Source: a phage. Taken from it: a DNA stretch of 64,000 nt. Shown one piece after another: positions 1-64,000 of the stretch. The notes under the pieces were generated by a model, which had not been told where the DNA came from, did not search any database, and saw only the letters and a list, made by a program, of their open reading frames with translations. Location of the stretch: sequence record PX880102.1. One strand, given 5' to 3'. How positions within the stretch are numbered: the first letter of the stretch is position 1; every line of letters begins with the position of its first letter. The position numbers were made by a program, and so were the translations under genes.

Positions 1-693
1 TTGCTCTGGAAACTCTCTATTGATTTGTTCAAGCGCTCTATTATGTTTAGAATTACTACGAATTGAACTACATCCGCCAGGAGCTTGTGCTTTTCCAGAT
101 ACAACTAGATATTTGAACAAGGCCAAATGCGGATAACCTTGATTAATTAAATTGAGAAATGCATACATATCTTCGCATAAATCAATTTTTCCATACCCAA
201 TTTGTTCTGTCGTAAGTTTTCCGAGGTCATACCATGTATTCGTGAATCCATATGAATTTTCACGATAATTACCCCAAGATGAAGTAATTTTAAAAATTGG
301 TAGACGAGCATGGCCATGATAATACCCGCAATCCATGGCATCTTCAACGTATTGAATTAATTCATAGAACTGTTCACGAGTTAATTGATTAACTTTATCT
401 ACGCAGCGACGATCATCTCTCTTTCGCATTGAACTCATACGAATAGTAGTATCATCGTCAATCATCCAGATTCGTTGACCTGCATACATATCAGTAATTG
501 CTTTACGAGTTCCAGCAATTCCGTTTACATCATCAGGAATAGTTATAATTTTAGCTCTAGACCCATAGGCATCATAATAAGCTTTTTCTTCATGCTCACG
601 CACTACAATATGTGGTTCATAATCAGTCGGAAACATATCAAGGGCAGAAACTGCCCCGACACGCTGATAGCTTGGAATTACGAATTGAATCAT
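1..693 (-). CDS. Glycosyltransferase, N-terminal 231 codons (3' end beyond window); DxD-type, possibly beta-glucosyl-HMC-alpha-glucosyltransferase-like
   Basis: Hand translation of minus strand from ATG 693..691 (ATGA overlap with gene 42 stop) is open to position 1; contains WMIDDDTT motif; starts MIQFVIPSYQRVG, unlike T4 beta-gt as I recall it. Confidence 0.6.
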   Translation of the reverse strand, partial: MIQFVIPSYQRVGAVSALDMFPTDYEPHIVVREHEEKAYYDAYGSRAKIITIPDDVNGIAGTRKAITDMYAGQRIWMIDDDTTIRMSSMRKRDDRRCVDKVNQLTREQFYELIQYVEDAMDCGYYHGHARLPIFKITSSWGNYRENSYGFTNTWYDLGKLTTEQIGYGKIDLCEDMYAFLNLINQGYPHLALFKYLVVSGKAQAPGGCSSIRSNSKHNRALEQINREFPEQ

Positions 694-1430
694 TTCCACT
701 CACCGTTATAATCTTTTTTCACAATATGAGTTTCGCCAGTATTCCACCAATGATCAACCAAGTAAAAATGACGAGAATATACATGAAGACTTCCAACATT
801 CCATATAATAGAACCTGCTTTATACTGACGAGTTGAATCGCCTGCATTCAAATCAGATACTAATTTATCTAATACGTATTTTTGCCATGCATAATCATTA
901 CGGAATCCGAAGACCACGTCATTTGAGCGCATGCTTACTACTGCATTGACTTTCTTATCACGAATCAGGTATTGTACTGTATTCGTGCACATGAAATCTG
1001 ACATGCCGTCTTTGCTGTAGTCAAACTGCATAGATGGACGAGTATAAATCATGATACCACGTCGAGAATCAGGATTTTGACCAAGTTCAGCTAAACACAT
1101 ATCATACTGAGCATAGTTATCTTCTGACCAGATAGCCCAACCATAATTCGAGTTAATTTCGCCTTTAGAAGATGCTACCTGCTGCCAAATCTTTGGTGTT
1201 TCACCTGGAATATCTTTGACAAACAGACTTTGAGACTTGTACCATTCAAGTTCACGCTGAATGTATTCATCATTAAGAGCGCCAAAAATAAACGGTTCAT
1301 CTGCTACAAATGATGCGCCAATAATTTCAATAGTTTTAACGCCGGTTTTATCAACTACGAAATCTTTTTCCTTTAATGCAAGCCCCAAATGAAGACGGAT
1401 TTCTTCAACTGTCATAGAGTCACTAATCAT
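690..1430 (-). CDS. 42: dCMP hydroxymethylase gp42
   Basis: ORF track 246 aa, same length as T4 gp42 and sequence recognised from memory; synteny 43-imm-42. Confidence 0.9.
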   Translation of the reverse strand: MISDSMTVEEIRLHLGLALKEKDFVVDKTGVKTIEIIGASFVADEPFIFGALNDEYIQRELEWYKSQSLFVKDIPGETPKIWQQVASSKGEINSNYGWAIWSEDNYAQYDMCLAELGQNPDSRRGIMIYTRPSMQFDYSKDGMSDFMCTNTVQYLIRDKKVNAVVSMRSNDVVFGFRNDYAWQKYVLDKLVSDLNAGDSTRQYKAGSIIWNVGSLHVYSRHFYLVDHWWNTGETHIVKKDYNGEWK

Positions 1431-1537
1431 TTAAACCTCAATTGATACATTCATATTTAACTTGTAACAGTAATAAACCCCAACCTAAAATAATAGTTGG
1501 AATCATAAGAGGAACCGTTACACTATAGTATATACTT

Positions 1538-1562
1538 ATTATAATCATCAAGATTAAAAGCA
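1538..1562 (-). promoter_or_regulatory. Candidate MotA-dependent middle promoter upstream of gene 42
   Basis: Minus strand reads TGCTTTTA (MotA-box-like), 11 nt, TATAAT. Confidence 0.4.
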
Positions 1563-1583
1563 ACACTGCTATAATTTTGCTTT

Positions 1584-1835
1584 TCATTCCTTCTCTCTGA
1601 TGATAATTACCTGATTTGGTTGTGCAGACTTTTTGGTTTCACCCGCAATTGACCAAATAAATGTAATAAACCAACCAATAATTGACCAGTTAAACAGTAA
1701 AGATGTGAAAAAGATTCCTACTGTCGATTTTGACCCACGCATCAAGGCGATGAACCATGGAAGCATGTATATAATAATAGCCAACACACCTGAAACTAAA
1801 ACCATAAAAATTGAACCTGCTACTAAAGTTTCCAT
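1584..1835 (-). CDS. imm: Superinfection immunity protein Imm (membrane)
   Basis: 83 aa hydrophobic protein, same length and position as T4 Imm. Confidence 0.8.
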   Translation of the reverse strand: METLVAGSIFMVLVSGVLAIIIYMLPWFIALMRGSKSTVGIFFTSLLFNWSIIGWFITFIWSIAGETKKSAQPNQVIIIREKE

Positions 1836-1842
1836 CTTTTCC

Positions 1843-2223
1843 TCACTTAGTCAAATTTTTTACGCATGAATTATAAGAATTCACTACATACTCCATCGGA
1901 GCATTTTTACCAGTACGCCATTGGTAATTATTAGCCCAATTAGCCCAAAGTTCAGCGCAGTAGTTTTCAATTTTTTCTTCGCGTGTAATTACATCTGAAT
2001 TACGATATGCTTGGGCAGATTCATCTGGACGAATAGCTTCATCAAAATTCGCCTGCATTTGTTCTACTGTCTGTTTTGGAGCTTCTTTATAACACTTGAC
2101 GTTAGGATTATAAAATTTGCTTGAACAGTTTACAATTTTTCCTACATCAGACTGATTTACTACCGGTCCTTGAGCTACACAGCCAGTAAGACCCAATGCA
2201 ATAACCAAAATAGCGATTTTCAT
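1843..2223 (-). CDS. Hypothetical lipoprotein (signal peptide with LTGC lipobox)
   Basis: ORF track 126 aa; N-terminal MKIAILVIALGLTGC. Confidence 0.5.
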   Translation of the reverse strand: MKIAILVIALGLTGCVAQGPVVNQSDVGKIVNCSSKFYNPNVKCYKEAPKQTVEQMQANFDEAIRPDESAQAYRNSDVITREEKIENYCAELWANWANNYQWRTGKNAPMEYVVNSYNSCVKNLTK

Positions 2224-2233
2224 AACAATTTCC

Positions 2234-2482
2234 TCAAATACAAGTAGTAATTACTCCAGTGGTGCTTACACAGGTATTACCTAATTGAACACCCAGCGTT
2301 CCATTAGTATTCATATGAAGATTATCATCAATTTTTGTTGATACTTTACCATTCATGTGAATAACAGTATTAGATTCAATCACATTCTGAGTATCATTTT
2401 CAATATCAATAAATGAAACAGCTGCTAATGCAACTAAACACACTGCTAAGCAACCATAAACAATTTTCATTTTATTCTCCAA
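2234..2482 (-). CDS. Hypothetical small secreted protein
   Basis: ORF track 82 aa; N-terminal signal-like hydrophobic segment; preceded by early promoter cassette. Confidence 0.45.
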   Translation of the reverse strand: MENKMKIVYGCLAVCLVALAAVSFIDIENDTQNVIESNTVIHMNGKVSTKIDDNLHMNTNGTLGVQLGNTCVSTTGVITTCI

Positions 2483-2502
2483 ATCCGTATCAGTTGATAG
2501 TT

Positions 2503-2534
2503 GTATAGTACCACAGAGGAACAGTCTTGTAAAC
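2503..2534 (-). promoter_or_regulatory. T4-type early promoter
   Basis: Minus strand GTTTAC -35 and TGGTACTAT -10 region with AT-rich upstream element. Confidence 0.6.
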
Positions 2535-2616
2535 AGTTTTGTGAAAAATTTTTTAGGGAATTCTAAAGGTCCAGAATCATCTGTTTTTCATAAGTATAGA
2601 TTTATATTACTTGTAT

Positions 2617-2638
2617 GAAAAAGGGACCCGGAGGTCCC
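2617..2638 (-). terminator. Intrinsic terminator / stabilising hairpin downstream of gene 43
   Basis: GGGACC-UCCG-GGUCCC followed by U-run on minus strand. Confidence 0.65.
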
Positions 2639-2651
2639 TAGATTTATTCTA

Positions 2652-5348
2652 TCAGCCAAACAGGAAGTCTAACGAAGCTTTTTCTTCATAGTCCATACCA
2701 GCCGATTCACACATGCCCGCAAGCGGTTTAACAAACGATTTTTGGAACAAAGTTGAGTAGTCAATCCAAGACAGTACGTCAGAACGAATTTCTTTTGGAA
2801 GTTCTGTGCCTGATGGCCAAGCAATGCACTTGTCACCAAATGGATTTCCTTCACGTAATGGAAGAACCATTACCTTATTTCCATCCAAAATTGGAGCTAC
2901 ACCTAAACCGCTAACAGCTCGACGATAAGTTAGCACGCCACGAATATGGAACGGACATTTAAATCCTGGCCAACCTTTATCATCATATTTCGCTATATCG
3001 TTCGCAGTTTTTACTTCAGCAATAACTTTATAGTCAAGTTGACGATATTCTTTCTCAAAGTTCTTGTAGTATTCTTGGACAGACTCTTCGCCTTCCTGAA
3101 GAATACGACGAATACTTTCTTCGAGAGCTTCTTGCACTGCTTTTGGTGTTGAACTCTGCTGAGTTTCCATACCCATGATTTTTAGATGCGGTTCAGCAAA
3201 TCGCTTATCTTCCATATCATAAACGTTCAGAGCATAACGTTTTTTCGCTTTCCAAAATCCACCAACACCCTTTGAACCAAGCGGAGGGCAAGAAATAGCT
3301 TCACGGTCCATATGCATCAGATGCTCGCGGTTATTCATATAATCACATAACTCACGATATGCAACATCAATCATAGGTTCCATCTTTTTCTTACCAAACT
3401 GATTCATGAATTCAACTAAATCATTTTGTTCTTTAAAGCGGTCAAGACCTACTTTTTCAATTACTTTATCTACACAAACATATACCGAATCAGTATCACC
3501 TGCTGCGATGAAATCTTCACCATTAGTTCCACATACTTTATTCAGATATTCATTAATTTTGCGAGCAATCCATTGAATACCAACTTGACCGAAAATTGTG
3601 ATAGCAGTAGCATTTCGCAAATCATAGTAACGGAAATGAATATTACCAAGAGCACCATAAAGACTGTTAATAAGAATTTTACGGTTCAGCTGATTTGTGT
3701 TAGCAAGTGTAGCGGCTTTTTCACATTCTTCAATCAGACTATTGAGAACAGATTCGGTGTAATTCGATAATTCGTTTAAGAAATCATCACTGAACTTAAC
3801 ATATCGTTCAACTTCTGGTTTAGTTGAACAAGACCCTGCACCTTTCATAATAATCTTTTTAATAGCTTCGGCATTCATTTCTTCCGCGAACATTTTCTTT
3901 TTCCAATCTTTACGCTGGAAAAATACTTTAGCGATTTCCTTTGGAATGATACCTTCTTGGTGCTTATCATACATCCATCCATTCGGAGAGCAAGAATATT
4001 CATCACTTGGCTTAGGAGCTGTTCCTGCGATATATTCATGAATTGGATGAACTTTAAATTGCCCACGAATAGTCTCAGGACTAATGTTAACCTGACGAAT
4101 AATGCTAGGATACAGAGACGTCAAGTCAAAACTCATAATGTATCTACGAGCAATCGGTTTAGGTTCAAACACAAATGCACCTGGAAAACTCTGTTTAACG
4201 TGCGAACCTTGTTGAGGAATAACCTTATGTTCACCTTTCAGTGAGTTAAAAATAATAGCATCCCAAGTTTTAATAGGACTCATTACACCAGAAAAAGGCA
4301 TTTTAGCGTAATAAGACATACTTAAAACTAGATCGATAAACCCACGAATTTTATCAATTGCTTGAACTGATTCTACGTCAATGATGTTATAACTAATGTA
4401 TCGTTGATGATTAGTCTCACGAAGTTTATTAATAGGACCATCGTACGGCAATTTACCTTTTTTGGTTTCATGTTGAGCAACTGATTCCAAAGAGAATGAT
4501 GGCAAATTAGTAAATGCGAATTTCTTGTACAAATCTAAATAATCAAGAATAGATACGCCATCAATAGAATAAATTTCTTTGCTACCGTACATATTTTGAA
4601 TTAGTTTAGATTTTACTCGACCGATTGGAGAGAAGCGCTTCATACTACGTTCACCGAGAACCATTTTAACGCGATTCATAATATACGGAACGTCAAATCC
4701 CTCAATATTCCAACCAGTAAAAATAGCAGGTCGTTTCTGTTCCCAGAGATTAATATATTCCATGAGCATATCACGCTCATTATCAAATGGCATATAAATT
4801 ACTCGGTCAAGAATTTCTTGAGGAACTTCATCACCACCTTCGCAGTCGAGCTTAGCAGCTAACTTTGCATCCCATTTTGATACTGAACCGTACATCGAAT
4901 TCAACAAATCAAAGACGTAAAAACGATCGTCAATTGAATCATAATGAGTGATAGCATCAATTTCATATTCTGCTTTCATTGGGTCAGGAAATTTATCACC
5001 AGTAACCTCAATGTCACAGTTAGCTACACGAACAAATTTTCGATCATAAACAATTTCTGAACCATATGTATCACTGATATAAGCGAGTTTAAAATCGTTC
5101 ATACCGAGAGCTTCGAGACCGATGTCTTCCATTCGCTTCATCCAGTCTCGTGCATCTTTCATTGATGGAAATTTTTGAGGAGCGCAATTTTTACCATAAA
5201 TGTCTTTGTATTTTGACTCTTCCTTACAATGTCTAAACATAGTCGGAAGATATTCTACTTCACGAGTACGTTCCTTTCCGTTTTCATCAATATAACGCTC
5301 AACAATATTATTTCCGACTGTTTCGATAGAGATATAAAATTCTTTCAT
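2652..5348 (-). CDS. 43: DNA polymerase gp43 (family B)
   Basis: 898 aa, same length as T4 gp43 and sequence recognised from memory (MKEFYISIETVGNN...); operator hairpin upstream. Confidence 0.97.
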   Translation of the reverse strand: MKEFYISIETVGNNIVERYIDENGKERTREVEYLPTMFRHCKEESKYKDIYGKNCAPQKFPSMKDARDWMKRMEDIGLEALGMNDFKLAYISDTYGSEIVYDRKFVRVANCDIEVTGDKFPDPMKAEYEIDAITHYDSIDDRFYVFDLLNSMYGSVSKWDAKLAAKLDCEGGDEVPQEILDRVIYMPFDNERDMLMEYINLWEQKRPAIFTGWNIEGFDVPYIMNRVKMVLGERSMKRFSPIGRVKSKLIQNMYGSKEIYSIDGVSILDYLDLYKKFAFTNLPSFSLESVAQHETKKGKLPYDGPINKLRETNHQRYISYNIIDVESVQAIDKIRGFIDLVLSMSYYAKMPFSGVMSPIKTWDAIIFNSLKGEHKVIPQQGSHVKQSFPGAFVFEPKPIARRYIMSFDLTSLYPSIIRQVNISPETIRGQFKVHPIHEYIAGTAPKPSDEYSCSPNGWMYDKHQEGIIPKEIAKVFFQRKDWKKKMFAEEMNAEAIKKIIMKGAGSCSTKPEVERYVKFSDDFLNELSNYTESVLNSLIEECEKAATLANTNQLNRKILINSLYGALGNIHFRYYDLRNATAITIFGQVGIQWIARKINEYLNKVCGTNGEDFIAAGDTDSVYVCVDKVIEKVGLDRFKEQNDLVEFMNQFGKKKMEPMIDVAYRELCDYMNNREHLMHMDREAISCPPLGSKGVGGFWKAKKRYALNVYDMEDKRFAEPHLKIMGMETQQSSTPKAVQEALEESIRRILQEGEESVQEYYKNFEKEYRQLDYKVIAEVKTANDIAKYDDKGWPGFKCPFHIRGVLTYRRAVSGLGVAPILDGNKVMVLPLREGNPFGDKCIAWPSGTELPKEIRSDVLSWIDYSTLFQKSFVKPLAGMCESAGMDYEEKASLDFLFG

Positions 5349-5366
5349 AGATATTCCTTAGTTTAT

Positions 5367-5384
5367 AGCCCGAGTTATTAGGCT
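5367..5384 (-). promoter_or_regulatory. gp43 translational operator hairpin
   Basis: Minus strand AGCCU-AAUAACUC-GGGCU (5-bp stem, 8-nt loop) just upstream of AAGGA Shine-Dalgarno and gene 43 ATG, as in T4. Confidence 0.75.
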
Positions 5385-5406
5385 CTTGATATATTATACT
5401 CCAAAT

Positions 5407-5424
5407 AAGGGGCCGAAGCCCCTT
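5407..5424 (-). terminator. C(UUCG)G hairpin upstream of gene 43 operator
   Basis: GGGGC-UUCG-GCCCC on minus strand. Confidence 0.6.
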
Positions 5425-5426
5425 GC

Positions 5427-5660
5427 TTAAATTAATACCACTTGTCGGTGAAAAATTGTCAATCCATCTGCATTAATTGACTTAACCACTGCTGTAAAGT
5501 GTTTTTGTTCTGGGTGAACTAATTTTTGAAATTCTACCTGAAATTTTAGTTGGAGGTTTTCCGGTAAATCAAAAAGTGTTTCTGTTGCAGAAAGATTATA
5601 TTTTTCTTTAAGAGACGCCATGTATTCTTGCGAGGTTATAGCAGTCATATTAATTACCAA
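5427..5660 (-). CDS. Hypothetical protein between regA and 43
   Basis: ORF track 77 aa; overlaps regA 3' end by 11 nt; start uncertain. Confidence 0.35.
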   Translation of the reverse strand: MVINMTAITSQEYMASLKEKYNLSATETLFDLPENLQLKFQVEFQKLVHPEQKHFTAVVKSINADGLTIFHRQVVLI

Positions 5661-6018
5661 TCGTATATTTGGGAACGAGTTTCCATTCGTGTTTTTGTTT
5701 AAAAGAAATAACTCGGAAGTTATTAGTTAAATCTTTCATAAAAGTTCTTTGACCAGGAACGATTTCAATCAATCCCCAATCTTCTAATAGCCATGCAATC
5801 GAATCACGACGAACTTCATCTTCTTCTGTCATTTCAACCTGGCGACCATCCATACGAAGCATTTCTTTAAAATGAACGATATAGTATAGTCCTTTTTTCT
5901 GAAGAATGTGGCAGGACTGATACAGAACTTTATCTTTATTATTAGCAATTCCCATACGAGTCAAAGTTTCTTTTACTTTCAGAAAATCTTCAGGTTTTTT
6001 AAGAGTAATTTCAATCAT
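5650..6018 (-). CDS. regA: Translational repressor RegA
   Basis: 122 aa, matches T4 RegA length and sequence from memory; synteny. Confidence 0.9.
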   Translation of the reverse strand: MIEITLKKPEDFLKVKETLTRMGIANNKDKVLYQSCHILQKKGLYYIVHFKEMLRMDGRQVEMTEEDEVRRDSIAWLLEDWGLIEIVPGQRTFMKDLTNNFRVISFKQKHEWKLVPKYTIGN

Positions 6019-6019
6019 T

Positions 6020-6583
6020 TTACCATTCCAATGCTAGTTTTTTGAGTTGTTTCTGTTCTTTTACATTCTTAGTCACTTCTTTCAAAAAATCATCCGTGAC
6101 TAAACCTTTTAGTTCTTTTAATACTAAAGGAAGTTTTCCATTTTTAGTAAGAATTGATTTATAGTTAATTGCATCATTTGTATTAACTTGATACCGCTTA
6201 GCAAGTAACTTAATAATCAATACTTCAGTAGAATCTTCGACCAGTTTTGCCCATTTACCATATCTTTTACCACGAGGAACAGCAGCCATCAGATAATTAA
6301 AATGGGCTTCATCGCTTAAACCTGATCCAATTAAATTCATAGCATATACAGCTGGCATGCATTCAGGAAATTGTGATAATGCATTCTCAACCATGTATTT
6401 TGAATAATCTTTTTGAGCAATAGAGCATTTAGTTTTATTATTAATAGCTCCAATTATTTCAAAAAATTCATTTTCAGCTTTTTCCTTAAAAGAATCAGCA
6501 GCAGATTGGACAGCTGTCCAATCTTTTGAATACCAAGCGACTTGATGCTCGTTTAATTGAATATCATCTTCAAATAAGCTCAT
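6020..6583 (-). CDS. 62: Clamp loader small subunit gp62
   Basis: 187 aa as in T4; adjacent to and coupled with gene 44. Confidence 0.9.
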
Positions 6584-6584
6584 A

Positions 6585-7544
6585 TCACTTCCACTGCATT
6601 TCGCATGCTAATTGAATGAAAAGATATGCTAAATGTAATTCCGTATTAGCCGCAATTCCGTGATACTGGTTATTTTCACCAACAATTTCATACATACGAA
6701 TAATACTTTGCGGAGTTACGCGTGTATAGATTTCTTCGGCAAGTTTACCTACGAACCACGAATAATCAGCTGCATATTTTGGCGCTAAAGCTCTAAGCTG
6801 TTTAACATCTTTATTTTTGAGAGATTCAAGAACATCATCAATAGCACCACGATCGTTAGTAACCAGTGATAAAATACCAGCATCCAAAACACCTTTAGAT
6901 GAATAACTATCGAGCTCACCAATAGTTTTACGAAAATCAGGAAAATTCTTTTTAACCAAAGCTGCTACAACTTTCATATCAGCTATAGCAATTCCTTCAT
7001 GCTTGCAGATTTCAGTCAATCGACGAATCATCTGCTTCATCATTTCAATTTTATCTTCATCGGTCGGTTGACCGAATGTAATAACTCGGCAGCGTGACTG
7101 AAGCGGTTTAATAATACCATCAATATTGTTAGCAGTAATAATAATACTACAGTTTGAACTATAAGCTTCCATAAAGGAACGAAGATGTCGCTGAGACTCT
7201 GCTAACCCTGAGCGGTCAAATTCATCAATAACAATTACTTTTTGACGACCATCAAATGAAGCTGCACTAGCAAAATTAGTCAAAGGACCGCGAACGAAAT
7301 CAATTTTACAGTCTGATCCATTCACAAACATCATATCAGCATTTACATCATGACACAATGCTTTTGCTACAGTTGTTTTACCTGTTCCTGGAGAAGGAGA
7401 ATGAAGAATAATATGTGGAATTTTACCTTTACTTGTAATAGATTTAAAGGTTTCTTTATCAAAGGCGGGAAGAATACATTCATCGATAGTAGATGGACGA
7501 TATTTCTGTTCAAGAATGTGTTCTTTTTCATTTACAGTAATCAT
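6585..7544 (-). CDS. 44: Clamp loader ATPase gp44
   Basis: Walker A GTGKTT; T4 gp44 begins MITVNEKEH, so start placed 5 codons inside the 324 aa ORF. Confidence 0.93.
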
Positions 7545-7575
7545 AATTTCCTCATTCAAGTTTTAGTGTAAATTT

Positions 7576-7591
7576 AAGGGCCGAAGCCCTT
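7576..7591 (-). terminator. C(UUCG)G hairpin between genes 45 and 44
   Basis: GGGC-UUCG-GCCC on minus strand; weak U-tract, likely RNA-stabilising. Confidence 0.5.
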
Positions 7592-7593
7592 TA

Positions 7594-8280
7594 TTAAAAA
7601 TCGTGGGTAGAATCAGCTTCAAGAGCTACTACATAATTCGCGTGTTCACCTTCAAATTTAGCAGCACCCTGTTTACCTTTTGCCCAAAGCAGAAGTTTGT
7701 AATTTCCTGGTTGCATTTTCATATTTGCCATATTGATAATGAAATTAAATGTATTTTCACCATCATAATCACCAAGAGTCAAAGAATATTTAACGCGGGT
7801 CAAAGCAGAATCTTCTACTTTATTAAAACCGTTAATTACGATTTTACCTTCTTTTACTGTGATAGCAATTGTATCAATCTGCAGACCGCGAGATACACGC
7901 AACAGCTGCTGAAGGTCTTCAGCTTTAATTTCAGTAACAACAGATGCTACCGGGAATGGAATTGGTTTATTAGGAGCAACTACTGTGCTCGGATCGGCTG
8001 CTGGCCAAAAAATTGTTGAACGAGCATCAGCAATTTTAATATTTCCATCTTCTGACTGGGAAATTTCTGCATCGTCATTAACTAGAGACAGAATACCGAG
8101 AAAACCGTTCAAATCGTAAATTGCTACATCAAAATCAATAGTGTCAGAAATATTTGCTTCCGCATAAGTTGTACCATTAACTGCGCGAGTCATAATAAAT
8201 TGACCAGATTTAAGCATAATGCCAGAGTTAATAGTAGCGAAATTTTTAAGCAGAGCAGTAGTATCTTTAGACAGTTTCAT
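7594..8280 (-). CDS. 45: Sliding clamp gp45
   Basis: 228 aa; sequence matches T4 gp45 from memory. Confidence 0.95.
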   Translation of the reverse strand: MKLSKDTTALLKNFATINSGIMLKSGQFIMTRAVNGTTYAEANISDTIDFDVAIYDLNGFLGILSLVNDDAEISQSEDGNIKIADARSTIFWPAADPSTVVAPNKPIPFPVASVVTEIKAEDLQQLLRVSRGLQIDTIAITVKEGKIVINGFNKVEDSALTRVKYSLTLGDYDGENTFNFIINMANMKMQPGNYKLLLWAKGKQGAAKFEGEHANYVVALEADSTHDF

Positions 8281-8335
8281 GTAATTTCCTTCAATTCAAA
8301 TGAGATTTAATTTTATAACTAATTTAATAAAGCAA

Positions 8336-8725
8336 TTAACGATTAAAATCGGCAGCAATTGTTTCCGCAACAATTTGAGCAGCAACAATTAGACGTTCAT
8401 CTGCATTGCCACAATAATCGTCTTCAAGGCGTTCACCACATGAAGTCATAATAAATTTAGCACCAGCATTTAAAGATTCTGTCGTATGTTTGCGCATTAG
8501 TTCAATCCATTTATTACTTACTTCACGATCGATAGCTTCATAATACGCATGACGAGCAGGTGCAGATTTAATTTTGTTCTGAATAACTTCCATCGCGTTA
8601 TCAGAAAGAGACAAAACCCATGCTCGACGAATTTTATTTTGGTTTTGTGGATTTGATTCAGAACGCACGTGTTTTGGCTGAATATCTTTTACATCAACAG
8701 TATAATTCACAGTAATTTTAGTCAT
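8336..8725 (-). CDS. rpbA: RNA polymerase binding protein RpbA
   Basis: 129 aa; position downstream of 45.2 and upstream of 45 as in T4. Confidence 0.75.
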
Positions 8726-8734
8726 AATACACCT

Positions 8735-8923
8735 TTAGTCATAATAATCAGTAACAGTCCAAGCTTCATTTCTGTTGGACATTATTTTCGTATATTCTGC
8801 TTTAAATGCATTCTTAAGCATAGATTCAGTAACTATATGCTCTTCATTAGAAAAATTATTTCTCAGAATATATCGTTTTATTTCAGGAATAGTTAATAGA
8901 TGCTGTCCAGTTGAATATTCCAT
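8735..8923 (-). CDS. Hypothetical protein (45.2 position)
   Basis: ORF track 62 aa; synteny. Confidence 0.5.
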   Translation of the reverse strand: MEYSTGQHLLTIPEIKRYILRNNFSNEEHIVTESMLKNAFKAEYTKIMSNRNEAWTVTDYYD

Positions 8924-8978
8924 GTTTTTCCTCCATAGAGATTATACTCTAATAAATTAAAGCATAATCTCTTATAAA

Positions 8979-10661
8979 TTAAACCATTACAGTAAATCGA
9001 CCAACTTTCTTCATTTGAAGATGCTGACCATATTCTTGTGGGTCATGGTCTTTATGCGAAATTATAAAAACATTAGTATTTTTCATTGAATTTATAATAT
9101 TAGCTACACCTTTAATACCTTCGGAATCAAATGACCCATCAAACACTTCATCAAGAATTAATGTACTAATACTAACACCAGATACGATAGAAGCAATATC
9201 ACGCCAAGTAAATAAAAGAGCAATATCGATTCGTGCTTTTTCACCTTCACTAAATGAAGCATAACTAAAATCTTCACGACCGCGGGATTTAATTGTCTCA
9301 TTAAATTCTTCATCTAATGTAAACACATAATCCGCTTCCATTATTTTAAGATAATGGTTAATCTGCTTATTAAATAATGGAATGTACTTTTTAATAATAG
9401 CACCTTTAATACCAGAATCTTTGAGCATATCAGTCAAAATTCCTCTGTGGTATTTTTCCATTACTAAATTAGTTTTTGTCTTAACAATTTTATCAAGTTC
9501 TTCTTGAAGCAGTGCTATTTCATCAGCATGGTCAATAAACTCAGATGATGCTTTTTCTATAGCTGCTTTAACTTTTTTAGCTTTATCTACCGTCGTGATT
9601 AGAGATTGCTTTTTATTGCGAATATCATTTGCCAACGACTGTTGGGTTTTAATATTATCTCGGTATTCATCAACAAGAACTTTTAAATTATCACGATGTG
9701 TTGAAAGCTGTTCAAACGAATGCGTACATTCAGAAACTTTATCTTTAATTTTAGAAACAACTTTATCACCGGAACTTAATTGTGACAAACAGGTTGGACA
9801 TAATCCACCTTCGTGATACATATTAATGACTTTATTATACGAGTCAATTTTTGATTTAATTAAAAATGCTTCTTGACCGATTTTATTAAATGCATCAGTC
9901 GGGTCTTCATCCAAAACAATATTAACTAATCTTTCATTAGCTTCTTCTATTTCCGATTTTAGCGTTCTAGCTTCTTTTGCCAAATCATCATACATATTCT
10001 GTAGACGAGTAAGGTTATCACCAGTTAATTTTTTCTGGCGTTCAACGTTATCATTATATATTTTAATTTGTTGGATAATACTATCTTTTTTAACATCAAG
10101 CACTTGGTTTTGTGAATTTAATTCACGTATTAGTGCTTTATTAAGCTTATCCATTTCAGCTAATGTTCCTACCTCGAGCAGGTCTTCCACAAGCTTTCTT
10201 CGTGCAGGGGTCGACAAACCCATGAAAGGGGTATACCCTGCTGTACCAAGGACAACAATCTGCTTGAAACTGGCATATGACATTCCGATAAGCTGTTCAA
10301 ATTCTGCTTGGAAATCTTTACTGCTGGCAGATTCATTAAGACGTGTACCGTTAACGGTGATTTCGAAAACGTTTGGTTTTTGTCCTCTTTTGATATAGTA
10401 CTTTTTCTCATCATATTCCATCCACAGTTCAACTAAAAGTTCTTTCTTATTTGTGCTGTTTATTAATTGACCTTTCTTTACATCACGAAATGGCTTGCCA
10501 AAAAGCCCAAATGTGATGGCTTCTAACATAGTAGACTTACCACCGCCATTTCGTCCAGTAATAAGAGTTTTTTGAACCTTATCTAATTGAATGTCAATAG
10601 GATTTCCACCTACTGACATTATATTTTGATACCTAACTCGGTTTAATTTAAAATTCTTCAC
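8979..10661 (-). CDS. 46: Recombination endonuclease subunit gp46 (SbcC/Rad50-like ATPase)
   Basis: 560 aa as T4 gp46; Walker A GRNGGGKST, coiled-coil middle, Zn-hook CPTC. Confidence 0.93.
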   Translation of the reverse strand: MKNFKLNRVRYQNIMSVGGNPIDIQLDKVQKTLITGRNGGGKSTMLEAITFGLFGKPFRDVKKGQLINSTNKKELLVELWMEYDEKKYYIKRGQKPNVFEITVNGTRLNESASSKDFQAEFEQLIGMSYASFKQIVVLGTAGYTPFMGLSTPARRKLVEDLLEVGTLAEMDKLNKALIRELNSQNQVLDVKKDSIIQQIKIYNDNVERQKKLTGDNLTRLQNMYDDLAKEARTLKSEIEEANERLVNIVLDEDPTDAFNKIGQEAFLIKSKIDSYNKVINMYHEGGLCPTCLSQLSSGDKVVSKIKDKVSECTHSFEQLSTHRDNLKVLVDEYRDNIKTQQSLANDIRNKKQSLITTVDKAKKVKAAIEKASSEFIDHADEIALLQEELDKIVKTKTNLVMEKYHRGILTDMLKDSGIKGAIIKKYIPLFNKQINHYLKIMEADYVFTLDEEFNETIKSRGREDFSYASFSEGEKARIDIALLFTWRDIASIVSGVSISTLILDEVFDGSFDSEGIKGVANIINSMKNTNVFIISHKDHDPQEYGQHLQMKKVGRFTVMV

Positions 10662-10921
10662 AAAAGATTCCTTTTAATGTATCTTTTAGACCATTCTATC
10701 ATATCATCATAATCTAAAAAGTATTCATCAAATTCAGCCATGCAAACAACGCCTTGTGCTGTTTTTGATGTAATATAAATTATTCCAACATATCTAGAAT
10801 CTTCTTCGGTGTAATCAATATTTGCTATGAATTCATCGTTAATGTCAAATGTCGAAAACTTCACAGTATGCATCCTTAATACAAGATACAGCCATATCTT
10901 GTAATGATTTAGGTGTATCAT
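10658..10921 (-). CDS. Hypothetical protein (46.1 position)
   Basis: ORF track 87 aa; start uncertain (overlaps neighbour). Confidence 0.4.
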   Translation of the reverse strand: MIHLNHYKIWLYLVLRMHTVKFSTFDINDEFIANIDYTEEDSRYVGIIYITSKTAQGVVCMAEFDEYFLDYDDMIEWSKRYIKRNLL

Positions 10922-11108
10922 TATCTAAAATGTTGAAGTTAAAAGATACAGCCCAGTCAGTGCAGACCGTAACCTTTTTAATACAATTATCTTCAACCTC
11001 TAGCGGTTCAAACCAATATTCAATAATTTCTTTATGCCCAATATCATCTTTTACTTCGCATTCAAAATGCTGACTCATCATAACATTTTTAAATTCATCA
11101 AAAGTCAT
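10845..11108 (-). CDS. Hypothetical protein (46.2 position)
   Basis: ORF track 87 aa; start uncertain. Confidence 0.4.
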   Translation of the reverse strand: MTFDEFKNVMMSQHFECEVKDDIGHKEIIEYWFEPLEVEDNCIKKVTVCTDWAVSFNFNILDNDTPKSLQDMAVSCIKDAYCEVFDI

Positions 11109-12124
11109 TGTGTTGCCTCTACATATAACTGATTTGCATATTGAATAAGTGCTTCACGGTCAGAATCAGTGATGTCTGGAATTGCATTAATGTATTCTTC
11201 CATCAACGTCTGAAGCGATTGAACTTCAACTTCTTCACTGTCATCTGACTCGACAGAGTTATCAATCTTTGACACAACTCGTAATGAATGCACAACTTTT
11301 TCTAGTTCAGATTCGAACTTCGTCAGATTTTTGTCTACTTCAGTTACTATAACACGTACTGATAGATTTGTAAAATCTTTATAGTCAATTTTTCCTTTAA
11401 ATGGATAATGAATTCTACGATGCCAGGTAGTATTATTTGGAATAAATTCCATTCGTTCTGTTTCTGTATCAAACATCCAGAACCCACGAGGGTCATTCTC
11501 GTCACCTGCAGTTAGTGTCCATGGTGTCCCAATATATCTGACGTTTGCAGCCTCAGAAATAGTATGGAAGTGACCAGACCACACTTCTTTATAAGTCTTA
11601 AGGAAATCAGGTTCAAGACCGTGAGATTTCATTCCTTTATAAAAATAAAATCCATTCAGTTCCCAGTGACCAACACAAAAAGAAGCAGATGAAGTTTTGA
11701 TGTGCTCAAGAATTTCACCAGTATTTTCTTCGCACATCCAAGGAATTAAATCAATTAAACATCCGTCAAAATCTACTGTAGTAGGCTTATCATATACTTT
11801 AACATTAGGATATTTAGCCAAAAGCTCAGTAGAGGCATTTGGAGTTAAAGTATTTTTAAAATGCATATCATGGTTTCCTACAACAGTATGTAGGGTAATA
11901 CCAGCATCATCAAGCATTTGAACTATTTCACGAGCAAACTCCATAGTTTTATGCGTAATTGCTTTTCGCACATCAAAAATATCGCCGTATTGAATCCAGG
12001 TAGTAATTCCATTTTTCTTAGAATATTCTATCGCTTGCTTAATTCCATCCAACTGAATGGATTGAACCCATTCATCATCGGCTTTAACGCCTAAATGCCA
12101 ATCACCTAAATTTAAAATTTTCAT
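11105..12124 (-). CDS. 47: Recombination endonuclease subunit gp47 (SbcD/Mre11-like phosphoesterase)
   Basis: 339 aa as T4 gp47; calcineurin-like motifs DWHLG, GNHD. Confidence 0.93.
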   Translation of the reverse strand: MKILNLGDWHLGVKADDEWVQSIQLDGIKQAIEYSKKNGITTWIQYGDIFDVRKAITHKTMEFAREIVQMLDDAGITLHTVVGNHDMHFKNTLTPNASTELLAKYPNVKVYDKPTTVDFDGCLIDLIPWMCEENTGEILEHIKTSSASFCVGHWELNGFYFYKGMKSHGLEPDFLKTYKEVWSGHFHTISEAANVRYIGTPWTLTAGDENDPRGFWMFDTETERMEFIPNNTTWHRRIHYPFKGKIDYKDFTNLSVRVIVTEVDKNLTKFESELEKVVHSLRVVSKIDNSVESDDSEEVEVQSLQTLMEEYINAIPDITDSDREALIQYANQLYVEATQ

Positions 12125-12261
12125 ATATCAAAAACCGTCATTGAAATGCAAAATAAAATTATTGAAATAAATCCATCTGGAGTGCTAAAGAACCCAATCC
12201 AACATGCTCTAGTGAATAGATAAAATGCGAGAAAAAGTATCACATATCCAAGAAATATCAT
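12121..12261 (-). CDS. Small hydrophobic peptide (47.1 position)
   Basis: Hand-translated 46 codon ORF MIFLGYVILFLAFYLF...; ATGA overlap with gene 47 start; below ORF-track size cut-off. Confidence 0.4.
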   Translation of the reverse strand: MIFLGYVILFLAFYLFTRACWIGFFSTPDGFISIILFCISMTVFDI

Positions 12262-12285
12262 TATATCAAACTCCGTATAAAGCTA

Positions 12286-12301
12286 AAGGGCCGAAGCCCT
12301 T
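12286..12301 (-). terminator. C(UUCG)G hairpin at a-gt stop codon
   Basis: AAGGGC-UUCG-GCCCUU on minus strand. Confidence 0.55.
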
Positions 12302-13503
12302 TATTTTGTAATAATGTCAAACTGTTCTTTAAAGCAGAAGCTTGAATCTTGATGCTGATACAAAAATTCATATGCTTTTTCTCGCTCACGGTCATAAAGA
12401 GCTCGGTCAGATGACAGTTCTTTAATACGTTCAAATGTTGATTCCATGTCATTTTCATCAAACCAAATGATACCGCTATCATGCGAGGTCAAAGGAGTAT
12501 TATCAACACGGAATTTTAAATTTTCGCCAGTAGATTTCCAAAATACCGGAATTGTTCCACATGCACCAAGCTCGAGATGAGTATATTCTAAAGAGCGCTG
12601 TAGATATTTTTTATCCAACTTACTCAGCTGATAACCAAAACCGGATTTACTCATACGTTCAAGCATTTCGCTATTTACATAACGGTCAAGAATTTGCGTT
12701 GGCAAATTAGGAGCAATTTTAATTTGGTCTACTTGATGAAGACGATAATACTCGTATGGAATTCCTTTTTCATTAATAGGAATGAACGCTGGAGAACGTT
12801 CCAGACCTTCCATAATAGTACTTAGCCCAACAGGTTTAAGATGTTTTTCGTGAAAATCAAACATCTGATAAAAACCTTTCCATGTAGTCGTACGACCAAT
12901 CCAACGGTTGACATTCATGTTAATTTCAGAAACATCTTTCCAGTAGGTTGATCGAACCTTCGCAATATCCATAGGAGGCTGAAAGTTGTATACAGTCGGT
13001 GCTTCTTCAATATCATCAAACAGAGAAACTGTTTCTGGATACCATTCTTTCATCAGAACTTTATTAAAATCGCCATTATCAGAATGACTAAAAATAACAT
13101 CAGCTCGACGAACAGTTTCTTCTAATCCCAAATTTCGGCGCAAAGAAAGAGAAGAATGGTCATGTTGATAAACTACAACACGAACCGAAGGTTTAATGTT
13201 ATCAATAATTTTTTTATAGTTATTAATAGTGTCTTCTTCAACTGAAGTAGCAGGAACTGAATTGATAATTAGAATATCACAATCATTTACCAGCTTAAGT
13301 GTTTTATCGTATTCTTTTGCCAATAAAACCGGAATTGAAAATGATTTATAATCATGCGCACAGTTACGAGTAAATGATTTATCTTTAGCATAAACCAAAG
13401 TTACTTCATGACCATTTTTAATAAACCAATCACGTTGCTCAAGAGAAAATTTAGTTACACCACAACCTTCAAGACCTCGAGCCATAAAAATACATACTTT
13501 CAT
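12301..13503 (-). CDS. a-gt: DNA alpha-glucosyltransferase
   Basis: 400 aa; sequence closely matches T4 alpha-gt from memory. Confidence 0.88.
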   Translation of the reverse strand: MKVCIFMARGLEGCGVTKFSLEQRDWFIKNGHEVTLVYAKDKSFTRNCAHDYKSFSIPVLLAKEYDKTLKLVNDCDILIINSVPATSVEEDTINNYKKIIDNIKPSVRVVVYQHDHSSLSLRRNLGLEETVRRADVIFSHSDNGDFNKVLMKEWYPETVSLFDDIEEAPTVYNFQPPMDIAKVRSTYWKDVSEINMNVNRWIGRTTTWKGFYQMFDFHEKHLKPVGLSTIMEGLERSPAFIPINEKGIPYEYYRLHQVDQIKIAPNLPTQILDRYVNSEMLERMSKSGFGYQLSKLDKKYLQRSLEYTHLELGACGTIPVFWKSTGENLKFRVDNTPLTSHDSGIIWFDENDMESTFERIKELSSDRALYDREREKAYEFLYQHQDSSFCFKEQFDIITK

Positions 13504-13554
13504 TTAATATCCTCATTGTTTTGGTTTATTTTACCAAAAATTTATAAAGCAATA

Positions 13555-13572
13555 TAGGAGCCGAAGCTCCTA
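13555..13572 (-). terminator. UUCG hairpin upstream of a-gt
   Basis: TAGGAGC-UUCG-GCTCCTA on minus strand. Confidence 0.5.
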
Positions 13573-13746
13573 TCCGCATAATACGCCATACAGAGGCTCA
13601 TTAGAACTTTTAAATTTTATGCGCTTATATTTTATAGTTCCTTCTGCTTTAGCTTTATCATGAGACTCTTTAAAGAGTCTCATCATTTCCTCTTTAGAGG
13701 AACGAATTTTATTATAATCTATTTCAGAAGTCTGGGTGTTCATCTT

Positions 13747-13953
13747 TCATAACTGCCACCATTTTTTAACTTGATAAGAATCAACCCACACTTTCATATT
13801 AGGGTCTGCTCTTACAATAGGAGGATTAACTTCTTTAATTGAACTATCATGGTATTCTTTTTCAGAAATTTTCACACAAAGATGACCATTCAAAGATTCA
13901 GTAAATCCTGCATTAATTTTAAGACGCTTGAATTTTACGTGTGTAAGCATCAA
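13747..13953 (-). CDS. Hypothetical small protein
   Basis: ORF track 68 aa. Confidence 0.3.
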   Translation of the reverse strand: MMLTHVKFKRLKINAGFTESLNGHLCVKISEKEYHDSSIKEVNPPIVRADPNMKVWVDSYQVKKWWQL

Positions 13954-14236
13954 TCATATCCTCAATCTGCGATCTAGTAGTCTTCCAAAGAATACTGATG
14001 AGTTCATCGTTATATGGCTGTTTTAGAATATCCCGACTTTTCTTGATAGCATATTCGTATTGAGCAAAATTATTATTTTCAGCTGCAATCTGAGCGTGCT
14101 TATAAAGACGATTCAGTTCGCGTTTGTTTTTAGACAATAACTTATTTGCTTTTCTTTCTGCTTCAAGACGGTTCTTTTCTTCAATAGAAGAAATAAGCTT
14201 TTCCACTTCATCATTAATTTCGGGTTTATCAGTCAT
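13919..14236 (-). CDS. Hypothetical protein, charged and helical
   Basis: ORF track 105 aa. Confidence 0.45.
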   Translation of the reverse strand: MTDKPEINDEVEKLISSIEEKNRLEAERKANKLLSKNKRELNRLYKHAQIAAENNNFAQYEYAIKKSRDILKQPYNDELISILWKTTRSQIEDMIDAYTRKIQAS

Positions 14237-14237
14237 A

Positions 14238-14456
14238 TTATTTCTCTAATATAAAATAAAAATCATCATCTGTTAAATGATACCGATAGTTTAATTCTAC
14301 ACCATTAGATTTAAAAGCGGTATCATACGGATTTTCTGGATCAATATCAATGTCAAGAGCTAAAACTTCCCTGAGATACATTTTAAGTAAATAGGGAATA
14401 GCTTCAACTTCAGGTATTTCTTCCAAGAATCCGGAGAGGTTAATCGTTAGCCTCAT
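14238..14456 (-). CDS. Hypothetical protein
   Basis: ORF track 72 aa. Confidence 0.45.
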
Positions 14457-14997
14457 ATAAAAAATCCAAACTAGGAGAATCGTCTACAACACTTTTCTTT
14501 TCAGCCCCCGGTGTTCTATAGGTTGATTCTTCGTAATGCGTCATTTTATCGTAGATGTCTTGAATAAAAGTTTCATCTACTAACGCAACCATATCGTCGT
14601 CACGACTGTCATAGACATTGTGAACGAAGTAACTATATTTCTTTGCAACTTCCTTACGTTCTTTTTTAATACGTTGGACGAATGCATTAAAACAAGCTTG
14701 AGTTATATACGCATGTGGGTTTTTATATTTCGTTTCATCAAAATTATGAAGCCCCTTAATAGAAGCTTCTATACCATCTGCAATCATTTCTTGTTTCCAA
14801 GACTGGGTGTATCCTGAAAAGTTGAAACGTTTAGATAAGCCTTCTGCAATAAGCATAATGGCTAATCCGATAGTATCATTTTGACGAACTACTTTATTTG
14901 GGTCTTTATTATTTGCTAATTCTGTTTTCCAATCAATAATAGCTTGTAAAAGCTCTTTATTGTTTACGTAATTATATTTAGGCTTAGTTTCTGACAT
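14440..14997 (-). CDS. 55: Late-transcription sigma factor gp55
   Basis: Matches T4 gp55 (185 aa, [13 protein letters not shown]...) from memory; start placed at third Met of the ORF. Confidence 0.92.
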
Positions 14998-15075
14998 TTT
15001 CACCTCTTAGCTCAATTCATAGATCTATTATATCATAATATTTGAAGATCTATCTTAAAGCATAGAGGATATCAG

Positions 15076-15345
15076 TTATCTAAGTAAGCAGTATGCTTGG
15101 AACACTTTCTCCATCATCTTTTTAAATTCATGAATATCTATATAATGACTAGTTAAATCAGCATGATATAAAAAGTCTAAAAACTTTTCATGTGTGCTAA
15201 CATATTCACTTTCATTTAATTCAGAAACATGACTTTCCCAATATCCAACACCAGTCTTATTTGGGAAAAATGAAATTTTCATGTATTGGTCAACATAGAA
15301 AATGCCATAATTTTCAATAGTAATAGAAATATTAATAAATTTCAT
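15076..15345 (-). CDS. Hypothetical protein
   Basis: ORF track 89 aa. Confidence 0.4.
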   Translation of the reverse strand: MKFINISITIENYGIFYVDQYMKISFFPNKTGVGYWESHVSELNESEYVSTHEKFLDFLYHADLTSHYIDIHEFKKMMEKVFQAYCLLR

Positions 15346-15563
15346 ACATTCATCAACTTAGCCGCTTCAAGAGCTGCATCTAGTGAATCAAATTGATCAA
15401 CATATTCAATCAATTCGCCATAATTGGCATATAACCACCATTGGCTAAATTCATACTCAAGGATGAATCCGTTTCCTTCAATTTGAGTTAAACCAATGCC
15501 ATTTGTATTTACTTCATATCCGGCAAGACGCAAATCGTTAATAAGAGCTTCGTTCATATTCAT
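15342..15563 (-). CDS. Hypothetical protein
   Basis: ORF track 73 aa; 4-nt overlap coupling. Confidence 0.45.
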   Translation of the reverse strand: MNMNEALINDLRLAGYEVNTNGIGLTQIEGNGFILEYEFSQWWLYANYGELIEYVDQFDSLDAALEAAKLMNV

Positions 15564-15886
15564 ACCTTAGCAATTTTCAGGTCTGCAAATTTTTTCTTGC
15601 GTTGATTTTTCATGCGACGAATAGTTTTATCGGAAATTTCATGCTTTTGATAAGCTTTAGATTCTACACCAAAAACTTTAACATCAAATTCTGACAAGAT
15701 ATATTGAACCAACAATTCACGGACAGTATTGCGTCCAATCTTCTGATCATTCTGTTTCATCGTCTGATGAAGCTCTTTTTCCCATTTATCCAAAATTTGA
15801 GGAGTTACAATATCGTCTTTTTCTAGCAAAGAAACTACTTTATCATATGCATAAGAATTGATGGCGTTTTTAATTTGAATAGTCAT
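15560..15886 (-). CDS. Hypothetical protein
   Basis: ORF track 108 aa. Confidence 0.45.
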   Translation of the reverse strand: MTIQIKNAINSYAYDKVVSLLEKDDIVTPQILDKWEKELHQTMKQNDQKIGRNTVRELLVQYILSEFDVKVFGVESKAYQKHEISDKTIRRMKNQRKKKFADLKIAKV

Positions 15887-15921
15887 ACATTATCCTCAAT
15901 TACATTAAAATTTTATTATCC

Positions 15922-15941
15922 AAAAAAGGGCCGAAGCCCTT
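15922..15941 (-). terminator. Intrinsic terminator, C(UUCG)G hairpin plus U-run
   Basis: Hairpin followed by UUUUU on minus strand. Confidence 0.65.
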
Positions 15942-16140
15942 AGCTAAACTTTTTGGCACCCTTCCAGCCTTCGTACATCATTGCGGCTGATATTAATATT
16001 GCTCCTGAGCAACTTGAATATTTGTGATTCCAAAACCAGTTTAGAAAAACTTCGTCATCAATACCTTGGGCTATCATATTTTCAAAGAACTGACGACGAG
16101 CTTCAGCAATTCGTTGCGATAATTTAGATTCAGGATTCAT
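15940..16140 (-). CDS. Hypothetical protein
   Basis: ORF track 66 aa. Confidence 0.4.
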   Translation of the reverse strand: MNPESKLSQRIAEARRQFFENMIAQGIDDEVFLNWFWNHKYSSCSGAILISAAMMYEGWKGAKKFS

Positions 16141-16356
16141 TTAAATTTTCCAGTTACCATTTTCATCAATAAATTTAATCCAGTCATTTACTGACCACTT
16201 AGTCGTATCGCCTTTTGGAGCAACATTTAAAGTGTATAATCCTTGTTTAAAAAGCATGCGTTTGATATTCATATTTTCCTCAGCTATAACGATAACACTC
16301 GTTTGATTTACGCTTAGCAACTCGTTGAGAAGTATTGTAATCAAAATCATCGTCAA
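16141..16356 (-). CDS. Hypothetical protein
   Basis: ORF track 71 aa. Confidence 0.4.
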   Translation of the reverse strand: MTMILITILLNELLSVNQTSVIVIAEENMNIKRMLFKQGLYTLNVAPKGDTTKWSVNDWIKFIDENGNWKI

Positions 16357-16618
16357 TGTAAACTGATTTTTTCAACTTTCTTACTTCACCGCGTAATTGA
16401 CGATTTAACTCATCTTTAACTTCTGAATCAATGCCTTTCATTCTACGCCATTTATCTGAGCGAAAAATGTTTTCAACCATATCTTTATGACTTACACCAT
16501 CAGGAGCTTTACGCTTTCCAAAATAGTCATAATCACGCACTTTTAAGTCTTTACGACGATACGTTTTACCCATGGAGTTTAATTTCCTTAGCAACTGAAC
16601 TAAATACAGCACGATCAC
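16280..16618 (-). CDS. Hypothetical basic protein
   Basis: ORF track 112 aa; overlaps neighbour, start uncertain. Confidence 0.35.
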   Translation of the reverse strand: MIVLYLVQLLRKLNSMGKTYRRKDLKVRDYDYFGKRKAPDGVSHKDMVENIFRSDKWRRMKGIDSEVKDELNRQLRGEVRKLKKSVYIDDDFDYNTSQRVAKRKSNECYRYS

Positions 16619-16748
16619 AAATCATCTGTTTATGTAACTTGAGTATAAGATAATAAACTTCAAAACCGTTTACATAAGTAACACGAACAACATTACCATT
16701 AATGAGATAATACTGTCCCTTTTTAATTTCTTTATCAACCACAACCAT
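16566..16748 (-). CDS. Hypothetical protein
   Basis: ORF track 60 aa; early promoter just upstream. Confidence 0.4.
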   Translation of the reverse strand: MVVVDKEIKKGQYYLINGNVVRVTYVNGFEVYYLILKLHKQMICDRAVFSSVAKEIKLHG

Positions 16749-16777
16749 ATCAATTCCTCAAAGGCAATTCATGTGTT

Positions 16778-16808
16778 AATAATACCACAGTTTGAGCTCG
16801 TTGTAAAC
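16778..16808 (-). promoter_or_regulatory. T4-type early promoter
   Basis: GTTTAC and TGGTATTAT on minus strand. Confidence 0.55.
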
Positions 16809-16880
16809 AACTTTGTGAAAATTATTTTAGGGAATGATAAGAAGGGAACGATAGCTTAGAATGGTAATATACAGAATGTA

Positions 16881-16903
16881 AGAAAGAAAGGCCCAGAGGG
16901 CCC
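16881..16903 (-). terminator. Intrinsic terminator downstream of nrdH
   Basis: GGGCC-UCU-GGCCC-type hairpin followed by U-rich run on minus strand. Confidence 0.55.
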
Positions 16904-16906
16904 GTC

Positions 16907-17230
16907 TTAGTCTTCTATGATATCTCTATCATATCCAAGTGAAATGAGAGTTTCTTTGAATTGTTTAATGTTCTTTTGTCTAGAATCATTAATGAAAATG
17001 ACAGGATACCGAATATTAAGAGATGTGAATCCGGCGCGTTTGGCAAGAGATACAATCAATGGGCGATCGTACTCAATCTTACCATTATTAGTAAGAACTT
17101 TATAGAAAGTAAAAGGAGCATTGAGCTCCTTTAGAAGTTTTGTAACTGATTGACATCCAGGACAACGACCTACTTCATCTGGAATTCCATAGACTTCAAT
17201 CTTATTCTTTAAGTTCGAGTTTTGTTCCAC
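16907..17230 (-). CDS. nrdH: NrdH-like glutaredoxin (CPGC active site)
   Basis: C-terminal 100 residues of the 150 aa ORF have a redoxin fold signature (KIEVYGIP...GRCPGCQ); start uncertain, no ATG near domain start, GTG at 17230 possible. Confidence 0.5.
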   Translation of the reverse strand: MEQNSNLKNKIEVYGIPDEVGRCPGCQSVTKLLKELNAPFTFYKVLTNNGKIEYDRPLIVSLAKRAGFTSLNIRYPVIFINDSRQKNIKQFKETLISLGYDRDIIED

Positions 17231-17513
17231 GAGAAATAATTCCTTGATAAGCCCAGTATGGCGGGTTAACAGAATCCTCACCAGAGTTTTCTTCAGGAAA
17301 ATAAACCTGGATAACGAAGCCGGATTCATCAAAGGTGAAATAAGTAGTAGGCAATTCACCTAACAAATCGGCACGAGCATTAATTTCTTCGAGGTCTTGT
17401 TCACGTCCAGCCCAGAAGCTTGGGTTCAGACTACATTCATAGAAATAATAGTCATTACCGAACATATCAAAACCATTCCAACTCTCTACTACATACCGCT
17501 CAAAACTAATCAT
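17202..17513 (-). CDS. Hypothetical protein
   Basis: ORF track 103 aa. Confidence 0.45.
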   Translation of the reverse strand: MISFERYVVESWNGFDMFGNDYYFYECSLNPSFWAGREQDLEEINARADLLGELPTTYFTFDESGFVIQVYFPEENSGEDSVNPPYWAYQGIISRGTKLELKE

Positions 17514-17515
17514 AA

Positions 17516-17731
17516 TTAAGCCTTTTTATCAAGAACAGCATTCAGCTTGTTAGTAATTTTATCCAGACGCTCATTGAACTCACTAGAAGATAAGCCCTTT
17601 TCTGGAGAAATTAAACTAATAACGAAAAATACAACAATAAAAGGAATAAGGAAAATAGCTCCAACTGCCATAAACAGAAAGAATGTTACAGTTGTAAGAA
17701 AATCAGCTAAACCTTTACGAAATTTATACAT
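17516..17731 (-). CDS. Hypothetical membrane protein
   Basis: ORF track 71 aa with one strongly hydrophobic segment. Confidence 0.45.
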   Translation of the reverse strand: MYKFRKGLADFLTTVTFFLFMAVGAIFLIPFIVVFFVISLISPEKGLSSSEFNERLDKITNKLNAVLDKKA

Positions 17732-17846
17732 ATTTTACCCTTAATTGATTAACCAAGCATTGATAAGCACTAAACTATATTGCGAATAAAATTCTGGACC
17801 AAAATGAAAAATCATATCATTTATAGTATCAATAATGTAATTCAAT

Positions 17847-18317
17847 TTAATCATGTGTCCACACCCCATCGGTATTTGACCAAAGTCGCTGATTATCTGA
17901 TCCTCGCCACAGCTTTTTAGTCGGAAGATTTTTTTCATACTTCCCATCAATAATAACATCAACATATTTAAGCATTTCTAGTTGTTTAATATCTTCAAAC
18001 TTATATCCTGTCCACAACCAAATGCTTTTATTGGGATAAAGATTTTTTACTGTTTGAACCACAGAGTGAATCACGTCTCTGTTATCAGGATAAAGAGGGT
18101 CACCCCCAGTTATAGTTAATCCTTCTATATAATCATTATTCAAACATTCAATTAATTGTTCTAGTGTTTCACCAGTGAATGGAACACCATTTCTGGCATT
18201 CCATGTTGATTTATTATAACACCCTTCACATTTATGCAAACAACCTGTAACGAAAAGAACGACCCTGCAACCAGGGCCATTCACAAAATCGCAAGGATAA
18301 AATCTATCATAATTCAT
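17847..18317 (-). CDS. nrdG: Anaerobic ribonucleotide reductase activase NrdG (radical SAM)
   Basis: 156 aa as in T4; CxxxCxxC cluster motif (CLHKCEGCYN). Confidence 0.92.
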   Translation of the reverse strand: MNYDRFYPCDFVNGPGCRVVLFVTGCLHKCEGCYNKSTWNARNGVPFTGETLEQLIECLNNDYIEGLTITGGDPLYPDNRDVIHSVVQTVKNLYPNKSIWLWTGYKFEDIKQLEMLKYVDVIIDGKYEKNLPTKKLWRGSDNQRLWSNTDGVWTHD

Positions 18318-20131
18318 TGGTGTTTAACCCTATGCATGATTTCTTTATTTTTACCGAGATTAAATCCGCGTTCGTTCGGATTTCCCAAATAACCGCATGT
18401 TCTTCTTATGGTATTCATCTTTTTAGGATCAGTTTCTCCACAAATAGAACAAACAAATCCGTTTTCAGTAGGAGTCATTTCATGGGTACTTCCGCATGTA
18501 AAACATTTATCTACTGGCATATTAACACCAAAATAATCTAAATGTTGTGCAGCATAATCCCACACGGCCTCAAGACCTTTTAAGTTATTTTTCATATCAG
18601 GAAGTTCAACATAAGAAATGTGACCACCTGTCGCAATGAAATGATATGGTGCTTCGCGAGAAATCTTTTCAAACGGAGTAATATTTTCTTCTACTGAAAC
18701 ATGGAAACTGTTAGTGTACCAACCTTTATCGGTAACATCCTTTACACTTCCATATTTTTCGGTATCAAGTTTACAGAAGCGATAACAAAGGTTTTCAGCA
18801 GGAGTAGAATACAAGCTAAAAGCAAACCCAGTTCTTTCAGTCCACTGCTTAAGACGAGCATTCATTTTAGTTAAAATTTCCTGTCCAATATCACGACCGA
18901 CAAGAATATTCAATTCGTGAATACCAATGTATCCTAGAGACACTGAACTTCTGCCATTTTTAAATAACTCAATTATGTCGTCATCAGGTTTAAGACGAAC
19001 CCCGAATGCGCCTTCTTGGTAAAGAATAGGAGCAACAGTCGCTTTAACTCCTTTTAAGGAACTAATTCTACACATCAAAGCTTCAAAACACAAATCCATT
19101 CGTTCATTGAATAATTCAACAAATTTCTGTTCATTGAATTGTGTTCCAATATAAGAATCTAACGCGATGCGAGGAAGATTCAGTGTTACAACGCCAAGAT
19201 TATTACGTCCATCAAGAATTTCATTACCAGTCGAATCTTTCCATACGCTCAAGAAACTACGGCAACCCATTGGAGAAACAGGAATAGATGAGCCGGTGAT
19301 AACTTTATTGTTCTTAGCTGAAATAATATCAGGATACATTCTTTTGCTTGCACACTCTAAAGCAAGCTGCTTAATATCATAGTTCGGATCGTCTTTATAA
19401 AGATTAACACCTTCTTCAACGAACATAACAAGCTTAGGGAAAATAGGAGTTATCCCATCACGACCAAGACCTTTAATACGATTTTTCAGAATTGCTTTCT
19501 GAATCATTCGTTCAGTCCAGTCAGTTCCTGTACCAAATGTAATTGTTACAAAAGGTGTTTGTCCGTTTGAGCTAAAGAGAGTATTTACTTCATATTCATA
19601 AGCTTGGAATGCATCGTATACATCTTTTTCTGTTTTAGATTGAGCATAATTCAACGCATCAGCGATTTGCCATTTTTCTGCATCCTCAATATGTTTTGCA
19701 TAGGTGCGTTTAACATAAGGAGAAAGTACTTTATCTACATTAGCAAAAGTCGTTCCGCCGTATTGATGGGAAGCAACCTGTGCAGTAATTTGTGCCATAA
19801 TTGCAGTAGCAACACCGATTGATTTAGGAGTTTCAATCTGTGCATTACCAAGCTTAAATCCGTTCTCAAGCATTCCTTTTAAATCTACTAAACAACAATT
19901 AGTAAATGGAAGAGCAGGGGAATAATCAATATCGTGGAAATGAATAATTCCGCTTTCATGCGCTTTCATAATAAAAGACGGGACCATATTTTTGGCAATG
20001 TGTTTAGACACAATACCAGCCATAAGGTCCCGTTGAGTTGGAAAAACACGAGAATCTTTATTAGCATTCTCGTTTAAAAGGTCTTTATTAGTTTTATGAA
20101 TCAATCCTTCAATTTCTTTTTCAATTGTCAT
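18314..20131 (-). CDS. nrdD: Anaerobic ribonucleotide reductase NrdD, uninterrupted
   Basis: 605 aa continuous ORF; C-terminal glycyl radical motif RRTCGYLG; Zn-ribbon CFTCG...CSICG. Confidence 0.95.
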   Translation of the reverse strand: MTIEKEIEGLIHKTNKDLLNENANKDSRVFPTQRDLMAGIVSKHIAKNMVPSFIMKAHESGIIHFHDIDYSPALPFTNCCLVDLKGMLENGFKLGNAQIETPKSIGVATAIMAQITAQVASHQYGGTTFANVDKVLSPYVKRTYAKHIEDAEKWQIADALNYAQSKTEKDVYDAFQAYEYEVNTLFSSNGQTPFVTITFGTGTDWTERMIQKAILKNRIKGLGRDGITPIFPKLVMFVEEGVNLYKDDPNYDIKQLALECASKRMYPDIISAKNNKVITGSSIPVSPMGCRSFLSVWKDSTGNEILDGRNNLGVVTLNLPRIALDSYIGTQFNEQKFVELFNERMDLCFEALMCRISSLKGVKATVAPILYQEGAFGVRLKPDDDIIELFKNGRSSVSLGYIGIHELNILVGRDIGQEILTKMNARLKQWTERTGFAFSLYSTPAENLCYRFCKLDTEKYGSVKDVTDKGWYTNSFHVSVEENITPFEKISREAPYHFIATGGHISYVELPDMKNNLKGLEAVWDYAAQHLDYFGVNMPVDKCFTCGSTHEMTPTENGFVCSICGETDPKKMNTIRRTCGYLGNPNERGFNLGKNKEIMHRVKHQ

Positions 20132-20601
20132 TTTAAACTCTTTCTAAGCTGCTTCTTAAATGAAGCTATTAGTTGTGTTTTAGTGTCAGATTCATTATAT
20201 TCAAATCCTCTTTGAAGCATCTCGGCCATCATTTCCTCTTTTCCTAAACGAGAAAATTCCTTTGATTTATCTCCAACAAAGTTAGGGTGAATATTATTTT
20301 GGGTGTAATCGGATTTTAAATAAGTAAGTAAATTTTCTAACCATTCAAGATAATCAACACCTTGTCCCTTTAAGCCAGAACGATTAAATTTATGCTTCAT
20401 TTGACCTTCTGCGGCATTGCAGAGATTACAAAGCAATCCACGTACCTTTCCTGCTTTTGGTCCATTTAATTCATGGTCATGGTCAAGGTGATTAGCTTGA
20501 ACATCAGGATTTAGTTCTCGTTGGCAAATTAAGCATTTACCGTTTTGTGCATCATAAAATTTCTGTTTTTCTTCTTTATATAATTTGCCAGTCAATAACA
20601 T
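20128..20601 (-). CDS. 49: Endonuclease VII (Holliday junction resolvase) gp49
   Basis: 157 aa as in T4; HNH-like HLDHDHELNG and Zn-binding cysteines. Confidence 0.9.
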   Translation of the reverse strand: MLLTGKLYKEEKQKFYDAQNGKCLICQRELNPDVQANHLDHDHELNGPKAGKVRGLLCNLCNAAEGQMKHKFNRSGLKGQGVDYLEWLENLLTYLKSDYTQNNIHPNFVGDKSKEFSRLGKEEMMAEMLQRGFEYNESDTKTQLIASFKKQLRKSLK

Positions 20602-20642
20602 AATAAACCCTTACCTTAAATAGATAAGGGTATTTATTATTT

Positions 20643-21128
20643 TCAAGTATTGTAAAACATTTGATGCAATCGCTTATATTGCCGAATCTTTTGGTCAGAA
20701 AAAGAAATTTGAGTTTCAAGCCATTCAATGTACTCTGCGGCAGCTTGCATCAGGTTACCTTCATAGCCATCGTTATTTTCTTGTGCAGCTAATTTAGCTA
20801 ATGCGTATGAAATACGTTCACCTTGAAAATCAGCTTTAGGCTTCTGAACAGCTTGATTAGTTCTCTCTACAACTTCTTCAATTTCGCCATTTTCTACTGA
20901 TTCAGTATTCCATAAGCACCAATACGTAATTGGCTTATCGTAGATGTTAATAATCTTTCCATCAGAAAGTTCAATTTCAATAATTCCAGTATCAGGTTCT
21001 ATATCATCTTCACATTCTTTTGCAAGTTCACGAACTTTAAAGACAGCACCTGCACTAAGTTCCGGCCAGTAATTACATAGCCCTGTATCAGCACGATTAA
21101 TTCTAAACCACTTATCTACTGTAATCAT
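20643..21128 (-). CDS. pin: Putative protease inhibitor Pin (by position)
   Basis: 161 codons from second Met of 167 aa ORF; position between 49 and nrdC as T4 pin; sequence identity not verified. Confidence 0.5.
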   Translation of the reverse strand: MITVDKWFRINRADTGLCNYWPELSAGAVFKVRELAKECEDDIEPDTGIIEIELSDGKIINIYDKPITYWCLWNTESVENGEIEEVVERTNQAVQKPKADFQGERISYALAKLAAQENNDGYEGNLMQAAAEYIEWLETQISFSDQKIRQYKRLHQMFYNT

Positions 21129-21250
21129 GTCCCATCTCCATATCAATTAAGTCATTTATCGTTGGTTCATTATATACTGTTTCTTCATCAGTGTAAACCG
21201 GTTCTTCCGGCTCTGGCTCTACAGTTTCCCATCTAGCCGCCCACCAGGGT

Positions 21251-21640
21251 TTAACCCCGAAGCTTATTAAGTTCTTCATAATCAATCCAGGATTCTAATC
21301 CTGATGGCAAATCAGATTCAATTTCCCAAAGAAGCTCTTCAATTTTCTGAAGACGATCTAGTTCTTCAGCTGGAATAGTAACCATTGATGGAGTTCTTGA
21401 TACACTAATATCGTAAATCATATTTACCCCCAGTTTGACCATGCAATCACCGTATTTCCACTTAGAAATAGACTTTTCACCATTAGAATAATAAACTTCG
21501 AGTTTAGCACGATTATTTTTAATTTGAATAACCTTGGCTGTCATCAAAGTTCCATACCCATAATAAACTGCAACTTCATCACCTACATATACCGCGCTTC
21601 CGCGGTAATCATGGATATAATCAGTTCCTTCGAGCATCAT
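21251..21640 (-). CDS. Hypothetical protein (49.x position)
   Basis: ORF track 129 aa. Confidence 0.45.
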   Translation of the reverse strand: MMLEGTDYIHDYRGSAVYVGDEVAVYYGYGTLMTAKVIQIKNNRAKLEVYYSNGEKSISKWKYGDCMVKLGVNMIYDISVSRTPSMVTIPAEELDRLQKIEELLWEIESDLPSGLESWIDYEELNKLRG

Positions 21641-21900
21641 TTAAAGTATTCCCGCAATTGGTCAAATCCACCAATATGACTTCCATCAGGAGCAAATACT
21701 TGAGGCATCGTCAAGCCAATTTGAGTATCACGACCCAGTTTAGTCAGAAGCTCAGCGATTTTCTCATCATCAAAAACACCTTTTTCCGGCATAATGTTGA
21801 TAAATTCAAACGGCTGTTTCTTCACAGTCAAAAGACGTTTTGCATTATCGCAGTACACACATTTGTGGATGTTGCTATCATAACCATATACTTTAAACAT
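21637..21900 (-). CDS. nrdC: Glutaredoxin (T4 thioredoxin) NrdC
   Basis: 87 aa; CVYC active site; matches T4 NrdC from memory. Confidence 0.92.
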   Translation of the reverse strand: MFKVYGYDSNIHKCVYCDNAKRLLTVKKQPFEFINIMPEKGVFDDEKIAELLTKLGRDTQIGLTMPQVFAPDGSHIGGFDQLREYFK

Positions 21901-21901
21901 A

Positions 21902-22144
21902 TTATTCCTTAATTCCTAGTACTTGTTTAAAAGTCTCGTCGTAATCAAGACTTTGGCCCGTTTGTTCTTTATGTTTGTACATAATATCACTTACTTCTGA
22001 TAGCATATTTTTATATGAACGAGTTAAAGCAGATTTAAGCACGCTGTATCTATCAGGAAATTTACCATGTTCATTATAATAAGCTATTGCTAATTCACGG
22101 ACTGCCTTTTCAGCAGTCTCCATATATTCTTTACGCTTGGTCAT
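21902..22144 (-). CDS. Hypothetical protein (nrdC.1 position)
   Basis: Start placed at internal Met ([13 protein letters not shown]) to abut upstream gene. Confidence 0.4.
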
Positions 22145-22145
22145 T

Positions 22146-22535
22146 TTAATCCAAAATATTATTAGGCATTGGTTGAACACTCGCAAGTTCTTTAAAGAAC
22201 TCAGTAGAGTCAGGTAATTTAACCATTTCCGGAGCATGCTTGCTAAATTTGTGTTTACAATGACGGCATTTATATTCAAGTTCCGGTTTACGCCAATTAA
22301 TTAATTGAACCTGTTCAGTACCGCATTCAGGACAATTAGGAACGTTTTTAGAAGCCCTTTCGCGACGTTCAACCATAGCCATAATAGCATCCCAGGCTGG
22401 AGGTTTAAAGTCTAAATCATCACAACCATGAATCTTTCCACGCATTTCCAGATCGTCTTCTTCACCAGCCATAATAATTTTAATTAGACTGGAATTACTT
22501 GAAGCTGCAATATCTTCTAATAGACGCTTTTTCAT
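22146..22535 (-). CDS. Hypothetical zinc-ribbon protein
   Basis: ORF track 129 aa; CPECG...CRHCKHKF paired cysteines. Confidence 0.5.
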
Positions 22536-23461
22536 TTCAATACCTCAATAGCATTACGTAAACCATTTGCTTTCGCATTAAGAGCTTTTAACAATTTGGT
22601 GTGTTCGGCAATCTGGGCTTCAACTTCAATCAAACGAGCATTGAGATATTCACGTTCTTCGCTCAAGTTATCAATCTTTTCTACTTTAGGCTCTTTTACA
22701 ACTGTCTTATATGTATTAGGGTTCTTCAGTTTAATTAGAATACGTGAACTGTATAACATTGAACCATTATCTTCGATTTCATCATACATTTCTACTACGT
22801 CCATGATTTTTAACATCATGCGGAGTTTATAAGACAACGAACGAATAGTTTTGTTGTGCTTATTAATTTCTTTAGAGTTCATGGTGCCAAGATTACGTGA
22901 GTAATAATAAGGAACCTGGATATTAATTAACACTGATGAACCACCTGGCTTGTGTGTTACTTCATCAGCAATAACCCAATCCTTAACATGAACTGTATTT
23001 GTACGGTCATCACCAGCAGTAAATAGTTTGCGAGCATGCTTAAAAAGCATATTCACTTGGTCATTGAATTGACAAGCAAATTTATCAGCAAATTTAGTTT
23101 CAGGAATGGTAGATAACCAATCAGCCAAGTGGGTCTTTTTAACATCGTTAACAATAGTAAATTCAACCAAATCGGTTATAGATGTTGCAGATTTAATGAA
23201 GCTCGGCTTCATTAAGTTTTTAATGTTATCGCGAGCTACAGTAGAAGATAACATACGAGAACGTTTAAACCATTCAAGCAAATTGCCTAACGAATGAGAA
23301 TAAGCGTTTTGAGTATCTTTACAGATATGATTTTCCTGACCAACATATTGAAGGAAATCACGAAGAATATTATTGATTACTGCTCTGTGTCCGATTTGAT
23401 AATTACGGTGTTTAGTAATAAGACTGTCAAAATAATCAATATAATGTTTACGAGTTTTCAT
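22532..23461 (-). CDS. Hypothetical protein with C-terminal coiled coil
   Basis: ORF track 309 aa; heptad-rich C-terminus. Confidence 0.55.
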   Translation of the reverse strand: MKTRKHYIDYFDSLITKHRNYQIGHRAVINNILRDFLQYVGQENHICKDTQNAYSHSLGNLLEWFKRSRMLSSTVARDNIKNLMKPSFIKSATSITDLVEFTIVNDVKKTHLADWLSTIPETKFADKFACQFNDQVNMLFKHARKLFTAGDDRTNTVHVKDWVIADEVTHKPGGSSVLINIQVPYYYSRNLGTMNSKEINKHNKTIRSLSYKLRMMLKIMDVVEMYDEIEDNGSMLYSSRILIKLKNPNTYKTVVKEPKVEKIDNLSEEREYLNARLIEVEAQIAEHTKLLKALNAKANGLRNAIEVLK

Positions 23462-23513
23462 GTTCTTCTCACTTGGTTAATGATTTATACTCCGAGCCAT
23501 CCTTGGCTTTAAA

Positions 23514-24515
23514 TTACTTAATTAACTGTAAAGCTTGTTCAAGACGATCCAGGCGATTAACAGATTCTTCCCAAATCCTTTTAGCCTGCTCATATTCTTT
23601 CTGCGCTTTATTAGAAATTTCTAGAGCTTCTTTATAAGCTTTTTCTAGTGCAATAACTTCTGGACGAATTTCTATCGGTTCAGGTGAATCGTCAAGACAT
23701 TCCATTAGTTCCTCAAGGGTAGTTTCTTCTTTAAGAGTATTCACAATTTCATCACATTTTTGCTGGTAAATTTCTTTATCAGTCGGTGAGTACGCACACT
23801 TTACTTCACGAAGACTAATTATAATTTTATATCCTTCCCATTCACACATATTTTTGAAAGGATATGTATGAATACTTTTTACAGTTTCCATACAGCCCAA
23901 AGCCGTCTCTAATTGATGAGTTATAGTGCTAGCAATTGAGAAAAATTTATTAATGTTCTTTTGATTAGCTGCTGGTGTAAAAAATCCATAATTCACAAAA
24001 ATAGCTACTTTATTTTTATCAAGCTCATATTCTTTTACGATAATCATATCAGAAGCCAAAGGATGAATTTGACGATAATCGCCATAACATAATTTAGAAG
24101 CTGATTTTAGAATTTGTCCTTTGAAAAGTCTGAAATTACTAATCCAACGACGAGTAAAAATATTCTCAGGGTCTTCTTTAATATTAAGATGATAAGAATT
24201 AACATCACCGAACCAATTATATCCTACTACATCTTTAGTTCGTTTAATTTCTTTCCCAAATTTACCAAGAATATCCCTATTAACCAAATATGAAAGAAGA
24301 CGAGACCCTTTAAAGGTTTTCTTAATGGCATCTTTATCTGTACGACTAGAAATTTCACGAACTTCATGAATAAATTTGCCGGAAGAAACAATACTTGCAT
24401 CAGTATTATTGAGCCATTGATTGATAATAGAAAGAACGCTATTTTGGCCAAACATCGGTATAGCTTTATCATCAATAACGCTATTGAATGATTTGATATA
24501 TTCGTTACGAGTCAT
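23514..24515 (-). CDS. Hypothetical protein with C-terminal coiled coil
   Basis: Start placed at MTRNEYIKSF because an early promoter occupies 24544..24573 inside the longer ORF. Confidence 0.55.
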   Translation of the reverse strand: MTRNEYIKSFNSVIDDKAIPMFGQNSVLSIINQWLNNTDASIVSSGKFIHEVREISSRTDKDAIKKTFKGSRLLSYLVNRDILGKFGKEIKRTKDVVGYNWFGDVNSYHLNIKEDPENIFTRRWISNFRLFKGQILKSASKLCYGDYRQIHPLASDMIIVKEYELDKNKVAIFVNYGFFTPAANQKNINKFFSIASTITHQLETALGCMETVKSIHTYPFKNMCEWEGYKIIISLREVKCAYSPTDKEIYQQKCDEIVNTLKEETTLEELMECLDDSPEPIEIRPEVIALEKAYKEALEISNKAQKEYEQAKRIWEESVNRLDRLEQALQLIK

Positions 24516-24543
24516 AATAATCTCCTCAGTAGAAAGTAAAAAC

Positions 24544-24573
24544 ATTATACCACATCCTTGTGGCAAAGTAAAC
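24544..24573 (-). promoter_or_regulatory. T4-type early promoter
   Basis: GTTTAC, about 17 nt spacer, GTGGTATAAT on minus strand. Confidence 0.6.
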
Positions 24574-25592
24574 TAGTTCAGTGCATTTAGTGCATTGTTC
24601 AGTTTAGAACGTTGCTTCGTGAGATTTTTGACTTTTTCTTGAGCTTTTTCTAGCATCTTTTCAGCTTCTAGCACTTCATTGGTCGCTTTAACGAGTTCAT
24701 CATCTACTGCCTTGATAGACTTCTCAATCGCATCCGCGTGCCATTTTTCAACAGGTTTAAGACTCGGATTTTCAATAGGAAGAAAATTCACTTTATTGAA
24801 TTTCCATGCATCTTTATTGCCTGAACTATACATCCAAAATTTAGGATCGTTTGATGAGTAATTAGATAAATTTAAGTTATCTTGCACTTCCTGCTTTTTC
24901 TCTTGCGGGACTTCGTCCTTTCTCAAAAAATCGTATTTAAATGAAACGATCATATCAAGTTCATATGTTGTTGTATGTTCCCAATTTCGCTCAAAACGAG
25001 GTAAAATCTTAGAATGAACAGCGGCAACAACATCCATATACTTAAATGCTTCTGTCAACTGCGATTTAAGGCATTCGCAAATTGAAAGAGAATTTTTTGT
25101 ATTAGGTTTAAAGCTAATTCGTGCAGTTCTGTTATTTTCTTTTAATGGTCTTACTTCCATCTGAAGAGTATAACCATCAAATTTCAGGTTCTTTAAGTTA
25201 ATGTCAGAACCTTTTAATCGACTAGCCGTTGACAAAATTTGCTTTAATTGTTTACGGAATAGAGCAATAAATCTCCATTCAATACGATAATGATTTGGAT
25301 TAAAAAATCCAGATGATAAATCGACCTTACTCTGACCAACGCCCTGAACAAATAGAGGATTTTTATAATCAATAGTTTTACAGAAATCGGTGAGCTGCTC
25401 ACGAGCCGTCATTTGTGTAATATACCCCGCTTTACTAAAATGACGTAACCATTCACTGCTATTCATATATTTAAAGTGAATATCACGATTAACTTTATCA
25501 GGATCTAAATTATTTTGGCACAAAAATGTCATAACATCACGAGTATAGCTGGCATTACGAACCATATCTTCAATTTGAGAACGAGTTTTCAT
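24573..25592 (-). CDS. Hypothetical protein with C-terminal coiled coil
   Basis: ORF track 339 aa. Confidence 0.55.
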   Translation of the reverse strand: MKTRSQIEDMVRNASYTRDVMTFLCQNNLDPDKVNRDIHFKYMNSSEWLRHFSKAGYITQMTAREQLTDFCKTIDYKNPLFVQGVGQSKVDLSSGFFNPNHYRIEWRFIALFRKQLKQILSTASRLKGSDINLKNLKFDGYTLQMEVRPLKENNRTARISFKPNTKNSLSICECLKSQLTEAFKYMDVVAAVHSKILPRFERNWEHTTTYELDMIVSFKYDFLRKDEVPQEKKQEVQDNLNLSNYSSNDPKFWMYSSGNKDAWKFNKVNFLPIENPSLKPVEKWHADAIEKSIKAVDDELVKATNEVLEAEKMLEKAQEKVKNLTKQRSKLNNALNALN

Positions 25593-25600
25593 GGTGTTCC

Positions 25601-26524
25601 TTAAGATTTAAGTAAATCAACAATTTTAATTAATTTTTCACGTTCAGATTTAGCTTTACTACTCAATCCAGATAGTCTGAAAATTTCATCGTCATATTGT
25701 TGAATAGAAATATTCAGCTCTTCAATTTGCTTATTAAAATAATCAATTTGCTCAGAATGTTTTTCATTACTGCGAACTGGTACAGGTTTTGTAGGCAATT
25801 TAGTTAAACTGGATTCATCCGGGCGATAAATTAAAATACAACTTGAACCAATCGGGCATTTAACACCAGACACATATTCTAATGTTCCGGCTTCTTTTAA
25901 AACTTCAAAAGCTAAACAGAGATGATGCCCCATATTAACATAATCTGTAGAGCGAGCTCTGACATAATAATCATCTCCGCGAATACTAAATTTAAAGCAT
26001 TTAAGGTCTTCTGTATTATTGGTCTTAAAAATCATTTGTTTATCTAGACCTTTAGCTAATCGAGCGCCTAATGCTAATAATCGTCGTTGATTTTCCCACA
26101 AATCTGCGATCATTTGGTCAAATGATAATTTCGGCATTAGTCGACCATAAAGATCATAGCCTTTATTATAATTGCGAAGAATTTCACTCGCGTTAATACG
26201 AGACAATGCTCCAATTTTATTAAGGGCTTTCATAATGCGATTAGATAAACCCATTCCAGACCCGTTTGTTCGCTGCAAATGTTTTTCTAATCCAAATCCA
26301 ATATCAACTTTAAACTTATCTAAAATTTCTGCATGAACATCTCTGTCAATAACATTCAAATCCAAAGTTGGGTTAAATCTATGAAAAAATTTATCTGGCT
26401 CTCCACGACGAAGTACAGTCCATTCATTCATTTTTTTATTAACTAAAGATTTAATTACTGTATTGACATTATTAATTACTACTGACATATTTTCCTCACT
26501 CAATTTCAATTTTACTAAATACAC
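25601..26524 (-). CDS. Hypothetical protein with C-terminal coiled coil
   Basis: ORF track 307 aa. Confidence 0.55.
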   Translation of the reverse strand: MYLVKLKLSEENMSVVINNVNTVIKSLVNKKMNEWTVLRRGEPDKFFHRFNPTLDLNVIDRDVHAEILDKFKVDIGFGLEKHLQRTNGSGMGLSNRIMKALNKIGALSRINASEILRNYNKGYDLYGRLMPKLSFDQMIADLWENQRRLLALGARLAKGLDKQMIFKTNNTEDLKCFKFSIRGDDYYVRARSTDYVNMGHHLCLAFEVLKEAGTLEYVSGVKCPIGSSCILIYRPDESSLTKLPTKPVPVRSNEKHSEQIDYFNKQIEELNISIQQYDDEIFRLSGLSSKAKSEREKLIKIVDLLKS

Positions 26525-26903
26525 AGAATATGATGGAAAAGACTATATAAGCACCGCATACAGATTGAACTAATACCATTCCAAAGAACCAAACAATATT
26601 ATCAAACAATGTCTGTTTTACGTCGAAAGGACGTAAACTTACAGTAATATTATCGCCTTTTTCTATTGATGAATAGATCTCTGGTGAAATATATTCGCTA
26701 AATCTATAACCGTCATTTAGTTCATATACGGCAATAAACGATAAACTAGACCCCTTTCCTTGTGTTCCTGTAATGGTATTAACTACAGTAACATCATAAT
26801 CTTTATAATGCATATAATCATTAATTGCGTAATAACCATATGCAACTACTACACATAAACAACATATCAATAAATTCAATCTTTTAATTATCAACCGTTT
26901 CAT
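26496..26903 (-). CDS. Hypothetical membrane protein (N- and C-terminal TM segments)
   Basis: ORF track 135 aa. Confidence 0.5.
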   Translation of the reverse strand: MKRLIIKRLNLLICCLCVVVAYGYYAINDYMHYKDYDVTVVNTITGTQGKGSSLSFIAVYELNDGYRFSEYISPEIYSSIEKGDNITVSLRPFDVKQTLFDNIVWFFGMVLVQSVCGAYIVFSIIFCVFSKIEIE

Positions 26904-26958
26904 AATAATCTCAATTAAAAGGGCTTAAAACCATTATACCATCCTTGGTATAAAGCGG

Positions 26959-27486
26959 TTATGCGAGTACCGTCTTTAACCGTTCTTCAAACTTCCGAAG
27001 AGTATTTTGGCGTTCAGCTCTTTGCTTTTTGTAAGTTTCAATACGCTCTGAAATGAGAGTGTATCGTTCATTTACTGATTCTTTCATAAAATCAGGAATT
27101 TCACGAGAAGCTTTAATCTCGTCAAATTTATCAATAACAGCTTGCTCTTCAGCAATTAAGTTATCATACATCAAAATATCTTTCTTGATGAACTCAATAT
27201 CTTCTTGAGTTACACGAGATAACTTAGATGCTTTATCCTTTTTGTACTGTTCGTTAGTATCACGAGACCAGTGTAATGTACGATTTTTATTCGTATTCTT
27301 GTAAATTTCTACAATACCAATCTCATCAATAATAACGATCCAATTCCAACGGGATTTGTAAATTTGTCCTCCATCAACCGTGATTTCACCTCCGATTGAG
27401 ATGTCATTAAAGAACTTGCTTTGTGCTTCAGATTTAAATTTACCATCGTTGTAATTTACCAGGTTGAAAATATCTTTAGCGTTCAT
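26959..27486 (-). CDS. Hypothetical protein
   Basis: ORF track 175 aa; early promoter upstream. Confidence 0.5.
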   Translation of the reverse strand: MNAKDIFNLVNYNDGKFKSEAQSKFFNDISIGGEITVDGGQIYKSRWNWIVIIDEIGIVEIYKNTNKNRTLHWSRDTNEQYKKDKASKLSRVTQEDIEFIKKDILMYDNLIAEEQAVIDKFDEIKASREIPDFMKESVNERYTLISERIETYKKQRAERQNTLRKFEERLKTVLA

Positions 27487-27512
27487 TTTGTGTTCCTCCG
27501 TAGTTGATAGTT

Positions 27513-27544
27513 GTATAGTACCACAGAGGAACAGTCTTGTAAAC
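27513..27544 (-). promoter_or_regulatory. T4-type early promoter (copy of 2503..2534)
   Basis: About 45 nt identical to promoter at 2491..2534. Confidence 0.6.
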
Positions 27545-27546
27545 CA

Positions 27547-27861
27547 CTAAAAGAAACTTCTTTCACAATTTTTTCCACTGAACCAGGCGCTCACTGCTTT
27601 CTTAGTCTCAGGAGCGGTGTTATCCATAAACCATTCAAAGGCAGCCTTTTTATGATTCTGGAGGGCTTCTCGGGCTTTAATCTGCTCACGGTCTATTAAC
27701 ACTAACATATGAGCCTTTCTTGTCACCATGGGCTTCTTATGATTTTTTGAATACTCCCAATCATTTGTCCATCGCATCGTTGTTGCGAATTGAAGTACAG
27801 CTTCTTTAATCTTAGTTTCGTAAATTTCACGAGCCTTTGAGTATAACATCACTACCTCCAT
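27547..27861 (-). CDS. Hypothetical protein
   Basis: ORF track 104 aa. Confidence 0.45.
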   Translation of the reverse strand: MEVVMLYSKAREIYETKIKEAVLQFATTMRWTNDWEYSKNHKKPMVTRKAHMLVLIDREQIKAREALQNHKKAAFEWFMDNTAPETKKAVSAWFSGKNCERSFF

Positions 27862-27951
27862 TTACCAGTTTAATTCTAGTCATCTTTTTAATGGCAGTCC
27901 ATATAATCTATTTCTGAACTGCCTTTTTTGTCTTAGAAGGCCTCTTATGAA

Positions 27952-28932
27952 TTATTTCAGAAGAGTAACCTCAGCGATTTCTTCCCAACCGTTTTTGTCG
28001 GTCATAATAAAGTCAGCAAGATAAAGAGCAGTACGCAGTGAAACATTGCGTAAACGATTAACATTGACTTTCATCCATGATAGTGCTTTATAAGTTTCTT
28101 CATCAGAAAGACCGCGCTTTTGCATCATGTCAGTTGAAAGAATAACATCTTCAACCCTGACCATAATTTCTTCATTAGTGTGAACACCCAAATCCAAATA
28201 AACTGAGCGGGACACTAATGCTTGTAAATGTGGAGCAAGTTTAGTACCACGGTCTAATTCGCGGTCAATGTCAACGTTTGTGATAAAAACAATCGTTCCT
28301 TTAAATTCAAACTCACGCTCAATGCCTTTTTCTTCTAAGTAAGAAGACGCAGTGCTCCAGCAGACTTTACGGGTCTCTCCGGTGTCCAGAGCAGCTTTTA
28401 GAAGATTAAGAATGTCCATATCAGAGAAAACATCCACATCATCAATCAAAAGGACAGAATTCTCTTCACGATTATTCCAAAGCTGCTCATAAAGACCAAT
28501 ACCAGAGATTTTACCATTAATGCTTTTATATTCAATGTATCCAATATCATTTGCTTTATTCAAAGCTTTATCTAAAGAATACGTTTTACCAATACCTGCT
28601 GCGCCAGAGATAATTAATGAACGAATATTTCCATTAATAATACCATTCGTCATCATTCCCATAACATTAAATCTTTTATTAATGCGGGTTTTCATATCTT
28701 CATATGATTCTTTAACTTCTTCAACTTTTACACCATCATATGAAATATCTGATTTGTAAACCCAAACACCGCGACGCTTACCGTCAATTTCAACAAAAAC
28801 TTTACCATCTCCTTGTGCATCTACCGGAGCATTATCTGGGAACCATTCGCCTAAGAGCTCAAAAGTTCCAGAGATTTCTTTACCGAAGTAGATACCCTTA
28901 TTGATAGTTACAGTTTTCATTTTATTCTCCAA
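27952..28932 (-). CDS. P-loop / AAA-type ATPase of unknown function
   Basis: 326 aa; Walker A GAAGIGKT, Walker B VLLIDDVD, sensor-like VFITN. Confidence 0.6.
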   Translation of the reverse strand: MENKMKTVTINKGIYFGKEISGTFELLGEWFPDNAPVDAQGDGKVFVEIDGKRRGVWVYKSDISYDGVKVEEVKESYEDMKTRINKRFNVMGMMTNGIINGNIRSLIISGAAGIGKTYSLDKALNKANDIGYIEYKSINGKISGIGLYEQLWNNREENSVLLIDDVDVFSDMDILNLLKAALDTGETRKVCWSTASSYLEEKGIEREFEFKGTIVFITNVDIDRELDRGTKLAPHLQALVSRSVYLDLGVHTNEEIMVRVEDVILSTDMMQKRGLSDEETYKALSWMKVNVNRLRNVSLRTALYLADFIMTDKNGWEEIAEVTLLK

Positions 28933-28952
28933 ATCCGTATCAGTTGATAGTT

Positions 28953-28984
28953 GTATAGTACCATAAAGCTTTATGCTTGTAAAC
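28953..28984 (-). promoter_or_regulatory. T4-type early promoter (leader copy of 2471..2513)
   Basis: GTTTAC and TGGTACTAT; downstream 43 nt identical to 2471..2513 including start region. Confidence 0.6.
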
Positions 28985-29009
28985 CGTTTTGTGAAAAAAT
29001 TTTGAAATA

Positions 29010-29032
29010 AAAAAGGGAGCCCGAAGGCTCCC
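29010..29032 (-). terminator. Intrinsic terminator downstream of nucleotidyltransferase gene
   Basis: GGGAGCC-UUCG-GGCTCCC followed by U-run on minus strand. Confidence 0.65.
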
Positions 29033-29034
29033 TA

Positions 29035-30048
29035 TCATTTATAATAACTTCGGTGGTTTTCAAGATAAACCCTCTCAAGGAAGTCATCCCAGAAACCCAT
29101 ATCTACTTTTTGCTGCATACCGTTCTTAGAAGCTTCAATGGATGCTGCTTCTACTTGATCGACCACATCTTCCAAAAACTCTTGAACTGTTTTAAACGGA
29201 TGTTTACCCAACTTCACGTCGAGAATAAATGGAGCATCTTGAAGTGGATAAATCAAGTCGCCAGTTTTATAAATTTCCAATAGTTGAAGTCCACCACGAC
29301 AAGCATGACTCAAAGCTTTCCAGTCAATGCCCTCATTCGCTTCAGCCTTACGAGCACGTTCGCCGTATTCAGCATCAAGTTTATTCAAAGATTGCTTAAG
29401 CTCAATAAGAGAAAGCGTTGTCTGATATTTACGACCCAACACTGTGTAAAACGTCTGTGGGCCTGTTTTCTCATGATTATGAAATACCCATTCACAGAAT
29501 TCGTTCTCTGGAAGACGATGCTTAATATCTTCAATCTTAGTTCGACGTTGCTTAATGGAACCGTCTTCTTGATAATCAACCCACTGATCAGGGATTTGAT
29601 TAACTACTTTCAATACATCACGTAATGCGGCCAAACGAGAACCCTTGACGCCGTATTTAGAAGCTTGCTTGCGAACATATCCTAAATAGGATTTCATGTT
29701 AGTCGTATAAAAACGAGAACGGTTGTCTTGAATAAACTTCCATACATCAGGCAAATCAGATTTAACTACTAGTTCCGGTGGAGTGTGGAGCATATCCAAT
29801 GCTACAGTTTCACCATCTGCTGCTAATTTAAAGAAATACTTAAGACTGTATAGTTCATGGTCAATATCATCTTTAGTGTTTTTAGATGATGTGTTGTTAG
29901 TGTTTTTACTCATATGCTCTTTAACATTTCCGATAAGAATATCACGAGCAGGAGGAACAAAGATTTCTTTAAAATCTACATCAGATTCTGGAGTAGAAGT
30001 TCCATAAAGATGACTACCAAAATAGCTTTTCATTACTGTTTTCATCAT
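29035..30048 (-). CDS. Pol-beta superfamily nucleotidyltransferase (nrdC.11 position)
   Basis: 337 aa; GS-x10-DVD motif (GSHLYGTSTPESDVDF); ATGA coupling to upstream gene. Confidence 0.55.
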   Translation of the reverse strand: MMKTVMKSYFGSHLYGTSTPESDVDFKEIFVPPARDILIGNVKEHMSKNTNNTSSKNTKDDIDHELYSLKYFFKLAADGETVALDMLHTPPELVVKSDLPDVWKFIQDNRSRFYTTNMKSYLGYVRKQASKYGVKGSRLAALRDVLKVVNQIPDQWVDYQEDGSIKQRRTKIEDIKHRLPENEFCEWVFHNHEKTGPQTFYTVLGRKYQTTLSLIELKQSLNKLDAEYGERARKAEANEGIDWKALSHACRGGLQLLEIYKTGDLIYPLQDAPFILDVKLGKHPFKTVQEFLEDVVDQVEAASIEASKNGMQQKVDMGFWDDFLERVYLENHRSYYK

Positions 30049-30506
30049 TCAGCCTTATATTCAATAACAGGACATACTTTAGCTTTACGAGCTTTTAAAA
30101 ATTCGACGATAATCGATTTCTTGGGTTGAATAGGAGGTAAACCTTTATACGCTCTATCAATATTTTCTACGTGTAAAGCATAATCCTTTTTCCATTTATA
30201 ATCTTTATATTTTTCATGCAAATGTGCAGGAATAACAAATGAACCGATAATAAGTAAAACAACCAAAAGCGCAAGTATAAATGCCGATGGAAGAAGAGTC
30301 CATAAACTACCGAAAATAAGCCAACGTTGTAGGCTTTCTGCACAAATAATTGTTAGCCCTACAAGTATAGCACATCCAAAAATAGAAACGAAAAATGTAG
30401 GAATGGCAATAGACCAAAAATATGCGCATAGTGTCTTAGGTCGTTGCCATTCATCGTTAAACAATTTGAATAATTTATAATGCCAAGAGTTTTCATTAAT
30501 AATCAT
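30045..30506 (-). CDS. Hypothetical multi-pass membrane protein
   Basis: ORF track 153 aa; three hydrophobic segments. Confidence 0.5.
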   Translation of the reverse strand: MIINENSWHYKLFKLFNDEWQRPKTLCAYFWSIAIPTFFVSIFGCAILVGLTIICAESLQRWLIFGSLWTLLPSAFILALLVVLLIIGSFVIPAHLHEKYKDYKWKKDYALHVENIDRAYKGLPPIQPKKSIIVEFLKARKAKVCPVIEYKAE

Positions 30507-30508
30507 AA

Positions 30509-31030
30509 TTATCCTTTCATTGAAGGCGTAACAGTTGTTAAATACTTAATCATAGCTTCAGCTTCTGATTTTGATAATGAAATTTCTCCATTGTTTTGAC
30601 GAATAGAAATAAAATCCGGATGACGGTCACCACCAGCTTTTAAAACACACATATAAGTATCAACTTCATCTTCAATATTTGAAATGATTGAAGCAGTTCC
30701 ACATGAATGCGGTTTTTGATAAATCAATGCAGCTTTTCTTCCGCCATTTGACTGTTCATAAACTTTTAATACATCAAACAAATCACTTCTTTTATCAATA
30801 GCTAAAATGTTATTTTCATCTTCAATGTTAAATCCTTCGGATACTTCATAAAGTGTCACCCATAAATCGCCAATATCAATAACAGCGTTCACTTTTCCAT
30901 GACTTTCAAGAGCATGACAAATTTTCTTGATTTCGTCATAACTCATTTTAATAATATCATCTCCTTGACTAAGAAAGATGTCATTTTTAAATTCAACACG
31001 AATTAAACCACTTCCACTTGAAATAAACAT
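30509..31030 (-). CDS. Hypothetical protein (paralogue of next gene by C-terminal motif)
   Basis: 173 aa; C-terminus AEAMIKYLTTVTPSM resembles DEAIALKTYLDSVIPTM of 31037..31594. Confidence 0.5.
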   Translation of the reverse strand: MFISSGSGLIRVEFKNDIFLSQGDDIIKMSYDEIKKICHALESHGKVNAVIDIGDLWVTLYEVSEGFNIEDENNILAIDKRSDLFDVLKVYEQSNGGRKAALIYQKPHSCGTASIISNIEDEVDTYMCVLKAGGDRHPDFISIRQNNGEISLSKSEAEAMIKYLTTVTPSMKG

Positions 31031-31036
31031 ATTTCC

Positions 31037-31594
31037 TCACTTTGAAATCATAGTTGGAATGACAGAATCAAGATAAGTCTTTAGCGCAATAGCTTCGTCT
31101 TTGGTAAATGTGACAATATGCGATCGAAAATCATCAATTTGACGAATAGTTAAGACATCACCATCTTCATAGCATTTTGATACGTTTAAAACAGTTTCAT
31201 CATTCTGATTGCAAGCGTTAGTAATAATAGCATTGCAATTTTTAAGCCATTTTAAACTATGTTTTCTTTCATTAGAATAATAAAAATATTTAATCTTAGC
31301 TATAAAACTATCCCAATGGATAACTGATAAACACATTGACTCACTGTTAATATTAAATCCTGGGCATGAAGAATAAAAATGAATTTTGTGCTCATCATTG
31401 ATGCTTACTATTTTATCAGTATAAGGATATTCAATTTGGGTTAAATGAATGATTTCACTAGGCGTAAAATATAGCATATCGTCTTCTTGCGTCAAACGAT
31501 ACATGTTATTTACTTTTTCTATAGCCAATTCGCCAAAAAGCGGACTAACTTCTAATACTAATCGTTTCATATTGATTCTCTTCGACTCACTCAC
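31037..31594 (-). CDS. Hypothetical protein
   Basis: ORF track 185 aa; early promoter upstream. Confidence 0.5.
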   Translation of the reverse strand: MSESKRINMKRLVLEVSPLFGELAIEKVNNMYRLTQEDDMLYFTPSEIIHLTQIEYPYTDKIVSINDEHKIHFYSSCPGFNINSESMCLSVIHWDSFIAKIKYFYYSNERKHSLKWLKNCNAIITNACNQNDETVLNVSKCYEDGDVLTIRQIDDFRSHIVTFTKDEAIALKTYLDSVIPTMISK

Positions 31595-31730
31595 AATTAC
31601 ATACTCCTTTGAATAATATCAATAATGTTGTTCACCAGATTATAAGTAAACATTGGGTAATTATATTGAATCATCACATACACAACAAACAAAACTTTCA
31701 TTCTCTTCTCCTTGGCAGTTGACAAGATTA

Positions 31731-31759
31731 CTATACCATAACCTTGCCAACTTGTAAAC
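31731..31759 (-). promoter_or_regulatory. T4-type early promoter
   Basis: GTTTAC and TGGTATAGT on minus strand. Confidence 0.5.
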
Positions 31760-31924
31760 TATTAAATGACGTTTTCAATAAAATTCTGAAGCTTTGTGTG
31801 AGCATCAACCATGATTTTCATTTCTTCCTTTGCGAAAGCTGTACCTCTTTCTCGAGCAGAATATTCATAGTCAGAAACTGCATTAGCATATTCTTCAATT
31901 AGCTTCATTAAAAACATCTGCTTT

Positions 31925-32119
31925 TCAGTTTTCATTATTCCACCTAATCATTTCAAGGTATTGAACTAACTTAGCTTTGGATTTATCCAAATCCTTTTTA
32001 GCTGCTTCTATACCATCGTATGAGTATCCTTCACAATGCTCAACTGCCAATTGGTATGAATCTATTTCAACATCACGTGCTAATTTAATGATTTTTTCAA
32101 ACTGTTCACGTGTTAGCAT
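31925..32119 (-). CDS. Hypothetical protein
   Basis: ORF track 64 aa. Confidence 0.4.
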   Translation of the reverse strand: MLTREQFEKIIKLARDVEIDSYQLAVEHCEGYSYDGIEAAKKDLDKSKAKLVQYLEMIRWNNEN

Positions 32120-32121
32120 AC

Positions 32122-32361
32122 TTAAACTCTCGTATTATGATCGATAATTTCATCAAGAAACATATCTAAAGCTTCTAAAGCATTATCCACTTTAGTTTCA
32201 AAGTCTTTAATGCCTTTATTCGAAATACCCGATGAATACCAAGCAAAGTCAATCAGCTCTTCATCTGCTTTGCGAATTGAAGCCACTAATTCCTTGATTT
32301 TATCCGCTTGCTCTACACTAATCATTATTCCACCACATATGAAAGAGAGAATATTGCACAC
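32122..32361 (-). CDS. Hypothetical protein
   Basis: ORF track 79 aa. Confidence 0.4.
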
Positions 32362-32558
32362 GCCATATGAGTTGCAACTTCATCACACATATTATAACGT
32401 TTCTTGAGAAGTTCTACAAGTTCTTCACTGGTAACTTCATCCATGTCGACGAAAAAATCACCATTAATGATGACGTAGATATTTCCTTCTTGATTAAGTG
32501 CTTCAATTTTCATGATGTTCTCCTCTTTATCCGATGGTTGTATAGTATCACAGCTCAA
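32325..32558 (-). CDS. Hypothetical protein
   Basis: ORF track 77 aa; early promoter upstream. Confidence 0.4.
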
Positions 32559-32572
32559 ATGGAAAGTAAACC
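32541..32572 (-). promoter_or_regulatory. T4-type early promoter
   Basis: GTTTAC and GTGATACTATAC on minus strand; hairpin immediately upstream. Confidence 0.55.
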
Positions 32573-32582
32573 GGTAAAATGA

Positions 32583-32605
32583 AAAAAGTCTCCCGAAGGA
32601 GACTA
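32583..32605 (-). terminator. Intrinsic terminator
   Basis: AGTCTCC-UUCG-GGAGACT followed by U-run on minus strand. Confidence 0.65.
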
Positions 32606-32608
32606 ACG

Positions 32609-32995
32609 TTATTCGAGGGAAAGAAGATATTTACTCTGATAAAACATTCCAGTAATATCATCTATCGTGCTTTGGATGGCTGGAGGCATTTCTTTATAAA
32701 TGCTGTTAGATTGGTCTAGTATGCGATCAATCATTTTAATTGTGTTGGTAGGAAGTTTACTGGCATCTGGAATAGAAGGCGTGTATTTTCTACCAGAATA
32801 CCCCAAATATTGCTCGCCAAATTTATCAATCAAATCTGGTAACTCAGAGAAAATAAAATCATATGCCTTGTGTCTAGCATAACTTTTAGTTTCAAAATGT
32901 GCAGAATGAAAATAAGCTTGTGCAGCCATTAATAAACCTAAGTATTCATCTGCCTTTGAAGGTTTTCCACTTTGTGAAAAGTCGCTGAATTTCAT
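32609..32995 (-). CDS. Hypothetical protein (rI.-1 position)
   Basis: ORF track 128 aa. Confidence 0.5.
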
Positions 32996-33285
32996 TCAGT
33001 CTCCAATTTAATGTTCATAATTCTAGCGTATGATTGTGCCATCTCCGCGCCTCGTTCTATACATTCAAAATCAGAAGAGCACGGGTCATTTTTATAGGTC
33101 GTTCTCATAAAACTATAGAACTGTTCAGATGATTCTACACTTTTATTTTCAAAAAGCATATAAACGTGTCTAATACCAGATTCCATAAATTTATCAAAAT
33201 GAGGATCGACATTCGCTTCAATCGATGGAGATAAAACAAATGACAATCCTAGCATGGCAAATAGTGCCGTTGCTTTTAAGGCCAT
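32992..33285 (-). CDS. rI: Lysis inhibition antiholin RI
   Basis: 97 aa with N-terminal signal-anchor; same length and position as T4 RI. Confidence 0.8.
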   Translation of the reverse strand: MALKATALFAMLGLSFVLSPSIEANVDPHFDKFMESGIRHVYMLFENKSVESSEQFYSFMRTTYKNDPCSSDFECIERGAEMAQSYARIMNIKLETE

Positions 33286-33297
33286 AAAGGCCTCCTA

Positions 33298-33510
33298 TCA
33301 TTTTTGTCCTGTATTTACTTTATGCCGATGCACGGCCTTAACTTTATCAAGGTATTTTTCAAAATTTCGCAATCTAGTATAGTCTGCCGGAGATTGGTTG
33401 AGTGATACTTCTCGACGCAAAGCTGAAATGATATTTCCAACTTCCCTACGAATTTCATCTAATTGAAGCACAGTAAGATTGCGAAGTTGCTTTTCAGTTA
33501 ATTGTAGCAT
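33298..33510 (-). CDS. Hypothetical protein (rI.1 position)
   Basis: ORF track 70 aa. Confidence 0.45.
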
Positions 33511-33552
33511 ATATACCCCTTTAGTTAGATAAACCTATTTATAACTTTTGCA

Positions 33553-34134
33553 CTAACCGAGCTTTTTAGTTAATTCATTCCAATGTTTTCTACACAAAGA
33601 AACATAAATTTCATCACCAATACAGATTTGATTACCTTCTTTAACTGGTGTTCCATCTTCCATTAATCGAGCTGTCATAATCGCTTTTTTACCACAATGA
33701 CAAACTGCCTTTAGTTCAATAAGTTTATCTGCAATCGCTAAAAGTTCTTTAGAACCTTCAAATAATTTTCCAGCGAAATCAGTCCTTAGCCCATAAGCCA
33801 TAACAGGAACATTATATGTATCAACAATTCGGCTTAATTGATGCACCTGTTCAGTTTTTAAAAACTGAGCTTCATCTACAAATACGCAATGAATATCTTT
33901 TTGTGCTTCAGCCCATTTATAGAACTCAAAAATATCCATATCATCCGTAATAATATTCGCTTCCTGCTTAATTCCAATACGAGAAACGACTTCACAGACA
34001 GAATCGCGAGTATCAATAGCAGGCTTAAGAACTAATACACTCATTCCACGTTCTTTATAATTATGTGCAGCAGTCAAAAGAGAAGCAGATTTTCCAGCAT
34101 TCATTGCTGCATAAGTAAAAATTAAACTCGCCAT
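33553..34134 (-). CDS. tk: Thymidine kinase
   Basis: 193 aa; P-loop GKSASLL; C-terminal Zn cysteines; same length as T4 Tk. Confidence 0.92.
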   Translation of the reverse strand: MASLIFTYAAMNAGKSASLLTAAHNYKERGMSVLVLKPAIDTRDSVCEVVSRIGIKQEANIITDDMDIFEFYKWAEAQKDIHCVFVDEAQFLKTEQVHQLSRIVDTYNVPVMAYGLRTDFAGKLFEGSKELLAIADKLIELKAVCHCGKKAIMTARLMEDGTPVKEGNQICIGDEIYVSLCRKHWNELTKKLG

Positions 34135-34143
34135 ATCACCTTC

Positions 34144-34329
34144 TTAAAGCGTATTCACATAAGCTATTAATTCGTTTTCTTTCTTATCAAACCGATCAGC
34201 AAATTCTTCTTGCTGTTCGGGAGATAGCGGGCCGTATTCATCATAAAAGGTGTTTGCTTCTGTATGCTCATCTAGAAGTTCATGGATAAGCTCAAACAAT
34301 TTATCTTTTTGTTCTTTACTCAGACTCAT
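34144..34329 (-). CDS. Hypothetical acidic protein (tk.1 position)
   Basis: ORF track 61 aa. Confidence 0.45.
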   Translation of the reverse strand: MSLSKEQKDKLFELIHELLDEHTEANTFYDEYGPLSPEQQEEFADRFDKKENELIAYVNTL

Positions 34330-34495
34330 ATATTAATTTCCAGGAGTTTTAAAATAATTCGCTTTTGCTTAAATATTTCCATAGTTAAATGACCAGTATC
34401 TTTTTGACCGATTCCAATGGCAAAACCTTTATTGACAGCGAGTTCAATTAAATTATCAAGCTCACGTAACACTTCATATTGTAACTCAGAACTAT

Positions 34496-34723
34496 TCATT
34501 TTGGTTTACCTTCTTTAACGAAATCAGGATAAGGATAAAATCCTGAATAAAATCCTTCACCTTTATGATTGATGCATCCTTTATTAGAACAATAGCACCA
34601 ATAATCGAAATCACAAGCCATTTCATCATTACATAAAGCAAAAACAACTGGCCATTCACACTTTTCGCAGTGGGCATTTTTAAGAATACTAGTTTGGCTC
34701 ATAACCATGTAACCTTTAAGCAA
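34496..34723 (-). CDS. Hypothetical Cys-rich protein
   Basis: ORF track 75 aa. Confidence 0.4.
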   Translation of the reverse strand: MLKGYMVMSQTSILKNAHCEKCEWPVVFALCNDEMACDFDYWCYCSNKGCINHKGEGFYSGFYPYPDFVKEGKPK

Positions 34724-34911
34724 TATTCTTCTACATGTTGTTTACGACCTTTCTTATCAATAAAGGTATATTCAACGAATGTTCCAATATAGTCTTTATC
34801 TACATCATGTGGGCTATTAATTGGGCATTTAGTACGGCAAATGCGTTCCCATTGACGAATAATTTCCACTTTGTTTTTAGGATCAAACGGATGAGGGTAA
34901 TGTACTTTCAT
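34699..34911 (-). CDS. Hypothetical protein
   Basis: ORF track 70 aa. Confidence 0.4.
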   Translation of the reverse strand: MKVHYPHPFDPKNKVEIIRQWERICRTKCPINSPHDVDKDYIGTFVEYTFIDKKGRKQHVEEYCLKVTWL

Positions 34912-35362
34912 AATCCACCACTATTAAATCAATATCAGGAGTAAACATGTCAATTAATTTAGAAACCTTATCCCAATCACCACCGGCAATACCGCAACCG
35001 ATGCGTGGAATGTAAATTACTGGTTTAAACAAAAGGGTTTCTGCCTGTAGATTTAATTCTATCATACAGTTTACTAAAGCACCATAATCAAGATTAGGAC
35101 CCGGTTCGTATTGCGTATACAAATTATAGCACATACTAAATCCTGTAGGATTATGTTTAAAAACAATAGACATATCGCCTAATTTATCACGAGAACCGTA
35201 CTCGGTAGTGGTTTTATCTATTTCTAAAATTTTGGGATAGGCTCTTGCTAATTGACCTGCTACGCCAGAGCCCATTGTGTGGAAGCAATTGCACCCGTGC
35301 GCAATAATATTACCTTGAAGAAATAGGGCGACAATATCGCCCTTGATATATTTTACAATCAT
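34883..35362 (-). CDS. Macro-domain-like protein (putative ADP-ribose binding or hydrolase)
   Basis: 159 aa; pattern GDIV...IAHGCNC...GSGVAG...IYIPRIGCGIAGGDW parallels macro-domain motifs; not verified by search. Confidence 0.45.
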   Translation of the reverse strand: MIVKYIKGDIVALFLQGNIIAHGCNCFHTMGSGVAGQLARAYPKILEIDKTTTEYGSRDKLGDMSIVFKHNPTGFSMCYNLYTQYEPGPNLDYGALVNCMIELNLQAETLLFKPVIYIPRIGCGIAGGDWDKVSKLIDMFTPDIDLIVVDYESTLPSSV

Positions 35363-35700
35363 CTAGTACTCAATCCTCGATTATAAGAATCTACTAAACG
35401 GTCAACCATTGAATGACAAGCGGCTTTATCTTTCTCCTCCGCAACTGAACATTCTAAGGTATTCCACTTTTTAGCATATCGTTTTAACAATGTATCATTT
35501 TTGTATCTGCTTGATTTATCTCTTTCTCCGTCTTTATATGCATATATTAATTTCTGCGCAAATTCAGCTTGGCATGCTTTATTTTTCCCACAATAATCCG
35601 CGGCAGTACGGTTTACATACTCTCTAATTTCAGTATATGATGTATCTGCTAACGCAGAAAATGAAATTAATCCTATACATAAAACCAAAATTTTAGTCAT
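35359..35700 (-). CDS. Hypothetical secreted protein (signal peptide)
   Basis: ORF track 113 aa; N-terminal MTKILVLCIGLISFSALA. Confidence 0.5.
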   Translation of the reverse strand: MTKILVLCIGLISFSALADTSYTEIREYVNRTAADYCGKNKACQAEFAQKLIYAYKDGERDKSSRYKNDTLLKRYAKKWNTLECSVAEEKDKAACHSMVDRLVDSYNRGLSTR

Positions 35701-36238
35701 TTACTATTTCCAAAAGTTTATTATTTTTAAGGTAATTAGCCTTTTCTAGGACTTCAGAAGCATATTTAGAACCTGCTTTAACATTCCATCCCGAATTATA
35801 AGAGGATATTGCTTTTCTTATATCGCCCTTATGTATATTTAACCAATAAGAAAGTTCAATGTACGCCCAGGAAGCTGAATTGGATCGTTTATTCAACATT
35901 CTTTTTATTTCAGCATCGGTCATATTATAACCAAGTTCCTTAACTCTTGCTCGCATAGTAGGCAAATAATTTTGGAACATTCCATAAGCGTGATGCTTTG
36001 GTTTAGATTTTAAATTAACTCCGCCAGAGCTTTCTTGCCATAAAATAGCAGCCATTATATGACCTAATCCGCTCTTGTGGATATTTTTATGTGTTTTATA
36101 TTTTCCATCCTTAGAAAATTGTTCCCCGAATTGATACGCGTAACGCATGTTATCGAGTTGGACATTACTGAAAGTATGCTCGGAGCTATGTGCCATCATT
36201 GAAATGGCCAATAAACCAGCGAGTAGTGCTTTTCTCAT
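35693..36238 (-). CDS. Secreted lytic transglycosylase-like protein (SLT domain)
   Basis: 181 aa; signal peptide; ES motif in WQESSGG, then YGMFQ and SYNSG, resembling SLT family motifs. Confidence 0.5.
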   Translation of the reverse strand: MRKALLAGLLAISMMAHSSEHTFSNVQLDNMRYAYQFGEQFSKDGKYKTHKNIHKSGLGHIMAAILWQESSGGVNLKSKPKHHAYGMFQNYLPTMRARVKELGYNMTDAEIKRMLNKRSNSASWAYIELSYWLNIHKGDIRKAISSYNSGWNVKAGSKYASEVLEKANYLKNNKLLEIVND

Positions 36239-36245
36239 GCTTACC

Positions 36246-36707
36246 TCATTGAGTTTTAATTACTGATTTAGAAGCCTTTCCTGGTAAACGACGACTGTTG
36301 ATAATTGCCATCCTACATTGAAGTGACGGGTCTTTGAACTTCGCATTAGGTTTACAAACTGTAAATCCAAGCCAAAGATTTCCATCTGTGATTTCTAAAC
36401 GCCCAGGACGATATTCAACCCCATCAATAAAATCCTCGTCAATATCAGGACGCGGAGGCATACTCAGGAATTCATTAACTTCTAAAACATGGTCTTTTAT
36501 TTTGTGGAATAATTCAAAAACATATGTCTCATCAATCTCCCGTTGAATTGCACGATCAAGAAGATGCTGAGAATATTTTAGATGAAACGATGAGACCCCT
36601 GCTGCTTTTGATGCCTCACGAATCTCATTGTTAATTTGACGAAACTCCGACTCAAAGTGACGACGAAGCTTATTTCGACGGATAAAAACTTCTGTGTTGA
36701 TAGTCAT
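36246..36707 (-). CDS. regB: Endoribonuclease RegB
   Basis: 153 aa as in T4; position; early promoter immediately upstream. Confidence 0.8.
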   Translation of the reverse strand: MTINTEVFIRRNKLRRHFESEFRQINNEIREASKAAGVSSFHLKYSQHLLDRAIQREIDETYVFELFHKIKDHVLEVNEFLSMPPRPDIDEDFIDGVEYRPGRLEITDGNLWLGFTVCKPNAKFKDPSLQCRMAIINSRRLPGKASKSVIKTQ

Positions 36708-36734
36708 GTTATTCTCCTCTTAACTGATAGAAAA

Positions 36735-36764
36735 ATTATACCACAGTCAAGAGGAAAAGTAAAC
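36735..36764 (-). promoter_or_regulatory. T4-type early promoter upstream of regB
   Basis: GTTTAC and GTGGTATAAT on minus strand. Confidence 0.6.
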
Positions 36765-36766
36765 AA

Positions 36767-37045
36767 TTATTCTTTAAATCTAATCAATTTATTCATAGAC
36801 TTCGAAACTTCTGCACGGACCTCATGTAGGTTTTTAAGCTGTTCAAGACGTTGCTCATAGTAAGCAATTTCATCTTCTTCAAGACAGTCCTGTGAATCTT
36901 CTTTAAGATAACGCGCATAGTCCTGGAAAGCTTTACGGACTACTTCTTGGAAGTCATCAAGACTTTGAATTTTCTTAGGAGCAACAGATACACGACGAGG
37001 GGCAGTATAATACTCATAACCAAACCCTGCGCTTAATTGAGCCAT
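36767..37045 (-). CDS. Hypothetical small protein (vs.3/vs.4 position)
   Basis: Start placed at MAQLSAGF to avoid overlap. Confidence 0.4.
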
Positions 37046-37347
37046 TAATATTTTTCCTCTGGTTGGAACACAGCACGACAAGCCCACATACTGGCTTCTT
37101 TGAGTTTCGTTTTAGCAATAGTTAACTGATCGAGGCTTTCAGCATAATTCTTCGCGAATTCACAGTCTTCACAATTATCTAGTGCTTCCCAAAATTCATC
37201 GTATAAAGCGTCAAAGATAAGTCCTAAACGAACTTCAGCATCTTTGATAGCATTCACTTTACCAATTTTCTCTTCAGTATGTGGCTTATAACCTTTAATA
37301 TCTTCAATCATATTTGACTTCCTCACCAGTACATAAATCATATTCAA
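37045..37347 (-). CDS. Hypothetical small acidic protein (vs.4/vs.5 position)
   Basis: ORF track 100 aa. Confidence 0.45.
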
Positions 37348-37525
37348 CTAAACGAATAGGTTCATGAATGCCATATCCTTGAACAGAAATTTCTGTCGTA
37401 GGATAAATTCCATCAATATCACCCATGGTCCACGCTTCATTAAATTGCTGTTCGCCTGAATTACTAAACCATTCGGCGAAAGCATTTAACACATCTTTAG
37501 AACCTTCAATAATTATCTTTGCCAT
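37304..37525 (-). CDS. Hypothetical protein
   Basis: ORF track 73 aa. Confidence 0.4.
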   Translation of the reverse strand: MAKIIIEGSKDVLNAFAEWFSNSGEQQFNEAWTMGDIDGIYPTTEISVQGYGIHEPIRLVEYDLCTGEEVKYD

Positions 37526-37887
37526 TACAAGCTCTCAGTAAAGGTACGAGCGATAACGTCGCGCTGCTGTTCCGGAGTCAGAGAGTTAAAGCGAACTGCA
37601 TAACCGGATACACGGATGGTCAGCTGCGGATATTTTTCCGGATGCTTAACTGCATCTTCAAGAGTTTCACGACGCAGAACGTTAACGTTCAGGTGTTGAC
37701 CACCTTCAATTTTAACTGTAGGTTGTTGCTCAATTTCAATTTCACGGGCATGCAAACCGTAGAAAATTTCTGGGTCTACAAAAGAGTCCTCTTTAAAGGT
37801 TTTAGAGACAATAATTCGTGCTTGAATACCATCTTCAAAATAAATAGTACCTTTATGTGTGCCTTCAAGAATTTGATATGCTTTCAT
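37525..37887 (-). CDS. Autonomous glycyl radical cofactor (GrcA/YfiD-like)
   Basis: 120 aa; C-terminal [25 protein letters not shown] glycyl-radical signature. Confidence 0.8.
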
Positions 37888-37893
37888 ATAACC

Positions 37894-38223
37894 TCAATTA
37901 GAAAATAAATTTATCCAAGACTGTTCTTTAATTAAAAATGGCTCAGAATCATATGCCATTAAACTTTGGGTGATTAGTCCTTTAAAAGGTCCATCAATAA
38001 ATTCCATGGTAAAATATGGAATTTTATTCATTAATCTTGCATTAGGAGCAGTACACAAAACTCTGCATCCTTTGAATACACCTTTTTGTAATTTGTATTG
38101 CTTAGGATAAAATTCGCTCAAGACGTTGTTATTTGCCAAAATTTCAAAATGATTCACCAATTTATTTTTAATAGTTTTTGGCGAAAAATAAAGATATTCG
38201 AAAAGCTGTGTGTCTGTCATCAT
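37894..38223 (-). CDS. Hypothetical protein
   Basis: Start placed at MMTDTQ, giving ATGA-type overlap with upstream gene. Confidence 0.4.
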   Translation of the reverse strand: MMTDTQLFEYLYFSPKTIKNKLVNHFEILANNNVLSEFYPKQYKLQKGVFKGCRVLCTAPNARLMNKIPYFTMEFIDGPFKGLITQSLMAYDSEPFLIKEQSWINLFSN

Positions 38224-38759
38224 TGCATTCCGATTACGAAAAACTGCGGACGAGTAATACCACCAATGCAACATTTACTATTACAGCAGTGTTGCACAGT
38301 TTCAATATGAATATCATAAATTTTATCCATATCAGGAGATTTAACAGGCTCATCGATTATATACAAAATTCGCGAAAGCGATAAACCTCTGAACTTGCTT
38401 CCTTTATTACCGATAAAACTACGGACAGAATCAGTAAATAAGCGGAATCGAATATCATCACTAGAATAACGAGAAAATTCTTTTTTAATGTGGCCCGCAG
38501 AAATTTTAGCGTAAGCTGAAGTATTAGAAAGAACAATAACTGTTCCACCATCATACAGCCAATTAGCAGCAAAGTTAGTCACAGCAGTTGATTTACCGGA
38601 TTGACGTCCACCATCTAGTCGAAGTGTGCAATACTGTTTGAGTAAGTCTTCAAATGGTAGGATATAATCGTTTTTACAAATTTCTTCTACTCTAGCATCA
38701 GAATGGTATGTAAAAGCATTCATCAGGGATAGATAAGGACCAGTTAAAAATGTTCTCAT
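38220..38759 (-). CDS. P-loop NTPase of unknown function
   Basis: Walker A GGRQSGKST; start placed at MRTFLTG. Confidence 0.5.
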   Translation of the reverse strand: MRTFLTGPYLSLMNAFTYHSDARVEEICKNDYILPFEDLLKQYCTLRLDGGRQSGKSTAVTNFAANWLYDGGTVIVLSNTSAYAKISAGHIKKEFSRYSSDDIRFRLFTDSVRSFIGNKGSKFRGLSLSRILYIIDEPVKSPDMDKIYDIHIETVQHCCNSKCCIGGITRPQFFVIGMQ

Positions 38760-38912
38760 TTTATTCTCTCTAAATTTGGGCCATTCCATGGCGCATGAAT
38801 TGTCCATTTCTGTATTTACCCATTACCGCACTTGGGCTCGACCTTATTACAGGTTGGCGGGAATCCCTCATAGAATCGTGAGGTCCAGCTTGTTCCCATA
38901 TTTCTTATTTGC

Positions 38913-39386
38913 TTATTTGAATGATTTGACGTACTGAATAGAGCCTTTACTATTCACGAAAGCGATTTTACCATTTTTGTTATACATTGTAGCAGTACGC
39001 TGATAACCATAAGTTTGTTTACCAGATTGATAACCAACTAATGCAAAATTATCTTCGCCCATTTTATTCTGTTTGGCGCGGATACGTTCATGACCGTGCG
39101 CCATAAGAACCTTAGCATCGCCAGTTGAAATTGATCTACGAGTTTTTTCATCTTCAACTGTATTAACAAAGTCGTCAAATGAATCAAATTTAGCATGAGA
39201 TTTATTATACAGTTTTCCATCTACTGCATAATTATATCCCTGTACATCCATCTCAACTTCTGTACCATCATCCAATACAGCAGTAATTTTTTGACCTTTT
39301 TTAAATTTCAAAAGATCAGTAAAAGATTCAGCAATAATTTGAGAATTAATAGCTGCTTCAGTGATAAATTCTTGATATGTTTTCAT
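38913..39386 (-). CDS. Internal-protein-like head protein with capsid targeting sequence
   Basis: 157 aa; N-terminus MKTYQEFITEA is the T4 internal-protein capsid-targeting leader. Confidence 0.65.
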   Translation of the reverse strand: MKTYQEFITEAAINSQIIAESFTDLLKFKKGQKITAVLDDGTEVEMDVQGYNYAVDGKLYNKSHAKFDSFDDFVNTVEDEKTRRSISTGDAKVLMAHGHERIRAKQNKMGEDNFALVGYQSGKQTYGYQRTATMYNKNGKIAFVNSKGSIQYVKSFK

Positions 39387-39395
39387 ATATTTCCT

Positions 39396-39812
39396 TTAAA
39401 TGTAAATATTTTTGCCGTAGTATTTATACCAGTGTGGCTTCATTAAAATTTTTTCATTGAGTCGTTGTTGACTCAATTTAATAGCTGATTTGCATGGGTT
39501 ATAATCATTTTTCCATTCTGCTGAAATATCGCTGATGTCAGGAACTTCAGTATCTTTTATACTGAACCCACGTTTTAAGCATTCCGTTATAATGTCTGAT
39601 TGACGCTTTCGCAAAAATTCTAACTTATCGTAAAAGAACGTAACATGACCAGAACCTAAAATAAACTCGGAAGATATTTTAAAATCTTTAACCCGTTTAC
39701 CATTTGCCACATGTTTACGAACTATACCAAAAACACGTGGCAATTCACGGTATTCTGCGATTAAATGTTGATCAGCAAGTTCAGATACTAAAGTCAAATT
39801 AATACGAGTCAT
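39396..39812 (-). CDS. denV: Endonuclease V (pyrimidine dimer glycosylase) DenV
   Basis: 138 aa; N-terminal [17 protein letters not shown] matches T4 DenV from memory. Confidence 0.92.
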
Positions 39813-39837
39813 TTTATCCCTCCAAGTAATTGTGAAT

Positions 39838-39867
39838 ATACTATCACAATTCTAGGAGAAAGTAAAC
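39838..39867 (-). promoter_or_regulatory. T4-type early promoter upstream of denV
   Basis: GTTTAC and GTGATAGTAT on minus strand. Confidence 0.55.
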
Positions 39868-39871
39868 AACT

Positions 39872-40402
<531 letters not shown>

Positions 40403-40858
40403 TTAAAAGAGGCTGTTCATTATTCGGTAAAGTGAAGGACCCATCACATATTGCCACTGAGTACGAGGAATAAGGGCAAAAGCATCCATCTCTGGAATCA
40501 TAACACCATCTTTATTTTCAAAATAAGACTCGCAATGGCAATTTCTAAACATCTCATGCTCTACTGGAATCGTATAATAAAATAACTGTAAGTCTTTATT
40601 ACTAGAATATTTAAATACACCTAGGTCTTCTAGAAGGTCTGGATTATAATTGTTAAAACCAGTCTCTTCTGAGCATTCTCTTTTTGCAGCTTCCAGTGCA
40701 TTCAAATCAGAACTTTCTACACGCCCCTTTGGAATATCCCAGCGATGTGCCATCATTCCAGGTTTACGAGAACCAGTAACTCGTCCCATAAATAAATCTT
40801 TATCTTCTGTCATAAAGATAATACCAGCTGATAATGTTTTCATTTTAATTTCCTGCAT
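40403..40858 (-). CDS. nudE: Nudix hydrolase NudE
   Basis: 151 aa; Nudix box GRVESSDLNALEAAKRECSEETGF. Confidence 0.85.
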   Translation of the reverse strand: MQEIKMKTLSAGIIFMTEDKDLFMGRVTGSRKPGMMAHRWDIPKGRVESSDLNALEAAKRECSEETGFNNYNPDLLEDLGVFKYSSNKDLQLFYYTIPVEHEMFRNCHCESYFENKDGVMIPEMDAFALIPRTQWQYVMGPSLYRIMNSLF

Positions 40859-41328
40859 TCAGTGATAAAATTATTTAAATTTTGAGTATATTTCTTTTCA
40901 TCAAAAATCTTTTGTTGTCTGCGCATCCGCCATGGCATTTCAATGAACATGTACCATATTCCTGATAATATTGATGCTGTAAAAATATTAACAAGTATGG
41001 TTAAAAGAATCCAATCTCCTATTCTGTCCATTGGATTTTTTATAAAAAAGTAAAATACGAATGATGACACAGGAAGACTAATGATATACCACAGAATCAT
41101 AATCTTATCTGTGAACCATTCAGCATTCGTTAACTTAGCACGACCATTATGAATACACACGAATTTATCATCTGTTACCATAGATGGCTTAACTGCTTGA
41201 TATCCCATTCTAAACTCCCTAATTAATCGTTTCTTTGTATCTTCAGAACAGCCACTCCAGTCAACTCCATCAACTGAAATGCCATCGTCCCCATCATCTA
41301 AATCATACCAGCGAGTTTTTAAAATCAT
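40840..41328 (-). CDS. Hypothetical membrane protein, paralogue family member 1
   Basis: 162 aa; TM segments; C-terminus FITECRKLK. Confidence 0.5.
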   Translation of the reverse strand: MILKTRWYDLDDGDDGISVDGVDWSGCSEDTKKRLIREFRMGYQAVKPSMVTDDKFVCIHNGRAKLTNAEWFTDKIMILWYIISLPVSSFVFYFFIKNPMDRIGDWILLTILVNIFTASILSGIWYMFIEMPWRMRRQQKIFDEKKYTQNLNNFITECRKLK

Positions 41329-41699
41329 TTAATTTTCCTACAATCACTCACAAACTCTTTCATTGATTCATTTTCAATATAAGACATGTAGTTATTATAT
41401 TCTTTTAATTGTATTTTGTAATCCTTTTTTCTTTGCCAATTTATTTTAAAATTATCATAATGAAAATATAAAATAATACCAAAGAATGAAAATAATGAAA
41501 TTGCTATAGTATAATGAAGTTCACTCCAAACTTCTATTATATCTACTATACCGCTGACGTTACTGCGGATGTTTAAAATAAAACAGTCAATTAGCAATCC
41601 AATAAGACTACCCGCAAGAGCTGCAAATACTGACACAGCAAGAATTAATAGTGCCTCGGGAAACGAATATTTGACTTTATTTAGTTTTGGCTTTTGCAT
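41325..41699 (-). CDS. Hypothetical membrane protein, paralogue family member 2
   Basis: 124 aa; two TM segments; C-terminus FVSDCRKIK. Confidence 0.5.
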   Translation of the reverse strand: MQKPKLNKVKYSFPEALLILAVSVFAALAGSLIGLLIDCFILNIRSNVSGIVDIIEVWSELHYTIAISLFSFFGIILYFHYDNFKINWQRKKDYKIQLKEYNNYMSYIENESMKEFVSDCRKIK

Positions 41700-42073
41700 C
41701 GTGATTCCTTAACAAATTTCATAATTTCATCAAATTCATACGCAGCAAGTTTAAGCTGATGTTCTTTTTTAATCTTTTTGCACCGGGCTTTCCAATCACG
41801 TACACGTTTACGATAGTGTCTTCCTTGATACCAGTATCCTACCCAATTCACAGGTACTAATAAAAGCGGAACTACCAATGGAAGAATTAGTGTTGCTCCA
41901 AATATTACACCAGATTCAATATCAGTCATAACGTCTATAACCATTCCAGCAATTAGCAAAATCACAAATGATACAGCTACCACAGGACCTATTAACACAT
42001 CAGTAGAAATTAGCTGACGCTTTGGTTCATACTTCACTGGTTTACTTGGAAGGTATAGTGATGGCTTTGACAT
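41681..42073 (-). CDS. Hypothetical membrane protein, paralogue family member 3
   Basis: Track start at 42094 is a TTG; ATG at 42073 with AAGGAA Shine-Dalgarno used; C-terminus FVKESRCK. Confidence 0.5.
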   Translation of the reverse strand: MSKPSLYLPSKPVKYEPKRQLISTDVLIGPVVAVSFVILLIAGMVIDVMTDIESGVIFGATLILPLVVPLLLVPVNWVGYWYQGRHYRKRVRDWKARCKKIKKEHQLKLAAYEFDEIMKFVKESRCKSQN

Positions 42074-42656
42074 ATTCTCTACATTCCTTAACAAATTTTT
42101 CTAATAATAAATCGCTTTCAAAATTAGGATTTTCCACGAATTTATCAAAAAGATCATCAACAATAGTTAAGATATTCTTTTTACTAAGAATACGTTTATT
42201 TTCATATTTTGTTTCAGAATCAACTATAAGAGTAAAGAAATATTTCTTTCCCTGAAATTTTACCGTAGTATCAATATAGAACAAATTTGACTTTTGTAAA
42301 TTACGTTTAAACCATGCATCACTTAAACTATAAACGCCAAGATAATCATAATCGTCATTTAAATAACAAACTGTCCATTCAGGAGAAATGAAATCAGTAA
42401 ATTCAACATCAAAATCACACGTCAATGAATGAATTGATTCAATACTGTTAATGAGTATTCCAGGACGTATTAAAGACTTTTTACCTCTAGAAAATCTTCC
42501 GGAAAGGCTTTCATCAGTTTCATATGAAGACCCCCAATAGTAATTACGTCCTTCTGCCATGCGTTTAAGAGCATTTAGTAATTGGTCTGGAACATCAACC
42601 TGTCTTTGGAACTCTTCAAACATTGAATTGAAATCACTTTGCATTTTCATTTTCAT
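42042..42656 (-). CDS. Hypothetical protein
   Basis: 204 aa; C-terminal KFVKECREYVK resembles tails of the three downstream membrane proteins. Confidence 0.5.
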   Translation of the reverse strand: MKMKMQSDFNSMFEEFQRQVDVPDQLLNALKRMAEGRNYYWGSSYETDESLSGRFSRGKKSLIRPGILINSIESIHSLTCDFDVEFTDFISPEWTVCYLNDDYDYLGVYSLSDAWFKRNLQKSNLFYIDTTVKFQGKKYFFTLIVDSETKYENKRILSKKNILTIVDDLFDKFVENPNFESDLLLEKFVKECREYVKAITIPSK

Positions 42657-42675
42657 TCCTATTTACTCCAAGTAT

Positions 42676-42693
42676 AAGGGGCCGAAGCCCCTT
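42676..42693 (-). terminator. C(UUCG)G hairpin
   Basis: GGGGC-UUCG-GCCCC on minus strand. Confidence 0.55.
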
Positions 42694-42697
42694 ATCA

Positions 42698-43291
42698 TTA
42701 TTTCAGAGAATTAATGTATTCCTGAACATCGGCAGAGGTAGTTTCAACCCCAGAAATATTACCGTTAAAGGTTTCAACTCGAGCAAGGGTATCTTCAATA
42801 TCAACCTTAGTCAGTGCTGCAATTTCAACTACATCATCGGCAGTACTAATTCCAAGGGCATTTGCTGCACGAGTTTCACGGATATATTCCAATTTAACCG
42901 CAAGTTCTTGACGAGCATCATCTAACTCAACTACTTTCTTGGCGATTTCAATTCGCATTTCAGCATAACCGTCAGCTTTAGTAGTCAACTGCTCAGCTGT
43001 TCGACGATATAGTAAACCGAGTTTAGCATGCATTGTTACATCTTGACCCTCGGAAAGAAGTTTACGAATTTCACGCTCTTTTGATTCGGCTTGTCGATTC
43101 TTTTCGACAATAAGTTCACGAATACGTTTTTCTTCATTAATAGATTTAACAGAAGCAGTTTTTAGATCTTTAATTTTATCAAGCAGTTTTGCTGCTGCAG
43201 CAGTATACTGTTCTTCAACAGATAGATTTTTAGCCATAGCAGAACCAAGTTTAGTGCGAATAAATTCAACAATTTTCTTCAGTGTGTTCAT
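42698..43291 (-). CDS. Hypothetical coiled-coil protein (possibly PspA/IM30-like)
   Basis: 197 aa, predicted all-helical with heptad pattern; family assignment unverified. Confidence 0.45.
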
Positions 43292-43333
43292 AGTATTTCC
43301 TTAGGTTGATTAAAAATAAAATCTGTGGAAGAA

Positions 43334-43879
43334 TTATATCATACTATTTAAGAGATGTAAACTATTTTTAATTTTACAAATTCGTTCAGCTTCTTCAACG
43401 GCGGCGGCGATGATGCTTTTAGCTATAGGAGTACTAATACTAGTAGCTTTTACACTTAACACGATTTCTTTATCTTTACTAGGCCAACCCCATGATTTTT
43501 CACCATGAGTGCCTTTAATTACAGCAGACACCTCAAGTGAGCATCCACTGTCACATGTTTTTACATTAACAACCCAAGGGTCACTTTTCTCAACCGATTT
43601 CTCAGCCGGTTTATCCCAGTAAATATTAAGAATACGTGGGACATCAAATTTAGCAGGGCAAATCTTAACTGTAAGACCTTCGCTTTCTAGCCAATTAATA
43701 AGAGGGCGTTCATACATGCGGCGATGTGGGCTTTGGACTCGACAAGCCTTGTGCCCATTGCTTGCGGCTTCACTAAGCTGTTCTAATACCTGTTTTTGCA
43801 TTATTGATAAGATATCATCAAAAGATTTTTCGGAAGTTTCATTCAGTTCGGTATAAAGAGACATAACGGTTTTCCTCAA
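43334..43879 (-). CDS. Hypothetical protein
   Basis: ORF track 181 aa. Confidence 0.45.
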   Translation of the reverse strand: MRKTVMSLYTELNETSEKSFDDILSIMQKQVLEQLSEAASNGHKACRVQSPHRRMYERPLINWLESEGLTVKICPAKFDVPRILNIYWDKPAEKSVEKSDPWVVNVKTCDSGCSLEVSAVIKGTHGEKSWGWPSKDKEIVLSVKATSISTPIAKSIIAAAVEEAERICKIKNSLHLLNSMI

Positions 43880-43920
43880 ATTGTAGGCTCATAATATCTC
43901 AATCATGAGCCTATGTAAAC

Positions 43921-44238
43921 TTATTTCATATTATTGAAATATTCTTCTGCGATTTCGTCGTTATCGTGGTAAACTTTAGAAGACAGTTTAACATAACCTT
44001 CTGCTGTGAACATGTTAATCACAACCTTTACAGTATACCACTGTCCGTCTTCATTACCCATTACTGCGTAAGTTTCAAACATCGGATGGTCAGGACCGAT
44101 AACTTTAATATCATTCACTGTACGACCGAAATCTTCTGAAACGCATTTCATAAAGAAGTTGAACAGTTCGCCGTAATTATCCATTTCATTCTCCAAGTTG
44201 TTTTTCTGTATCAGTAGTTGATAGTTGTATAGTACCAT
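43921..44238 (-). CDS. Hypothetical protein
   Basis: ORF track 105 aa; early promoter upstream. Confidence 0.45.
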   Translation of the reverse strand: MVLYNYQLLIQKNNLENEMDNYGELFNFFMKCVSEDFGRTVNDIKVIGPDHPMFETYAVMGNEDGQWYTVKVVINMFTAEGYVKLSSKVYHDNDEIAEEYFNNMK

Positions 44239-44258
44239 GGACGAACAGGGATGTAAAC
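44227..44258 (-). promoter_or_regulatory. T4-type early promoter
   Basis: GTTTAC and TGGTACTAT on minus strand. Confidence 0.55.
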
Positions 44259-44360
44259 CGTTTTGTGAAAAATTTTTTAAAAAGTTTTAGGGAATTCTAG
44301 GGCAGGGATGGGCAATTAAAGGATAGGATAATATATTATAAAGGGTAGAAACTAAATGAT

Positions 44361-44390
44361 GCCTAGAGAGGCCTGGAAAGGCCTAGATAC
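44361..44390. repeat. Three tandem 10-bp direct repeats GCCT(A/G)GA(G/A/T)A(G/C)
   Basis: gcctagagag gcctggaaag gcctagatac read directly, immediately 5' of terminator. Confidence 0.5.
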
Positions 44391-44391
44391 C

Positions 44392-44418
44392 AAAAAGCCC
44401 CAACCTTTTGGTCGGGGC
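44392..44418 (-). terminator. Intrinsic terminator downstream of internal-protein-like gene
   Basis: 9-bp stem with one mismatch, 4-nt loop, U-run on minus strand. Confidence 0.6.
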
Positions 44419-44426
44419 TAAGAATG

Positions 44427-44900
44427 TTATTTGATTTGTTTAGCAGACCAAATGCGGTCTTTAATAATTTTTTGAATGTCTTCAACATACTCAAGAGAGT
44501 GAACATGTGGATTATCTTTGAAACTATAAGCACGGGCTAACTTTTGGCCTTCGGTTTTGATTACTAAAAGCTCTTTAAGGATAGCTTCATATTTAGAGAT
44601 AATTCCTTTAACGATATTTTTTTCTTGTGCAGCTTTAGGATCTGCTTTAGGAGCAGGTTTACCCGAAGCCTTTGCAAAAGCAGCGCCAGTAGCAACTAGA
44701 CTTTTCCAGGCCATACTAACCGCATTTCCCGTAAATCCTTCTGCTTTCATGTCGCGAGCAAATTGGAATCGTGATTCGTCAGAAGCATCTTTATAGGAAT
44801 ATTTACCCGCTGCAATGGCTGCTTTTGCGACAGCTTGAATTTCGGTGCTAGATGCTTCATTTAACACCGCTTCATTTAAAAATTGAGTATATGATTTCAT
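44427..44900 (-). CDS. Internal-protein-like head protein with capsid targeting sequence
   Basis: 157 aa; N-terminus MKSYTQFLNEA resembles the internal-protein leader; terminator follows. Confidence 0.55.
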   Translation of the reverse strand: MKSYTQFLNEAVLNEASSTEIQAVAKAAIAAGKYSYKDASDESRFQFARDMKAEGFTGNAVSMAWKSLVATGAAFAKASGKPAPKADPKAAQEKNIVKGIISKYEAILKELLVIKTEGQKLARAYSFKDNPHVHSLEYVEDIQKIIKDRIWSAKQIK

Positions 44901-44950
44901 CTTATTTCCTGTTTTAATTCGTGGATTTAATATACTACTATATTTATACT

Positions 44951-44978
44951 AAAAAGCCCCAACCTTTCGGTCGGGGCT
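44951..44978 (-). terminator. Intrinsic terminator at end of candidate small-RNA region (near-copy of 44392..44418)
   Basis: Same GCCCCAACC/GGTCGGGGC hairpin followed by U-run on minus strand. Confidence 0.6.
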
Positions 44979-44980
44979 AA

Positions 44981-45287
44981 GCCTTGCGGCAACCTTGTCG
45001 GGGTTCCACCTGCTAAGGCAAGTGTTTGTACGAAACGCCGGGATTCGAACCCGGTTATTAAGCAGTTGACGCTACTCAATATTTTTAAAAGGCCATATCT
45101 CGACCATATCCGAACGTTCCGTCAAAAACGCTACTCGGCTTACGGCAAAGATATTTCCTCGAATCGATAATTCTGTGCGCCGTTTCTGCTGTGATGTAAG
45201 AGGGCATCAATAAACGCAAGGATTATTAACGCAATTCCTTACTCAGGGAACATCAGTCCGACAACTTACCGGTAGCGACCCGGTTTC
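44981..45287 (-). ncRNA. Candidate small stable RNA(s) downstream of tRNA cluster (position of T4 species 1/2 RNAs)
   Basis: 307 nt with no ORF of 60 aa or more; tRNA-like T-arm CCGGG-TTCGAAT-CCCGG at 45038..45054; intrinsic terminator at 44951..44978. Confidence 0.4.
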
Positions 45288-45638
45288 TTAATATTCTTTT
45301 AAAGCATAAATCTGTTTACGGCGTTCACGCCATAAATCAATTGCTTCATACGCGGATTCAACATTTCGAATTGGACGGCATTTATATAAAGATTTGTGAT
45401 TTTGATATTGCGTAGATAACGGAATTTTATCTAAAAGGTCTTTACGTTCAAAGTATTCGTAACCATCTAAGCCAAATGAACGATTTTTGAGAAATTGCCA
45501 ATGACCAAATTCGTTTTGAATATAAATATAATCCGCGTGTTGATAAAGTAAATTAATTTCACGAAATGAGATATGTTTTTCATATTCATTGAAGTAAAAT
45601 GTTAAATCATGAACTACTAAATAAACATTACCTTTCAT
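45288..45638 (-). CDS. Hypothetical protein between tRNA-Arg and small-RNA region
   Basis: ORF track 116 aa. Confidence 0.45.
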   Translation of the reverse strand: MKGNVYLVVHDLTFYFNEYEKHISFREINLLYQHADYIYIQNEFGHWQFLKNRSFGLDGYEYFERKDLLDKIPLSTQYQNHKSLYKCRPIRNVESAYEAIDLWRERRKQIYALKEY

Positions 45639-45654
45639 ATTTTCCTCACTTAAT

Positions 45655-45730
45655 TGGTCGAGGCAGTAGGGATCGAACCTACGACCTAGGACTTAGAAGG
45701 TCCTTGCTCTTCCTTCTGAGCTATGCCCCG
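45655..45730 (-). tRNA. tRNA-Arg (anticodon TCT)
   Basis: Manual fold: 7-bp acceptor, T-loop GGTTCGATCC, anticodon loop CTTCTAA, CCA encoded. Confidence 0.8.
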
Positions 45731-45734
45731 TAAT

Positions 45735-45810
45735 TGGGGTGACCGATGGGAGTCGAACCCATGACTACGAGAATCACAATCTCGAGTTCTACCAACTGAA
45801 CTACGGCCAC
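45735..45810 (-). tRNA. tRNA-His (anticodon GTG)
   Basis: Manual fold: acceptor with one GU pair, anticodon loop TTGTGAT, discriminator C, CCA encoded. Confidence 0.75.
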
Positions 45811-45924
45811 ATTAATACCTACTCCAACAATCAAGATGTCTTCACACGAAATTAAGAGAAGAGTGATCAGTTCAACCCCTATAATCGCGTCAAGTAGATA
45901 TTATTGTGACAGTTGTCACAAATT

Positions 45925-45999
45925 TGGCGGACGTGATAGGATTCGAACCTATAACCAATCGCTTAACAGGCGATCGCTCTGCCATTGAGCTACACATCC
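45925..45999 (-). tRNA. tRNA-Asn (anticodon GTT)
   Basis: Manual fold: anticodon loop CTGTTAA, discriminator G, CCA encoded. Confidence 0.75.
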
Positions 46000-46003
46000 A
46001 AAT

Positions 46004-46090
46004 TGGTGGGGAGTGATGGAGTCGAACCACCCGAGTCGCAATGACAATGGATTTACAGTCCACACCGCTACCTCTACGGGATAACTCCCC
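46004..46090 (-). tRNA. tRNA-Tyr (anticodon GTA), long variable arm
   Basis: Manual fold: perfect 7-bp acceptor GGGGAGT/ACTCCCC, anticodon loop CTGTAAA, 87 nt. Confidence 0.75.
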
Positions 46091-46103
46091 TTAATTCTTA
46101 ATT

Positions 46104-46178
46104 TGGTGGCCCTGGGTGGAATTGAACCACCATCTGGCGATTATGAGTCGCTTGCTTGAACCTTCCAGCTACAGGGCC
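46104..46178 (-). tRNA. tRNA with CAT anticodon (Ile2-type by T4 synteny, or Met)
   Basis: Manual fold: acceptor GGCCCTG/CAGGGCC, anticodon loop CTCATAA. Confidence 0.75.
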
Positions 46179-46179
46179 T

Positions 46180-46255
46180 TGGTGCTGATTGACGGAATCG
46201 AACCGCCGACCTTCTCATTACAAGTGAGTTGCTCTACCTACTGAGCTAAATCAGC
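46180..46255 (-). tRNA. tRNA-Thr (anticodon TGT)
   Basis: Manual fold: acceptor GCTGATT/AATCAGC, anticodon loop CTTGTAA. Confidence 0.75.
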
Positions 46256-46260
46256 AAAAC

Positions 46261-46350
46261 TGGCGGAGGCGATAGGATTTGAACCTATGAGTCGCCGGAG
46301 CGACTGCCGGTTTTCAAGACCGGTGCATTAAACCACTCTGCCACGCCTCC
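46261..46350 (-). tRNA. tRNA-Ser (anticodon TGA), long variable arm
   Basis: Manual fold: acceptor GGAGGCG/CGCCTCC, anticodon loop CTTGAAA, discriminator G. Confidence 0.8.
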
Positions 46351-46352
46351 AG

Positions 46353-46426
46353 TCTCCATACAAGGATTTGAACCTTGGACCTCCTGATCCCAAATCAGGC
46401 GCTCTACCAAACTGAGCTACACGGAG
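46353..46426 (-). tRNA. tRNA-Pro (anticodon TGG), CCA not encoded
   Basis: Manual fold: acceptor with two GU pairs, anticodon loop TTTGGGA. Confidence 0.7.
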
Positions 46427-46436
46427 TAAATTAAAT

Positions 46437-46510
<74 letters not shown>

Positions 46511-46515
46511 AAATT

Positions 46516-46602
46516 TGGTGCGAGAAGTGGGACTCGAACCCACAAGGAAATCATTCCGCAGCATTTTAAGTGCTGTGCCTTTACCAATTTGACCATTCTC
46601 GC
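46516..46602 (-). tRNA. tRNA-Leu (anticodon TAA), long variable arm
   Basis: Manual fold: acceptor GCGAGAA/TTCTCGC, anticodon stem CAGCA/TGCTG, loop CTTAAAA. Confidence 0.8.
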
Positions 46603-46608
46603 GCTATA

Positions 46609-47241
46609 TTATTTATTACGTGAAAAAGACTGTTCTATCAATTCTGGACACTTTCGTTCTATCCATTTTCTAGCTTTTTGTGGGCTTATACCTATTATTT
46701 TAGCAGCTTTACTAACCCATCCAAATTTAGAATAATCGATTTTAACTAATTCTTCGTAAATTTCATCAGTTAAAATCTTTTCATTAATATTTACCAGTAA
46801 ATGATATAATTTATTATCATTAGCAATTTTAATGAATCTTTTATAGTTTCCGCCTTTACTTAAACCTAATGAAGTAATTGCAGATGATATAGTAGCCGAA
46901 TTTAATAACGCGTTTAAAATTTCTTCATCACTAACATTATAACGCTTTTTATTATTTTTAATATTTTTACCAGCAAAAGTATCAGTTTGCGAATGGCAGT
47001 TTGGACATAATAATCTTAAATTAGATTTAAGATGATTTTTGTTATTTCCATCAATATGGTCTAATTGCAGAACAATATGCTTATTTTGCCATTTTGAAAT
47101 TTTACAAATTGCACACTCATATGGAAAAATATTTTCTTTTATTATTTTGTCTTTCAGCTTTCCTGTACTAAAATTTGGATGTTTTCCTTCAAAAATTTCA
47201 GCTAATTTAGTATCCATAATATAATTCCCAATTATTAACAA
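46609..47241 (-). CDS. HNH homing endonuclease, free-standing, abutting the tRNA array
   Basis: 210 aa; HNH motif HIDGNNKNHLKSNLRLLCPNCH with extra Cys pair CAIC; stop 7 nt from tRNA-Leu. Confidence 0.75.
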   Translation of the reverse strand: MLIIGNYIMDTKLAEIFEGKHPNFSTGKLKDKIIKENIFPYECAICKISKWQNKHIVLQLDHIDGNNKNHLKSNLRLLCPNCHSQTDTFAGKNIKNNKKRYNVSDEEILNALLNSATISSAITSLGLSKGGNYKRFIKIANDNKLYHLLVNINEKILTDEIYEELVKIDYSKFGWVSKAAKIIGISPQKARKWIERKCPELIEQSFSRNK

Positions 47242-47327
47242 AGGCTCTTAAGCAAGAACCCTTGATGATAGAGGGTATTAATCAGTGCGATATGAGTTAA
47301 TAATAACAAATAATTCTTAAAGCATAT

Positions 47328-47621
47328 TTACCATTTATGATAATACATATTTACGATGCATTCAAGACCCAAAGGATTCTTGAAAATATCATATTCAAGA
47401 GGACCTTTTTCTGTTTCAATAAAGAAATCAAAATTTACTGTATTAAATTTACGGTCTTCCTTTACTAATTTAACTTGAGAAGATGAACGGTCAATGTAAA
47501 CCTTTTCAACTTCAAAATATGTTAAAATGCCATAATCATCAATCAAGGCTTTAGCTGCTTCTTGATCATATTTATATCCATTTTCAATGGATGATACTTT
47601 CGCATAAAGAATCATTATCAA
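47328..47621 (-). CDS. Hypothetical protein
   Basis: ORF track 97 aa. Confidence 0.45.
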   Translation of the reverse strand: MIMILYAKVSSIENGYKYDQEAAKALIDDYGILTYFEVEKVYIDRSSSQVKLVKEDRKFNTVNFDFFIETEKGPLEYDIFKNPLGLECIVNMYYHKW

Positions 47622-48007
47622 CCTTCATCAACAATAGTGTGCGTATTGGCATTAACTATTTGCCACCAATCAAAGCGATTAGAACCATACATCGGTTTGT
47701 TTTCATTTTCTTTGATAATATCACGGAGTTCATCTTCGGTAGCGGCTTTCGCTATTAAATCAGCATATCCACCACGAGGATAATAATTATCACCTGCAAA
47801 AAGTAAAAAGTTTGGTTTAATGTTATTGAACTCTTCAAGAGTAATAACTTTTCCTGACGGTTGAACAATCTCTACATATTTATATCCCAATTTTTGGGCA
47901 GCATCTACTGCTTCAAGCAAAGTATCATGAGCCCATCCAATTTGACAGCCTGGCTTTTCAGATGGATTAGCCTGATAATCCGCATACACTTTATACATTC
48001 TATTCAC
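47618..48007 (-). CDS. Hypothetical protein
   Basis: ORF track 129 aa. Confidence 0.45.
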   Translation of the reverse strand: MNRMYKVYADYQANPSEKPGCQIGWAHDTLLEAVDAAQKLGYKYVEIVQPSGKVITLEEFNNIKPNFLLFAGDNYYPRGGYADLIAKAATEDELRDIIKENENKPMYGSNRFDWWQIVNANTHTIVDEG

Positions 48008-48185
48008 CTTTAGAAATTTTATCCATAACGATAGCGATTAAACCAATTAAAAATGCTACTACAAGTGAAAACACATTTTCTGCTGTAGTCAATAATCCGC
48101 ATATAAATCCAACAAACATTGAAAAACTAAAAGCAGAAGCAGAAATTGCAATAGCAACATTTCGAATTAATTCACAACGTTTCAT
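48000..48185 (-). CDS. Hypothetical small membrane protein
   Basis: ORF track 61 aa, hydrophobic; early promoter upstream. Confidence 0.45.
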   Translation of the reverse strand: MKRCELIRNVAIAISASAFSFSMFVGFICGLLTTAENVFSLVVAFLIGLIAIVMDKISKGE

Positions 48186-48211
48186 TTTATTCTCCTCGGT
48201 AATTGATAGGG

Positions 48212-48243
48212 TAATAGTATCACAACTAAAACCCTATGTAAAC
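48212..48243 (-). promoter_or_regulatory. T4-type early promoter
   Basis: GTTTAC and GTGATACTATTA on minus strand. Confidence 0.55.
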
Positions 48244-48261
48244 AACTTTGTGAAATATTTA

Positions 48262-48549
48262 TTACAAAAGATTTTTAGCAATAATCTTGAGATGTGCCGC
48301 AGAAATGTGTTTAGCTTTAAACAACGCAGTTTCTTCAGCAGGAGAGATAATGATTGTAGCACCATCCTTTTTAGCAGACCACCCATCACCTAGGTAAACA
48401 GTACCTTTGATTTCTTCGCCATCAACCAAGCTAATCATTGGTTTACCTTCTCGTCCTTTATTTGCTTTAATAACTTCAGAAGTAAGAGTAGCTTCAGTAA
48501 TAGTAGAAACCGGGGTAGTTGTAGAAGTAAACTCTTTGAAAGTTTTCAT
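48262..48549 (-). CDS. ipI: Internal protein I (IPI)-position head protein with capsid targeting sequence
   Basis: 95 aa; N-terminus MKTFKEFTST; position upstream of 57B as in T4; early promoter upstream. Confidence 0.65.
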   Translation of the reverse strand: MKTFKEFTSTTTPVSTITEATLTSEVIKANKGREGKPMISLVDGEEIKGTVYLGDGWSAKKDGATIIISPAEETALFKAKHISAAHLKIIAKNLL

Positions 48550-48577
48550 TTTATTTTCCTAATTAATTTTGATGAGA

Positions 48578-48609
48578 TAATAGTATCACTACCTCATCAG
48601 CATGTAAAC
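48578..48609 (-). promoter_or_regulatory. T4-type early promoter upstream of ipI
   Basis: GTTTAC and GTGATACTATTA on minus strand. Confidence 0.55.
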
Positions 48610-48621
48610 AACTTTGTGAAA

Positions 48622-49318
<697 letters not shown>

Positions 49319-49319
<1 letters not shown>

Positions 49320-50044
49320 TATAGTACCTTTAGTGTATTTTTAATTTTAGAAAAAAGTTCTTCAAGAGAACCATCGTTTGTAATTACTAAATCGCCATCA
49401 CGAATTGGCAATCCAGCTTCTGTAATATGAGTATCATTGGATTTTTGACCAGGACGAACTACATGAATTACTGTAGCACCCATCGCCCTAGCCGCATCCA
49501 TTTCATGATCTTGACGAGTATCAGGAACGATATAATAATCATAACCTGAGTTAAATTTATCAAGATAATCTAAAGCAAATAATTTTACCCAATACATGCG
49601 GTCGAAGTTATTAACAATCAAATCCGTACCTAGGGCTTGCATCAGACGACGGACTGACCATTGATCTTCAATATTATTTATAACGTCAATAATCTTGTTA
49701 AATGCTACGGAATTAACTGATTCTTGTCCTTCGTCATCAAAAACAAACACGCCTTTAATTGGGCTTTTACTATTAAGATAGCAAAATGCTTGTTCCATAA
49801 TCGTGATTACTTCTGATTTAGTCAGATTTAAATTAGTCTCACGATCATAGTCAATTCCTTCAAACTCTTTACGAGTTAAGCAAGGATAGTCAGTATTTGC
49901 TGCAAATACACCCCATGCATAAGCCAATGCATCTTTAATAGGACCAGCAAGTTGATATTTAACTGCAGAATAATTTTCCATGATAAAATCTGCAGTAGTA
50001 TCTTTTCCACTACGCTTTACACCACTTAAAAAGATTAGTTTCAT
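49319..50044 (-). CDS. 1: Deoxynucleoside monophosphate kinase gp1
   Basis: 241 aa; P-loop GVKRSGKDT; synteny 57A-1-3. Confidence 0.9.
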
Positions 50045-50093
50045 ATGTTTCTCCTCAAATTTAGTTAAGATTATAACACATGAAACTGAAGCA

Positions 50094-50624
50094 TTAAACT
50101 TCTGCTATAATTTTGCCATCTTTTTCTACTTGAAAATACGTATAAGGAATCGTTGCTGTGCATACTAAGGCTGGGTCTGAATCTTCCGTGTAGCTAAATT
50201 CTACTTCAGAGAGGTCAGAAACCCAAGGCTTATAAAAATTTATTGACATCACAATTTCAGTTTTACTATTATCTAAAATGTAAAGCGTAATGTATTCAGG
50301 ACCTGTTTTTTGGGCAGTATTTTCGCCTGTAAGATAGTTACTAGTTCCTAGCATCCATTCATACATTCCTATCCACGACTTAAGCTCTTCATCAACTATA
50401 AATCTCACGATGAGTGGATCGTACTCAAATGTAACTCCTGGACGTTGTGCTCTGCCTAGTCCAAACGGCCCAGTCACGGTATCAGTAACAGGTATTCTAA
50501 TTCCCGGAATAGGAACTGACTGAGCATTTAAAGTAAAAGCAGATGTAGTATTACTATGTGGTATTGATACTACAAAGTTAGTTGTATTTGCTTGGTTAAA
50601 AATTTGTTGCAGTGCTTGCGACAT
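50094..50624 (-). CDS. 3: Tail completion / sheath stabiliser gp3
   Basis: 176 aa as in T4; synteny. Confidence 0.85.
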   Translation of the reverse strand: MSQALQQIFNQANTTNFVVSIPHSNTTSAFTLNAQSVPIPGIRIPVTDTVTGPFGLGRAQRPGVTFEYDPLIVRFIVDEELKSWIGMYEWMLGTSNYLTGENTAQKTGPEYITLYILDNSKTEIVMSINFYKPWVSDLSEVEFSYTEDSDPALVCTATIPYTYFQVEKDGKIIAEV

Positions 50625-50730
50625 ATATTCCTCATAATGCTTTATAAATGTTGGTGGTATAATGGGTCTAAGTCCCTTCCATTCAATTCAAATTAGAACA
50701 AACAATAGAAAAGAATGGAAGATAATAGAA

Positions 50731-51555
50731 TTAGATATTTGACCAGACTTTGTTTGCAGAGAAACGTTTTCCTTTTGAAACGAACTGCTGAAGTGGCATT
50801 AACACAACGTTCGCCCAGTCTTTCGGGGCGATTTCAACAAGGCTACCCATAATATTACCGGGTATATATGCCTTAATCATTTGGTCTGCACCCCTAAATC
50901 CTTTCACTTGACTCCAATCAATTTTTAATTTCGTTTTATTAGTAATAGTAGGTGTATTTGAATATTGCTTTAAAAGCTCTTCTAGAAATTGCTGACGAGC
51001 TTTAGGTGGAATATAGTGCAAGTTCAATCCGTACATTAAATTATGTTTACCTAAACCAAGATAAATTATCAAAGGAAATTTATCCCAGTAAGGAAGAGTT
51101 TCCTTGTGTTTAGCATCATAAGCAAAAGCATATATTCGTCCCGGCTGCGGGCGAACAACTTTATGTCCTTTTACTTGCTTAATAGTTTCAGCAAACCACT
51201 TTCTGGTTTTATTATTAATTGCTGCACCTTCATTACGAATTTTATCACGCAATGTTTGTCTGAATGAATTTATCATAAGCAGTTGTCTTTCTTGCTTATT
51301 GAGTTTATTCATTGGTTTTGATTCAAGCTTTTGAATCTTTTCAGCCGTTTTAATTCCCGAAGCATATTTTGACATTGCCGAAGTAAACGTAGAGTATTTG
51401 ATTCCTCTTTCTTCAGCAAATTGCTTTCCTGTCATTCCTTTTGCTTTGGCCTTTTTATATTCAAGACCTATCTGAATCCATTTCTTTTCGTTTAATGATT
51501 GCTTAACCTTTGGAACTTGGGGAGTGCTTTCATTAATTATTTGAAAAATAGCCAT
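50731..51555 (-). CDS. 2: DNA end protector gp2
   Basis: 274 aa as in T4; synteny. Confidence 0.85.
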
Positions 51556-52007
51556 TATGCCCCCTTAAAGCCAAGAGCTCGTAATCCATCTTCTGTTAGA
51601 ATTCTAAATTTTATTCCACGCTTTTCAGCTAAAGCTTGCGCTGCTTTCCATTTGTCAGTATTAACGGAATATGTATAAATTTCATTCATAAATCTTTTCT
51701 TCGCTGCAGTTGTTAGATGTGCTGGTTTAACTGGCGGTTGTGTTTCTTTTTTAGGTTTTATTTCAATAAAAAATTCTTGTCCAGAAGAATCTTTCATCCA
51801 AATATCCATGAAGTATCTACGTTTTTTCCCTTCTGCATTACAAAAATAAGGAATTACTGCTGTTTCACTACCCCATGCAATAATTTCTGGATTTTTATCT
51901 AACCATTCAAAAAAGAATTTTTCCCAATTTGATCTATACGTAATTTTTTTAGGGTCACCTCTATATTTTGATATATTTTTAGGAACCCATTTTCCAGAAT
52001 ATGCCAT
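51555..52007 (-). CDS. 4: Head completion protein gp4
   Basis: 150 aa as in T4; late promoter upstream. Confidence 0.85.
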
Positions 52008-52018
52008 TGGATTCTCCT

Positions 52019-52026
52019 TATAAATA
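52019..52026 (+). promoter_or_regulatory. Late promoter TATAAATA for gene 53 and downstream
   Basis: Exact TATAAATA 29 nt upstream of gene 53 ATG. Confidence 0.65.
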
Positions 52027-52033
52027 GATAATA

Positions 52034-52041
52034 TATTTATA
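52034..52041 (-). promoter_or_regulatory. Late promoter TATAAATA for gene 4, divergent
   Basis: Exact TATAAATA on minus strand 27 nt upstream of gene 4 ATG. Confidence 0.65.
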
Positions 52042-52054
52042 AACAGGAGGGCCC

Positions 52055-52645
52055 ATGCTCTTTACATTTTTTGATCCGATTGAATATGCGGCCAAAACGG
52101 TGAATAAAAACGCGCCGACTATTCCTATGACAGATATTTTTAGAAACTATAAAGACTATTTCAAACGTGCTCTTGCGGGATACCGCTTACGTACTTATTA
52201 TATTAAAGGTTCACCACGCCCGGAAGAATTAGCAAATGCTATATATGGAAATCCGCAGTTGTATTGGGTTTTATTGATGTGTAATGATAATTATGATCCG
52301 TATTATGGATGGATTACTTCGCAAGAAGCTGCTTATCAAGCATCTATACAAAAATACAAAAACGTAGGTGGAGACCAAATAGTATATCACGTGAACGAGA
52401 ACGGTGAAAAATTTTATAATTTAGTATCATATGATGATAATCCATATGTTTGGTATGACAAAGGCGATAAAGCTAGAAAATATCCTCAATATGAAGGAGC
52501 ACTTGCTGCGGTCGATACGTATGAAGCTGCTGTTCTTGAAAATGAAAAACTTCGTCAAATAAAAATAATAGCAAAATCAGACATCAATTCATTTATGAAC
52601 GACCTTATACGTATAATGGAGAAATCTTATGGAAATGATAAGTAA
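52055..52645 (+). CDS. 53: Baseplate wedge protein gp53
   Basis: 196 aa as in T4; late promoter upstream; precedes gene 5. Confidence 0.88.
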   Translation: MLFTFFDPIEYAAKTVNKNAPTIPMTDIFRNYKDYFKRALAGYRLRTYYIKGSPRPEELANAIYGNPQLYWVLLMCNDNYDPYYGWITSQEAAYQASIQKYKNVGGDQIVYHVNENGEKFYNLVSYDDNPYVWYDKGDKARKYPQYEGALAAVDTYEAAVLENEKLRQIKIIAKSDINSFMNDLIRIMEKSYGNDK

Positions 52646-54356
52646 TAACCTTAATTGGTTTGTTGGTGTTGTTGAAGATAGAATGGACCCATTAAAATTA
52701 GGTCGTGTTCGTGTTCGTGTAGTTGGTCTGCATCCACCACAAAGAGCACAAGGTGATGTAATGGGTATTCCAACTGAAAAATTACCATGGATGTCAGTTA
52801 TTCAACCTATAACTTCTGCAGCAATGTCTGGAATTGGAGGTTCTGTTACTGGACCGGTAGAAGGAACTAGAGTTTATGGTCATTTTTTAGACAAATGGAA
52901 AACTAACGGAATTGTCCTTGGCACGTATGGTGGAATAGTTCGCGAAAAGCCTAATAGACTTGAAGGATTTTCTGACCCAACTGGACAGTATCCTAGACGT
53001 CTAGGAAATGATACTAACGTATTAAACCAAGGCGGAGAAGTAGGATATGATTCGTCTTCTAATATTATCCAAGATAGTAATCTAGACACTGCAATAAATC
53101 CCGATGATAGACCACTATCAGAAATTCCAACTGATGATAATCCAAATATGTCAATGGCTGAAATGCTTCGCCGTGATGAAGGATTAAGACTAAAAGTTTA
53201 TTGGGATACTGAAGGATATCCGACAATTGGCATTGGTCATCTTATCATGAAGCAGCCAGTTCGTGATATGACCCAAATTAATAAAGTTTTATCAAAACAG
53301 GTTGGTCGTGAAATTACCGGAAATCCGGGTTCTATTACAATGGAAGAAGCAGTAACTTTATTTGAACGTGATTTGGCTGATATGCAACGTGACATTAAAT
53401 CACATTCTAAAGTAGGACCAGTCTGGCAAGCTGTCAACCGTTCTCGTCAAATGGCGTTAGAAAATATGGCATTTCAGATGGGTGTTGGCGGTGTAGCTAA
53501 ATTTAACACAATGTTAACTGCTATGCTAGCCGGAGATTGGGAAAAAGCATATAAAGCCGGTCGTGATTCATTATGGTATCAACAAACAAAAGGCCGTGCA
53601 TCCCGTGTTACCATGATTATTCTTACGGGAAATTTGGAATCATATGGTGTTGAAGTGAAAACACCAGCTAGGTCTTTATCTGCAATGGCTGCTACTGTAG
53701 CTAAATCTTCTGACCCTGCTGATCCTCCTATTCCAAATGACTCGAGAATTTTATTCAAAGAACCAGTTTCTTCATATAAAGGTGAATATCCTTATGTGCA
53801 TACAATGGAAACTGAAAGCGGACATATTCAGGAATTTGATGATACCCCTGGGCAAGAACGATACAGATTAGTTCATCCGACAGGAACTTATGAAGAAGTA
53901 TCACCGTCAGGAAGAAGAACAAGAAAAACTGTTGATAATTTGTATGATATAACAAATGCTGATGGTAATTTTTTGGTAGCCGGTGATAAAAAGACTAACG
54001 TCGGTGGATCAGAAATTTATTACAACATGGATAATCGTCTTCACCAAATAGATGGAAGCAATACAATATTTGTACGTGGCGATGAAACTAAGACGGTTGA
54101 AGGTAATGGAACTATCCTAGTCAAAGGTAATGTTACTATTGTAGTTGAAGGCAATGCTGACATTACAGTTAAAGGAGATGCTACCACTTTAGTTGAAGGA
54201 AATCAGACTAATACAGTAAATGGAAATCTTTCTTGGAAAGTTGCTGGGACAGTTGATTGGGACGTTGGTGGTGATTGGACGGAAAAAATGGCATCTATGA
54301 GTTCTATTTCATCTGGTCAATACACAATTGATGGATCGAGGATTGACATTGGCTAA
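52629..54356 (+). CDS. 5: Baseplate hub and tail lysozyme gp5
   Basis: 575 aa; internal lysozyme domain (MAEMLRRDEGLRLKVYWDTEGYPTIGIGHL); C-terminal VxGxxxxx beta-helix repeats. Confidence 0.97.
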   Translation: MEMISNNLNWFVGVVEDRMDPLKLGRVRVRVVGLHPPQRAQGDVMGIPTEKLPWMSVIQPITSAAMSGIGGSVTGPVEGTRVYGHFLDKWKTNGIVLGTYGGIVREKPNRLEGFSDPTGQYPRRLGNDTNVLNQGGEVGYDSSSNIIQDSNLDTAINPDDRPLSEIPTDDNPNMSMAEMLRRDEGLRLKVYWDTEGYPTIGIGHLIMKQPVRDMTQINKVLSKQVGREITGNPGSITMEEAVTLFERDLADMQRDIKSHSKVGPVWQAVNRSRQMALENMAFQMGVGGVAKFNTMLTAMLAGDWEKAYKAGRDSLWYQQTKGRASRVTMIILTGNLESYGVEVKTPARSLSAMAATVAKSSDPADPPIPNDSRILFKEPVSSYKGEYPYVHTMETESGHIQEFDDTPGQERYRLVHPTGTYEEVSPSGRRTRKTVDNLYDITNADGNFLVAGDKKTNVGGSEIYYNMDNRLHQIDGSNTIFVRGDETKTVEGNGTILVKGNVTIVVEGNADITVKGDATTLVEGNQTNTVNGNLSWKVAGTVDWDVGGDWTEKMASMSSISSGQYTIDGSRIDIG

Positions 54357-54885
54357 TATACTTCCAATGAGCGCTGATTTAGGAGAATCCATGGAAGGTT
54401 CTTCTATCGACGTCACCTTTACCGCTCAATTAGAAACAGGTGAAACGTTAGTATCTATAAATATAACTAGTTACGAAGAAACTCCTGGGGTTTTAGTAGA
54501 AGAAAATCGTTTATATGGAACGTATGAATCTGTATTTGGATTTGGAAATGATGCGTTGAAATATCGTTTAGATAATGAATTTAAAACTGCTGCTTCATGG
54601 GAAGACCTTCCAACTGATTCTAATACTCAGTTATATTTATGGAAAGCTCCTCAAAACCTCCAGAAGACATTCACTTACGAAGTAACATTAATATATGACT
54701 ATCAAGAACAAGGTGAATCTGGAGGTTCTGGCAGTAATTCTAGGTCATCTTCTGACACTACTGAACCAACTAATCCTCCAGCTCCAATAAGAAAAACTCT
54801 TGTTAAAAATTATACAAAAACTATAGTTGGAAATTGGAGTCGTTGGGCCAATAAATTGAGAAGCTACGTGTATGAGAGGCCATAA
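54328..54885 (+). CDS. Hypothetical baseplate-region protein (5.1 position)
   Basis: ORF track 185 aa; synteny. Confidence 0.6.
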   Translation: MMDRGLTLANILPMSADLGESMEGSSIDVTFTAQLETGETLVSINITSYEETPGVLVEENRLYGTYESVFGFGNDALKYRLDNEFKTAASWEDLPTDSNTQLYLWKAPQNLQKTFTYEVTLIYDYQEQGESGGSGSNSRSSSDTTEPTNPPAPIRKTLVKNYTKTIVGNWSRWANKLRSYVYERP

Positions 54886-55179
54886 ATGTCAGGATTAAGT
54901 TATGATAAGTGTGTTACTGCCGGCCATGAAGCATGGCCTCCAACAGTTGTGAATGCTACACAAAGTAAAGTATTCACTGGAGGAATTGCTGTTCTCGTAG
55001 CAGGCGATCCAATTACAGAACATACAGAAATTAAAAAGCCATATGAAACACATGGCGGAGTGACACAACCTAGAACTTCTAAGGTATATGTCACTGGAAA
55101 GAAAGCTGTTCAAATGGCTGATTCAATATCATGCGGTGATACAGTGGCTCAGGCATCATCTAAAGTATTCATTAAATAG
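54886..55179 (+). CDS. 5.4: PAAR-repeat spike tip protein gp5.4
   Basis: 97 aa as in T4; position immediately before gene 6. Confidence 0.8.
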
Positions 55180-55187
55180 GATTTAAA

Positions 55188-57170
55188 ATGGCAAATACCC
55201 CTGTAAATTATCAATTAACAAGAACAGCAAATGCTATTCCCGAGATATTCGTCGGGGGTACATTTGCTGAAATAAAACAAAACCTCATTGAATGGCTTAA
55301 TGGCCAAAATGAATTTTTGGATTATGATTTTGAAGGCTCAAGATTAAACGTTCTGTGCGACCTTTTGGCTTATAATACATTATACATTCAGCAGTTTGGT
55401 AATGCTGCCTTGTACGAAAGCTTTATGCGTACTGCTAATTTGCGTAGTTCAGTAGTTCAAGCTGCACAAGATAATGGATATTTACCTACTTCAAAATCAG
55501 CTGCTCAAACTGAAATTATGCTAACTTGCACAGACGCATTGAATAGAAATTACATTACTATTCCTCGTGGTACTCGCTTTTTAGCATATGCAAAAGATAC
55601 TTCCGTTAATCCTTACAACTTTGTATCTACCGAAGATGTTATTGCTATTCGCGATAAAAATAACCAATATTTTCCGCGTTTAAAATTAGCCCAGGGACGT
55701 ATAGTAAGAACTGAAATCATTTACGATAAATTAACACCTATTATCATTTATGACAAAAATATAGATAGAAACCAAGTTAAACTATACGTTGATGGAGCAG
55801 AATGGATTAACTGGACAAGAAAGTCAATGGTTCATGCTGGTTCTACATCAACAATTTACTACATGCGTGAAACTATTGATGGAAATACTGAGTTTTATTT
55901 TGGTGAAGGTGAGATTTCTGTTAATGCGGCAGAAGGAGCATTGACTGCTAATTATATTGGAGGTCTTAAGCCTACCCAGAACTCTACGATTGTTATTGAG
56001 TACATCAGTACTAACGGTGCAGATGCGAATGGCGCAGTCGGATTTTCATACGCAGATACATTGACAAATATAACTGTCATCAATATTAATGAAAATCCAA
56101 ACGATGACCCAGATTTTGTTGGGGCGGATGGCGGCGGCGATCCAGAAGATATTGAACGTATTCGCGAATTGGGTACTATTAAACGCGAAACCCAGCAACG
56201 CTGCGTAACTGCGACTGACTATGATACATTCGTTTCAGAGAGATTTGGTTCTATTATTCAAGCAGTTCAGACTTTCACTGATTCTACTAAACCTGGTTAT
56301 GCATTTATTGCTGCTAAACCTAAATCAGGTCTGTATTTAACTACCGTACAGCGCGAAGATATTAAAAATTATCTCAAAGACTATAATTTAGCTCCTATTA
56401 CACCATCAATTATTTCTCCTAATTATCTTTTTATTAAGACTAATTTAAAAGTCACATATGCTTTAAATAAGCTACAAGAATCTGAGCAGTGGCTCGAAGG
56501 TCAAATAATTGATAAAATTGATCGTTATTATACCGAAGATGTAGAAATTTTTAACTCATCTTTCGCTAAATCTAAGATGTTGACATATGTAGATGATGCA
56601 GATCATTCTATCATTGGTTCATCAGCGACAATTCAAATTGTTCGTGAAGTACAAAACTTCTATAAAACACCTGAAGCAGGTATTAAATACAATAATCAAA
56701 TAAAAGATCGTTCTATGGAATCTAATACGTTTTCATTTAATTCTGGACGAAAGGTTGTAAATCCTGATACTGGTTTAGAAGAAGATGTATTATATGACGT
56801 TCGCATAGTATCAACAGACCGAGATTCTAAAGGAATTGGTAAAGTTATTATTGGTCCATTTGCTTCTGGCGATGTTACAGAAAATGAAAACATTCAGTCA
56901 TATTCAGGCAACGATTTTAACAAATTAGCAAATTCTGGTGGACGCGACAAATACTATGTTATCGGTGAAATAAATTATCCAGCTGATGTGATTTATTGGA
57001 ATATCGCTAAAATTAATTTAACATCTGAAAAATTTGAAGTTCAGACTATTGAATTATATTCTGACCCAACCGATGATGTTATCTTTACTCGCGATGGTTC
57101 GCTGATTGTATTTGAAAATGACTTACGTCCACAATACTTAACTATCGATTTGGAGCCTATATCACAATGA
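55188..57170 (+). CDS. 6: Baseplate wedge protein gp6
   Basis: 660 aa as in T4; synteny. Confidence 0.93.
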   Translation: MANTPVNYQLTRTANAIPEIFVGGTFAEIKQNLIEWLNGQNEFLDYDFEGSRLNVLCDLLAYNTLYIQQFGNAALYESFMRTANLRSSVVQAAQDNGYLPTSKSAAQTEIMLTCTDALNRNYITIPRGTRFLAYAKDTSVNPYNFVSTEDVIAIRDKNNQYFPRLKLAQGRIVRTEIIYDKLTPIIIYDKNIDRNQVKLYVDGAEWINWTRKSMVHAGSTSTIYYMRETIDGNTEFYFGEGEISVNAAEGALTANYIGGLKPTQNSTIVIEYISTNGADANGAVGFSYADTLTNITVININENPNDDPDFVGADGGGDPEDIERIRELGTIKRETQQRCVTATDYDTFVSERFGSIIQAVQTFTDSTKPGYAFIAAKPKSGLYLTTVQREDIKNYLKDYNLAPITPSIISPNYLFIKTNLKVTYALNKLQESEQWLEGQIIDKIDRYYTEDVEIFNSSFAKSKMLTYVDDADHSIIGSSATIQIVREVQNFYKTPEAGIKYNNQIKDRSMESNTFSFNSGRKVVNPDTGLEEDVLYDVRIVSTDRDSKGIGKVIIGPFASGDVTENENIQSYSGNDFNKLANSGGRDKYYVIGEINYPADVIYWNIAKINLTSEKFEVQTIELYSDPTDDVIFTRDGSLIVFENDLRPQYLTIDLEPISQ

Positions 57171-60100
57171 CAGTAAAAGCACCTTCAGTCACTAGTCTCA
57201 GAATTTCCAAGTTATCCGCAAATCAGGTGCAAGTACGCTGGGATGACGTTGGTGCTAATTTCTACTATTTTGTAGAAATCGCTGAGACAAAAACAGACTC
57301 GGGGGAAAATCTCCCGAGTGATCAATACCGTTGGATTAACTTAGGATATACTGCAAATAACAGCTTCTTTTTTGATGATGCTGACCCATTGACATCATAT
57401 GTTATTAGAGTAGCTACAGCTGCACAAGATTTTGAGCAGTCTGATTGGATTTATACCGAAGAGTTTGAAACTTTTGCTACAAATGCTTATACATTTCAAA
57501 ACATGATTGAAATGCAATTAGCCAATAAATTCATTCAGGAAAAATTTACTCTTAATAATTCTAACTATGTTAATTTTAATAATGACACTATAATGGCTGC
57601 ATTGATGAATGAATCATTTCAATTCAGCCCATCATACGTTGATGTTTCATCAATAAGTAATTTTATTATTGGTGAAAATGAATATCATGAAATACAAGGT
57701 TCTATTCAGCAAGTATGTAAGGATATTAACCGAGTTTATTTGATGGAATCAGAAGGGATTTTATACCTTTTTGAGCGCTATCAACCTGTAGTTAAAGTAT
57801 CCAATGATAAAGGACAAACTTGGAAAGCTGTAAAGCTCTTCAATGACCGTGTAGGATATCCTTTATCTAAGACAGTATATTACCAATCTGCGAACACAAC
57901 ATACGTTCTAGGATACGACAAGATTTTCTATGGCCGCAAATCGACTGATGTTAGATGGTCAGCTGATGATGTCAGATTTAGTTCTCAGGATATAACATTC
58001 GCTAAACTTGGCGATCAATTACATTTAGGATTTGATGTAGAAATTTTTGCCACTTACGCGACTTTACCAGCGAATGTATATCGCATTGCAGAAGCTATTA
58101 CTTGCACCGATGATTACATTTACGTTGTCGCCAGAGACAAAGTTAGATACATAAAAACGAGTAATGCACCTATAGATTCTGATCCATTATCTCCAACATA
58201 TTCGGAAAGGCTTTTTGAACCTGATACTATGACTATAACTGGAAATCCTAAGGCAGTATGCTATAAAATGGATTCTATCGGTGATAAAGTTTTTGCTCTT
58301 ATTATTGGTGAAGTTGAAACATTAAATGCTAATCCTAGAACATCAAAAATAATTGATTCTGCTGATAAAGGAATATATGTTTTAAATCATGACACAAAAA
58401 CATGGAAAAGAGTTTTTGGCAACACTGAAGAAGAAAGAAGACGTATTCAACCAGGGTATGCGAATATGTCAACTGACGGTAAATTAGTTTCGCTATCTTC
58501 GAGTAATTTTAAATTTTTAAATGATAATATTGTTAATGACCCTGAAACTGCATCAAAATACCAGTTAATCGGTGCCGTTAAATATGAATTTCCTCGTGAA
58601 TGGTTAGCTGATAAGCATTATCATATGATGGCATTTATAGCAGATGAAAAATCTGATTGGGAAACTTTTACGCCTCAGCCAATGAAATACTATGCAGAAC
58701 CATTCTTTAATTGGTCTAAAAAATCTAACACACGATGTTGGATAAACAACTCTGATAGAGTTGTAGTAGTTTATGCTGATTTAAAATACACTAAAGTTAT
58801 TGAAAATTTTCCAGAAACATCTCCAGACAGATTAGTTCATGAATACTGGGATGACGGCGATTGCACTATAGTAATGCCAAATGTTAAATTCACTGGATTT
58901 AAAAAATATGCATCTGGGATGCTTTTTTATAAAGCCTCCGGTGAAATTATTTCTTACTATGATTTTAATTATCGTGTTAGAGATACAGTAGAAATTATTT
59001 GGAAGCCAACTGGAGTATTTTTAAAGGCATTTTTACAAAACCAAGAACATGAAACTCCTTGGTCGCCTGAAGAAGAGCGTGGATTAGCTGACCCTGATTT
59101 AAGACCATTAATTGGCACAATGATGCCTGATTCTTATTTGTTGCAGGATTCGAATTTTGAAGCATTTTGCGAAGCATATATTCAATATCTTTCTGATGGA
59201 TATGGAACTCAGTATAACAATTTACGAAATTTAATTCGTAACAAATATCCACGAGAAGAGCATGCATGGGAATATTTGTGGTCAGAGATATATAAAAGAA
59301 ACATTTATTTAAATGCTGACAAACGTGATGCTGTCGCAAGATTTTTCGAATCACGCAGCTATGATTTTTATTCTACTAAAGGAATTGAAGCATCATACAA
59401 ATTTCTTTTTAAAGTTCTTTATAATGAAGAAGTTGAAATTGAAATCGAATCTGGGGCTGGTACTGAATATGATATAATTGTTCAATCTGATTCTTTGACC
59501 GAAGACTTAGTAGGACAAACGATTTATACAGCTACAGGAAGATGTAATGTTACTTATATAGAAAGAAGCTATTCTAATGGTAAATTGCAATGGACCGTAA
59601 CTATTCATAATCTTTTGGGAAGATTAATTGCTGGTCAAGAAGTTAAAGCAGAAAGACTTCCTAGTTTTGAAGGCGAAATTATTCGTGGAGTTAAAGGAAA
59701 GGATTTGCTTCAAAATAATATAGACTATATTAATAGAAGTCGATCATATTATGTAATGAAAATTAAATCCAATTTGCCTTCTTCCCGCTGGAAATCTGAC
59801 GTTATTCGTTTTGTTCATCCAGTAGGATTTGGATTTATAGCAATTACCCTTTTAACGATGTTTATTAATGTTGGTTTAACTCTTAAACATACAGAGACTA
59901 TAATTAATAAATACAAAAACTACAAATGGGATTCTGGATTGCCTACTGAATATGCTGATAGAGTAGCTAAATTGACTCCGACTGGTGAAATTGAGCATGA
60001 TTCGGTAACAGGCGAAGCAATTTATGAGCCTGGCCCAATGGCTGGTGTAGAATATCCTCTTCCTGATGACTATAATGCTGAAAATAACAATTCAATATTT

Positions 60101-60265
60101 CAAGGTCAATTGCCGTCTGAACGACGCAAATTAATGAGTCCTCTATTTGACGCATCTGGAACAACATTTGCGCAATTTAGAGATTTAGTTAATAAACGTC
60201 TAAAAGATAATATAGGAAATCCAAGAGACCCTGAAAATCCAACACAGGTTAAAATAGATGAATGA
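57167..60265 (+). CDS. 7: Baseplate wedge protein gp7
   Basis: 1032 aa as in T4; synteny. Confidence 0.93.
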   Translation: MTVKAPSVTSLRISKLSANQVQVRWDDVGANFYYFVEIAETKTDSGENLPSDQYRWINLGYTANNSFFFDDADPLTSYVIRVATAAQDFEQSDWIYTEEFETFATNAYTFQNMIEMQLANKFIQEKFTLNNSNYVNFNNDTIMAALMNESFQFSPSYVDVSSISNFIIGENEYHEIQGSIQQVCKDINRVYLMESEGILYLFERYQPVVKVSNDKGQTWKAVKLFNDRVGYPLSKTVYYQSANTTYVLGYDKIFYGRKSTDVRWSADDVRFSSQDITFAKLGDQLHLGFDVEIFATYATLPANVYRIAEAITCTDDYIYVVARDKVRYIKTSNAPIDSDPLSPTYSERLFEPDTMTITGNPKAVCYKMDSIGDKVFALIIGEVETLNANPRTSKIIDSADKGIYVLNHDTKTWKRVFGNTEEERRRIQPGYANMSTDGKLVSLSSSNFKFLNDNIVNDPETASKYQLIGAVKYEFPREWLADKHYHMMAFIADEKSDWETFTPQPMKYYAEPFFNWSKKSNTRCWINNSDRVVVVYADLKYTKVIENFPETSPDRLVHEYWDDGDCTIVMPNVKFTGFKKYASGMLFYKASGEIISYYDFNYRVRDTVEIIWKPTGVFLKAFLQNQEHETPWSPEEERGLADPDLRPLIGTMMPDSYLLQDSNFEAFCEAYIQYLSDGYGTQYNNLRNLIRNKYPREEHAWEYLWSEIYKRNIYLNADKRDAVARFFESRSYDFYSTKGIEASYKFLFKVLYNEEVEIEIESGAGTEYDIIVQSDSLTEDLVGQTIYTATGRCNVTYIERSYSNGKLQWTVTIHNLLGRLIAGQEVKAERLPSFEGEIIRGVKGKDLLQNNIDYINRSRSYYVMKIKSNLPSSRWKSDVIRFVHPVGFGFIAITLLTMFINVGLTLKHTETIINKYKNYKWDSGLPTEYADRVAKLTPTGEIEHDSVTGEAIYEPGPMAGVEYPLPDDYNAENNNSIFQGQLPSERRKLMSPLFDASGTTFAQFRDLVNKRLKDNIGNPRDPENPTQVKIDE

Positions 60266-61262
60266 TTCAAGTGTTATCTATCGTGCGATAGTTACTTCAA
60301 AATTTAGAACAGAAAAAATGTTGAATTTTTATAATTCAATTGGAAGTGGTCCGGATAAAAACACTATCTTTATCACATTTGGAAGATCAGAACCGTGGTC
60401 ATCAAATGAAAATGAGGTGGGCTTTGCTCCACCTTATCCAACTGATTCTGTATTAGGTGTAACTGACATGTGGACTCATATGATGGGAACTGTAAAGGTT
60501 CTTCCATCTATGCTTGATGCAGTTATTCCTCGTAGAGATTGGGGAGATACTAGATATCCGGATCCATACACATTTAGAATTAACGATATTGTAGTGTGTA
60601 ACTCAGCTCCTTACAATGCTACTGAATCAGGCGCAGGCTGGTTAGTATATCGCTGTTTAGATGTTCCTGATACCGGAACGTGTTCAATAGCATCTTTAAC
60701 TAATAAGGATGAATGTCTTAAGTTAGGTGGAAAATGGACTCCTTCTGTTAGGTCAATGACTCCTCCTGAAGGTCGAGGAGACGCTGAAGGAACAATCGAA
60801 CCCGGCGACGGTTATGTTTGGGAATATCTTTTTGAGATTCCGCCTGATGTATCTATAAATAGATGCACGAATGAATATATCGTAGTTCCTTGGCCTGAGG
60901 AATTAAAAGAAGACCCGGCTAGATGGGGGTATGAAGATAATCTCACTTGGCAACAAGATGATTTTGGATTAATTTACCGTGTTAAGGCAAATACTATCCG
61001 TTTTAAAGCATATTTAGATTCAGTTTACTTTCCTGATGCTGCATTACCAGGAAATAAAGGATTTAGACAAATATCAATAATCACCAATCCTCTTGAAGCT
61101 AAAGTTCATCCAAATGACCCAAACGTTAAAGCTGAAAAGGATTATTATGATCCGGAAGATTTAATGAGGCATTCGGGCGAAATGATTTATATGGAAAATA
61201 GGCCACCTATTATCATGGCAATGGATCAAACAGAAGAAATCAATATTCTGTTTACATTTTAA
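60258..61262 (+). CDS. 8: Baseplate wedge protein gp8
   Basis: 334 aa as in T4; terminator follows. Confidence 0.93.
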   Translation: MNDSSVIYRAIVTSKFRTEKMLNFYNSIGSGPDKNTIFITFGRSEPWSSNENEVGFAPPYPTDSVLGVTDMWTHMMGTVKVLPSMLDAVIPRRDWGDTRYPDPYTFRINDIVVCNSAPYNATESGAGWLVYRCLDVPDTGTCSIASLTNKDECLKLGGKWTPSVRSMTPPEGRGDAEGTIEPGDGYVWEYLFEIPPDVSINRCTNEYIVVPWPEELKEDPARWGYEDNLTWQQDDFGLIYRVKANTIRFKAYLDSVYFPDAALPGNKGFRQISIITNPLEAKVHPNDPNVKAEKDYYDPEDLMRHSGEMIYMENRPPIIMAMDQTEEINILFTF

Positions 61263-61267
61263 ATTAA

Positions 61268-61291
61268 GGGAGCCCATGGGCTCCCTTTTTC
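61268..61291 (+). terminator. Intrinsic terminator downstream of gene 8
   Basis: GGGAGCCC-ATGGGCTCCC hairpin followed by TTTTT on plus strand. Confidence 0.7.
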
Positions 61292-61293
61292 TT

Positions 61294-61301
61294 TATAAAT
61301 A
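61294..61301 (+). promoter_or_regulatory. Late promoter TATAAATA for gene 9
   Basis: Exact TATAAATA between terminator after gene 8 and gene 9 start. Confidence 0.65.
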
Positions 61302-61325
61302 CTATAAACTCATAAGGAAACCGCT

Positions 61326-62192
61326 ATGTTCATTCAAGAACCAAAGAAATTGATTGATACCGGCGAAATTGGTAACGCTTCTACTGGTGATATCTTATTC
61401 GACGGTGGTAATAAAATTAATAGTGATTTTAACGCAATTTATAATGCGTTTGGCGATCAGCGTAAAATGGCAGTAGCAAATGGCACTGGAGCAGATGGCC
61501 AAATTATTCATGCTACTGGATATTATCAAAAACACTCTATTGCAGAGTACGCAACTCCAGTAAAAGTTGGCACTAGGCATGATATTGATACCTCTACTGT
61601 AGGTGTTAAAGTTATCATTGAAAGAGGCGAACTTGGTGACTGCGTTGAATTTATTAACTCAAATGGATCTATATCAGTTACTAATCCTTTAACGATTCAA
61701 GCGATTGATTCAATAAAAGGTGTTTCAGGTAATTTAGTAGTAACTAGTCCATATAGTAAAGTAACTTTACGCTGTATTTCATCTGATAATTCTACGTCTG
61801 TTTGGAATTATTCTATTGAAAGTATGTTTGGACAAAAGGAATCACCAGCTGAAGGTACATGGAATATTTCTACATCCGGGTCAGTTGATATTCCACTATT
61901 TCATCGTACTGAATACAATATGGCTAAATTGCTAGTTACATGCCAATCGGTAGATGGAAGAAAAATTAAAACAGCAGAAATAAATATTCTTGTAGATACC
62001 GTTAATTCAAAGGTCATTTCTTCTGAATATGCTGTCATGCGGGTCGGCAATGAAACCGAAGAAGATGAAATCGCTAATATTGCATTTAGTATTAAAGAAA
62101 ATTATGTAACAGCGACTGTAAGTTCTTCTACTGTTGGCATGAGAGCAGCAGTTAAAGTTATCGCTACGCAGAAAATCGGGGTGGCTCAATAA
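61326..62192 (+). CDS. 9: Baseplate protein gp9 (long tail fiber socket)
   Basis: 288 aa as in T4; late promoter upstream. Confidence 0.93.
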   Translation: MFIQEPKKLIDTGEIGNASTGDILFDGGNKINSDFNAIYNAFGDQRKMAVANGTGADGQIIHATGYYQKHSIAEYATPVKVGTRHDIDTSTVGVKVIIERGELGDCVEFINSNGSISVTNPLTIQAIDSIKGVSGNLVVTSPYSKVTLRCISSDNSTSVWNYSIESMFGQKESPAEGTWNISTSGSVDIPLFHRTEYNMAKLLVTCQSVDGRKIKTAEINILVDTVNSKVISSEYAVMRVGNETEEDEIANIAFSIKENYVTATVSSSTVGMRAAVKVIATQKIGVAQ

Positions 62193-63997
62193 TGAAACAA
62201 AATATTAATATCGGTAATGTTGTAGATGATGGTACCGGTGACTACCTGCGTAAAGGTGGTATAAAAATAAATGAAAACTTTGATGAACTTTATTATGAGC
62301 TTGGTGATGGGAATGTTCCATATTCAGCCGGTGCCTGGAAAACTTATAATGCTTCATCTGGGCAAACACTAACGGCAGAATGGGGAAAATCATACGCTAT
62401 TAATACTTCGTCTGGGAGAGTAACACTACAACTTCCTAAAGGAACTGTTAATGATTACAACAAGGTAATTAGAGCTAGAGACGTATTCGCTACATGGAAC
62501 ATCAATCCAGTTACGCTAGTAGCTGCTTCTGGCGATACGATTAAAGGGTCGTCATCGTCAGTTGAAATTAATATTCAATTTAGTGATTTAGAGCTCGTTT
62601 ATTGCGCTCCAGGACGCTGGGAGTATGTCAAAAATAAGCAAATTGATAAAATTATTAGTTCAGATATTAGTAATGTAGCTCGCAAAGAATTTTTAGTTGA
62701 AGTTCAAGGACAAACTGACTTTTTAGATGTTTTCAATGGAACTAGTTATAATGTCAATAACATCAGAGTAAAACATCGTGGTAACGAATTGTATTACGGC
62801 GATGTATTTAGCGAAAACAGTGACTTTGGCTCTCCGGGCGAAAATGAAGGCGAATTAGTTCCTCTTGATGGATTTAATATTCGATTAAGACAGCCTTGTA
62901 ATATTGGTGACACTGTTCAAATTGAAACATTTATGGATGGTGTATCACAATGGAGAAGTTCATATACAAGACGCCAAATAAAAGTACTGGATTCAAAACT
63001 AACATCAAAGACTTCTTTAGAAGGAAGCATTTATGTTACTGATTTATCGGCGATGAAATCAATTCCATTTTCTGCATTTGGATTAATTCCTGGTGAACCA
63101 ATTAATCCGAACTCTCTTGAGGTTCGTTTTAATGGAATTTTGCAGCAGCAGGCTGGAACAGCTGGATATCCTCTGTTTTTGTGTGAAGGCGCTAATTCAG
63201 ATACGCAAGAAGGATGTATATCTCTTGGTGGCGAATGGAAAGAATCAAACACCGATTATTCTATAGAATATGAAGACGGAAAACCTATCAGTCTTTTATT
63301 TGATAGAAAATTTGAATCCGGTGACATTATCGTTATAACATGGTTCAATAATGATTTAGGAACTCTTTTAGAAAAAGATGACATCATTGAATTGACTGAT
63401 GATCGTTATGTTAGTAAAGGATCATCTACTGAAGTTACTGGTGATGTGGCCTTAACAGATTTTGATAAAATCGGTTGGCCAAATGTTGAAAAAGTTGATT
63501 CTTATACTAGAACGTATAATTCAATATCATCTATTTTCGACAGCATTTATCCTGTTGGTTCAATTTATGAAAATGCTATAAACCCAAATAATCCGGTGAC
63601 TTATATGGGATTTGGTTCATGGAAATTATTTGGTAAAGGACAAGTTTTAGTAGGATGGAATGATGATGTTACGGATCCAAACTTTGCTTTAAACAATAAT
63701 GATTTAGATTCTAGCGGAAATCCTTCACATACGGCAGGTGGAACGGTTGGAACAACATCAGTAACGCTTGAAAACGCAAATCTTCCTGCAACTAAAACCG
63801 ACGAAAGAGTTTTAATTGAAGACGAAAATGGATCGGTTATTATTGGAGGTTGCCAATATGACCCAGATGAAACTGGTCCTATATATACAAAATATCGTGA
63901 AGATTACGCAACAACAAACTCTTCACATACTCCTCCTGCTAATATTAGTAATATTCAACCGTCTATTACTGTATACCGTTGGATAAGGATTGCATAA
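62192..63997 (+). CDS. 10: Baseplate protein gp10 (short tail fiber attachment)
   Basis: 601 aa (T4 about 602); synteny after gene 9. Confidence 0.92.
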   Translation: MKQNINIGNVVDDGTGDYLRKGGIKINENFDELYYELGDGNVPYSAGAWKTYNASSGQTLTAEWGKSYAINTSSGRVTLQLPKGTVNDYNKVIRARDVFATWNINPVTLVAASGDTIKGSSSSVEINIQFSDLELVYCAPGRWEYVKNKQIDKIISSDISNVARKEFLVEVQGQTDFLDVFNGTSYNVNNIRVKHRGNELYYGDVFSENSDFGSPGENEGELVPLDGFNIRLRQPCNIGDTVQIETFMDGVSQWRSSYTRRQIKVLDSKLTSKTSLEGSIYVTDLSAMKSIPFSAFGLIPGEPINPNSLEVRFNGILQQQAGTAGYPLFLCEGANSDTQEGCISLGGEWKESNTDYSIEYEDGKPISLLFDRKFESGDIIVITWFNNDLGTLLEKDDIIELTDDRYVSKGSSTEVTGDVALTDFDKIGWPNVEKVDSYTRTYNSISSIFDSIYPVGSIYENAINPNNPVTYMGFGSWKLFGKGQVLVGWNDDVTDPNFALNNNDLDSSGNPSHTAGGTVGTTSVTLENANLPATKTDERVLIEDENGSVIIGGCQYDPDETGPIYTKYREDYATTNSSHTPPANISNIQPSITVYRWIRIA

Positions 63998-64000
63998 TGA

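Follow-up and report, generated by a model that had tools for sequence, protein, structure and literature searches.

A partial gene directly downstream of gene 42 in a T-even-like phage very probably encodes a T2/T6-type beta-glucosyl-HMC-alpha-glucosyltransferase

The DNA studied here, called the window in the following, is a stretch of 64,000 nucleotides from a phage (sequence record PX880102.1). Positions 1 to 693 hold, on the minus strand, an open reading frame of 231 codons that starts with the ATG at 693-691 and runs off the window edge. The gene order in the window, 43, imm.1, imm, 42.1, 42 and then this ORF, referred to below as beta-alpha-gt, matched that of T-even phages. The T4 genome has beta-gt at this place, with segA behind it. 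The original prediction had placed a partial ORF directly downstream of gene 42 in this very slot, and the ATGA overlap of the two genes as well as the synteny with RB3, T2 and T4 bore this out. The features needed for the argument are the following.

1..693, minus strand: beta-alpha-gt (alias g-gt, TAGT), the N-terminal 231 of about 280 codons, very probably of T2/T6 type; from translation, identity to T2, T6 and TB37 proteins, PF20691 and PHROG 842
690..693, minus strand: ATGA overlap of the gene 42 stop and the beta-alpha-gt start (...GAG TGG AAA TGA TTC AAT...)
690..1430, minus strand: gene 42, dCMP hydroxymethylase (hmC precursor); from the ORF list, PF00303 and the annotated gene 42 at the syntenic place in RB3, T2 and T4
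661..675, minus strand: PSYQR, residues 7-11, GT2-like, after strand 1; from conservation and the alignment with AvpGT
451..459, minus strand: DDD, residues 79-81, DxD-type, after the hydrophobic strand RIWMI; from conservation, the predicted strand and the alignment with AvpGT
12301..13503, minus strand: alpha-gt, DNA alpha-glucosyltransferase, 400 aa, intact; PF11440, E=9.3e-236
L010:5849-6926, in the record of phage G2540 (vB_EcoM_G2540): beta-gt homolog, present there as two ORFs (249 aa and 80 aa) owing to a frameshift

The beta-alpha-gt locus matched T2 and T6 on the side of gene 42; the other flank, where uvsX would be expected, is outside the window. Further away, between imm.1 and gene 43, a segment of about 228 bp (window 2224..2451) was absent in RB3 and T6 and present in D5505 and G2540. 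It covers most of an 82-aa ORF (2234..2482, minus strand) with a hydrophobic, signal-like N-terminus, MENKMKIVYGCLAVCLVALAAVSF, which is annotated in relatives as hypothetical only.

The product of the ORF at 1..693 begins with MIQFVIPSYQRVG, and its residues 78-82 read IDDDT (nt 462-448, codons ATT GAC GAT GAT ACT), so that both the start and the motif given in the original prediction were recovered from the translation. The visible portion corresponds to 231 of about 280 residues, the last 49 or so codons and the stop lying past the window edge; an intact C-terminus of about 49 aa is assumed. Of the 693 DNA positions of the ORF, 21 differed between the window and TB37 and 18 between the window and G2540, and every one of these differences was synonymous, leaving all 231 residues unchanged. 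Such a pattern argues for a functional gene under strong purifying selection. Together with a match of the fragment to PHROG 842 (E=1.4e-75), it indicates at the sequence level a genuine gene instead of a fortuitous ORF. The highest DNA identity to positions 1..693 in the phage collection was 98.1%, and over 25 kb it was 97.5%. The four-nucleotide ATGA overlap would probably couple translation of beta-alpha-gt to that of gene 42. A consensus scan also picked up a terminator-like hairpin within the coding sequence, at 622-657 on the minus strand (stem 657-641, GGGGCAGTTTCTGCCCT, then a T-rich tail). It is situated about 40 nt past the start codon and is probably a chance match.

Comparison with the T2 and T6 beta-alpha-glucosyltransferases, which had been proposed as a check, gave near-identity over the 231 visible residues: 230 were shared with T2 BBC14657.1 (99.6%), annotated as beta-glucosyl-HMC-alpha-glucosyl-transferase, and 227 with T6 YP_010067197.1 (98%). 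The proteins of TB37 (CAL1641136.1) and G2540 were identical at 231 of 231 positions. The fragment scored 39.7 bits against PF20691 (TAGT, TET-associated glycosyltransferase), for which the gathering cut-off is 27.5. The same gene was present in about 475 phage records at 90-98% DNA identity, and protein homologs were found in 689 records, with 65-68% identity in T4-like phages of Klebsiella, Enterobacter and Salmonella and 53% in Serratia phages. We are therefore highly confident that positions 1..693 hold the 5' four-fifths of a gene for a T2/T6-type beta-glucosyl-HMC-alpha-glucosyltransferase in the pathway to gentiobiosyl-hmC. The locus after gene 42, the partner alpha-gt, the DxD region and the N-terminal motif are all common to the window and to T2 and T6. 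Two differences concern these motifs: T2 has H11 where the window has R11, and the T6 reference record has DD where the window has DDD.

To address the fold, AlphaFold was run with a 10-sequence alignment on P0001, a full-length relative of 280 aa with 98% identity; the model was of moderate quality (mean pLDDT 74.8, pTM 0.76). In a Foldseek comparison with the PDB, all 12 matches at E<=1e-3 were GT-A/GT2 glycosyltransferases (RmlT, WrtF and AvpGT), and TarS, TarP and chondroitin polymerase followed just above E 1e-3. TM-scores were modest (0.36-0.45, for full-length alignments) and identities ranged from 13 to 21%. A search of PDB sequences with the fragment and the family profile returned no solved relative, the only suggestive match being AvpGT at E=0.24; in this weak profile alignment IPSYQR is placed on IPTYNR and WMLDDD on FLDDDD. 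The PxY(N/Q)R-type and DxD-type motifs aligned in this way are the two canonical motifs of GT2 enzymes. P7, S8, Y9 and R11 were invariant in alignment A2, and D79, D80 and D81, at the end of a predicted strand (74-77), were conserved without exception even in relatives of 33% identity. As judged from the model, the window protein combines a GT-A fold with an acidic DxD-type motif past a hydrophobic strand, in keeping with the DxD-type GT-A enzyme that had been proposed from the sequence. By analogy, DDD would bind a divalent metal and UDP-glucose and PSYQR would contact the donor nucleotide, and a downstream acidic residue, for example the invariant D175, may act as catalytic base. GT2 enzymes are inverting, and an inverting mechanism fits the formation of a beta linkage from UDP-alpha-glucose. 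Fold and product linkage together suggest that beta-alpha-gt is an inverting, metal-dependent enzyme. Although the bacterial GT2 enzymes RmlT, TarS, TarP, AvpGT and WrtF provided the best structural matches, with the N-terminal motif and the strand-DxD element aligned, they act on teichoic acid, polysaccharide or lipid-linked glycans and not on DNA.

Gene 42 and an intact alpha-gt are both found in the window together with beta-alpha-gt. The presence of alpha-gt had been part of the original prediction; the protein encoded at 12301..13503 had 91% identity to the alpha-gt of T4 and of T6, and 396 of its 400 residues were the same in TB37 and in D5505. Judged by sequence, the gene set is that of T2/T6-style glycosylation and not that of T4, as had been suggested. 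In T2 and T6, which are devoid of beta-gt, beta-alpha-gt converts alpha-glucosyl-hmC into gentiobiosyl-hmC by attaching a glucose in beta-1,6 linkage, and the product accounts for 5% of hmC in T2 and 72% in T6 (PMC6024577, PMC13160076, PMC13216743). Deletion of beta-alpha-gt from T6 yielded DNA with about 75% alpha-glucosyl-hmC, and gentiobiose was lost (PMC13160076). In the window phage, gene 42 would accordingly provide hydroxymethyl-dCMP for incorporation at replication, alpha-gt would transfer an alpha-linked glucose onto most hmC of the DNA, and beta-alpha-gt, as a DxD-type GT-A enzyme, would use UDP-glucose to attach a second glucose beta-1,6 onto the first, forming gentiobiosyl-hmC. The chemistry of this scheme comes from published work on identical or near-identical proteins; what our own analysis shows is the sequence identity, the membership in the family, the class of fold, the synteny and the presence of alpha-gt.

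For one relative, TB37 (vB_Eco_TB37, Durham collection), the DNA composition has been measured experimentally. By HPLC/MS, hmdC made up about one third and alpha-gentiobiosyl-mdC about two thirds, alpha-glucosyl-mdC being at background only, and the authors pointed out the synteny of TAGT and T4 beta-gt (PMC13390438). Despite the identity of the visible protein, TB37 and the window share only 97% of their DNA; the two genomes are mosaic relatives and do not represent the same phage. Since both transferases are near-exact matches to those of TB37, a TB37-like, gentiobiose-rich pattern is expected. By this analogy we predict that the DNA of the window phage resembles that of T6 and TB37, not that of T2, with about one third bare hmC, about two thirds gentiobiosyl-hmC and little mono-alpha-glucosyl-hmC. 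Near-identity does not by itself fix the extent of modification, as T2, with one visible residue different, has only about 5% gentiobiosyl-hmC.

Variant alleles of the gene were observed at both motifs. Both independent T2 records (L002:1501-2343 and L007:502-1344) carry R11H together with P251S. All other aligned relatives, including those with as little as 33% identity, have R11 (codon 11, window 661-663). As T2 is the phage with only about 5% gentiobiosyl-hmC, its low gentiobiose may be due to R11H acting as a hypomorphic allele. At the DxD-type motif, an in-frame 3-nt deletion turning DDD into DD (window 451-459) was seen in the T6 reference record (L005:3135-3974) and in HP3.2 (L008:502-1341), and in these two only among about 467 records. 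HP3.2 is a lab-evolved derivative of HP3 (L009:301-1143), which has DDD, and apart from the deletion the beta-alpha-gt proteins of HP3 and HP3.2 are the same. The deletion is therefore recurrent, with the third Asp apparently being dispensable or its loss selected. A literature search on the DDD to DD change in HP3.2 found nothing relevant.

Position was the only argument for a T4-type beta-glucosyltransferase (GT-B, PF09198), which would put a single beta-glucose directly on hmC: T4 beta-gt occupies the slot after gene 42. T4 beta-gt (CAZy GT63; PDB 1JG7), located between gene 42 and uvsX, does share with the window gene the place after gene 42 and, as expected for beta-alpha-gt, the UDP-glucose donor and a beta linkage on phage DNA, but its sequence and fold are unrelated, its acceptor is hmC itself and not alpha-glucosyl-hmC, and the T4 gene has the homing endonuclease gene segA next to it. 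Strong similarity to it was looked for and not found, as the original prediction had anticipated: BLASTP of T4 beta-gt against the fragment showed no similarity (E=1.8), and tblastn over the whole 64-kb window gave no match at E<=10. The fragment belongs to PF20691 and had no match to PF09198, for which T4 beta-gt itself scores 325 bits. An enzyme of the T4 beta-gt type would have a GT-B fold of two Rossmann domains, be metal-independent and lack a DxD motif, whereas DDD is present here and the model matched GT-A enzymes only. We reject a T4-type identity outright on these grounds, that is, the BLASTP value, the different Pfam family, the missing tblastn match and the GT-A fold. A GT-A glycosyltransferase acting on something other than DNA, such as a host envelope polysaccharide or a protein, would agree with the closest solved folds, which are wall-teichoic-acid and polysaccharide GT2 enzymes. 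These folds, however, share only 13-21% identity with the model, deletion of the near-identical T6 enzyme turns gentiobiosyl-hmC into alpha-glucosyl-hmC (PMC13160076), the TB37 protein is identical over the visible part and TB37 DNA contains gentiobiosyl-hmC (PMC13390438), and beta-alpha-gt is probably coupled in translation to the hmC-forming gene 42. A non-DNA substrate therefore has a barely appreciable probability.

Two further readings concern the outcome in the phage. Should beta-alpha-gt be inactive or hypomorphic, by a 3' truncation or a weak allele, the DNA would mainly contain mono-alpha-glucosyl-hmC as in T2. The 3' end of the gene is indeed outside the window, and T2, with 230 of 231 visible residues in common, has only about 5% gentiobiosyl-hmC (PMC6024577, PMC13160076). 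The window nevertheless has the family-invariant R11 where both T2 records have H11, its visible part is identical to that of the high-gentiobiose phage TB37 (PMC13390438), and its differences from TB37 and G2540 are all synonymous, which makes a defective enzyme very unlikely. The other reading is that the window phage is of the rare G2540 type, with a divergent beta-gt homolog directly downstream, off the window, so that its DNA would also carry beta-glucosyl-hmC and depart from a pure T2/T6-like pattern. In G2540, beta-alpha-gt is directly followed, before uvsX, by a gene homologous to T4 beta-gt (54-57% identity), all three transferase genes are present in this phage (PMC8056088), and 12 phage records hold this homolog at an identity of at least 99%. 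Over the first 250 nt, G2540 was also the closest to the window (99.2%) among nine loci compared. Over positions 1-2700, by contrast, G2540 was 95.5% identical to the window, against 97.4% for TB37 over the 1,900 nt available, and the copy of the beta-gt homolog is frameshifted in the G2540 record. Of the roughly 475 records with beta-alpha-gt, no more than about 12 have this arrangement, and from this frequency we consider it very improbable that the window phage is of this type. A G2540-type arrangement would add to the function of beta-alpha-gt without changing it. If true, the phage would carry three DNA glucosyltransferases, and alpha-glucosyl-, beta-glucosyl- and gentiobiosyl-hmC would occur side by side in its DNA.

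The favored reading, a T2/T6-type beta-alpha-gt acting after alpha-gt, is of interest for the fate of the phage in its host: which defences of the host can act on phage DNA depends on the kind of sugar that hmC carries. Brig1 acts on alpha-glucosyl-hmC and Brig3 on bare hmC; the deglucosylase BapA does not strip gentiobiose, and GmrSD and BrxU act on all glucosylated forms. The second sugar would thus change the set of defences able to act, with BapA blocked and GmrSD-type enzymes still cutting. The enzymology of T2/T6-type DNA glucosylation has been studied since the 1960s and the genes were sequenced in the 1990s. The combination of alpha-gt and beta-gt found in T4 occurs in 6 of 753 genomes (PMC13216743). 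The gene in the window is an already known and ordinary one, alpha-gt with TAGT being the majority configuration in Tequatrovirus and T4 the exception. As a standard Tequatrovirus configuration it brings nothing new for biology, but knowing that the phage combines alpha-gt with beta-alpha-gt is of use in host-range prediction and in phage-therapy cocktails.

Follow-up and report, generated by a model that had tools for sequence, protein, structure and literature searches.

The nrdC.3-6 block analyzed here is, on balance, probably a set of four tandem and strongly diverged paralogs of a family specific to Straboviridae, which lies in an anti-defense island and in which each member likely inhibits a different immune protein. 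The window, i.e., the whole 64,000-nucleotide stretch of record PX880102.1, is 96-98% identical at the DNA level to G4498 and Bas37/KarlGJung and derives from a T4-like phage (Tequatrovirus). The gene order of the block is identical in the window, T4, Bas37, and G4498. The relevant features are as follows.

21902..22144, minus strand: context, nrdC.1 ortholog, 80 aa; Septu inhibition published for T4 NrdC.1
22532..23461, minus strand: nrdC.3 ortholog, 309 aa, paralog A; full-length phrog_1435 match, E 1.3e-115
22535..22678, minus strand: NrdC.3 C-terminal heptad helix, aa 262-309; permutation p 0.0008
23514..24515, minus strand: nrdC.4 ortholog, 333 aa, paralog B; phrog_1435, E 2.4e-164
23517..23663, minus strand: NrdC.4 C-terminal heptad helix, aa 285-333; permutation p 0.0038; single helix 285-332 in the AF2 model
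24544..24572, minus strand: promoter-like site (GTTTACT, 17 nt, TGgTATAAT) in the nrdC.5/nrdC.4 gap; consensus scan, 10/12 matches
24573..25592, minus strand: nrdC.5 ortholog, 339 aa, paralog C; Pfam DUF7235 (PF23882), phrog_2351
24576..24746, minus strand: NrdC.5 C-terminal heptad helix, aa 283-339; permutation p 0.0002
25601..26488, minus strand: nrdC.6 ortholog, 295 aa, paralog D; phrog_2257, E 1.3e-151
25604..25765, minus strand: NrdC.6 C-terminal heptad helices, aa 242-295, with a kink at SGLSS; permutation p 0.0008; helices 242-271 and 277-294 in the AF2 model
26959..27486, minus strand: context, nrdC.8 ortholog, 175 aa; 99.4% identical to Bas37_0203

An earlier note had described four consecutive open reading frames at this location and proposed a comparison with T4 nrdC.3-nrdC.6. 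All four are present on the minus strand and correspond one by one to the T4 genes, with amino acid identities of 60% (NrdC.3), 92% (NrdC.4), 93% (NrdC.5), and 97% (NrdC.6), while those to Bas37 bas37_0198-0201 are 97, 91, 97, and 99% in the same order. The lengths of 307-339 aa given in that note hold for nrdC.3, nrdC.4, and nrdC.5, and not for nrdC.6, which has 295 aa rather than 307. Its start is the ATG at 26488, preceded by GAGGAAA. The GTG at 26524 is spurious, as the PHROG profile and all homologs begin with MSVVIN or MSQAIN, and the phrog_2257 match begins at residue 13 of the 307-aa reading. The start of nrdC.4 is the ATG at 24515, with GAGGAG 7 nt upstream; longer ORFs of 343-350 aa were rejected, as their starts fall within the -10 box of the promoter-like site. 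This site resembles a T4 early promoter with a TG-extended -10, which is suggestive only, because in the consensus scan the region as a whole was not enriched in such sites relative to shuffles.

Profile searches placed the four proteins in three families. NrdC.5 matched PF23882 over residues 1-339 and profile positions 1-307 of 307 (422 bits, cut-off 30; E 1.8e-126), and NrdC.3, NrdC.4, and NrdC.6 had no match to this model. NrdC.3 and NrdC.4 each span the entire 334-position phrog_1435 profile, and NrdC.6 spans positions 1-303 of 303 of phrog_2257. In precomputed annotations, PF26897 was found on all NrdC.4 homologs and on a chimera carrying the NrdC.3 C-terminal half, and PF26899 on 105 of 105 NrdC.6 homologs. 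Comparison of the four proteins with Pfam, NCBIfam, PADLOC, and PDB sequences revealed neither an enzymatic nor any other known domain, and no PADLOC model matched them at E 0.01 or better. Many GenBank records label these genes "thioredoxin". A thioredoxin or glutaredoxin identity was rejected: there was no such Pfam or NCBIfam match, CxxC occurs in none of the four, and the predicted folds are helical plus beta-beta-alpha-beta-beta. The absence of both a thioredoxin-fold match and CxxC indicates that the label was propagated from the gene name.

The all-against-all comparison bore out the tandemly duplicated family suggested by the earlier note, with a strength that differs among its members, and BLASTP or hhalign similarity was found between nrdC.3, nrdC.4, and nrdC.5. 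NrdC.3 and NrdC.4 are certainly homologous at the sequence level (BLASTP E 5e-8, common phrog_1435, hhalign 98%). The link between this pair and the nrdC.5 family is strongly supported by hhalign (91%, E 1.1e-6, 245 collinear columns; 96.1%, E 3.2e-9 with enlarged profiles). As stated in the earlier note, two of the proteins begin with MKTR. These are nrdC.3 and nrdC.5; nrdC.4 begins with MTRNEY, and distant nrdC.5 relatives open with MITREEF or MNIKTRKEY. Because the N-termini of the nrdC.3, nrdC.4, and nrdC.5 types all carry it, T-R-x-E/H-Y/F-I is common to three of the four families, whereas nrdC.6 lacks the T-R motif.

NrdC.6 is probably homologous to the other three, as judged from a merged profile and predicted structures. 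The competing explanation is that only three proteins are related, and that NrdC.6 has a similar size by chance, a convergent C-terminal coiled coil, and a coincidental neighborhood. Consistent with this, NrdC.6 showed no BLASTP similarity to the other three, the HMMs of the other families did not recover it among the window ORFs, it forms a separate family in PHROGs and Pfam, and its N-terminus is without the T-R motif. Family-versus-family hhalign was likewise not significant (P 0.023 and 0.13), with values of 0.0009 and 0.003 for enlarged profiles. However, the merged nrdC.3/4/5 profile aligned with nrdC.6 from end to end (62%, E 7.5e-5, 205 columns). In this alignment, 73% of the residue pairs were in the same DSSP state in the NrdC.4 and NrdC.6 models, compared with 41 ± 6% in the shift controls, none of which (0/275) reached the observed value; helices thus fall on helices and strands on strands in two independently predicted models. 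In the BFVD (Foldseek), both models match the same six Straboviridae proteins with a probability of 1.00, and six of the nine significant neighbors of NrdC.6 are also significant neighbors of the NrdC.4 model. NrdC.6 and the others also have the motif SR-L-S...A-x-x-x-L..F/Y and the L-x-x-A-S/G-R-L helix in the same order, and an identical C-terminal heptad phase. Chance resemblance of NrdC.6 is therefore considered unlikely. The families of NrdC.3, NrdC.4, and NrdC.6 are kept apart in the databases and have no annotated function, whereas here they are linked to one another and to NrdC.5; the genes themselves were already known, and the link within the family adds a modest new lead.

Each protein appears to consist of an N-terminal helical region, a small beta-beta-alpha-beta-beta domain, a flexible linker, and, at the C-terminus, an amphipathic heptad helix some 50 residues long. 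The secondary-structure elements follow the same order in the AlphaFold models of NrdC.4 (pLDDT 83.7) and NrdC.6 (pLDDT 78.2), the two proteins that the helicity prediction covers. A single unbroken heptad register with hydrophobic a/d positions runs across the last 45-57 residues of each protein. The heptad-rich C-termini reported in the earlier note were thus confirmed in all four (p 0.0002-0.004 against within-segment shuffles, using a home-made score rather than COILS or MARCOIL), and in a cruder 28-residue scan every C-terminus exceeded the 99.9th percentile of random sequence. The description of a long coiled coil was overstated, as 45-57 residues amount to 6-8 heptads and the coiled coil is therefore short; a monomer model cannot separate a coiled coil from a helix packed back onto its own domain. 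All four helices agree in length and heptad phase and carry a terminal L-x-x-A-L/I-x-x-L motif, and their sequences are only weakly similar between paralogs. In the NrdC.4 and NrdC.6 families, sequence varies most in the alpha/beta domain (44.5 and 59% mean identity), whereas the C-terminal helix ranks first or second in conservation (74 and 71%), being the most conserved region of the NrdC.4 family by mean pairwise identity. The helix is also nearly invariant in the NrdC.5 family alignment. Among solved folds, the variable domain comes nearest to those of tail-terminator and tail-completion proteins (lambda gpU-like alpha/beta sandwich).

The family is restricted to T4-like phages (Straboviridae). 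When the NrdC.5 profile was used in an exhaustive HMM search, it returned only 13 representatives among 1.84 billion, and all homologs found belonged to T4-like phages or to contigs that have the size of a T4-like genome (about 165-173 kb) and are filed under the names of hosts. The location, flanked by nrdC and nrdC.10, is the same even in Acinetobacter phage Acj61, and synteny and tandem copies were observed in both Acj61 and Mosigvirus AV117. The genes are under purifying selection (dN/dS 0.08-0.29 versus T4). NrdC.3 here and T4 NrdC.3 fall into separate allelic classes (60% identity, central part replaced); the gene is mosaic relative to T4, with ends 86-100% identical and a middle of 40-56%, and occurs in three allelic classes in which the middle is replaced and the ends are retained. 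Related phages carry between one and four copies, and the locus shows allelic replacement and natural deletions, a pattern typical of arms-race genes.

The suggestion that such a family might serve in host interaction or anti-defense is backed by published work for one member, T4 NrdC.5, and extends to NrdC.3, NrdC.4, and NrdC.6 by inference only. Dsr1 is a NAD-depleting sirtuin that is neutralized by T4 NrdC.5; nrdC.5, described as an early gene, restores plating on Dsr1-carrying cells in trans, and plasmid expression of this one gene is enough to complement the deletion phage (Srikant, Guegler and Laub 2022, PMC9391042). The Dsr1 sensor detects the major capsid protein (PMC13581612). In addition, NrdC.1 inhibits Septu and NrdC.8/Bas37_0203 inhibits Druantia III (bioRxiv 10.1101/2025.11.20.689424). 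Since NrdC.5 counters Dsr1 and its neighbors on either side of the block act against Septu (NrdC.1) and Druantia III (NrdC.8), the locus can be described as an anti-defense island. According to published transposon data, nrdC.3-6 are non-essential on K-12 in both T4 and Bas37; the genes are also reported to be early. In HIDEN-SEQ, bas37_0198-0201 showed no significant depletion on the clinical isolates CFT073, CFE299, and CFE303 (log2 fold changes -0.73 to +0.68), nor did T4 nrdC.3-6 in two T4 transposon comparisons.

Most likely, each paralog would inhibit its own host immune protein, a different one in each case, by acting as a protein inhibitor in stoichiometric amounts. Recognition of the target would fall to the globular part, and the C-terminal helix would form a dimer or higher oligomer, giving avidity against oligomeric defense proteins. 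NrdC.5 may neutralize Dsr1 through direct binding, such as a block of its capsid-protein sensor before late proteins appear, and NrdC.3, NrdC.4, and NrdC.6 may act likewise on other targets. In a bolder version, which we regard as a long shot, the family would be early decoys of virion proteins: the alpha/beta domain would mimic a surface of a structural protein that is read by host pattern-recognition sensors (Dsr1, Avs-type, and others), the coiled coil would keep the decoy oligomeric so that it occupies the sensor without triggering it, and the sensors of the core virion proteome would each be pre-empted by a different paralog.

The proteins might instead be host-takeover or phage-physiology factors acting on host transcription, the nucleoid, the envelope, or nucleotide metabolism, with an indirect effect of NrdC.5 on Dsr1. 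The genes adjoin nucleotide-reductase genes, many records carry the thioredoxin label, the mechanism of NrdC.5 is unpublished, and NrdC.3, NrdC.4, and NrdC.6 gave no phenotype in the transposon comparisons above. However, the proteins show neither a thioredoxin-fold match nor CxxC, the genes are dispensable on K-12, the locus varies in copy number with allelic replacement and natural deletions, and specific anti-defense phenotypes are on record for three genes of this island, so that a role in host takeover or phage physiology instead of immunity inhibition seems rather improbable. Another possibility is that the four paralogs cooperate, their homologous C-terminal helices hetero-oligomerizing into one multi-headed complex instead of four homo-oligomers. 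The adjacent and co-oriented genes would suit such a complex, as would the likeness of the helices in length, heptad phase, and terminal motif and their conservation within the NrdC.4 and NrdC.6 families. Nevertheless, NrdC.5 complements on its own, the helix sequences are weakly similar between paralogs, and a copy number of one to four implies that a fixed stoichiometric complex is not required; we consider a joint complex quite improbable.

Of the accessory genes of T-even phages, dozens are unexplained, and only a few have been matched to the host defenses they overcome. As the Dsr1 antagonist NrdC.5 would be one of a four-member family, NrdC.3, NrdC.4, and NrdC.6 are good anti-immunity candidates, and the family, if true, provides three concrete new counter-defense candidates together with a domain-level hypothesis in which a variable alpha/beta domain serves for recognition and a conserved helix for oligomerization. 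The three nrdC.3 allelic classes and the genus-level differences in copy number could help to explain why therapeutic T4-like phages that are otherwise near-identical differ in host range.

T4 NrdC.5 is among the closest known systems. The third gene of the block is its ortholog, 93% identical, of equal length and position, and with a full-length Pfam match; however, the Dsr1 phenotype belongs to the T4 allele, whereas the allele here is known from its sequence. The published work on T4 NrdC.5 contains no mechanism, structure, or discussion of the neighboring paralogs (PMC9391042). The T-even dmd-tifA-adfA anti-toxin-antitoxin island and NrdC.1/NrdC.8 are similar in being clustered, small-to-medium, non-essential, and fast-evolving genes that each address one defense, but their proteins are not homologous to the four paralogs; NrdC.8 also has a helical C-terminus, although its heptad signal is not significant (p 0.10). 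DSAD1, the DSR2 inhibitor of SPbeta-type phages (PMC11087589), is a functional analog of NrdC.5 in that it disarms a defense-associated sirtuin, and it serves as the model for the sensor-blocking mechanism proposed for NrdC.5.

The comparison with T4 nrdC.3-nrdC.6 suggested in the earlier note, made by alignment with the annotated T4 record and with phage Bas37 (KarlGJung), identified the four consecutive ORFs as orthologs of these genes, 60-97% identical to T4, and of bas37_0198-0201:

22532-23461, minus strand: nrdC.3, 60% identical to T4 and 97% to Bas37; dN/dS against T4, 0.29
23514-24515, minus strand: nrdC.4, 92% identical to T4 and 91% to Bas37; dN/dS, 0.22
24573-25592, minus strand: nrdC.5, 93% identical to T4 and 97% to Bas37; dN/dS, 0.19
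25601-26488, minus strand: nrdC.6, 97% identical to T4 and 99% to Bas37; dN/dS, 0.08

The four ORFs are real genes under purifying selection relative to T4. The 3,993-bp region had matches in 657 phage records, nearly all from T4-like phages of Escherichia, Shigella, Yersinia, or Salmonella, and the closest record was vB_EcoM_G4498 (97.8% identical). The ORFs flanking the array code for NrdD, endonuclease VII (gp49), NrdC, and the ATPase-like protein NrdC.10. The start of nrdC.6 is ATG 26488, preceded by the Shine-Dalgarno sequence GAGGAAA, and its product has 295 aa; a 307-aa version with GTG 26524 as its start would overlap the end of nrdC.7 and is unsupported by the PHROG profile or any homolog. 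The start of nrdC.4 is ATG 24515, with GAGGAG upstream and a product of 333 aa. The starts of the longer ORFs fall within the -10 element of a promoter-like sequence:

24572-24544: GTTTACT and TGgTATAAT with a spacing of 17 nt, resembling a T4 early promoter

This site is only suggestive of a T4-type early promoter, because the scan overall showed no excess of sites over shuffled sequences. With minor corrections to start sites and coiled-coil length, the original observation of four consecutive proteins of 307-339 aa was borne out.

Two further features were observed elsewhere in the window:

18314-20131, minus strand: nrdD, one uninterrupted 605-aa ORF
29014-29033, both strands: strong GC-rich hairpin AGGGAGCC-TTCG-GGCTCCCT, with a run of T after it on the minus strand

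In the T4 record compared here, unlike in the window, nrdD is split and there is a homing-endonuclease gene. The hairpin is located immediately upstream of a promoter-like TTTACA...TACTAT site and nrdC.10, and the arrangement resembles a terminator-promoter junction separating transcription units.

The four genes had been suggested to form a tandemly duplicated family, and our results support this. In all-against-all BLASTP, only nrdC.3 and nrdC.4 matched (24% identity across 226 residues, E 5e-8), while the other pairs showed no similarity. Both belong to the same PHROG family, phrog_1435, and were aligned by hhalign with a probability of 98%. When family profiles made from database homologs were compared, the nrdC.3/nrdC.4 family matched the nrdC.5 family with a probability of 91% (E 1.1e-6) over 245 collinear columns reaching into the C-terminal helix, and with 96% (E 3.2e-9) when the profiles were extended with remoter members, among them the Mosigvirus copy. 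An N-terminal T-R-x-E/H-Y/F-I motif is common to the three families. The nrdC.6 family had no significant similarity to any other family singly, but the merged nrdC.3/4/5 profile aligned with it from residue 76 to the last residue (62%, E 7.5e-5, 205 columns).

The alignment of nrdC.6 to the merged profile was supported by two independent lines of evidence. AlphaFold2 models of NrdC.4 (pLDDT 83.7, pTM 0.67) and NrdC.6 (pLDDT 78.2, pTM 0.66) were each built from the protein's own family alignment, that of NrdC.4 also including NrdC.3 of the window. In both, N-terminal helices and three core helices are followed by a beta hairpin, a long helix, and another beta hairpin, after which a low-confidence linker leads to the terminal helix. 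When the merged-profile alignment was placed on the models, 73% of 195 residue pairs had the same DSSP state, compared with 41 +/- 6% (maximum 56%) in 275 circular-shift controls. Additionally, in a Foldseek search of the predicted-structure collection BFVD, six of the nine significant matches of the NrdC.6 model were also significant for the NrdC.4 model, all with probability 1.00 and TM-scores mostly of 0.41-0.51; they are proteins of 304-335 aa from T4-like phages of Pectobacterium, Enterobacter, Yersinia, and Acinetobacter. On the whole, homology is demonstrable for nrdC.3, nrdC.4, and nrdC.5, and nrdC.6 is a probable remote member of their family. None of the other three families was recovered when the NrdC.5 profile was used in an exhaustive HMM search, the Acinetobacter phage homologs were too diverged as single sequences to serve as sequence bridges, and HMM searches of all 134 ORFs of the window found no additional paralog. 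NrdC.8, considered as a fifth member for its helical C-terminus, was rejected, since it has neither profile similarity nor a significant heptad signal (p 0.10).

In each protein, one unbroken a/d register with hydrophobic residues at the core positions extends through the final 45-57 residues. Shuffling within these segments gave p values of 0.0008, 0.0038, 0.0002, and 0.0008 for NrdC.3, NrdC.4, NrdC.5, and NrdC.6, respectively, in agreement with a cruder sliding-window heptad scan. Thus the C-termini are heptad-rich as claimed (p 0.0002-0.0038), but calling them long coiled coils was overstated, because the helices span only 6-8 heptads. They share the same final heptad phase and a similar L-x-x-A-L/I-x-x-L ending. 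In the AlphaFold2 models, the C-terminus is a single 48-residue helix in NrdC.4, and in NrdC.6 it comprises helices of 30 and 18 residues with a kink at SGLSS between them.

Conservation differs between segments. Mean pairwise identity is lowest in the alpha/beta domain (44.5% in the NrdC.4 family and 59% in the NrdC.6 family), and the C-terminal helix ranks first or second in conservation in these families (74% and 71%). When nrdC.3 (22532-23461, minus strand) was compared with 654 phage records, three discrete allelic classes were found, with at least 92%, about 75%, and about 60% identity, in phages otherwise more than 90% identical in adjoining genes; the class of about 75% was sampled in Mosigvirus AV117. 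Relative to T4, the first 60 and last 40 residues of NrdC.3 are 76-100% identical and the middle 40-56%.

Only T4-like phages carry the family. All homologs found came from such phages or from contigs as long as T4-like genomes (about 165-173 kb) that carry host names, and among 1.84 billion representative proteins the exhaustive NrdC.5 profile search gave only 13 matches, several of them fragments. The location between nrdC and nrdC.10 is kept across phages, and the copy number differs. Mosigvirus AV117 has NrdC.6-like, NrdC.5-like, and NrdC.3-like genes and lacks nrdC.4, while Acinetobacter phage Acj61, which belongs to another subfamily, carries two members in tandem, the BFVD matches E5E4A1 and E5E4A2, which also have C-terminal heptad helices. 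Phage ACG-C40 has lost nrdC.4 wholly and nrdC.5 and nrdC.3 mostly; at 5805-6216 it keeps a 71-aa NrdC.5 N-terminal remnant and the last 72 nrdC.3 codons, out of frame. Other natural rearrangements of the array were observed. Protein P0121 is an in-frame chimera of NrdC.5 (146-265) and NrdC.3 (138-end), joined at a short KVN/QVN microhomology, and protein P0123, from Shigella phage Sf25, is an NrdC.6 in which about 83 residues are duplicated internally in tandem. Metagenome contig ERZ27280904 (803 nt) has a 173-aa ORF, followed by the nrdC.4 start, whose last 53 residues are exactly those of NrdC.5 in the window and whose 120-residue N-terminal part has no match in the phage collection; this ORF reflects either chimeric assembly or a natural exchange in which the same helix received another globular domain.

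Scans against Pfam, NCBIfam, and PADLOC, and searches of PDB sequences with all three of the family profiles, were uninformative, and no enzymatic or known domain was detectable by them in the four proteins. Weak matches to designed helical repeats, a ribosomal protein, and a tape-measure protein were regarded as chance. The SAM-like N-terminal domain of tyrosine recombinases was weakly matched by residues 30-85 of NrdC.3 (E 0.11 and 0.008), and this match was dismissed as far below the cut-offs. Many phage GenBank records (e.g., OR539219.1, MT884006.2) label nrdC.3 to nrdC.11 as thioredoxin. Because all four proteins lack a CxxC motif and gave no thioredoxin-fold match, these labels appear to have been propagated from the gene-name prefix.

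The suggestion of a role in host interaction or anti-defense is supported by the published phenotype of T4 NrdC.5, which has been shown to counter Dsr1, an NAD-depleting sirtuin defense protein. [quoted passage not shown] According to the HIDEN-SEQ preprint (10.1101/2025.11.20.689424), T4 nrdC.1 is a Septu inhibitor and bas37_0203, found here to be the 175-aa NrdC.8 ortholog, a Druantia III inhibitor. Both genes are present in the window:

21902-22144, minus strand: nrdC.1 ortholog, 80 aa, 97.5% identical to bas37_0196
26959-27486, minus strand: nrdC.8 ortholog, 175 aa, 99.4% identical to Bas37_0203

A TTG-started 125-aa ORF at the nrdC.1 site, from a mechanical ORF list, is probably not a real gene. 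Since NrdC.5 counters Dsr1, nrdC.1 Septu, and nrdC.8 Druantia III, the four paralogs lie inside an anti-defense island. In the preprint's tables, nrdC.3-6 are non-essential in both T4 and Bas37, bas37_0198-0201 show no significant depletion on CFT073, CFE299, or CFE303, although nrdC.1 (-2.4 log2) and nrdC.8 (depleted, at -5.8 log2, on CFE303) are conspicuous on their cognate hosts; the supplementary tables give no conditional phenotype for the four genes in five comparisons. Our literature search found no paper on the function of NrdC.3, NrdC.4, or NrdC.6 or on their kinship to NrdC.5.

Catalytic features are absent, the globular domain varies, the heptad helix is conserved, and NrdC.5 has a published phenotype; the most economical reading of these four observations is that the paralogs may be stoichiometric protein inhibitors produced early in infection. 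The globular part of each would recognize one host immune protein, and the C-terminal helix would form a dimer or higher oligomer, adding avidity. We infer such direct binding and oligomerization, as well as the roles of NrdC.3, NrdC.4, and NrdC.6.

The four genes are not a new kind of system, because they have long been annotated in T4 and the function of one has been published. In comparison with what was known, our analysis places NrdC.3, NrdC.4, and probably NrdC.6 in a single architecture with NrdC.5, the anti-Dsr1 protein, and points to its variable domain and conserved helix as functional modules that can be tested.

Follow-up and report, generated by a model that had tools for sequence, protein, structure and literature searches.

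What role does the small open reading frame between vs and tk.3 play in a T4-like phage? In the window analysed here (the whole 64,000-nucleotide stretch of phage DNA, record PX880102.1), this frame occupies positions 34883..35362 of the minus strand. A sequence-only reading had proposed that it encodes a macro-domain protein able to remove ADP-ribose marks. Translation confirmed that the frame is real: a single minus-strand reading frame runs from an ATG at 35362-35360 to a TGA at 34885-34883 and yields a stand-alone protein of 159 aa. The four motifs on which the proposal was based are all present, namely GDIV (residues 8-11), AHGCNC (21-26), GSGVAG (31-36) and IPRIGCGIAGG (118-128). The annotation of phage teqskov includes this same CDS of 480 nt.

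The window derives from a Tequatrovirus. It shares 98.6% identity over 1.8 kb with Shigella phages ESh25 and CM8, and it is collinear with the part of T4 between about 25.4 and 89.9 kb. The slot of the ORF, between tk.3 and vs, is the one occupied by tk.4 in T4, and the alignment with T4 Tk.4 is ungapped over 155 aa (58% identity, E 8e-71). Both synteny and full-length identity support the assignment of the ORF as the syntenic orthologue of T4 tk.4. In RefSeq, T4 tk.4 is labelled "phosphatase; contains A1pp phosphatase motif", and GenBank records carrying the window allele use "macro domain protein", "Appr-1-p processing protein" or "phosphatase". As the function of the T4 orthologue has been published and a macro-domain annotation stands in many records, the feature is to be considered already known.

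The vs stop codon and the tk.4 start codon overlap in ATGA (35359..35362, minus strand), which suggests translational coupling. A Shine-Dalgarno-like GAGGA element is located at 35378-35374 on the same strand, 11 nt upstream of the ATG. At its 3′ end tk.4 overlaps the start of tk.3 by 29 nt (34883..34911, minus strand), and the protein ends in LPSSV, four residues beyond the ...PLL end of T4 Tk.4. The protein has 12 Lys and Arg against 17 Asp and Glu, a net acidic composition that DNA-binding enzymes do not usually have. A consensus scan gave as the best sigma-70-like match upstream of regB the sequence TTTACT-17-TATAAT with TG (36735..36763, minus strand). This candidate early promoter of a regB-vs.1-vs-tk.4 transcript is only a lead; in that scan promoter-like sites were not above shuffles (19 versus 22.8 expected). 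A 7-bp GC-rich hairpin, AGGGCGA-TATTG-TCGCCCT (35325..35343, minus strand), spans tk.4 codons 7-13 and is identical in T4. We rejected it as a terminator, as it lies 20 nt inside the CDS, is followed by a weak T-run and is conserved with T4; its presence inside tk.4 may be incidental.

The macro-domain assignment holds by sequence and by structure. The protein matches the Pfam Macro profile (PF01661) with 33.8 bits, above the gathering cut-off of 22 (E 3.7e-8, profile positions 2-117 of 118). Searched as a single sequence against PDB chains, it retrieved Bacteroides BT1257, yeast Poa1p, SCO6735, the M. tuberculosis DarG macrodomain and human TARG1; with a 69-sequence family profile the matches to these chains strengthened to E values of 1e-19 to 1e-12. 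An AlphaFold2 model, for which the 69-sequence family alignment without the T4 row was used as input, reached a pLDDT of 94.7 and a pTM of 0.89, and Foldseek ranked TARG1, Poa1p, DarG and BT1257 at the top. All these matches are macrodomains, and the profile search that had been suggested as a check for another fold returned the macro fold only. The fold is the alpha/beta one of macro domains: the beta-sheet at its centre is mixed, and two glycine-rich loops line the ADP-ribose cleft.

Structure and sequence both place the protein nearer to TARG1, DarG, SCO6735 and Poa1p than to MacroD, viral, PARG or macroH2A domains, which supports its classification as a stand-alone macrodomain of the ALC1-like class. 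In the PADLOC and NCBIfam libraries the best or only match is a DarG profile. The PADLOC match spans the macro part alone, and NCBIfam NF048014 (DarG) is matched at profile positions 2-142 of 338 with 28.9 bits, the cut-off being 250. Identities of the family are 26-29% to BT1257, 21-24% to DarG and 20-23% to TARG1, so that the three are at roughly equal distance.

The residues expected to line the ADP-ribose cleft were then located by translation and alignment, all coordinates referring to the minus strand. The motif H22-G23-C24-N25 (35288..35299) contains three residues that are invariant in the family (H22, G23 and N25); in DarG, the conserved macrodomain Asn is aligned with N25. The first glycine-rich loop, the GxG loop of the cleft (G31-S-G-V-A-G36, 35255..35272), aligns with MGKGIA of DarG and MGAGIA of TARG1; G33 and A35 are invariant and G31 is nearly so. 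The second, phosphate-binding loop is P119-R-I-G-C-G-I-A-G-G128 (34979..35008), with P119, G122 and G124 invariant and with A126 at the position of TARG1 D125. Between both loops lies N80-L-Y-T-Q84 (35111..35125), which places Q84 where DarG (K80) and TARG1 (K84) have their catalytic Lys. MAFFT, HMM and hhalign alignments (97.8% probability in the latter) all line up NLYTQ with NFPTK of DarG and YLITK of TARG1; the DarG and TARG1 reference sequences used are 100% matches to PDB 5m3i and 2lgr.

Among 69-70 phage and bacterial relatives the invariant positions are Q84, H22, G23, N25, C26, G33, A35, D49, N80, Y82, P119, G122, G124 and W130, and almost all bacterial relatives with a readable motif have N[ALGC]YTQ. 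Q84, H22, G23, N25, G33, G122 and G124 are retained in T4 and window alleles alike.

A Gln at the catalytic-Lys position has a characterised precedent. SCO6735, a stand-alone macrodomain of Streptomyces coelicolor with Gln85 at that position, is faster than DarG or TARG1 at stripping from DNA the thymidine ADP-ribose made by DarT (PMC9411070). It rescues DarT toxicity, mutant Q85A being inactive and N27S nearly so, and its authors proposed a route that does not depend on lysine: Gln would position the distal ribose, and a water held by the backbone would initiate the reaction (PMC9411070). The catalytically dead variants SCO6735 Q85A, DarG K80A and TARG1 K84A inhibit DarT in vitro, SCO6735 being the strongest (PMC9411070). 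By chain-numbering offset, H22, G23 and N25 of the window protein correspond to H24, V25 and N27 of SCO6735, and G124 corresponds to G128. The equivalences to H24, N27 and Q85 derive from chain-numbering offsets, the BT1257 profile alignment and the structural alignment published with SCO6735 (PMC9411070); the direct residue alignment to SCO6735 (5e3b) covers the C-terminal loop only.

The biological role of the gene has been addressed for the T4 allele. T4 lacking both adfA and adfN is still resistant to DarTG2 (PMC11825919), so a further anti-DarTG2 factor was to be expected. A preprint of November 2025 named T4 tk.4 adfM, for anti-DarT factor Macrodomain: when a T4 transposon library was grown on a DarTG2-expressing host, tk.4 was the single significant gene, and a clean tk.4 knockout sensitised T4 to DarTG2 (bioRxiv 10.1101/2025.11.20.689424). 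Loss of tk.4 had no reported effect on fitness in the absence of DarTG2, and enzymatic removal of ADP-ribose from DNA by Tk.4 is the authors' proposal, inferred from homology (bioRxiv 10.1101/2025.11.20.689424). A challenge with DarTG-carrying hosts, suggested by the sequence-only reading as a check, had therefore already been carried out by others, with the T4 allele only. The idea that the protein removes ADP-ribose, including that put on DNA by DarT, is supported by this phenotype and by the in vitro cleavage of dT-ADPr by two relatives of its class, SCO6735 and PhiKZ gp104; it is right in substance and already published for the T4 allele.

Taking these data together, the ORF is the tk.4/adfM gene of a T4-like phage, and we consider it quite probable that its product acts early, removing DarT2-made thymidine ADP-ribose from phage DNA, with Gln-type chemistry as the likelier one. 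Fold, class, orthology and residue equivalences were established by the present comparisons; for the window allele, 58% identical to T4 Tk.4, we infer enzymatic activity, substrate and mechanism. Early in infection, Tk.4 would bind the ADP-ribose that DarT2 has put on thymidine of single-stranded phage DNA and would hydrolyse the base-ribose bond, giving free ADP-ribose and a replicable template. Restoration of the template would neutralise the abortive-infection defence of DarTG2. In an SCO6735-type reaction, Q84, held by the conserved N25, would position the distal ribose and a backbone-held water would start the reaction, without a lysine Schiff base. Replacement of the catalytic Lys of DarG and TARG1 by an invariant Gln makes this chemistry more likely. 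As the longer mobile loop, K34 and K89 of SCO6735 are absent from the phage family, its mechanism may not fully transfer.

The divergence of tk.4 from its T4 counterpart is confined to a sharply bounded segment. Amino-acid identity to T4 is 98.7% for regB, 100% for vs.1, 97% for vs, 58% for tk.4, 93% for tk.3 and 99.5% for tk. Sliding identity (60 nt) delimits a divergent allele cassette at 34870..35326 (minus strand), with about 50-72% nucleotide identity to T4 and 93-100% on both sides: the first 36 nt of tk.4 are 100% identical, identity falls to about 50-72% from 35326 to approximately 34870, and tk.3 recovers 93-98%. The drop starts directly 3′ of the conserved 7-bp hairpin, which marks the 5′ edge of the cassette. 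The window-type allele (at least 90% identity) is found in about 313 GenBank phage records and the T4-type allele in about 224; a third group, 80-90% identical to T4, accounts for about 159. Active-site residues are kept in all three groups, where checked.

Such a pattern is consistent with the exchange of cassettes at a locus under an arms race, but it would also arise by ordinary T-even mosaicism. A bolder reading would be that the slot holds at least three deeply diverged alleles adapted to different variants of DarT2 or to further base-directed ADP-ribosyltransferases, among them enzymes that ADP-ribosylate uracil in RNA, or that the short-loop Gln-type family constitutes a mechanistically distinct, lysine-independent subclass of ADP-ribosyl-nucleic-acid hydrolases. 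We regard this as a rather doubtful, although not negligible, proposal.

Removal of ADP-ribose from DNA has also to be weighed against the names under which tk.4 is annotated. Tk.4 could be an ADP-ribose-1''-phosphate phosphatase or an O-acetyl-ADP-ribose deacetylase acting on small metabolites, as suggested by the A1pp label of T4 Tk.4 in RefSeq, by the label 'phosphatase' of PHROG 335 and by some JGI records in which relatives are named 'O-acetyl-ADP-ribose deacetylase'. These names are homology transfers. Poa1p ranks among the top sequence and structure matches, and its catalytic His23 and Ser30 are aligned to H22 and T29 of the window protein; as the His position is conserved, small molecules may also serve as substrates. 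ADP-ribose-1''-phosphate arises from tRNA splicing of the Tpt1/KptA type, and splicing of this type is not known to be part of T4 RNA repair, which speaks against a phosphatase. Furthermore, T4 tk.4 has shown a single phenotype, and this is DarTG2-specific (bioRxiv 10.1101/2025.11.20.689424). An activity on small molecules, which may well occur in vitro, leaves that phenotype unexplained, and as a side activity it is compatible with removal of DNA-linked ADP-ribose as the main function. As the principal function, we therefore consider it improbable.

A soluble target of another kind was suggested by a comparative survey, in which soluble ADPr derivatives were argued to be the targets of most Macro, NADAR and Nudix domains in phages (PMC9503650). 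Applied to this locus, Tk.4 would degrade or sequester ADP-ribose-derived signals or toxins of TIR, Thoeris or other NADase systems rather than repair DNA. A few bacterial relatives adjoin NADAR or NAPRTase genes, and a Nudix gene is located 5 kb from tk.4, the nudE orthologue at 40403-40858 (94% identical to T4), whose T4 counterpart is annotated as a Nudix hydrolase with ADP-ribose and NADH as substrates. That NudE disposes of the ADP-ribose released by the macrodomain is speculation. The survey provides a prediction for phage macrodomains generally, whereas the phenotype of the T4 orthologue is DarTG2-specific and the closest characterised proteins act on macromolecule-linked ADP-ribose; a soluble signal is accordingly a very improbable target.

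The bacterial relatives bear both on the origin of the gene and on whether catalysis is needed. By tblastn, homologues are present in 2,768 of 50,697 phage records, and when one genome per bacterial species was scanned with a pattern, at least 502 loci were confirmed. In the 80 bacterial loci inspected the homologues are stand-alone proteins, mostly of about 150 aa and 34-44% identical, some ORFs being predicted longer (up to 244 aa). No DarT2-like sequence was detected within 4 kb of these 80 loci by tblastn with P. aeruginosa DarT2 as the query. A Pfam scan of 135 neighbouring ORFs revealed no recurrent partner family: among the 25 top families listed none has more than five members, the commonest being class I tRNA synthetase (five loci), Exo_endo_phos (four), NADAR (three) and NAPRTase (two). 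A rare DarT neighbour outside the families listed is conceivable. Stand-alone relatives without DarT and with mixed neighbours indicate that phage tk.4 looks derived from a housekeeping-type stand-alone macrodomain like SCO6735, not from an orphaned DarG. A class I aminoacyl-tRNA synthetase gene adjoins the macro homologue in 5 of about 70 bacterial loci, and phage tk.4 adjoins vs, the valyl-tRNA synthetase modifier; this parallel is probably a coincidence or reflects shared descent in one bacterial family.

The ADP-ribose-site residues are strictly conserved in distant relatives beside which no DarT partner was detected, and this suggests that selection acts on catalysis. Such conservation argues against stoichiometric blocking of DarT2 by Tk.4, through binding of the toxin or of its modified DNA, with no need for catalysis. 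Such blocking would be in keeping with the inhibition of DarT by the dead SCO6735, DarG and TARG1 variants mentioned above, and the binding retained by SCO6735 Q85A means that Tk.4 protection could be partly non-enzymatic. Since, in addition, the window protein has no DarG-like C-terminal DarT-binding domain, we give very little credence to binding as the whole explanation. The proposal that Tk.4 reverses or tunes the phage's own Alt, ModA and ModB modification of host proteins or RNA found no support: T-even phages do encode three ADP-ribosyltransferases and tk.4 does lie in an early-region cluster with the RNA-processing gene regB, but the Alt/Mod enzymes target arginine while the known targets of ALC1-like macrodomains, Glu/Asp esters and the bases thymine and uracil, do not include it, no ADP-ribosyltransferase gene adjoins tk.4 in the window and, as stated above, its loss without DarTG2 has no reported fitness effect, all of which leaves this proposal hardly credible.

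The window differs from T4 at several other points. The tk.1/tk.2 interval (34140-34700) is replaced: a 61-aa ORF at 34144-34329 is 54% identical to Tk.2, no counterpart of T4 tk.1 is present in the interval, and the ORFs at 34326-34499 (57 aa) and 34496-34723 (75 aa, Cys-rich, with a TTG start) have no T4 match. Within the segment that is otherwise 95-100% identical, diverged orthologues are also nrdC.3 (60%, 22532-23461), trna.3 (57%, 47618-47998) and denV (77%, 39396-39812). At the left end, a 231-aa ORF (1-693, minus strand) that runs off the window adjoins gene 42 at the position of the T4 beta-glucosyltransferase and has no T4 match; we presume that it may be a different type of glucosyltransferase, as in T2/T6-like phages. 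Two 157-aa ORFs without a T4 match, at 38913-39386 and 44427-44900, have similar N-termini (MKTYQEFITEA... and MKSYTQFLNEA...), which we take to resemble the capsid-targeting leaders of internal proteins; the former is placed where T4 has ipII/ipIII. Mobile-element differences were noted at 30045-31030, 46609-47217 and 18314-20131. In the window, mobD of T4 is replaced by two ORFs without a T4 match, and the tRNA region contains, at the place of T4 segB, a 202-aa ORF with no T4 match, for which an HNH-like nature is a guess. The nrdD gene is one continuous 605-aa ORF, aligned to T4 nrdD over 70% of its length, and the I-TevII intron is probably absent from it.

DarTG systems ADP-ribosylate DNA and so halt the replication of phages, against which T-even phages combine several counter-measures, AdfA, AdfN and AdfM. 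A common T4-like lineage has the macrodomain arm of this counter-defence in intact and strongly diversified form. Three points have practical weight for phage therapy and for work on defence systems. The phage from which the window derives likely encodes DarTG2 resistance. The commonest natural tk.4 allele, that of the window type, differs from the allele that was tested, that of T4. Tk.4 probably works independently of the lysine of DarG and TARG1, which matters both for mechanism studies and for inhibitors aimed at DarG-type active sites.

Compared with known systems, tk.4 of the window represents no new kind. It shares with T4 Tk.4/AdfM the slot, the ATGA coupling to vs, identical first 12 codons, a similar length (159 versus 155 aa) and the residues H22, G23, N25, G33, Q84, G122, G124 and W130. 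It differs from T4 Tk.4 in having only 58% amino-acid identity while neighbouring genes have 93-100%, in the phosphate loop (the family consensus IGCGIAGGDW, versus IGAGIGKGNW in T4) and in the four-residue C-terminal extension by which it overlaps tk.3.

PhiKZ gp104, the macrodomain of the chimallivirus nucleus, is likewise a phage-encoded stand-alone macrodomain that counters DarTG2; it removes DarT2 ADP-ribose from an oligonucleotide in vitro, with reduced activity in mutant N23A (PMC13309987). Unlike the Gln-type window protein, gp104 is DarG-like, with a Lys in the motif FPTK. The family profile matches gp104 with an hhalign probability of 96.3%, and BLASTP aligns it with the window protein in two short segments only (E 0.001). 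Orthology of tk.4 to gp104 was rejected on account of the Lys-type motif and of these short segments, and independent acquisition looks like the origin of both genes. Two independent studies have given the name AdfM to these non-orthologous macrodomains, for gp104 (PMC13309987) and for T4 Tk.4 (bioRxiv 10.1101/2025.11.20.689424).

Identity with the DarG antitoxin was also rejected, as the protein has Q84 in place of K80, no C-terminal domain and no adjacent darT. DarG of M. tuberculosis and T. aquaticus has about 340-350 aa, compared with 159 aa in the window protein, which does not have the C-terminal DarT-binding domain; no darT lies beside tk.4 in the window, its neighbours being vs and tk.3. 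With respect to TARG1/OARD1, the K84/D125 dyad is replaced by Q84 and A126. Human TARG1/OARD1 and yeast Poa1p, 20-24% identical to the window protein, have other physiological roles.

A parallel in active-site composition is SCO6735, with which the window protein shares the HxxN motif and the Gln at the catalytic-Lys position; its phosphate loop PRIGCGIAGGDW aligns with the nearly identical PRIGCGLAGGTW of SCO6735. Having both this Gln and the conserved Asn, the window protein is predicted to fall into the Gln-type subclass. Unlike SCO6735 and BT1257, the phage family does not have the mobile loop that is longer by 5-6 residues, nor its K89: relative to the family profile, BT1257 has a 6-residue insertion right after the Gln (HMM alignment), and hhalign aligns this region of the family to DarG ungapped. 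Where SCO6735 has K34 and DarG K29, the window protein has S32, and the phage family Ser or Ala. A further difference from SCO6735 and BT1257 is that the window protein is virus-encoded and would be used against a host toxin. Within the ALC1-like class, the T-even family can best be regarded as a Gln-type branch with a short loop.

Follow-up and report, generated by a model that had tools for sequence, protein, structure and literature searches.

Why does a T4-like phage carry an internal-protein-like gene beside denV, at a place where T4 has other genes of this kind? In T4, ipIII and ipII lie between the lysozyme gene e and denV. In the window analysed here (the whole 64,000-nucleotide stretch of phage DNA), denV and e are neighbours, and an ORF of the minus strand at positions 38913–39386 (stop codon included) opens with a leader resembling those of the T4 internal proteins IPII and IPIII. 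An earlier note on this DNA, made from the sequence alone, regarded the ORF as a relocated and divergent member of a fast-evolving group of anti-restriction proteins, possibly directed at a different host defence. We therefore asked which gene this is, how the locus acquired its present order, and what the product might do after infection.

Identification of the ORF as ip4

The window represents a Tequatrovirus, its top match being phage BW-1 (98.3% identity over 2.5 kb). The ORF encodes a precursor of 157 aa with the N-terminal sequence MKTYQEFITEAAINS. This protein matched the Pfam family PF24183 (DUF7412) with an E-value of 1.3e-95 and 318 bits (cut-off 27), residues 1–157 aligning to a 158-position profile, and PHROG 3155, described as “internal virion protein”, with an E-value of 1.1e-101 over residues 1–157 of 157. 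The annotated Ip4 proteins of phages RB14, AR1 and T2 showed 99.4% identity to it. Ip4 of Enterobacteria phage K3 (UniProt Q38388), with 98% identity, was the sole real match in the viral structure library BFVD. Across these T-even Ip4 proteins (K3 Q38388, RB14 ORF126, AR1 and T2), the identity to the window protein was 98–100% over the full 157 aa, and RB14 and T2 also have the leader and the e-adjacent location in common with the window. “Ip4” is an existing annotation in RB14, AR1 and a Klebsiella phage of the genus Jiaodavirus; the annotation note of RB14 ORF126 reads “similar to T2, RB70 Ip4”. The naming in the RB14 and K3 records indicates that the gene has had its name since studies of internal-protein polymorphism in T-even phages in the 1990s (Repoila et al. 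1994, as cited in PMC3012670, PMC2839356 and PMC12373910).

Ip4 is widely distributed. A tblastn search found it in 471 phage records. About 307 of these encode a protein with at least 95% identity and are mostly coliphages and Shigella phages, T2 among them; about 160 others, from Klebsiella and Salmonella T4-like phages, fall between 60 and 80%. The ORF is thus ip4, which belongs to the internal-protein genes that substitute for one another among T-even phages; this explanation, together with the mechanism proposed below, is likely.

Relationship to the internal proteins of T4

Ip4 has several features in common with T4 IPII and IPIII (Ip2 and Ip3): the leader, including the cleavage motif, the 5′ leader DNA and the locus between e and vs.8. 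All three proteins are small and basic. There is no sequence similarity past residues 11–13. By BLASTP, the similarity of T4 IPIII to Ip4 ends at residue 13 (10 of residues 1–13 identical), and the match to T4 IPII, 31% identity over 77 residues, is driven by the leader (10 of the first 11 residues identical). The post-leader sequence of Ip4 is unrelated to both proteins, and they belong to separate PHROG and Pfam families. In addition, ip4 occurs alongside ipIII in phage ECML-134 (e-ipIII-ip4-vs.8) and alongside ipII in Klebsiella phage 311F, a Jiaodavirus (e-ip4-ipII), and this coexistence indicates a separate family rather than a rearranged orthologue. The same locus and the near-identical leader could suggest a rearranged orthologue of T4 ipII or ipIII, but the confinement of the similarity to the leader, the separate families and the coexistence of the genes in other phages refute this reading, to which we assign a negligible probability. 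The first description of the ORF as internal-protein-like and distinct from IPII and IPIII is therefore borne out by the comparison with the T4 ip genes. Its description as relocated and divergent is not: the gene belongs to a distinct family (DUF7412, PHROG 3155) that has long had a name, and it occupies the usual locus of that family between e and vs.8.

Gene order and content of the e-to-vs.8 locus

According to PHROG and Pfam matches and the comparison with T4, the genes on the minus strand follow the order nudE (40403–40858), e (39872–40366), denV (39396–39812), ip4, a vs.8-like gene (38220–38807) and vs.7. The lysozyme gene e, with 97% identity to T4 e and a match to Pfam Phage_lysozyme, forms the upstream boundary of the variable locus. 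The denV gene is a divergent allele of the endonuclease V gene (PHROG 1183, 3e-62; Pfam Pyr_excise). The vs.8-like gene, 87% identical to T4 Vs.8 over 195 aa (PHROG 1488), is the conserved downstream neighbour. As had been noted from the sequence, denV and e are adjacent, with 59 nt separating them and neither ipII nor ipIII in between. The placement of the ip-like gene “upstream of denV” holds in plus-strand coordinates only; because all genes at the locus are on the minus strand, the ORF is downstream of denV by transcription, its ATG following the denV stop codon after 9 nt.

The stretch from e to vs.8 is known as one of two highly variable internal-protein (IP) loci (PMC2839356, PMC12373910). 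The ip4 gene is thus placed within a variable IP locus, the other of which adjoins 57B. Between e and vs.8, T4 carries ipIII-ipII-denV and ECML-134 carries ipIII-ip4. RB14 and T2 have ip4 alone, directly after e and without denV, whereas in the window, as in BW-1 and others, the order is denV-ip4, a denV allele lying between e and ip4. In Jiaodavirus and Gelderlandvirus, ip4 abuts or overlaps the stop codon of e and is followed by another ip gene. The denV-ip4 junction was present in 165 phage records, counted with a 260-nt probe across the junction that had to be covered to at least 80%. This probe replaced one of 2.5 kb, which 409 records cover to at least 80% and which phages without denV pass too.

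DenV of the window is only 76.6% identical to T4 DenV, in contrast to the 97% identity of the neighbouring e. This difference, together with the shared leader, indicates that the locus is a mosaic rather than a locally inverted version of the order in T4. The 3′ half of the window denV allele is also found in phages without an adjacent ip4, such as CM8 and WL-3, which suggests that denV, too, is exchanged as one unit at this locus.

Shared DNA elements and probable gene exchange

A three-way DNA alignment of the window, T4 and RB14 revealed the segments that these phages have in common: the 3′ end of e, an early-promoter-like GTTTAC with an 8-bp hairpin, the ip leader AAAATATTTACATTTAAAGGAAA with the leader-coding sequence, and a segment downstream of ip4 (38808–38912). 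In the window, the GTTTAC (39862–39867), predicted to have promoter activity, and the two arms of the hairpin, AATTGTGA and TCACAATT (39844–39851 and 39828–39835), lie on the minus strand within the 59-nt spacer between e and denV (39813–39871). The promoter-plus-hairpin element of this spacer, which aligns with T4 and RB14 and is repeated in the T4 locus, is the one found ahead of ip genes in those two phages, and such elements have been described for IP loci (PMC2839356). T4 carries leader and hairpin twice, ahead of ipIII and again ahead of ipII, in the form of direct repeats of 74 nt (84% identity) and 31 nt (77% identity). The ip4 gene of T2 has a leader of the T4 ipIII type, whereas ip4 of RB14 and of the window has one of the ipII type; exchange therefore seems to fall inside the DNA that the ip genes have in common, namely the leader and the leader-coding region. 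In the window, the end of denV extends into this ip-gene leader, which encodes the C-terminus GKNIYI of DenV, whereas T4 DenV ends in GKAIYA.

The conserved segment at 38808–38912 (minus strand; beginning GGGAACAAGCTGGACCTCACGATT) forms the downstream boundary of the locus. Its counterpart stands after denV in T4 and after ip4 in RB14. We considered this 105-nt segment as a structured RNA and rejected the idea, as it matched no Rfam family and its folding was ordinary (z = 0.28). A part of it (GGTAATGGGTAAATA.AGAAATGGACAATTCATG; window 38808–38860) recurs between ipIII and ip4 at approximately 2090–2200 of the ECML-134 sequence (L005), and may serve as a repeated junction at which genes are exchanged.

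Genes would be swapped when phages recombine between copies of the promoter/hairpin, the leader and the leader-coding sequence, and the gene order of the window could have come about in this way. This resembles the promoter/stem-loop shuffling of T4-type phages (the IP-locus elements of Repoila 1994 and the PeSLs of Arbiol 2010), in which repeats likewise flank genes and combinations vary; for the window, we infer recombination from the sequence repeats. The elements at the IP loci have been described as analogous rather than homologous to the PeSLs of RB49 and phi1 (PMC2839356). The mosaic structure of the locus is established by these comparisons, as are the Ip4 identity, the leader and the location of the gene. 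The shuffling mechanism, the variability of the locus, the gene and its family were already known, and the denV-ip4 arrangement is common.

Conservation of Ip4

For the same phage pairs between genera, Ip4 was 69–71% identical, compared with 65–67% for lysozyme e and 56% for NudE. The expectation of a fast-evolving protein thus fails for the Ip4 sequence; what changes fast is the gene content of the locus. Judged from its sequences, Ip4 is under ordinary purifying selection. The family is narrow: among 5.8 billion proteins, 14 clusters reach an identity of at least 60%, and 63 columns are invariant across 14 Ip4 sequences. Three distant relatives, none of them in the GenBank phage set, were all that a profile search of 1.84 billion representatives contributed. 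These metagenomic proteins are 35–39% identical to Ip4, and two of the three keep a leader-like N-terminus, MNFxxFLNES.

The searches of PDB, BFVD, PADLOC and NCBIfam returned no sequence or fold relative of known function, the known GmrSD inhibitors included. A profile search of the PDB gave nothing usable (E >0.5), Foldseek with the Ip4 model against the PDB gave E >0.09 and TM <0.25, the BFVD search with the model returned only Ip4 itself, and neither PADLOC nor NCBIfam contained a significant match.

Leader, candidate cleavage sites and predicted structure

The ORF starts with MKTYQEFITEA, as first noted, and 10 of these 11 residues are identical to the T4 leader MKTYQEFIAEA. The capsid-targeting leader itself, MKTYQEFITE, comprises codons 1–10 (39357–39386, minus strand) and ends at ITE/A. 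Conservation with T4 ipII and ipIII extends to the DNA, both of the 5′ leader and of the codons for the leader peptide, and the leader match is therefore not a matter of chance. In a six-frame scan of all 64 kb for the leader motif, the sole other leader-bearing ORF was ipI (48262–48549, minus strand), which represents the second IP locus and is 99% identical to T4 IPI (Ip1). T4 IPI, an inhibitor of the GmrSD of E. coli CT596, is packaged, has an N-terminal leader also ending in ITE/A, and provides a model for the possible action of Ip4. It differs from Ip4 in its location (the other IP locus, in the 57B-tRNA region), in its leader of 19 residues and in its unrelated mature sequence.

The T4 prohead protease gp21 recognises sites of the form Leu/Ile-X-Glu. 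Residues I8-T9-E10/A11 of Ip4 fit this motif at the end of the leader, and the record of T4 IPIII (X04567) gives the precursor as residues -10 to 183, that is, cut after residue 10. By analogy, gp21 would cleave Ip4 after Glu10. The motif scan revealed a second candidate site, I18-A19-E20/S21, at the end of a linker formed by codons 11–20 (39327–39356, minus strand), and this site may be used as well. Both E10 and E20 are invariant in the family alignment of 14 sequences, and position 18 is always hydrophobic. AlphaFold modelled Ip4 with a mean pLDDT of 77 and a pTM of 0.71; residues 10–20 had a pLDDT below 50 and were predicted to be disordered, with an alpha/beta fold starting at about residue 21. 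The predicted mature protein has 147 or 137 aa, about 15.5–16.5 kDa, and a pI of 9.1–9.3, compared with 8.9–9.5 for the precursors of the T4 internal proteins.

Expression signals

The 9 nt that separate the stop codon of denV from the ATG of ip4 (39387–39395, minus strand) form a ribosome-binding region, AGGAAATAT, within the leader common to the window, T4 ipII and RB14 ip4. No separate promoter/hairpin element precedes ip4 in the window, and a common transcript with denV, made from the element at 39813–39871, is probable. A terminator scan found none near ip4, and sigma-70 matches were at chance level.

A candidate T4-type late promoter, TATAAATA, is located at 39421–39428 (minus strand), 35 nt before the ip4 ATG and inside the denV codons for W-Y-K-Y-Y. 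BW-1 keeps the octamer in denV, and T4 denV has TACAAATA at this place. The window contained 14 such octamers against 10.5 ± 3.8 expected by chance, and none stood upstream of the other ip genes examined. We therefore downgraded it as a dedicated late promoter of ip4; it could be a by-product of the denV codons. Two further octamers are found right before the start codon of e (40366), at 40380–40387 and 40393–40400 on the minus strand. T4 lysozyme has late promoters, and the position of these two octamers is consistent with this.

Other features of the window

The vs.8-like protein (38220–38807) contains a Walker A-like motif, GGRQSGKST, and is weakly similar to the ATPase of the terminase large subunit (PHROG 2, 5.5e-6) and to the AAA ATPase PtuA (PADLOC, 0.0047). 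The annotation of T4 Vs.8 includes 25 N-terminal residues that fall in the conserved segment downstream of ip4 or denV (38770–38871). In the window, this N-terminal frame stops after 33 codons, and the start annotated in T4 may therefore be too far upstream, making the annotated protein too long. An e.2-like ORF at 40840–41328 (minus strand) encodes 162 aa, as in RB14 and BW-1, versus 102 aa annotated in T4; this length polymorphism sits just upstream of nudE.

The window also encodes a cluster of ten tRNA genes at 45655–46602 (minus strand), for Leu, Gly, Pro, Ser, Thr, Met (CAT), Tyr, Asn, His and Arg. Eight tRNA genes are annotated in T4 (Gln, Leu, Gly, Pro, Ser, Thr, Ile and Arg), with segB between the last two. 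Compared with T4, Gln is absent from the window cluster, and Tyr, Asn and His are extra.

Possible function of Ip4

We propose that the 157-aa precursor is made from a denV-ip4 transcript, probably starting at the early promoter/hairpin element upstream of denV, with a second start possibly at TATAAATA inside denV. The leader would steer the precursor into the scaffolding core of the assembling prohead, where gp21 would trim it after Glu10 and possibly cut again after Glu20. The basic mature protein would be kept in the head with the DNA and injected alongside it. In the host, Ip4 would most likely bind and block one host nuclease, just as Ip1, Ip2 and Ip3 are each directed at a single GmrSD variant. 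For packaging, the analogy is strong, since in T4 the leader by itself gets foreign proteins packaged (PMC3012670); for function, it is moderate. Accordingly graded, the packaging and cleavage of Ip4 are very likely, and an anti-defence role is slightly favoured.

The three characterised proteins Ip1, Ip2 and Ip3 each inhibit one distinct GmrSD, with no cross-protection, and the authors of that work proposed that all proteins of both Ip loci target GmrSD variants (PMC12373910). GmrSD targets are thus established for T4 Ip2 and Ip3, unlike for Ip4. It is nevertheless conceivable, though we would put it forward only tentatively, that Ip4 is packaged and injected but acts on something other than a GmrSD-type type IV restriction enzyme, either another defence or a host process of early infection. 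The same study screened ip4–10 against 15 GmrSD groups without reproducible inhibition (PMC12373910, Supplementary Fig. 9), ip4 being equated with the window protein by name. T2, which carries Ip4, is still restricted by the GmrSD of ECOR17 and ECOR21. The conservation of Ip4 across phage genera of Escherichia, Klebsiella and Salmonella suits a conserved target better than a hypervariable one, and its strength, seen in the invariant columns, is unusual for a protein caught up in a fast arms race. On the other hand, all three proteins characterised from these loci inhibit GmrSD variants, the diversity of GmrSD extends far beyond the 15 groups screened, and no sequence or fold similarity points to another target. 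The narrower proposal that Ip4 is an injected inhibitor of a non-GmrSD host defence is rather doubtful on this evidence.

Alternatively, Ip4 might be a basic head filler that has no specific host target and neutralises or organises the packaged DNA or aids its ejection. Such a role would fit the basic pI of about 9.2, the well-conserved sequence and the contacts that lysines of T4 internal proteins make with DNA phosphates in the head (PMC3012670). However, the net charge of mature Ip4 is small (22 K+R vs 17–18 D+E), and the sets of unrelated internal proteins differ from phage to phage, which suggests interchangeable accessories rather than a fixed structural need. T4 Ip1–3 were long viewed in the same way, yet each had a specific target. 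We therefore consider this role unlikely.

Still less probable, to the point of being hardly credible, is that the leader is a relic of recombination and that Ip4 stays unpackaged and, expressed together with denV, acts in the cytoplasm of the cell that makes it. The lack of an early promoter/hairpin of its own, 9 nt after denV, agrees with such co-expression, and the literature searched held no direct record of Ip4 in virions or of its injection, the virion proteomics of phage HY01 covering five major bands only. Nevertheless, the leader and Glu10 are invariant across the whole family, including members of 60–70% identity, relatives at 35–39% identity keep a leader-like N-terminus, and such a leader suffices for packaging in T4. 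An injected Ip4 that blocks a host nuclease thus remains the preferred reading.

Earlier records already cover the gene with its name and leader as well as the locus and how it varies, and the arrangement occurs in at least 165 sequenced phages, so that the present analysis adds little; the question of the Ip4 target is likewise already recognised in the field and partly screened. If the target is not a GmrSD, the conservation of Ip4 across T4-like phages of Escherichia, Klebsiella and Salmonella would reflect a conserved and widespread target, and Ip4 would be the first internal protein of these loci outside the pattern in which all of them block GmrSD variants. T2 and hundreds of phages that are candidates for therapy carry Ip4, which is, besides Ip1, the sole internal protein of the window. 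Its target, once found, would extend the account of Ip1–3 and GmrSD and could help to predict host range.

What the first reader, a model, noticed from the sequence alone, without database searches (positions are those of the whole stretch)
40840..42094. Tandem family of three small membrane proteins sharing a C-terminal F-x-x-E/D-C-R-K tail
Three consecutive coupled genes encode membrane proteins ending FITECRKLK, FVSDCRKIK and FVKESRCK, and the upstream 204 aa protein ends with a similar KFVKECREYVK. The RK codons (AGGAAA) double as the Shine-Dalgarno of the next gene in at least one junction, so the conserved tail may reflect a shared junction cassette as well as protein function. Candidate roles are superinfection exclusion, lysis timing or membrane-defence interference.
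Basis: seen in the sequence. Interest (0 to 1): 0.5.

Follow-up and report, generated by a model that had tools for sequence, protein, structure and literature searches.

The report
Shared tail motif on T4 proteins
Four neighbouring, dispensable genes of a T4-like phage (e.5, e.4, e.3, e.2; three are small inner-membrane proteins) end in the same short peptide motif. That motif is conserved at the protein level on one to five otherwise dissimilar proteins next to gene e.6 in T4-type phages generally, which suggests a common binding partner that is still unknown.

Summary
The region is the T4 block e.5-e.4-e.3-e.2-nudE on the minus strand of a Tequatrovirus. e.2, e.3 and e.4 each have two hydrophobic segments (N-in/C-in hairpin) and a basic cytoplasmic C-terminal helix. 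All four upstream genes end in F-[IV]-x-[ED]-[C/S]-R. Each downstream start uses a Shine-Dalgarno inside those tail codons, in two registers (K-E or R-K).

The tail is not a by-product of that overlap. In 36 loci from diverse T4-type phages the motif (hydrophobic)-[END]-x-[FW]-[IV]-x-x-C-R occurs 110 times, always downstream of e.6 and within 24 residues of a C-terminus. It occurs 3 times elsewhere in 1516 six-frame ORFs. Arg uses all six codons, and Cys and Phe use both of theirs.

With tails removed, the 127 carriers fall into 22 BLAST-unlinked groups, half soluble and half membrane. So "one tandem family" is only partly right. e.3 and e.4 are probable paralogues; e.2 and e.5 share only the tail.

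Function is unknown, and T4 knock-downs show no fitness effect. Best guess: a shared amphipathic docking helix for one partner (e.6 or a host protein).

The parts
43333..43361 (-). Promoter-like site (TTTACA-17-TATAAT with TG, 11/12) upstream of e.6. Candidate early promoter of the e.6-to-nudE transcription unit.
   Evidence: consensus scan only; function not shown
42698..43291 (-). e.6, 197 aa, Cys-free, soluble (six orthologues aligned). It is the conserved gene that always precedes the tail-bearing genes.
   Evidence: phrog_1203; 1108 phage records
42674..42695 (.). GC-rich palindromic hairpin (9 bp stem, 4-nt loop) in the 41-nt e.6/e.5 spacer.
42042..42656 (-). e.5, 204 aa, soluble. Tail motif F-V-K-E-C-R at 42078-42095. 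Its last 10 codons overlap the start of e.4 in another frame.
   Evidence: (phrog_2607)
41681..42073 (-). e.4, 130 aa from the ATG at 42073. Two hydrophobic segments. Cys-less tail F-V-K-E-S-R at 41699-41716.
   Evidence: phrog_2604; precomputed PF26873
41325..41699 (-). e.3, 124 aa. Two hydrophobic segments followed by a ~40-aa C-terminal helix. Tail F-V-S-D-C-R at 41337-41354. The start ATG shares its A with the Arg codon of the e.4 tail.
   Evidence: (phrog_2330)
40840..41328 (-). e.2, 162 aa. A 75-aa N-terminal soluble domain, two hydrophobic segments, and the tail F-I-T-E-C-R at 40852-40869.
   Evidence: phrog_2203; precomputed PF26896
40403..40843 (-). nudE (Nudix hydrolase). The start at 40843 overlaps the e.2 stop (ATGA) and uses AGGA from the e.2 R-K codons. 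The 151-aa start annotated in T4 (40858) has no SD.
42083..42098 (-). Copy 1 of an exact 16-nt direct repeat (AAATTTGTTAAGGAAT on the coding strand), covering the e.5 tail and the e.4 SD.
41704..41719 (-). Copy 2 of the same 16-nt repeat, covering the e.4 tail and the e.3 SD.

Best explanation
Shown:
- The block is the T4 accessory genes e.5, e.4, e.3 and e.2. They are translationally coupled behind e.6 and in front of nudE.
- e.2, e.3 and e.4 are predicted N-in/C-in two-segment inner-membrane proteins with a basic cytoplasmic C-terminal helix. e.5 is soluble.
- All carry, at or near the C-terminus, a protein-level conserved motif: hydrophobic(-3), E/N/D(-2), x, F/W(0), I/V(+1), x, x, C(+4), R(+5). 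e.4 has S, I or V at +4.
- The hydrophobic positions -3, 0, +1 and +4 have the i, i+3, i+4, i+7 spacing of one face of an amphipathic helix.
- In T4-type phages the motif sits on 1-5 proteins per genome, all between e.6 and nudE. Their bodies are mostly unrelated, and about half are soluble and half membrane-anchored.

Inferred:
- The tail is a short docking or assembly helix that lets these proteins bind one common partner in the cytoplasm at or near the inner membrane.
- Candidate partners are the invariably adjacent, much better conserved e.6, or a conserved host protein.
- The bodies evolve fast and the plug stays fixed.
- The Shine-Dalgarno sequences inside the tail are secondary use of K-E, E-E or R-K codons in a tightly packed operon.
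- e.3 and e.4 probably arose by tandem duplication of a unit running from one tail to the next.
For: Identity: 97% nucleotide identity to Tequatrovirus genomes that annotate e.2-e.6 here, and PHROG matches.

Topology: hydropathy; AF2 model of e.3 at pLDDT 83 with helices 13-49, 54-59 and 62-123; acidic loop between the segments and basic flanks (sequence).

Protein-level selection:
- The only invariant columns besides Met1 in e.2 orthologues plus RB69ORF133c are F, I, E, C, R of the tail.
- F and C are invariant in e.3. F, C, R, E are invariant in e.5 at 19-48% identity.
- In 86 unique tails, Arg uses AGA 23, AGG 13, CGA 7, CGT 25, CGC 9, CGG 2. Cys uses TGT 48, TGC 38. Phe uses TTT 54, TTC 28.
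- Positions that were not searched for are also constrained: -3 is hydrophobic in 84/86 and -2 is E, N or D in 66/86.

Locus specificity: 110 hits downstream of e.6 and within 24 residues of a C-terminus, against 3 elsewhere in 1516 ORFs and 162,738 residues. In 33 of 33 full loci the gene directly after e.6 carries the tail.

Modularity: with tails removed, 127 carriers form 22 BLAST-unlinked clusters. Only the two e.5 clusters rejoin at profile level.

Independence from coupling: the motif is present where the next start lies 29 nt downstream with its own SD (Mexia 102-aa protein) and where 5-24 residues follow it.

Duplication: exact 16-nt repeat at the e.5 and e.4 tails; junction alignment extending into MSKPSL/MQKPKL; full-length e.3/e.4 alignment; hhalign 94% with tails and 56%, E 1e-4, without.
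Against:
- VR7 keeps e.3 and a truncated e.4 with tails, but has no e.6 or e.5 in the 3.4 kb upstream of e.4 (tails). This argues against e.6 as an obligatory partner.
- e.6 has no cysteine, so no disulphide or shared metal site with the tail Cys is possible.
- The near-invariant Cys-Arg pair is unusual for a purely hydrophobic docking helix and may indicate chemistry rather than docking.
- e.4-type tails lack the Cys.
- T4 knock-downs of e.2-e.6 gave no fitness effect in the laboratory host (supplement of PMC11879866), so there is no phenotype to anchor any mechanism.
- The AF2 model of e.2 was poor (pLDDT 52).
Confidence: 0.5

Rival explanations
1. Paralogy relic. All tail carriers descend from one ancestral gene by repeated tandem duplication and rapid divergence. 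The tail is simply the slowest-evolving remnant and has an intramolecular or homo-oligomeric structural role (for example, capping or zipping the C-terminal helix). It is not a plug for a shared partner.
For: - The genes are tandem, co-oriented and of similar size. e.3 and e.4 are alignable end to end.
- RB69ORF133c weakly matches the membrane half of the e.2 family (phrog_2203, E 8e-4).
- EnC07 has three tandem membrane carriers.
- There is an exact 16-nt repeat at two tails.
Against: - Carriers include soluble proteins of 92-273 aa and 2-TM proteins with no detectable body similarity: 22 unlinked clusters, and no profile links apart from e.5 with e.5.
- e.2 shows nothing against e.3 or e.4 once the tails are trimmed.
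- An intramolecular structural role does not explain the same motif on such different bodies.
Confidence: 0.2
2. Cysteine-arginine chemistry. The conserved C-R is a site of modification, redox or metal chemistry. Examples would be an ADP-ribosylation acceptor for the phage Alt/Mod enzymes (with the ADP-ribose-hydrolysing NudE encoded next door), or a thiol that coordinates a metal between subunits.
For: - After the search-defining F, Cys and Arg are the most invariant residues.
- The cluster always ends at nudE.
- Established knowledge, not tested here: T4 Alt, ModA and ModB ADP-ribosylate arginines, and NudE hydrolyses ADP-ribose (Xu et al. 2002, cited in PMC1524935).
Against: - The e.4 lineage works with S, I or V instead of Cys. 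Some e.3 orthologues have K instead of R.
- No catalytic or metal-binding family was matched.
- The NCBI label 'sulfurtransferase' on some e.3/e.4 records has no NCBIfam support.
- A single Cys per protein cannot form a site on its own.
Confidence: 0.12
3. Nucleotide-level junction cassette. The tail is conserved because its codons form the ribosome-binding site or coupling signal of the next gene. It may spread by recombination between junctions.
For: - All four downstream starts in the window use an SD inside the tail.
- There are two pairs of near-identical junctions.
- K-E, E-E and R-K codons are SD-like.
Against: - The constrained residues are F/W, I/V, C, R and the -3 hydrophobic. None of these is needed for an SD, and they are encoded by all available synonymous codons.
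- The SD register differs between junctions.
- The motif is retained with uncoupled downstream genes and with long C-terminal extensions.
- The motif-to-start distance, read from the table, ranges from about -2 to about +38 nt.
Confidence: 0.05
4. Nascent-peptide signal. The motif acts inside the ribosome exit tunnel to pause elongation or termination near the stop codon. This would promote re-initiation on the overlapping downstream gene.
For: The motif is protein-level, lies near stop codons, and most carriers are followed by overlapping starts.
Against: - The distance from motif to stop varies from 0 to 24 codons.
- The motif is present before uncoupled genes.
- It shows no resemblance to known arrest peptides (own knowledge; not tested).
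Confidence: 0.05

Closest known systems
T4 ORFs e.2, e.3, e.4, e.5 ('conserved hypothetical, predicted membrane protein'; PHROGs 2203, 2330, 2604, 2607; Pfam PF26896 and PF26873)
   Same: These are the same genes. Nucleotide identity to Tequatrovirus genomes is 97%, the order is syntenic (e.6-e.5-e.4-e.3-e.2-nudE-e), and the PHROG matches are full length.
   Different: In the T4 reference, e.2 is truncated to 309 nt and lacks the second membrane segment and the tail. The window has the intact 162-aa form. I found no published statement that these ORFs share a C-terminal motif.
T4 small early membrane proteins of superinfection exclusion and lysis control (Imm, Sp, RI, RIII, holin T)
   Same: Small, non-essential, phage-encoded proteins of the inner membrane, one gene (nudE) away from the lysozyme gene e (own knowledge of the T4 literature for the comparators).
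   Different: No sequence relationship: PHROG scans returned no family annotated as exclusion, holin or antiholin. None of those proteins is known to me to carry this tail. The motif occurs nowhere else in a complete Tequatrovirus genome.
Shared C-terminal docking peptides. Examples: the sliding-clamp (gp45) binding tails of T4 gp43, gp33 and gp55, or the FtsZ C-terminal peptide that binds FtsA, ZipA and MinC.
   Same: A short conserved peptide at the C-terminus of several otherwise unrelated proteins. It has a hydrophobic i, i+3, i+4 pattern and sits after a flexible or helical linker. This is a functional analogy only.
   Different: The sequence motif is different, with an invariant Cys-Arg. 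No partner is known. The carriers are confined to one locus. The resemblance to the FtsZ tail (I-x-x-F-L-R-K) is recalled from memory and does not cover the most conserved C-R.
Translationally coupled overlapping genes of T4 (ATGA overlaps with the SD inside the upstream coding sequence)
   Same: There are overlaps of 4, 4, 19 and 32 nt, with SDs of -4.2 to -6.1 kcal/mol inside the upstream tail.
   Different: Here the same upstream codons are also part of a protein motif conserved across genera. That is not a general property of coupled junctions.

Membership tests
T4 e.3 / e.4 / e.2 / e.5 orthologue groups | Full-length significant sequence match and conserved gene order | tested here: met
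   PHROG E-values 3e-61, 2e-69, 2e-76 and 3e-110; homologues at 64-100% identity; synteny in the annotated phage vB_SsoM_113 and in RB69.
   e.2 versus e.3: only 14-15 tail residues align. e.2 versus e.4: nothing. With tails trimmed, e.2 gives 0.8% and 0.1% probability.
e.3/e.4 paralogue pair | Profile similarity outside the tail, and a shared N-terminus | tested here: inconclusive
   hhalign gives 94%, E 1e-7, with tails and 56%, E 1e-4, over 46-98 columns without them. BLASTP gives 22% identity over the full length, E 0.008. Both share M-x-K-P-x-L...K-Y and the INW/VNW motif. The junction DNA is similar.
Two-segment inner-membrane hairpin, N-in/C-in | Two hydrophobic helices, an acidic loop and basic flanks | tested here: met
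   Kyte-Doolittle segments; AF2 helices of e.3. No dedicated topology predictor was available, and localisation is not shown.
Translational coupling cassette | Stop/start overlap with the SD inside the upstream gene | tested here: met
   (all four junctions)
Translational coupling cassette as the cause of tail conservation | Conservation at nucleotide level rather than amino-acid level; fixed register relative to the start | tested here: not met
   All synonymous codons are used at F, C and R. There are two SD registers, and uncoupled carriers exist.
Shared C-terminal docking motif (short linear motif) | The same motif on non-homologous bodies, near the C-terminus, under protein-level selection | tested here: met
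   22 unlinked body clusters; 0-24 residues after the motif; codon data.
Shared C-terminal docking motif (short linear motif) | A demonstrated common binding partner | not testable with these tools
   No multimer prediction or interaction data were available.
Superinfection exclusion / holin-antiholin proteins | Homology to Imm, Sp, RI, RIII or T, or a demonstrated exclusion or lysis phenotype | tested here: not met
   No such family appears in the PHROG, Pfam or NCBIfam scans. The phenotype is not testable here. CRISPRi guides against e.2-e.6 are listed 'Not Fit'.
Known anti-phage defence or counter-defence components | Match to PADLOC models | tested here: not met
   0 families for e.2-e.6. 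PADLOC covers defence proteins, not anti-defence proteins, so this is weak evidence.
PspA/IM30 (considered for e.6) | Match to PF04012 or to solved PspA/Vipp1 chains | tested here: not met
   Only weak, inconsistent sub-threshold Pfam matches (none to PspA) for six e.6 orthologues; no PDB match for the single sequence or the profile.

The most novel reading that the evidence does not exclude
The F-I-x-x-C-R tail is an address tag. It plugs a fast-evolving repertoire of soluble and membrane-anchored effector proteins into one conserved hub, either e.6 or a conserved host protein at the inner membrane. That would make the e.6-to-nudE block a previously unrecognised modular effector-docking system of T4-type phages, with a plug-and-play evolutionary logic: new bodies, same plug.
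Probability: 0.3. Interest if true: 0.75.

Novelty: new variant of a known kind. Interest (0 to 1): 0.57.

Why it matters
e.2-e.6 are among the many T4 genes with no known function after 60 years of study. A nine-residue motif now links up to five of them per genome, across several Tevenvirinae genera with taxonomy given in the fetched records and probably across Aeromonas T4-type phages too. The motif sits on bodies that otherwise share nothing, and always next to the well-conserved e.6. This turns a set of anonymous ORFs into one testable unit. A single peptide can be used as bait to find the partner. A single class of point mutants (F, C, R) can test all members at once. The pattern of a fixed plug with rapidly diverging bodies is what one expects of host-interaction or counter-defence modules. 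If the tail is only a structural relic, the result still corrects the annotation: e.4 start, nudE start, and spurious 'sulfurtransferase' and 'host specificity protein' names.

Tried and rejected
- Pfam, NCBIfam and PADLOC scans and PDB sequence searches of e.2-e.6: no informative match.
- PspA-like idea for e.6: rejected.
- HMMER profile of e.3+e.4 against 1.84 billion representatives: only 8 hits, all T4-type. The family has no relatives outside these phages.
- AF2 of e.2: pLDDT 52, unusable for fold search.
- Foldseek of the e.3 model against viral structures: only T4-type relatives and generic helical hairpins.
- A degenerate DNA pattern for the tail could not be scanned in the collections because it has too few specified bases.
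- Literature searches for e.2-e.6 function or for the motif: nothing except annotation and guide tables in the CRISPRi-ART supplement. The T4 genome review was not held.
- Capsid-targeting or gp21-cleavage reading ('FITE' also occurs in the MKTYQEFITEAA leader of the internal protein at 38913-39386): set aside as coincidence. Membrane proteins are not prohead cargo, and e.3 has V-S-D.
- FtsZ-tail mimicry: recalled from memory only. It does not cover the invariant C-R, so it was not pursued.
- The out-of-frame ATG created by E-C codons (GAA TGY) as the reason for conservation: rejected. e.3 has GAT TGT, and the ATG created by the e.5 tail codons (GAA TGT AGA) is followed directly by a stop.
Full report
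**What the region is.** The window is from a T4-like phage. Positions 39800-43300 are 96-97% identical to many Tequatrovirus genomes. One of these, vB_SsoM_113, names the genes denV, e, nudE, e.2, e.3, e.5 and e.6 in this order. All genes lie on the minus strand. Reading in the direction of transcription:
- e.6: 42698-43291, 197 aa
- a 41-nt spacer with a GC-rich hairpin: 42674-42695
- e.5: 42042-42656, 204 aa
- e.4: 41681-42073, 130 aa
- e.3: 41325-41699, 124 aa
- e.2: 40840-41328, 162 aa
- nudE: 40403-40843
- the lysozyme gene e

A promoter-like site (11/12 match) lies upstream of e.6. The small ORFs on the plus strand (31-77 aa) overlap these genes and have no support.

**Checking the observation.** The four C-termini read NNFITECRKLK, KEFVSDCRKIK, MKFVKESRCKSQN and EKFVKECREYVKAITIPSK, as reported.
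- Hydropathy gives two hydrophobic segments in each of e.2, e.3 and e.4 and none in e.5.
- The sequences have a short acidic loop and strongly basic stretches after the second segment, which fits an N-in/C-in hairpin.
- The AlphaFold2 model of e.3 (128-sequence alignment, pLDDT 83) has helices 13-49, 54-59 and 62-123. That is a hairpin whose second helix continues about 40 residues into the cytoplasm and ends in the tail.
- [ED]CR[KE] occurs three times in all six frames of the window, all in this block.
- In the complete genome of a relative (KNP1), [FW][IV]..C[RK] occurs three times in 930 ORFs, all in the e.2, e.3 and e.5 tails. Chance would give 0.03 such C-termini per genome.

Two corrections apply. 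e.4 starts at the ATG at 42073, not at the TTG at 42094. The Cys of 'SRCK' in e.4 is out of register and comes from the overlap with the e.3 start codon.

**Coupling.** The stop/start overlaps are 32, 19, 4 and 4 nt. Duplex energies with the anti-SD place the SD of e.4 and e.3 in the V-K-E codons (UAAGGA, -6.1 kcal/mol, spacing 10 and 5). The SD of e.2 and nudE lies in the R-K codons (AGGA, about -4.2, spacing 6). The junctions form two nearly identical pairs, including an exact 16-nt repeat at the e.5 and e.4 tails.

**Is the tail a by-product of the SD? No.** I fetched the locus from several other phages:
- RB69
- a Klebsiella phage (Mexia)
- two Gaprivervirus phages
- a Yersinia phage
- Erwinia phage Cronus
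- Enterobacter phage EnC07

The tail is present on the orthologues and on additional proteins.
- In e.2 orthologues at 23-35% identity, the only invariant columns besides Met1 are F, I, E, C, R of the tail.
- In e.3, F and C are invariant.
- In e.5 at 19-48% identity, F, C, R, E are invariant.

I then anchored on e.6 in IMG/VR and obtained 36 loci with e.6 identity from 100% down to 51%.
- The strict motif occurs 110 times on the e.6 strand. Every hit is downstream of e.6 and within 24 residues of a C-terminus.
- It occurs 3 times elsewhere among 1516 six-frame ORFs.
- In 86 unique tails, Arg uses all six codons, and Cys and Phe use both of theirs.
- Positions that were not part of the search are also constrained: -3 is L, F, I, V or M in 84/86, and -2 is E, N or D in 66/86.
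- The motif also occurs where the next gene starts 29 nt downstream with its own SD, and where up to 24 residues follow it.
- The hydrophobic positions -3, 0, +1 and +4 have amphipathic-helix spacing.

**Is it one family? Only partly.**
- BLASTP between e.2 and e.3 aligns just the tail, and e.2 versus e.4 gives nothing. e.3 versus e.4 aligns over the full length at 22% identity, E 0.008.
- Profile comparison gives 94% for e.3 versus e.4. After trimming the tails this drops to 56%, E 1e-4. e.2 matches nothing once trimmed.
- e.3 and e.4 also share the N-terminus M-x-K-P-x-L...K-Y and similar upstream junction DNA. I rate them as probable paralogues.
- With tails removed, the 127 unique carriers form 22 BLAST-unlinked clusters. 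At profile level only the two e.5 clusters rejoin.
- About half the carriers are soluble.
- In 33 of 33 full loci the gene directly after e.6 is a soluble tail carrier. It is followed by 0-3 membrane carriers, whose tail sits a median of 25 residues after the last hydrophobic segment.

**What is known.**
- The e.3+e.4 profile finds only 8 representatives among 1.84 billion proteins, all T4-type.
- No Pfam, NCBIfam, PADLOC or PDB match gives a function. The label 'sulfurtransferase' on some database entries is unsupported.
- The CRISPRi-ART study lists T4 e.2-e.6 as unknown, with guides scored 'Not Fit'. It also shows that the T4 reference e.2 is a 309-nt truncation.
- Natural variants confirm dispensability and plasticity. 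They include an e.4/e.2 chimera lacking e.3, an e.4 without its membrane hairpin, frameshifted copies, and an e.5-e.4 fusion caused by a one-base change in an A-run.

**Interpretation.** The data show a protein-level C-terminal motif on diverse bodies, confined to one locus next to a conserved gene. The most economical mechanism is a shared amphipathic docking helix for one partner. The partner could be e.6, which is present in 1108 phage records against 534-795 for e.2-e.5. It could equally be a conserved host protein.

Three points count against e.6. VR7 keeps tailed e.3 and e.4 but has no e.6 or e.5 in the 3.4 kb upstream of e.4. e.6 has no cysteine. No interaction could be computed. The invariant Cys-Arg keeps a chemistry-based rival alive. 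The biological role (exclusion, lysis timing, counter-defence) remains open.

Noticed in passing
L002:4231-5026, L004:4191-5212, L005:3984-5243, L019:5303-5829 and 26 of 35 e.6-anchored loci (L020-L054); absent from the window: A second C-terminal-motif family lies in the same hypervariable block. It consists of 1-5 tandem small soluble proteins (65-105 aa) that all end G-x-W-[VIF]-S-S-S-x-x-C with Cys as the last residue, between e.3 and e.2. None is present in the window or in the complete Tequatrovirus genome KNP1.
   Followed up: partly
window 42698-43291 (-): e.6 is far better conserved (51-100% identity from Escherichia phages to an Erwinia phage, with Aeromonas phages also among the 1108 matching records) than its neighbours. 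It is Cys-free and soluble. Its invariant N-terminus L-K-K-x-V-x-F-I-R-x-K-x-G has the same F-I-plus-basic core as the tails. Some records call it 'host specificity protein' without visible basis.
   Followed up: partly
window 40840-40860 (-): The nudE start is ambiguous. The 151-aa start used in the T4 annotation (ATG formed by the E-C codons of the e.2 tail, 40858) has no SD (+1.3 kcal/mol). The ATG at 40843 has AGGA at spacing 6 and an ATGA overlap with the e.2 stop.
   Followed up: partly
P0144, P0195, P0040, P0196; L001:4870-5844: Natural rearrangements of the block. P0144 is the e.4 N-terminus fused to the e.2 membrane half, with e.3 deleted. P0195 is e.4 with the membrane hairpin deleted in frame. 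There are also frameshifted e.3 and e.4 copies. Phage vB_SsoM_113 has e.5 and e.4 as one 324-aa ORF, from a one-base loss in the A-run just before F-V-K-E, possibly a sequencing error.
   Followed up: partly
window 44396-44419 and 44955-44978 (-): Two almost identical strong terminator-like hairpins (AGCCCCGACC-[GA]AAA-GGTTGGGGCT followed by a T-run) lie 559 nt apart, upstream of the e.8-like gene.
   Followed up: no
window 38913-39386 (-): A 157-aa ORF directly after denV starts MKTYQEFITEAA, which resembles the capsid-targeting leader of T4 internal proteins. Its 'FITE' matches the e.2 tail, which I judged coincidental.
   Followed up: no
L002:6690-7376, L004:6554-7240, L017:2144-2830, L018:5893-6579: A conserved 228-aa protein ending ...RVNAQVYLEFPMEGW sits among the tail-bearing genes in the non-Tequatrovirus genera. 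A ~305-320-aa protein starting MMLVIGSRALH (MLLVIGSRALH in EnC07) accompanies them as well (L002:5357-6313, L004:5535-6494, L019:6254-7171). Neither is present in the window's block.
   Followed up: no
database entries P0013, P0020, P0051, P0063 and others: Several NCBI records name e.3 and e.4 homologues 'sulfurtransferase', and one each 'DNA primase' and 'terminase small subunit'. No NCBIfam or Pfam model supports any of these names.
   Followed up: partly
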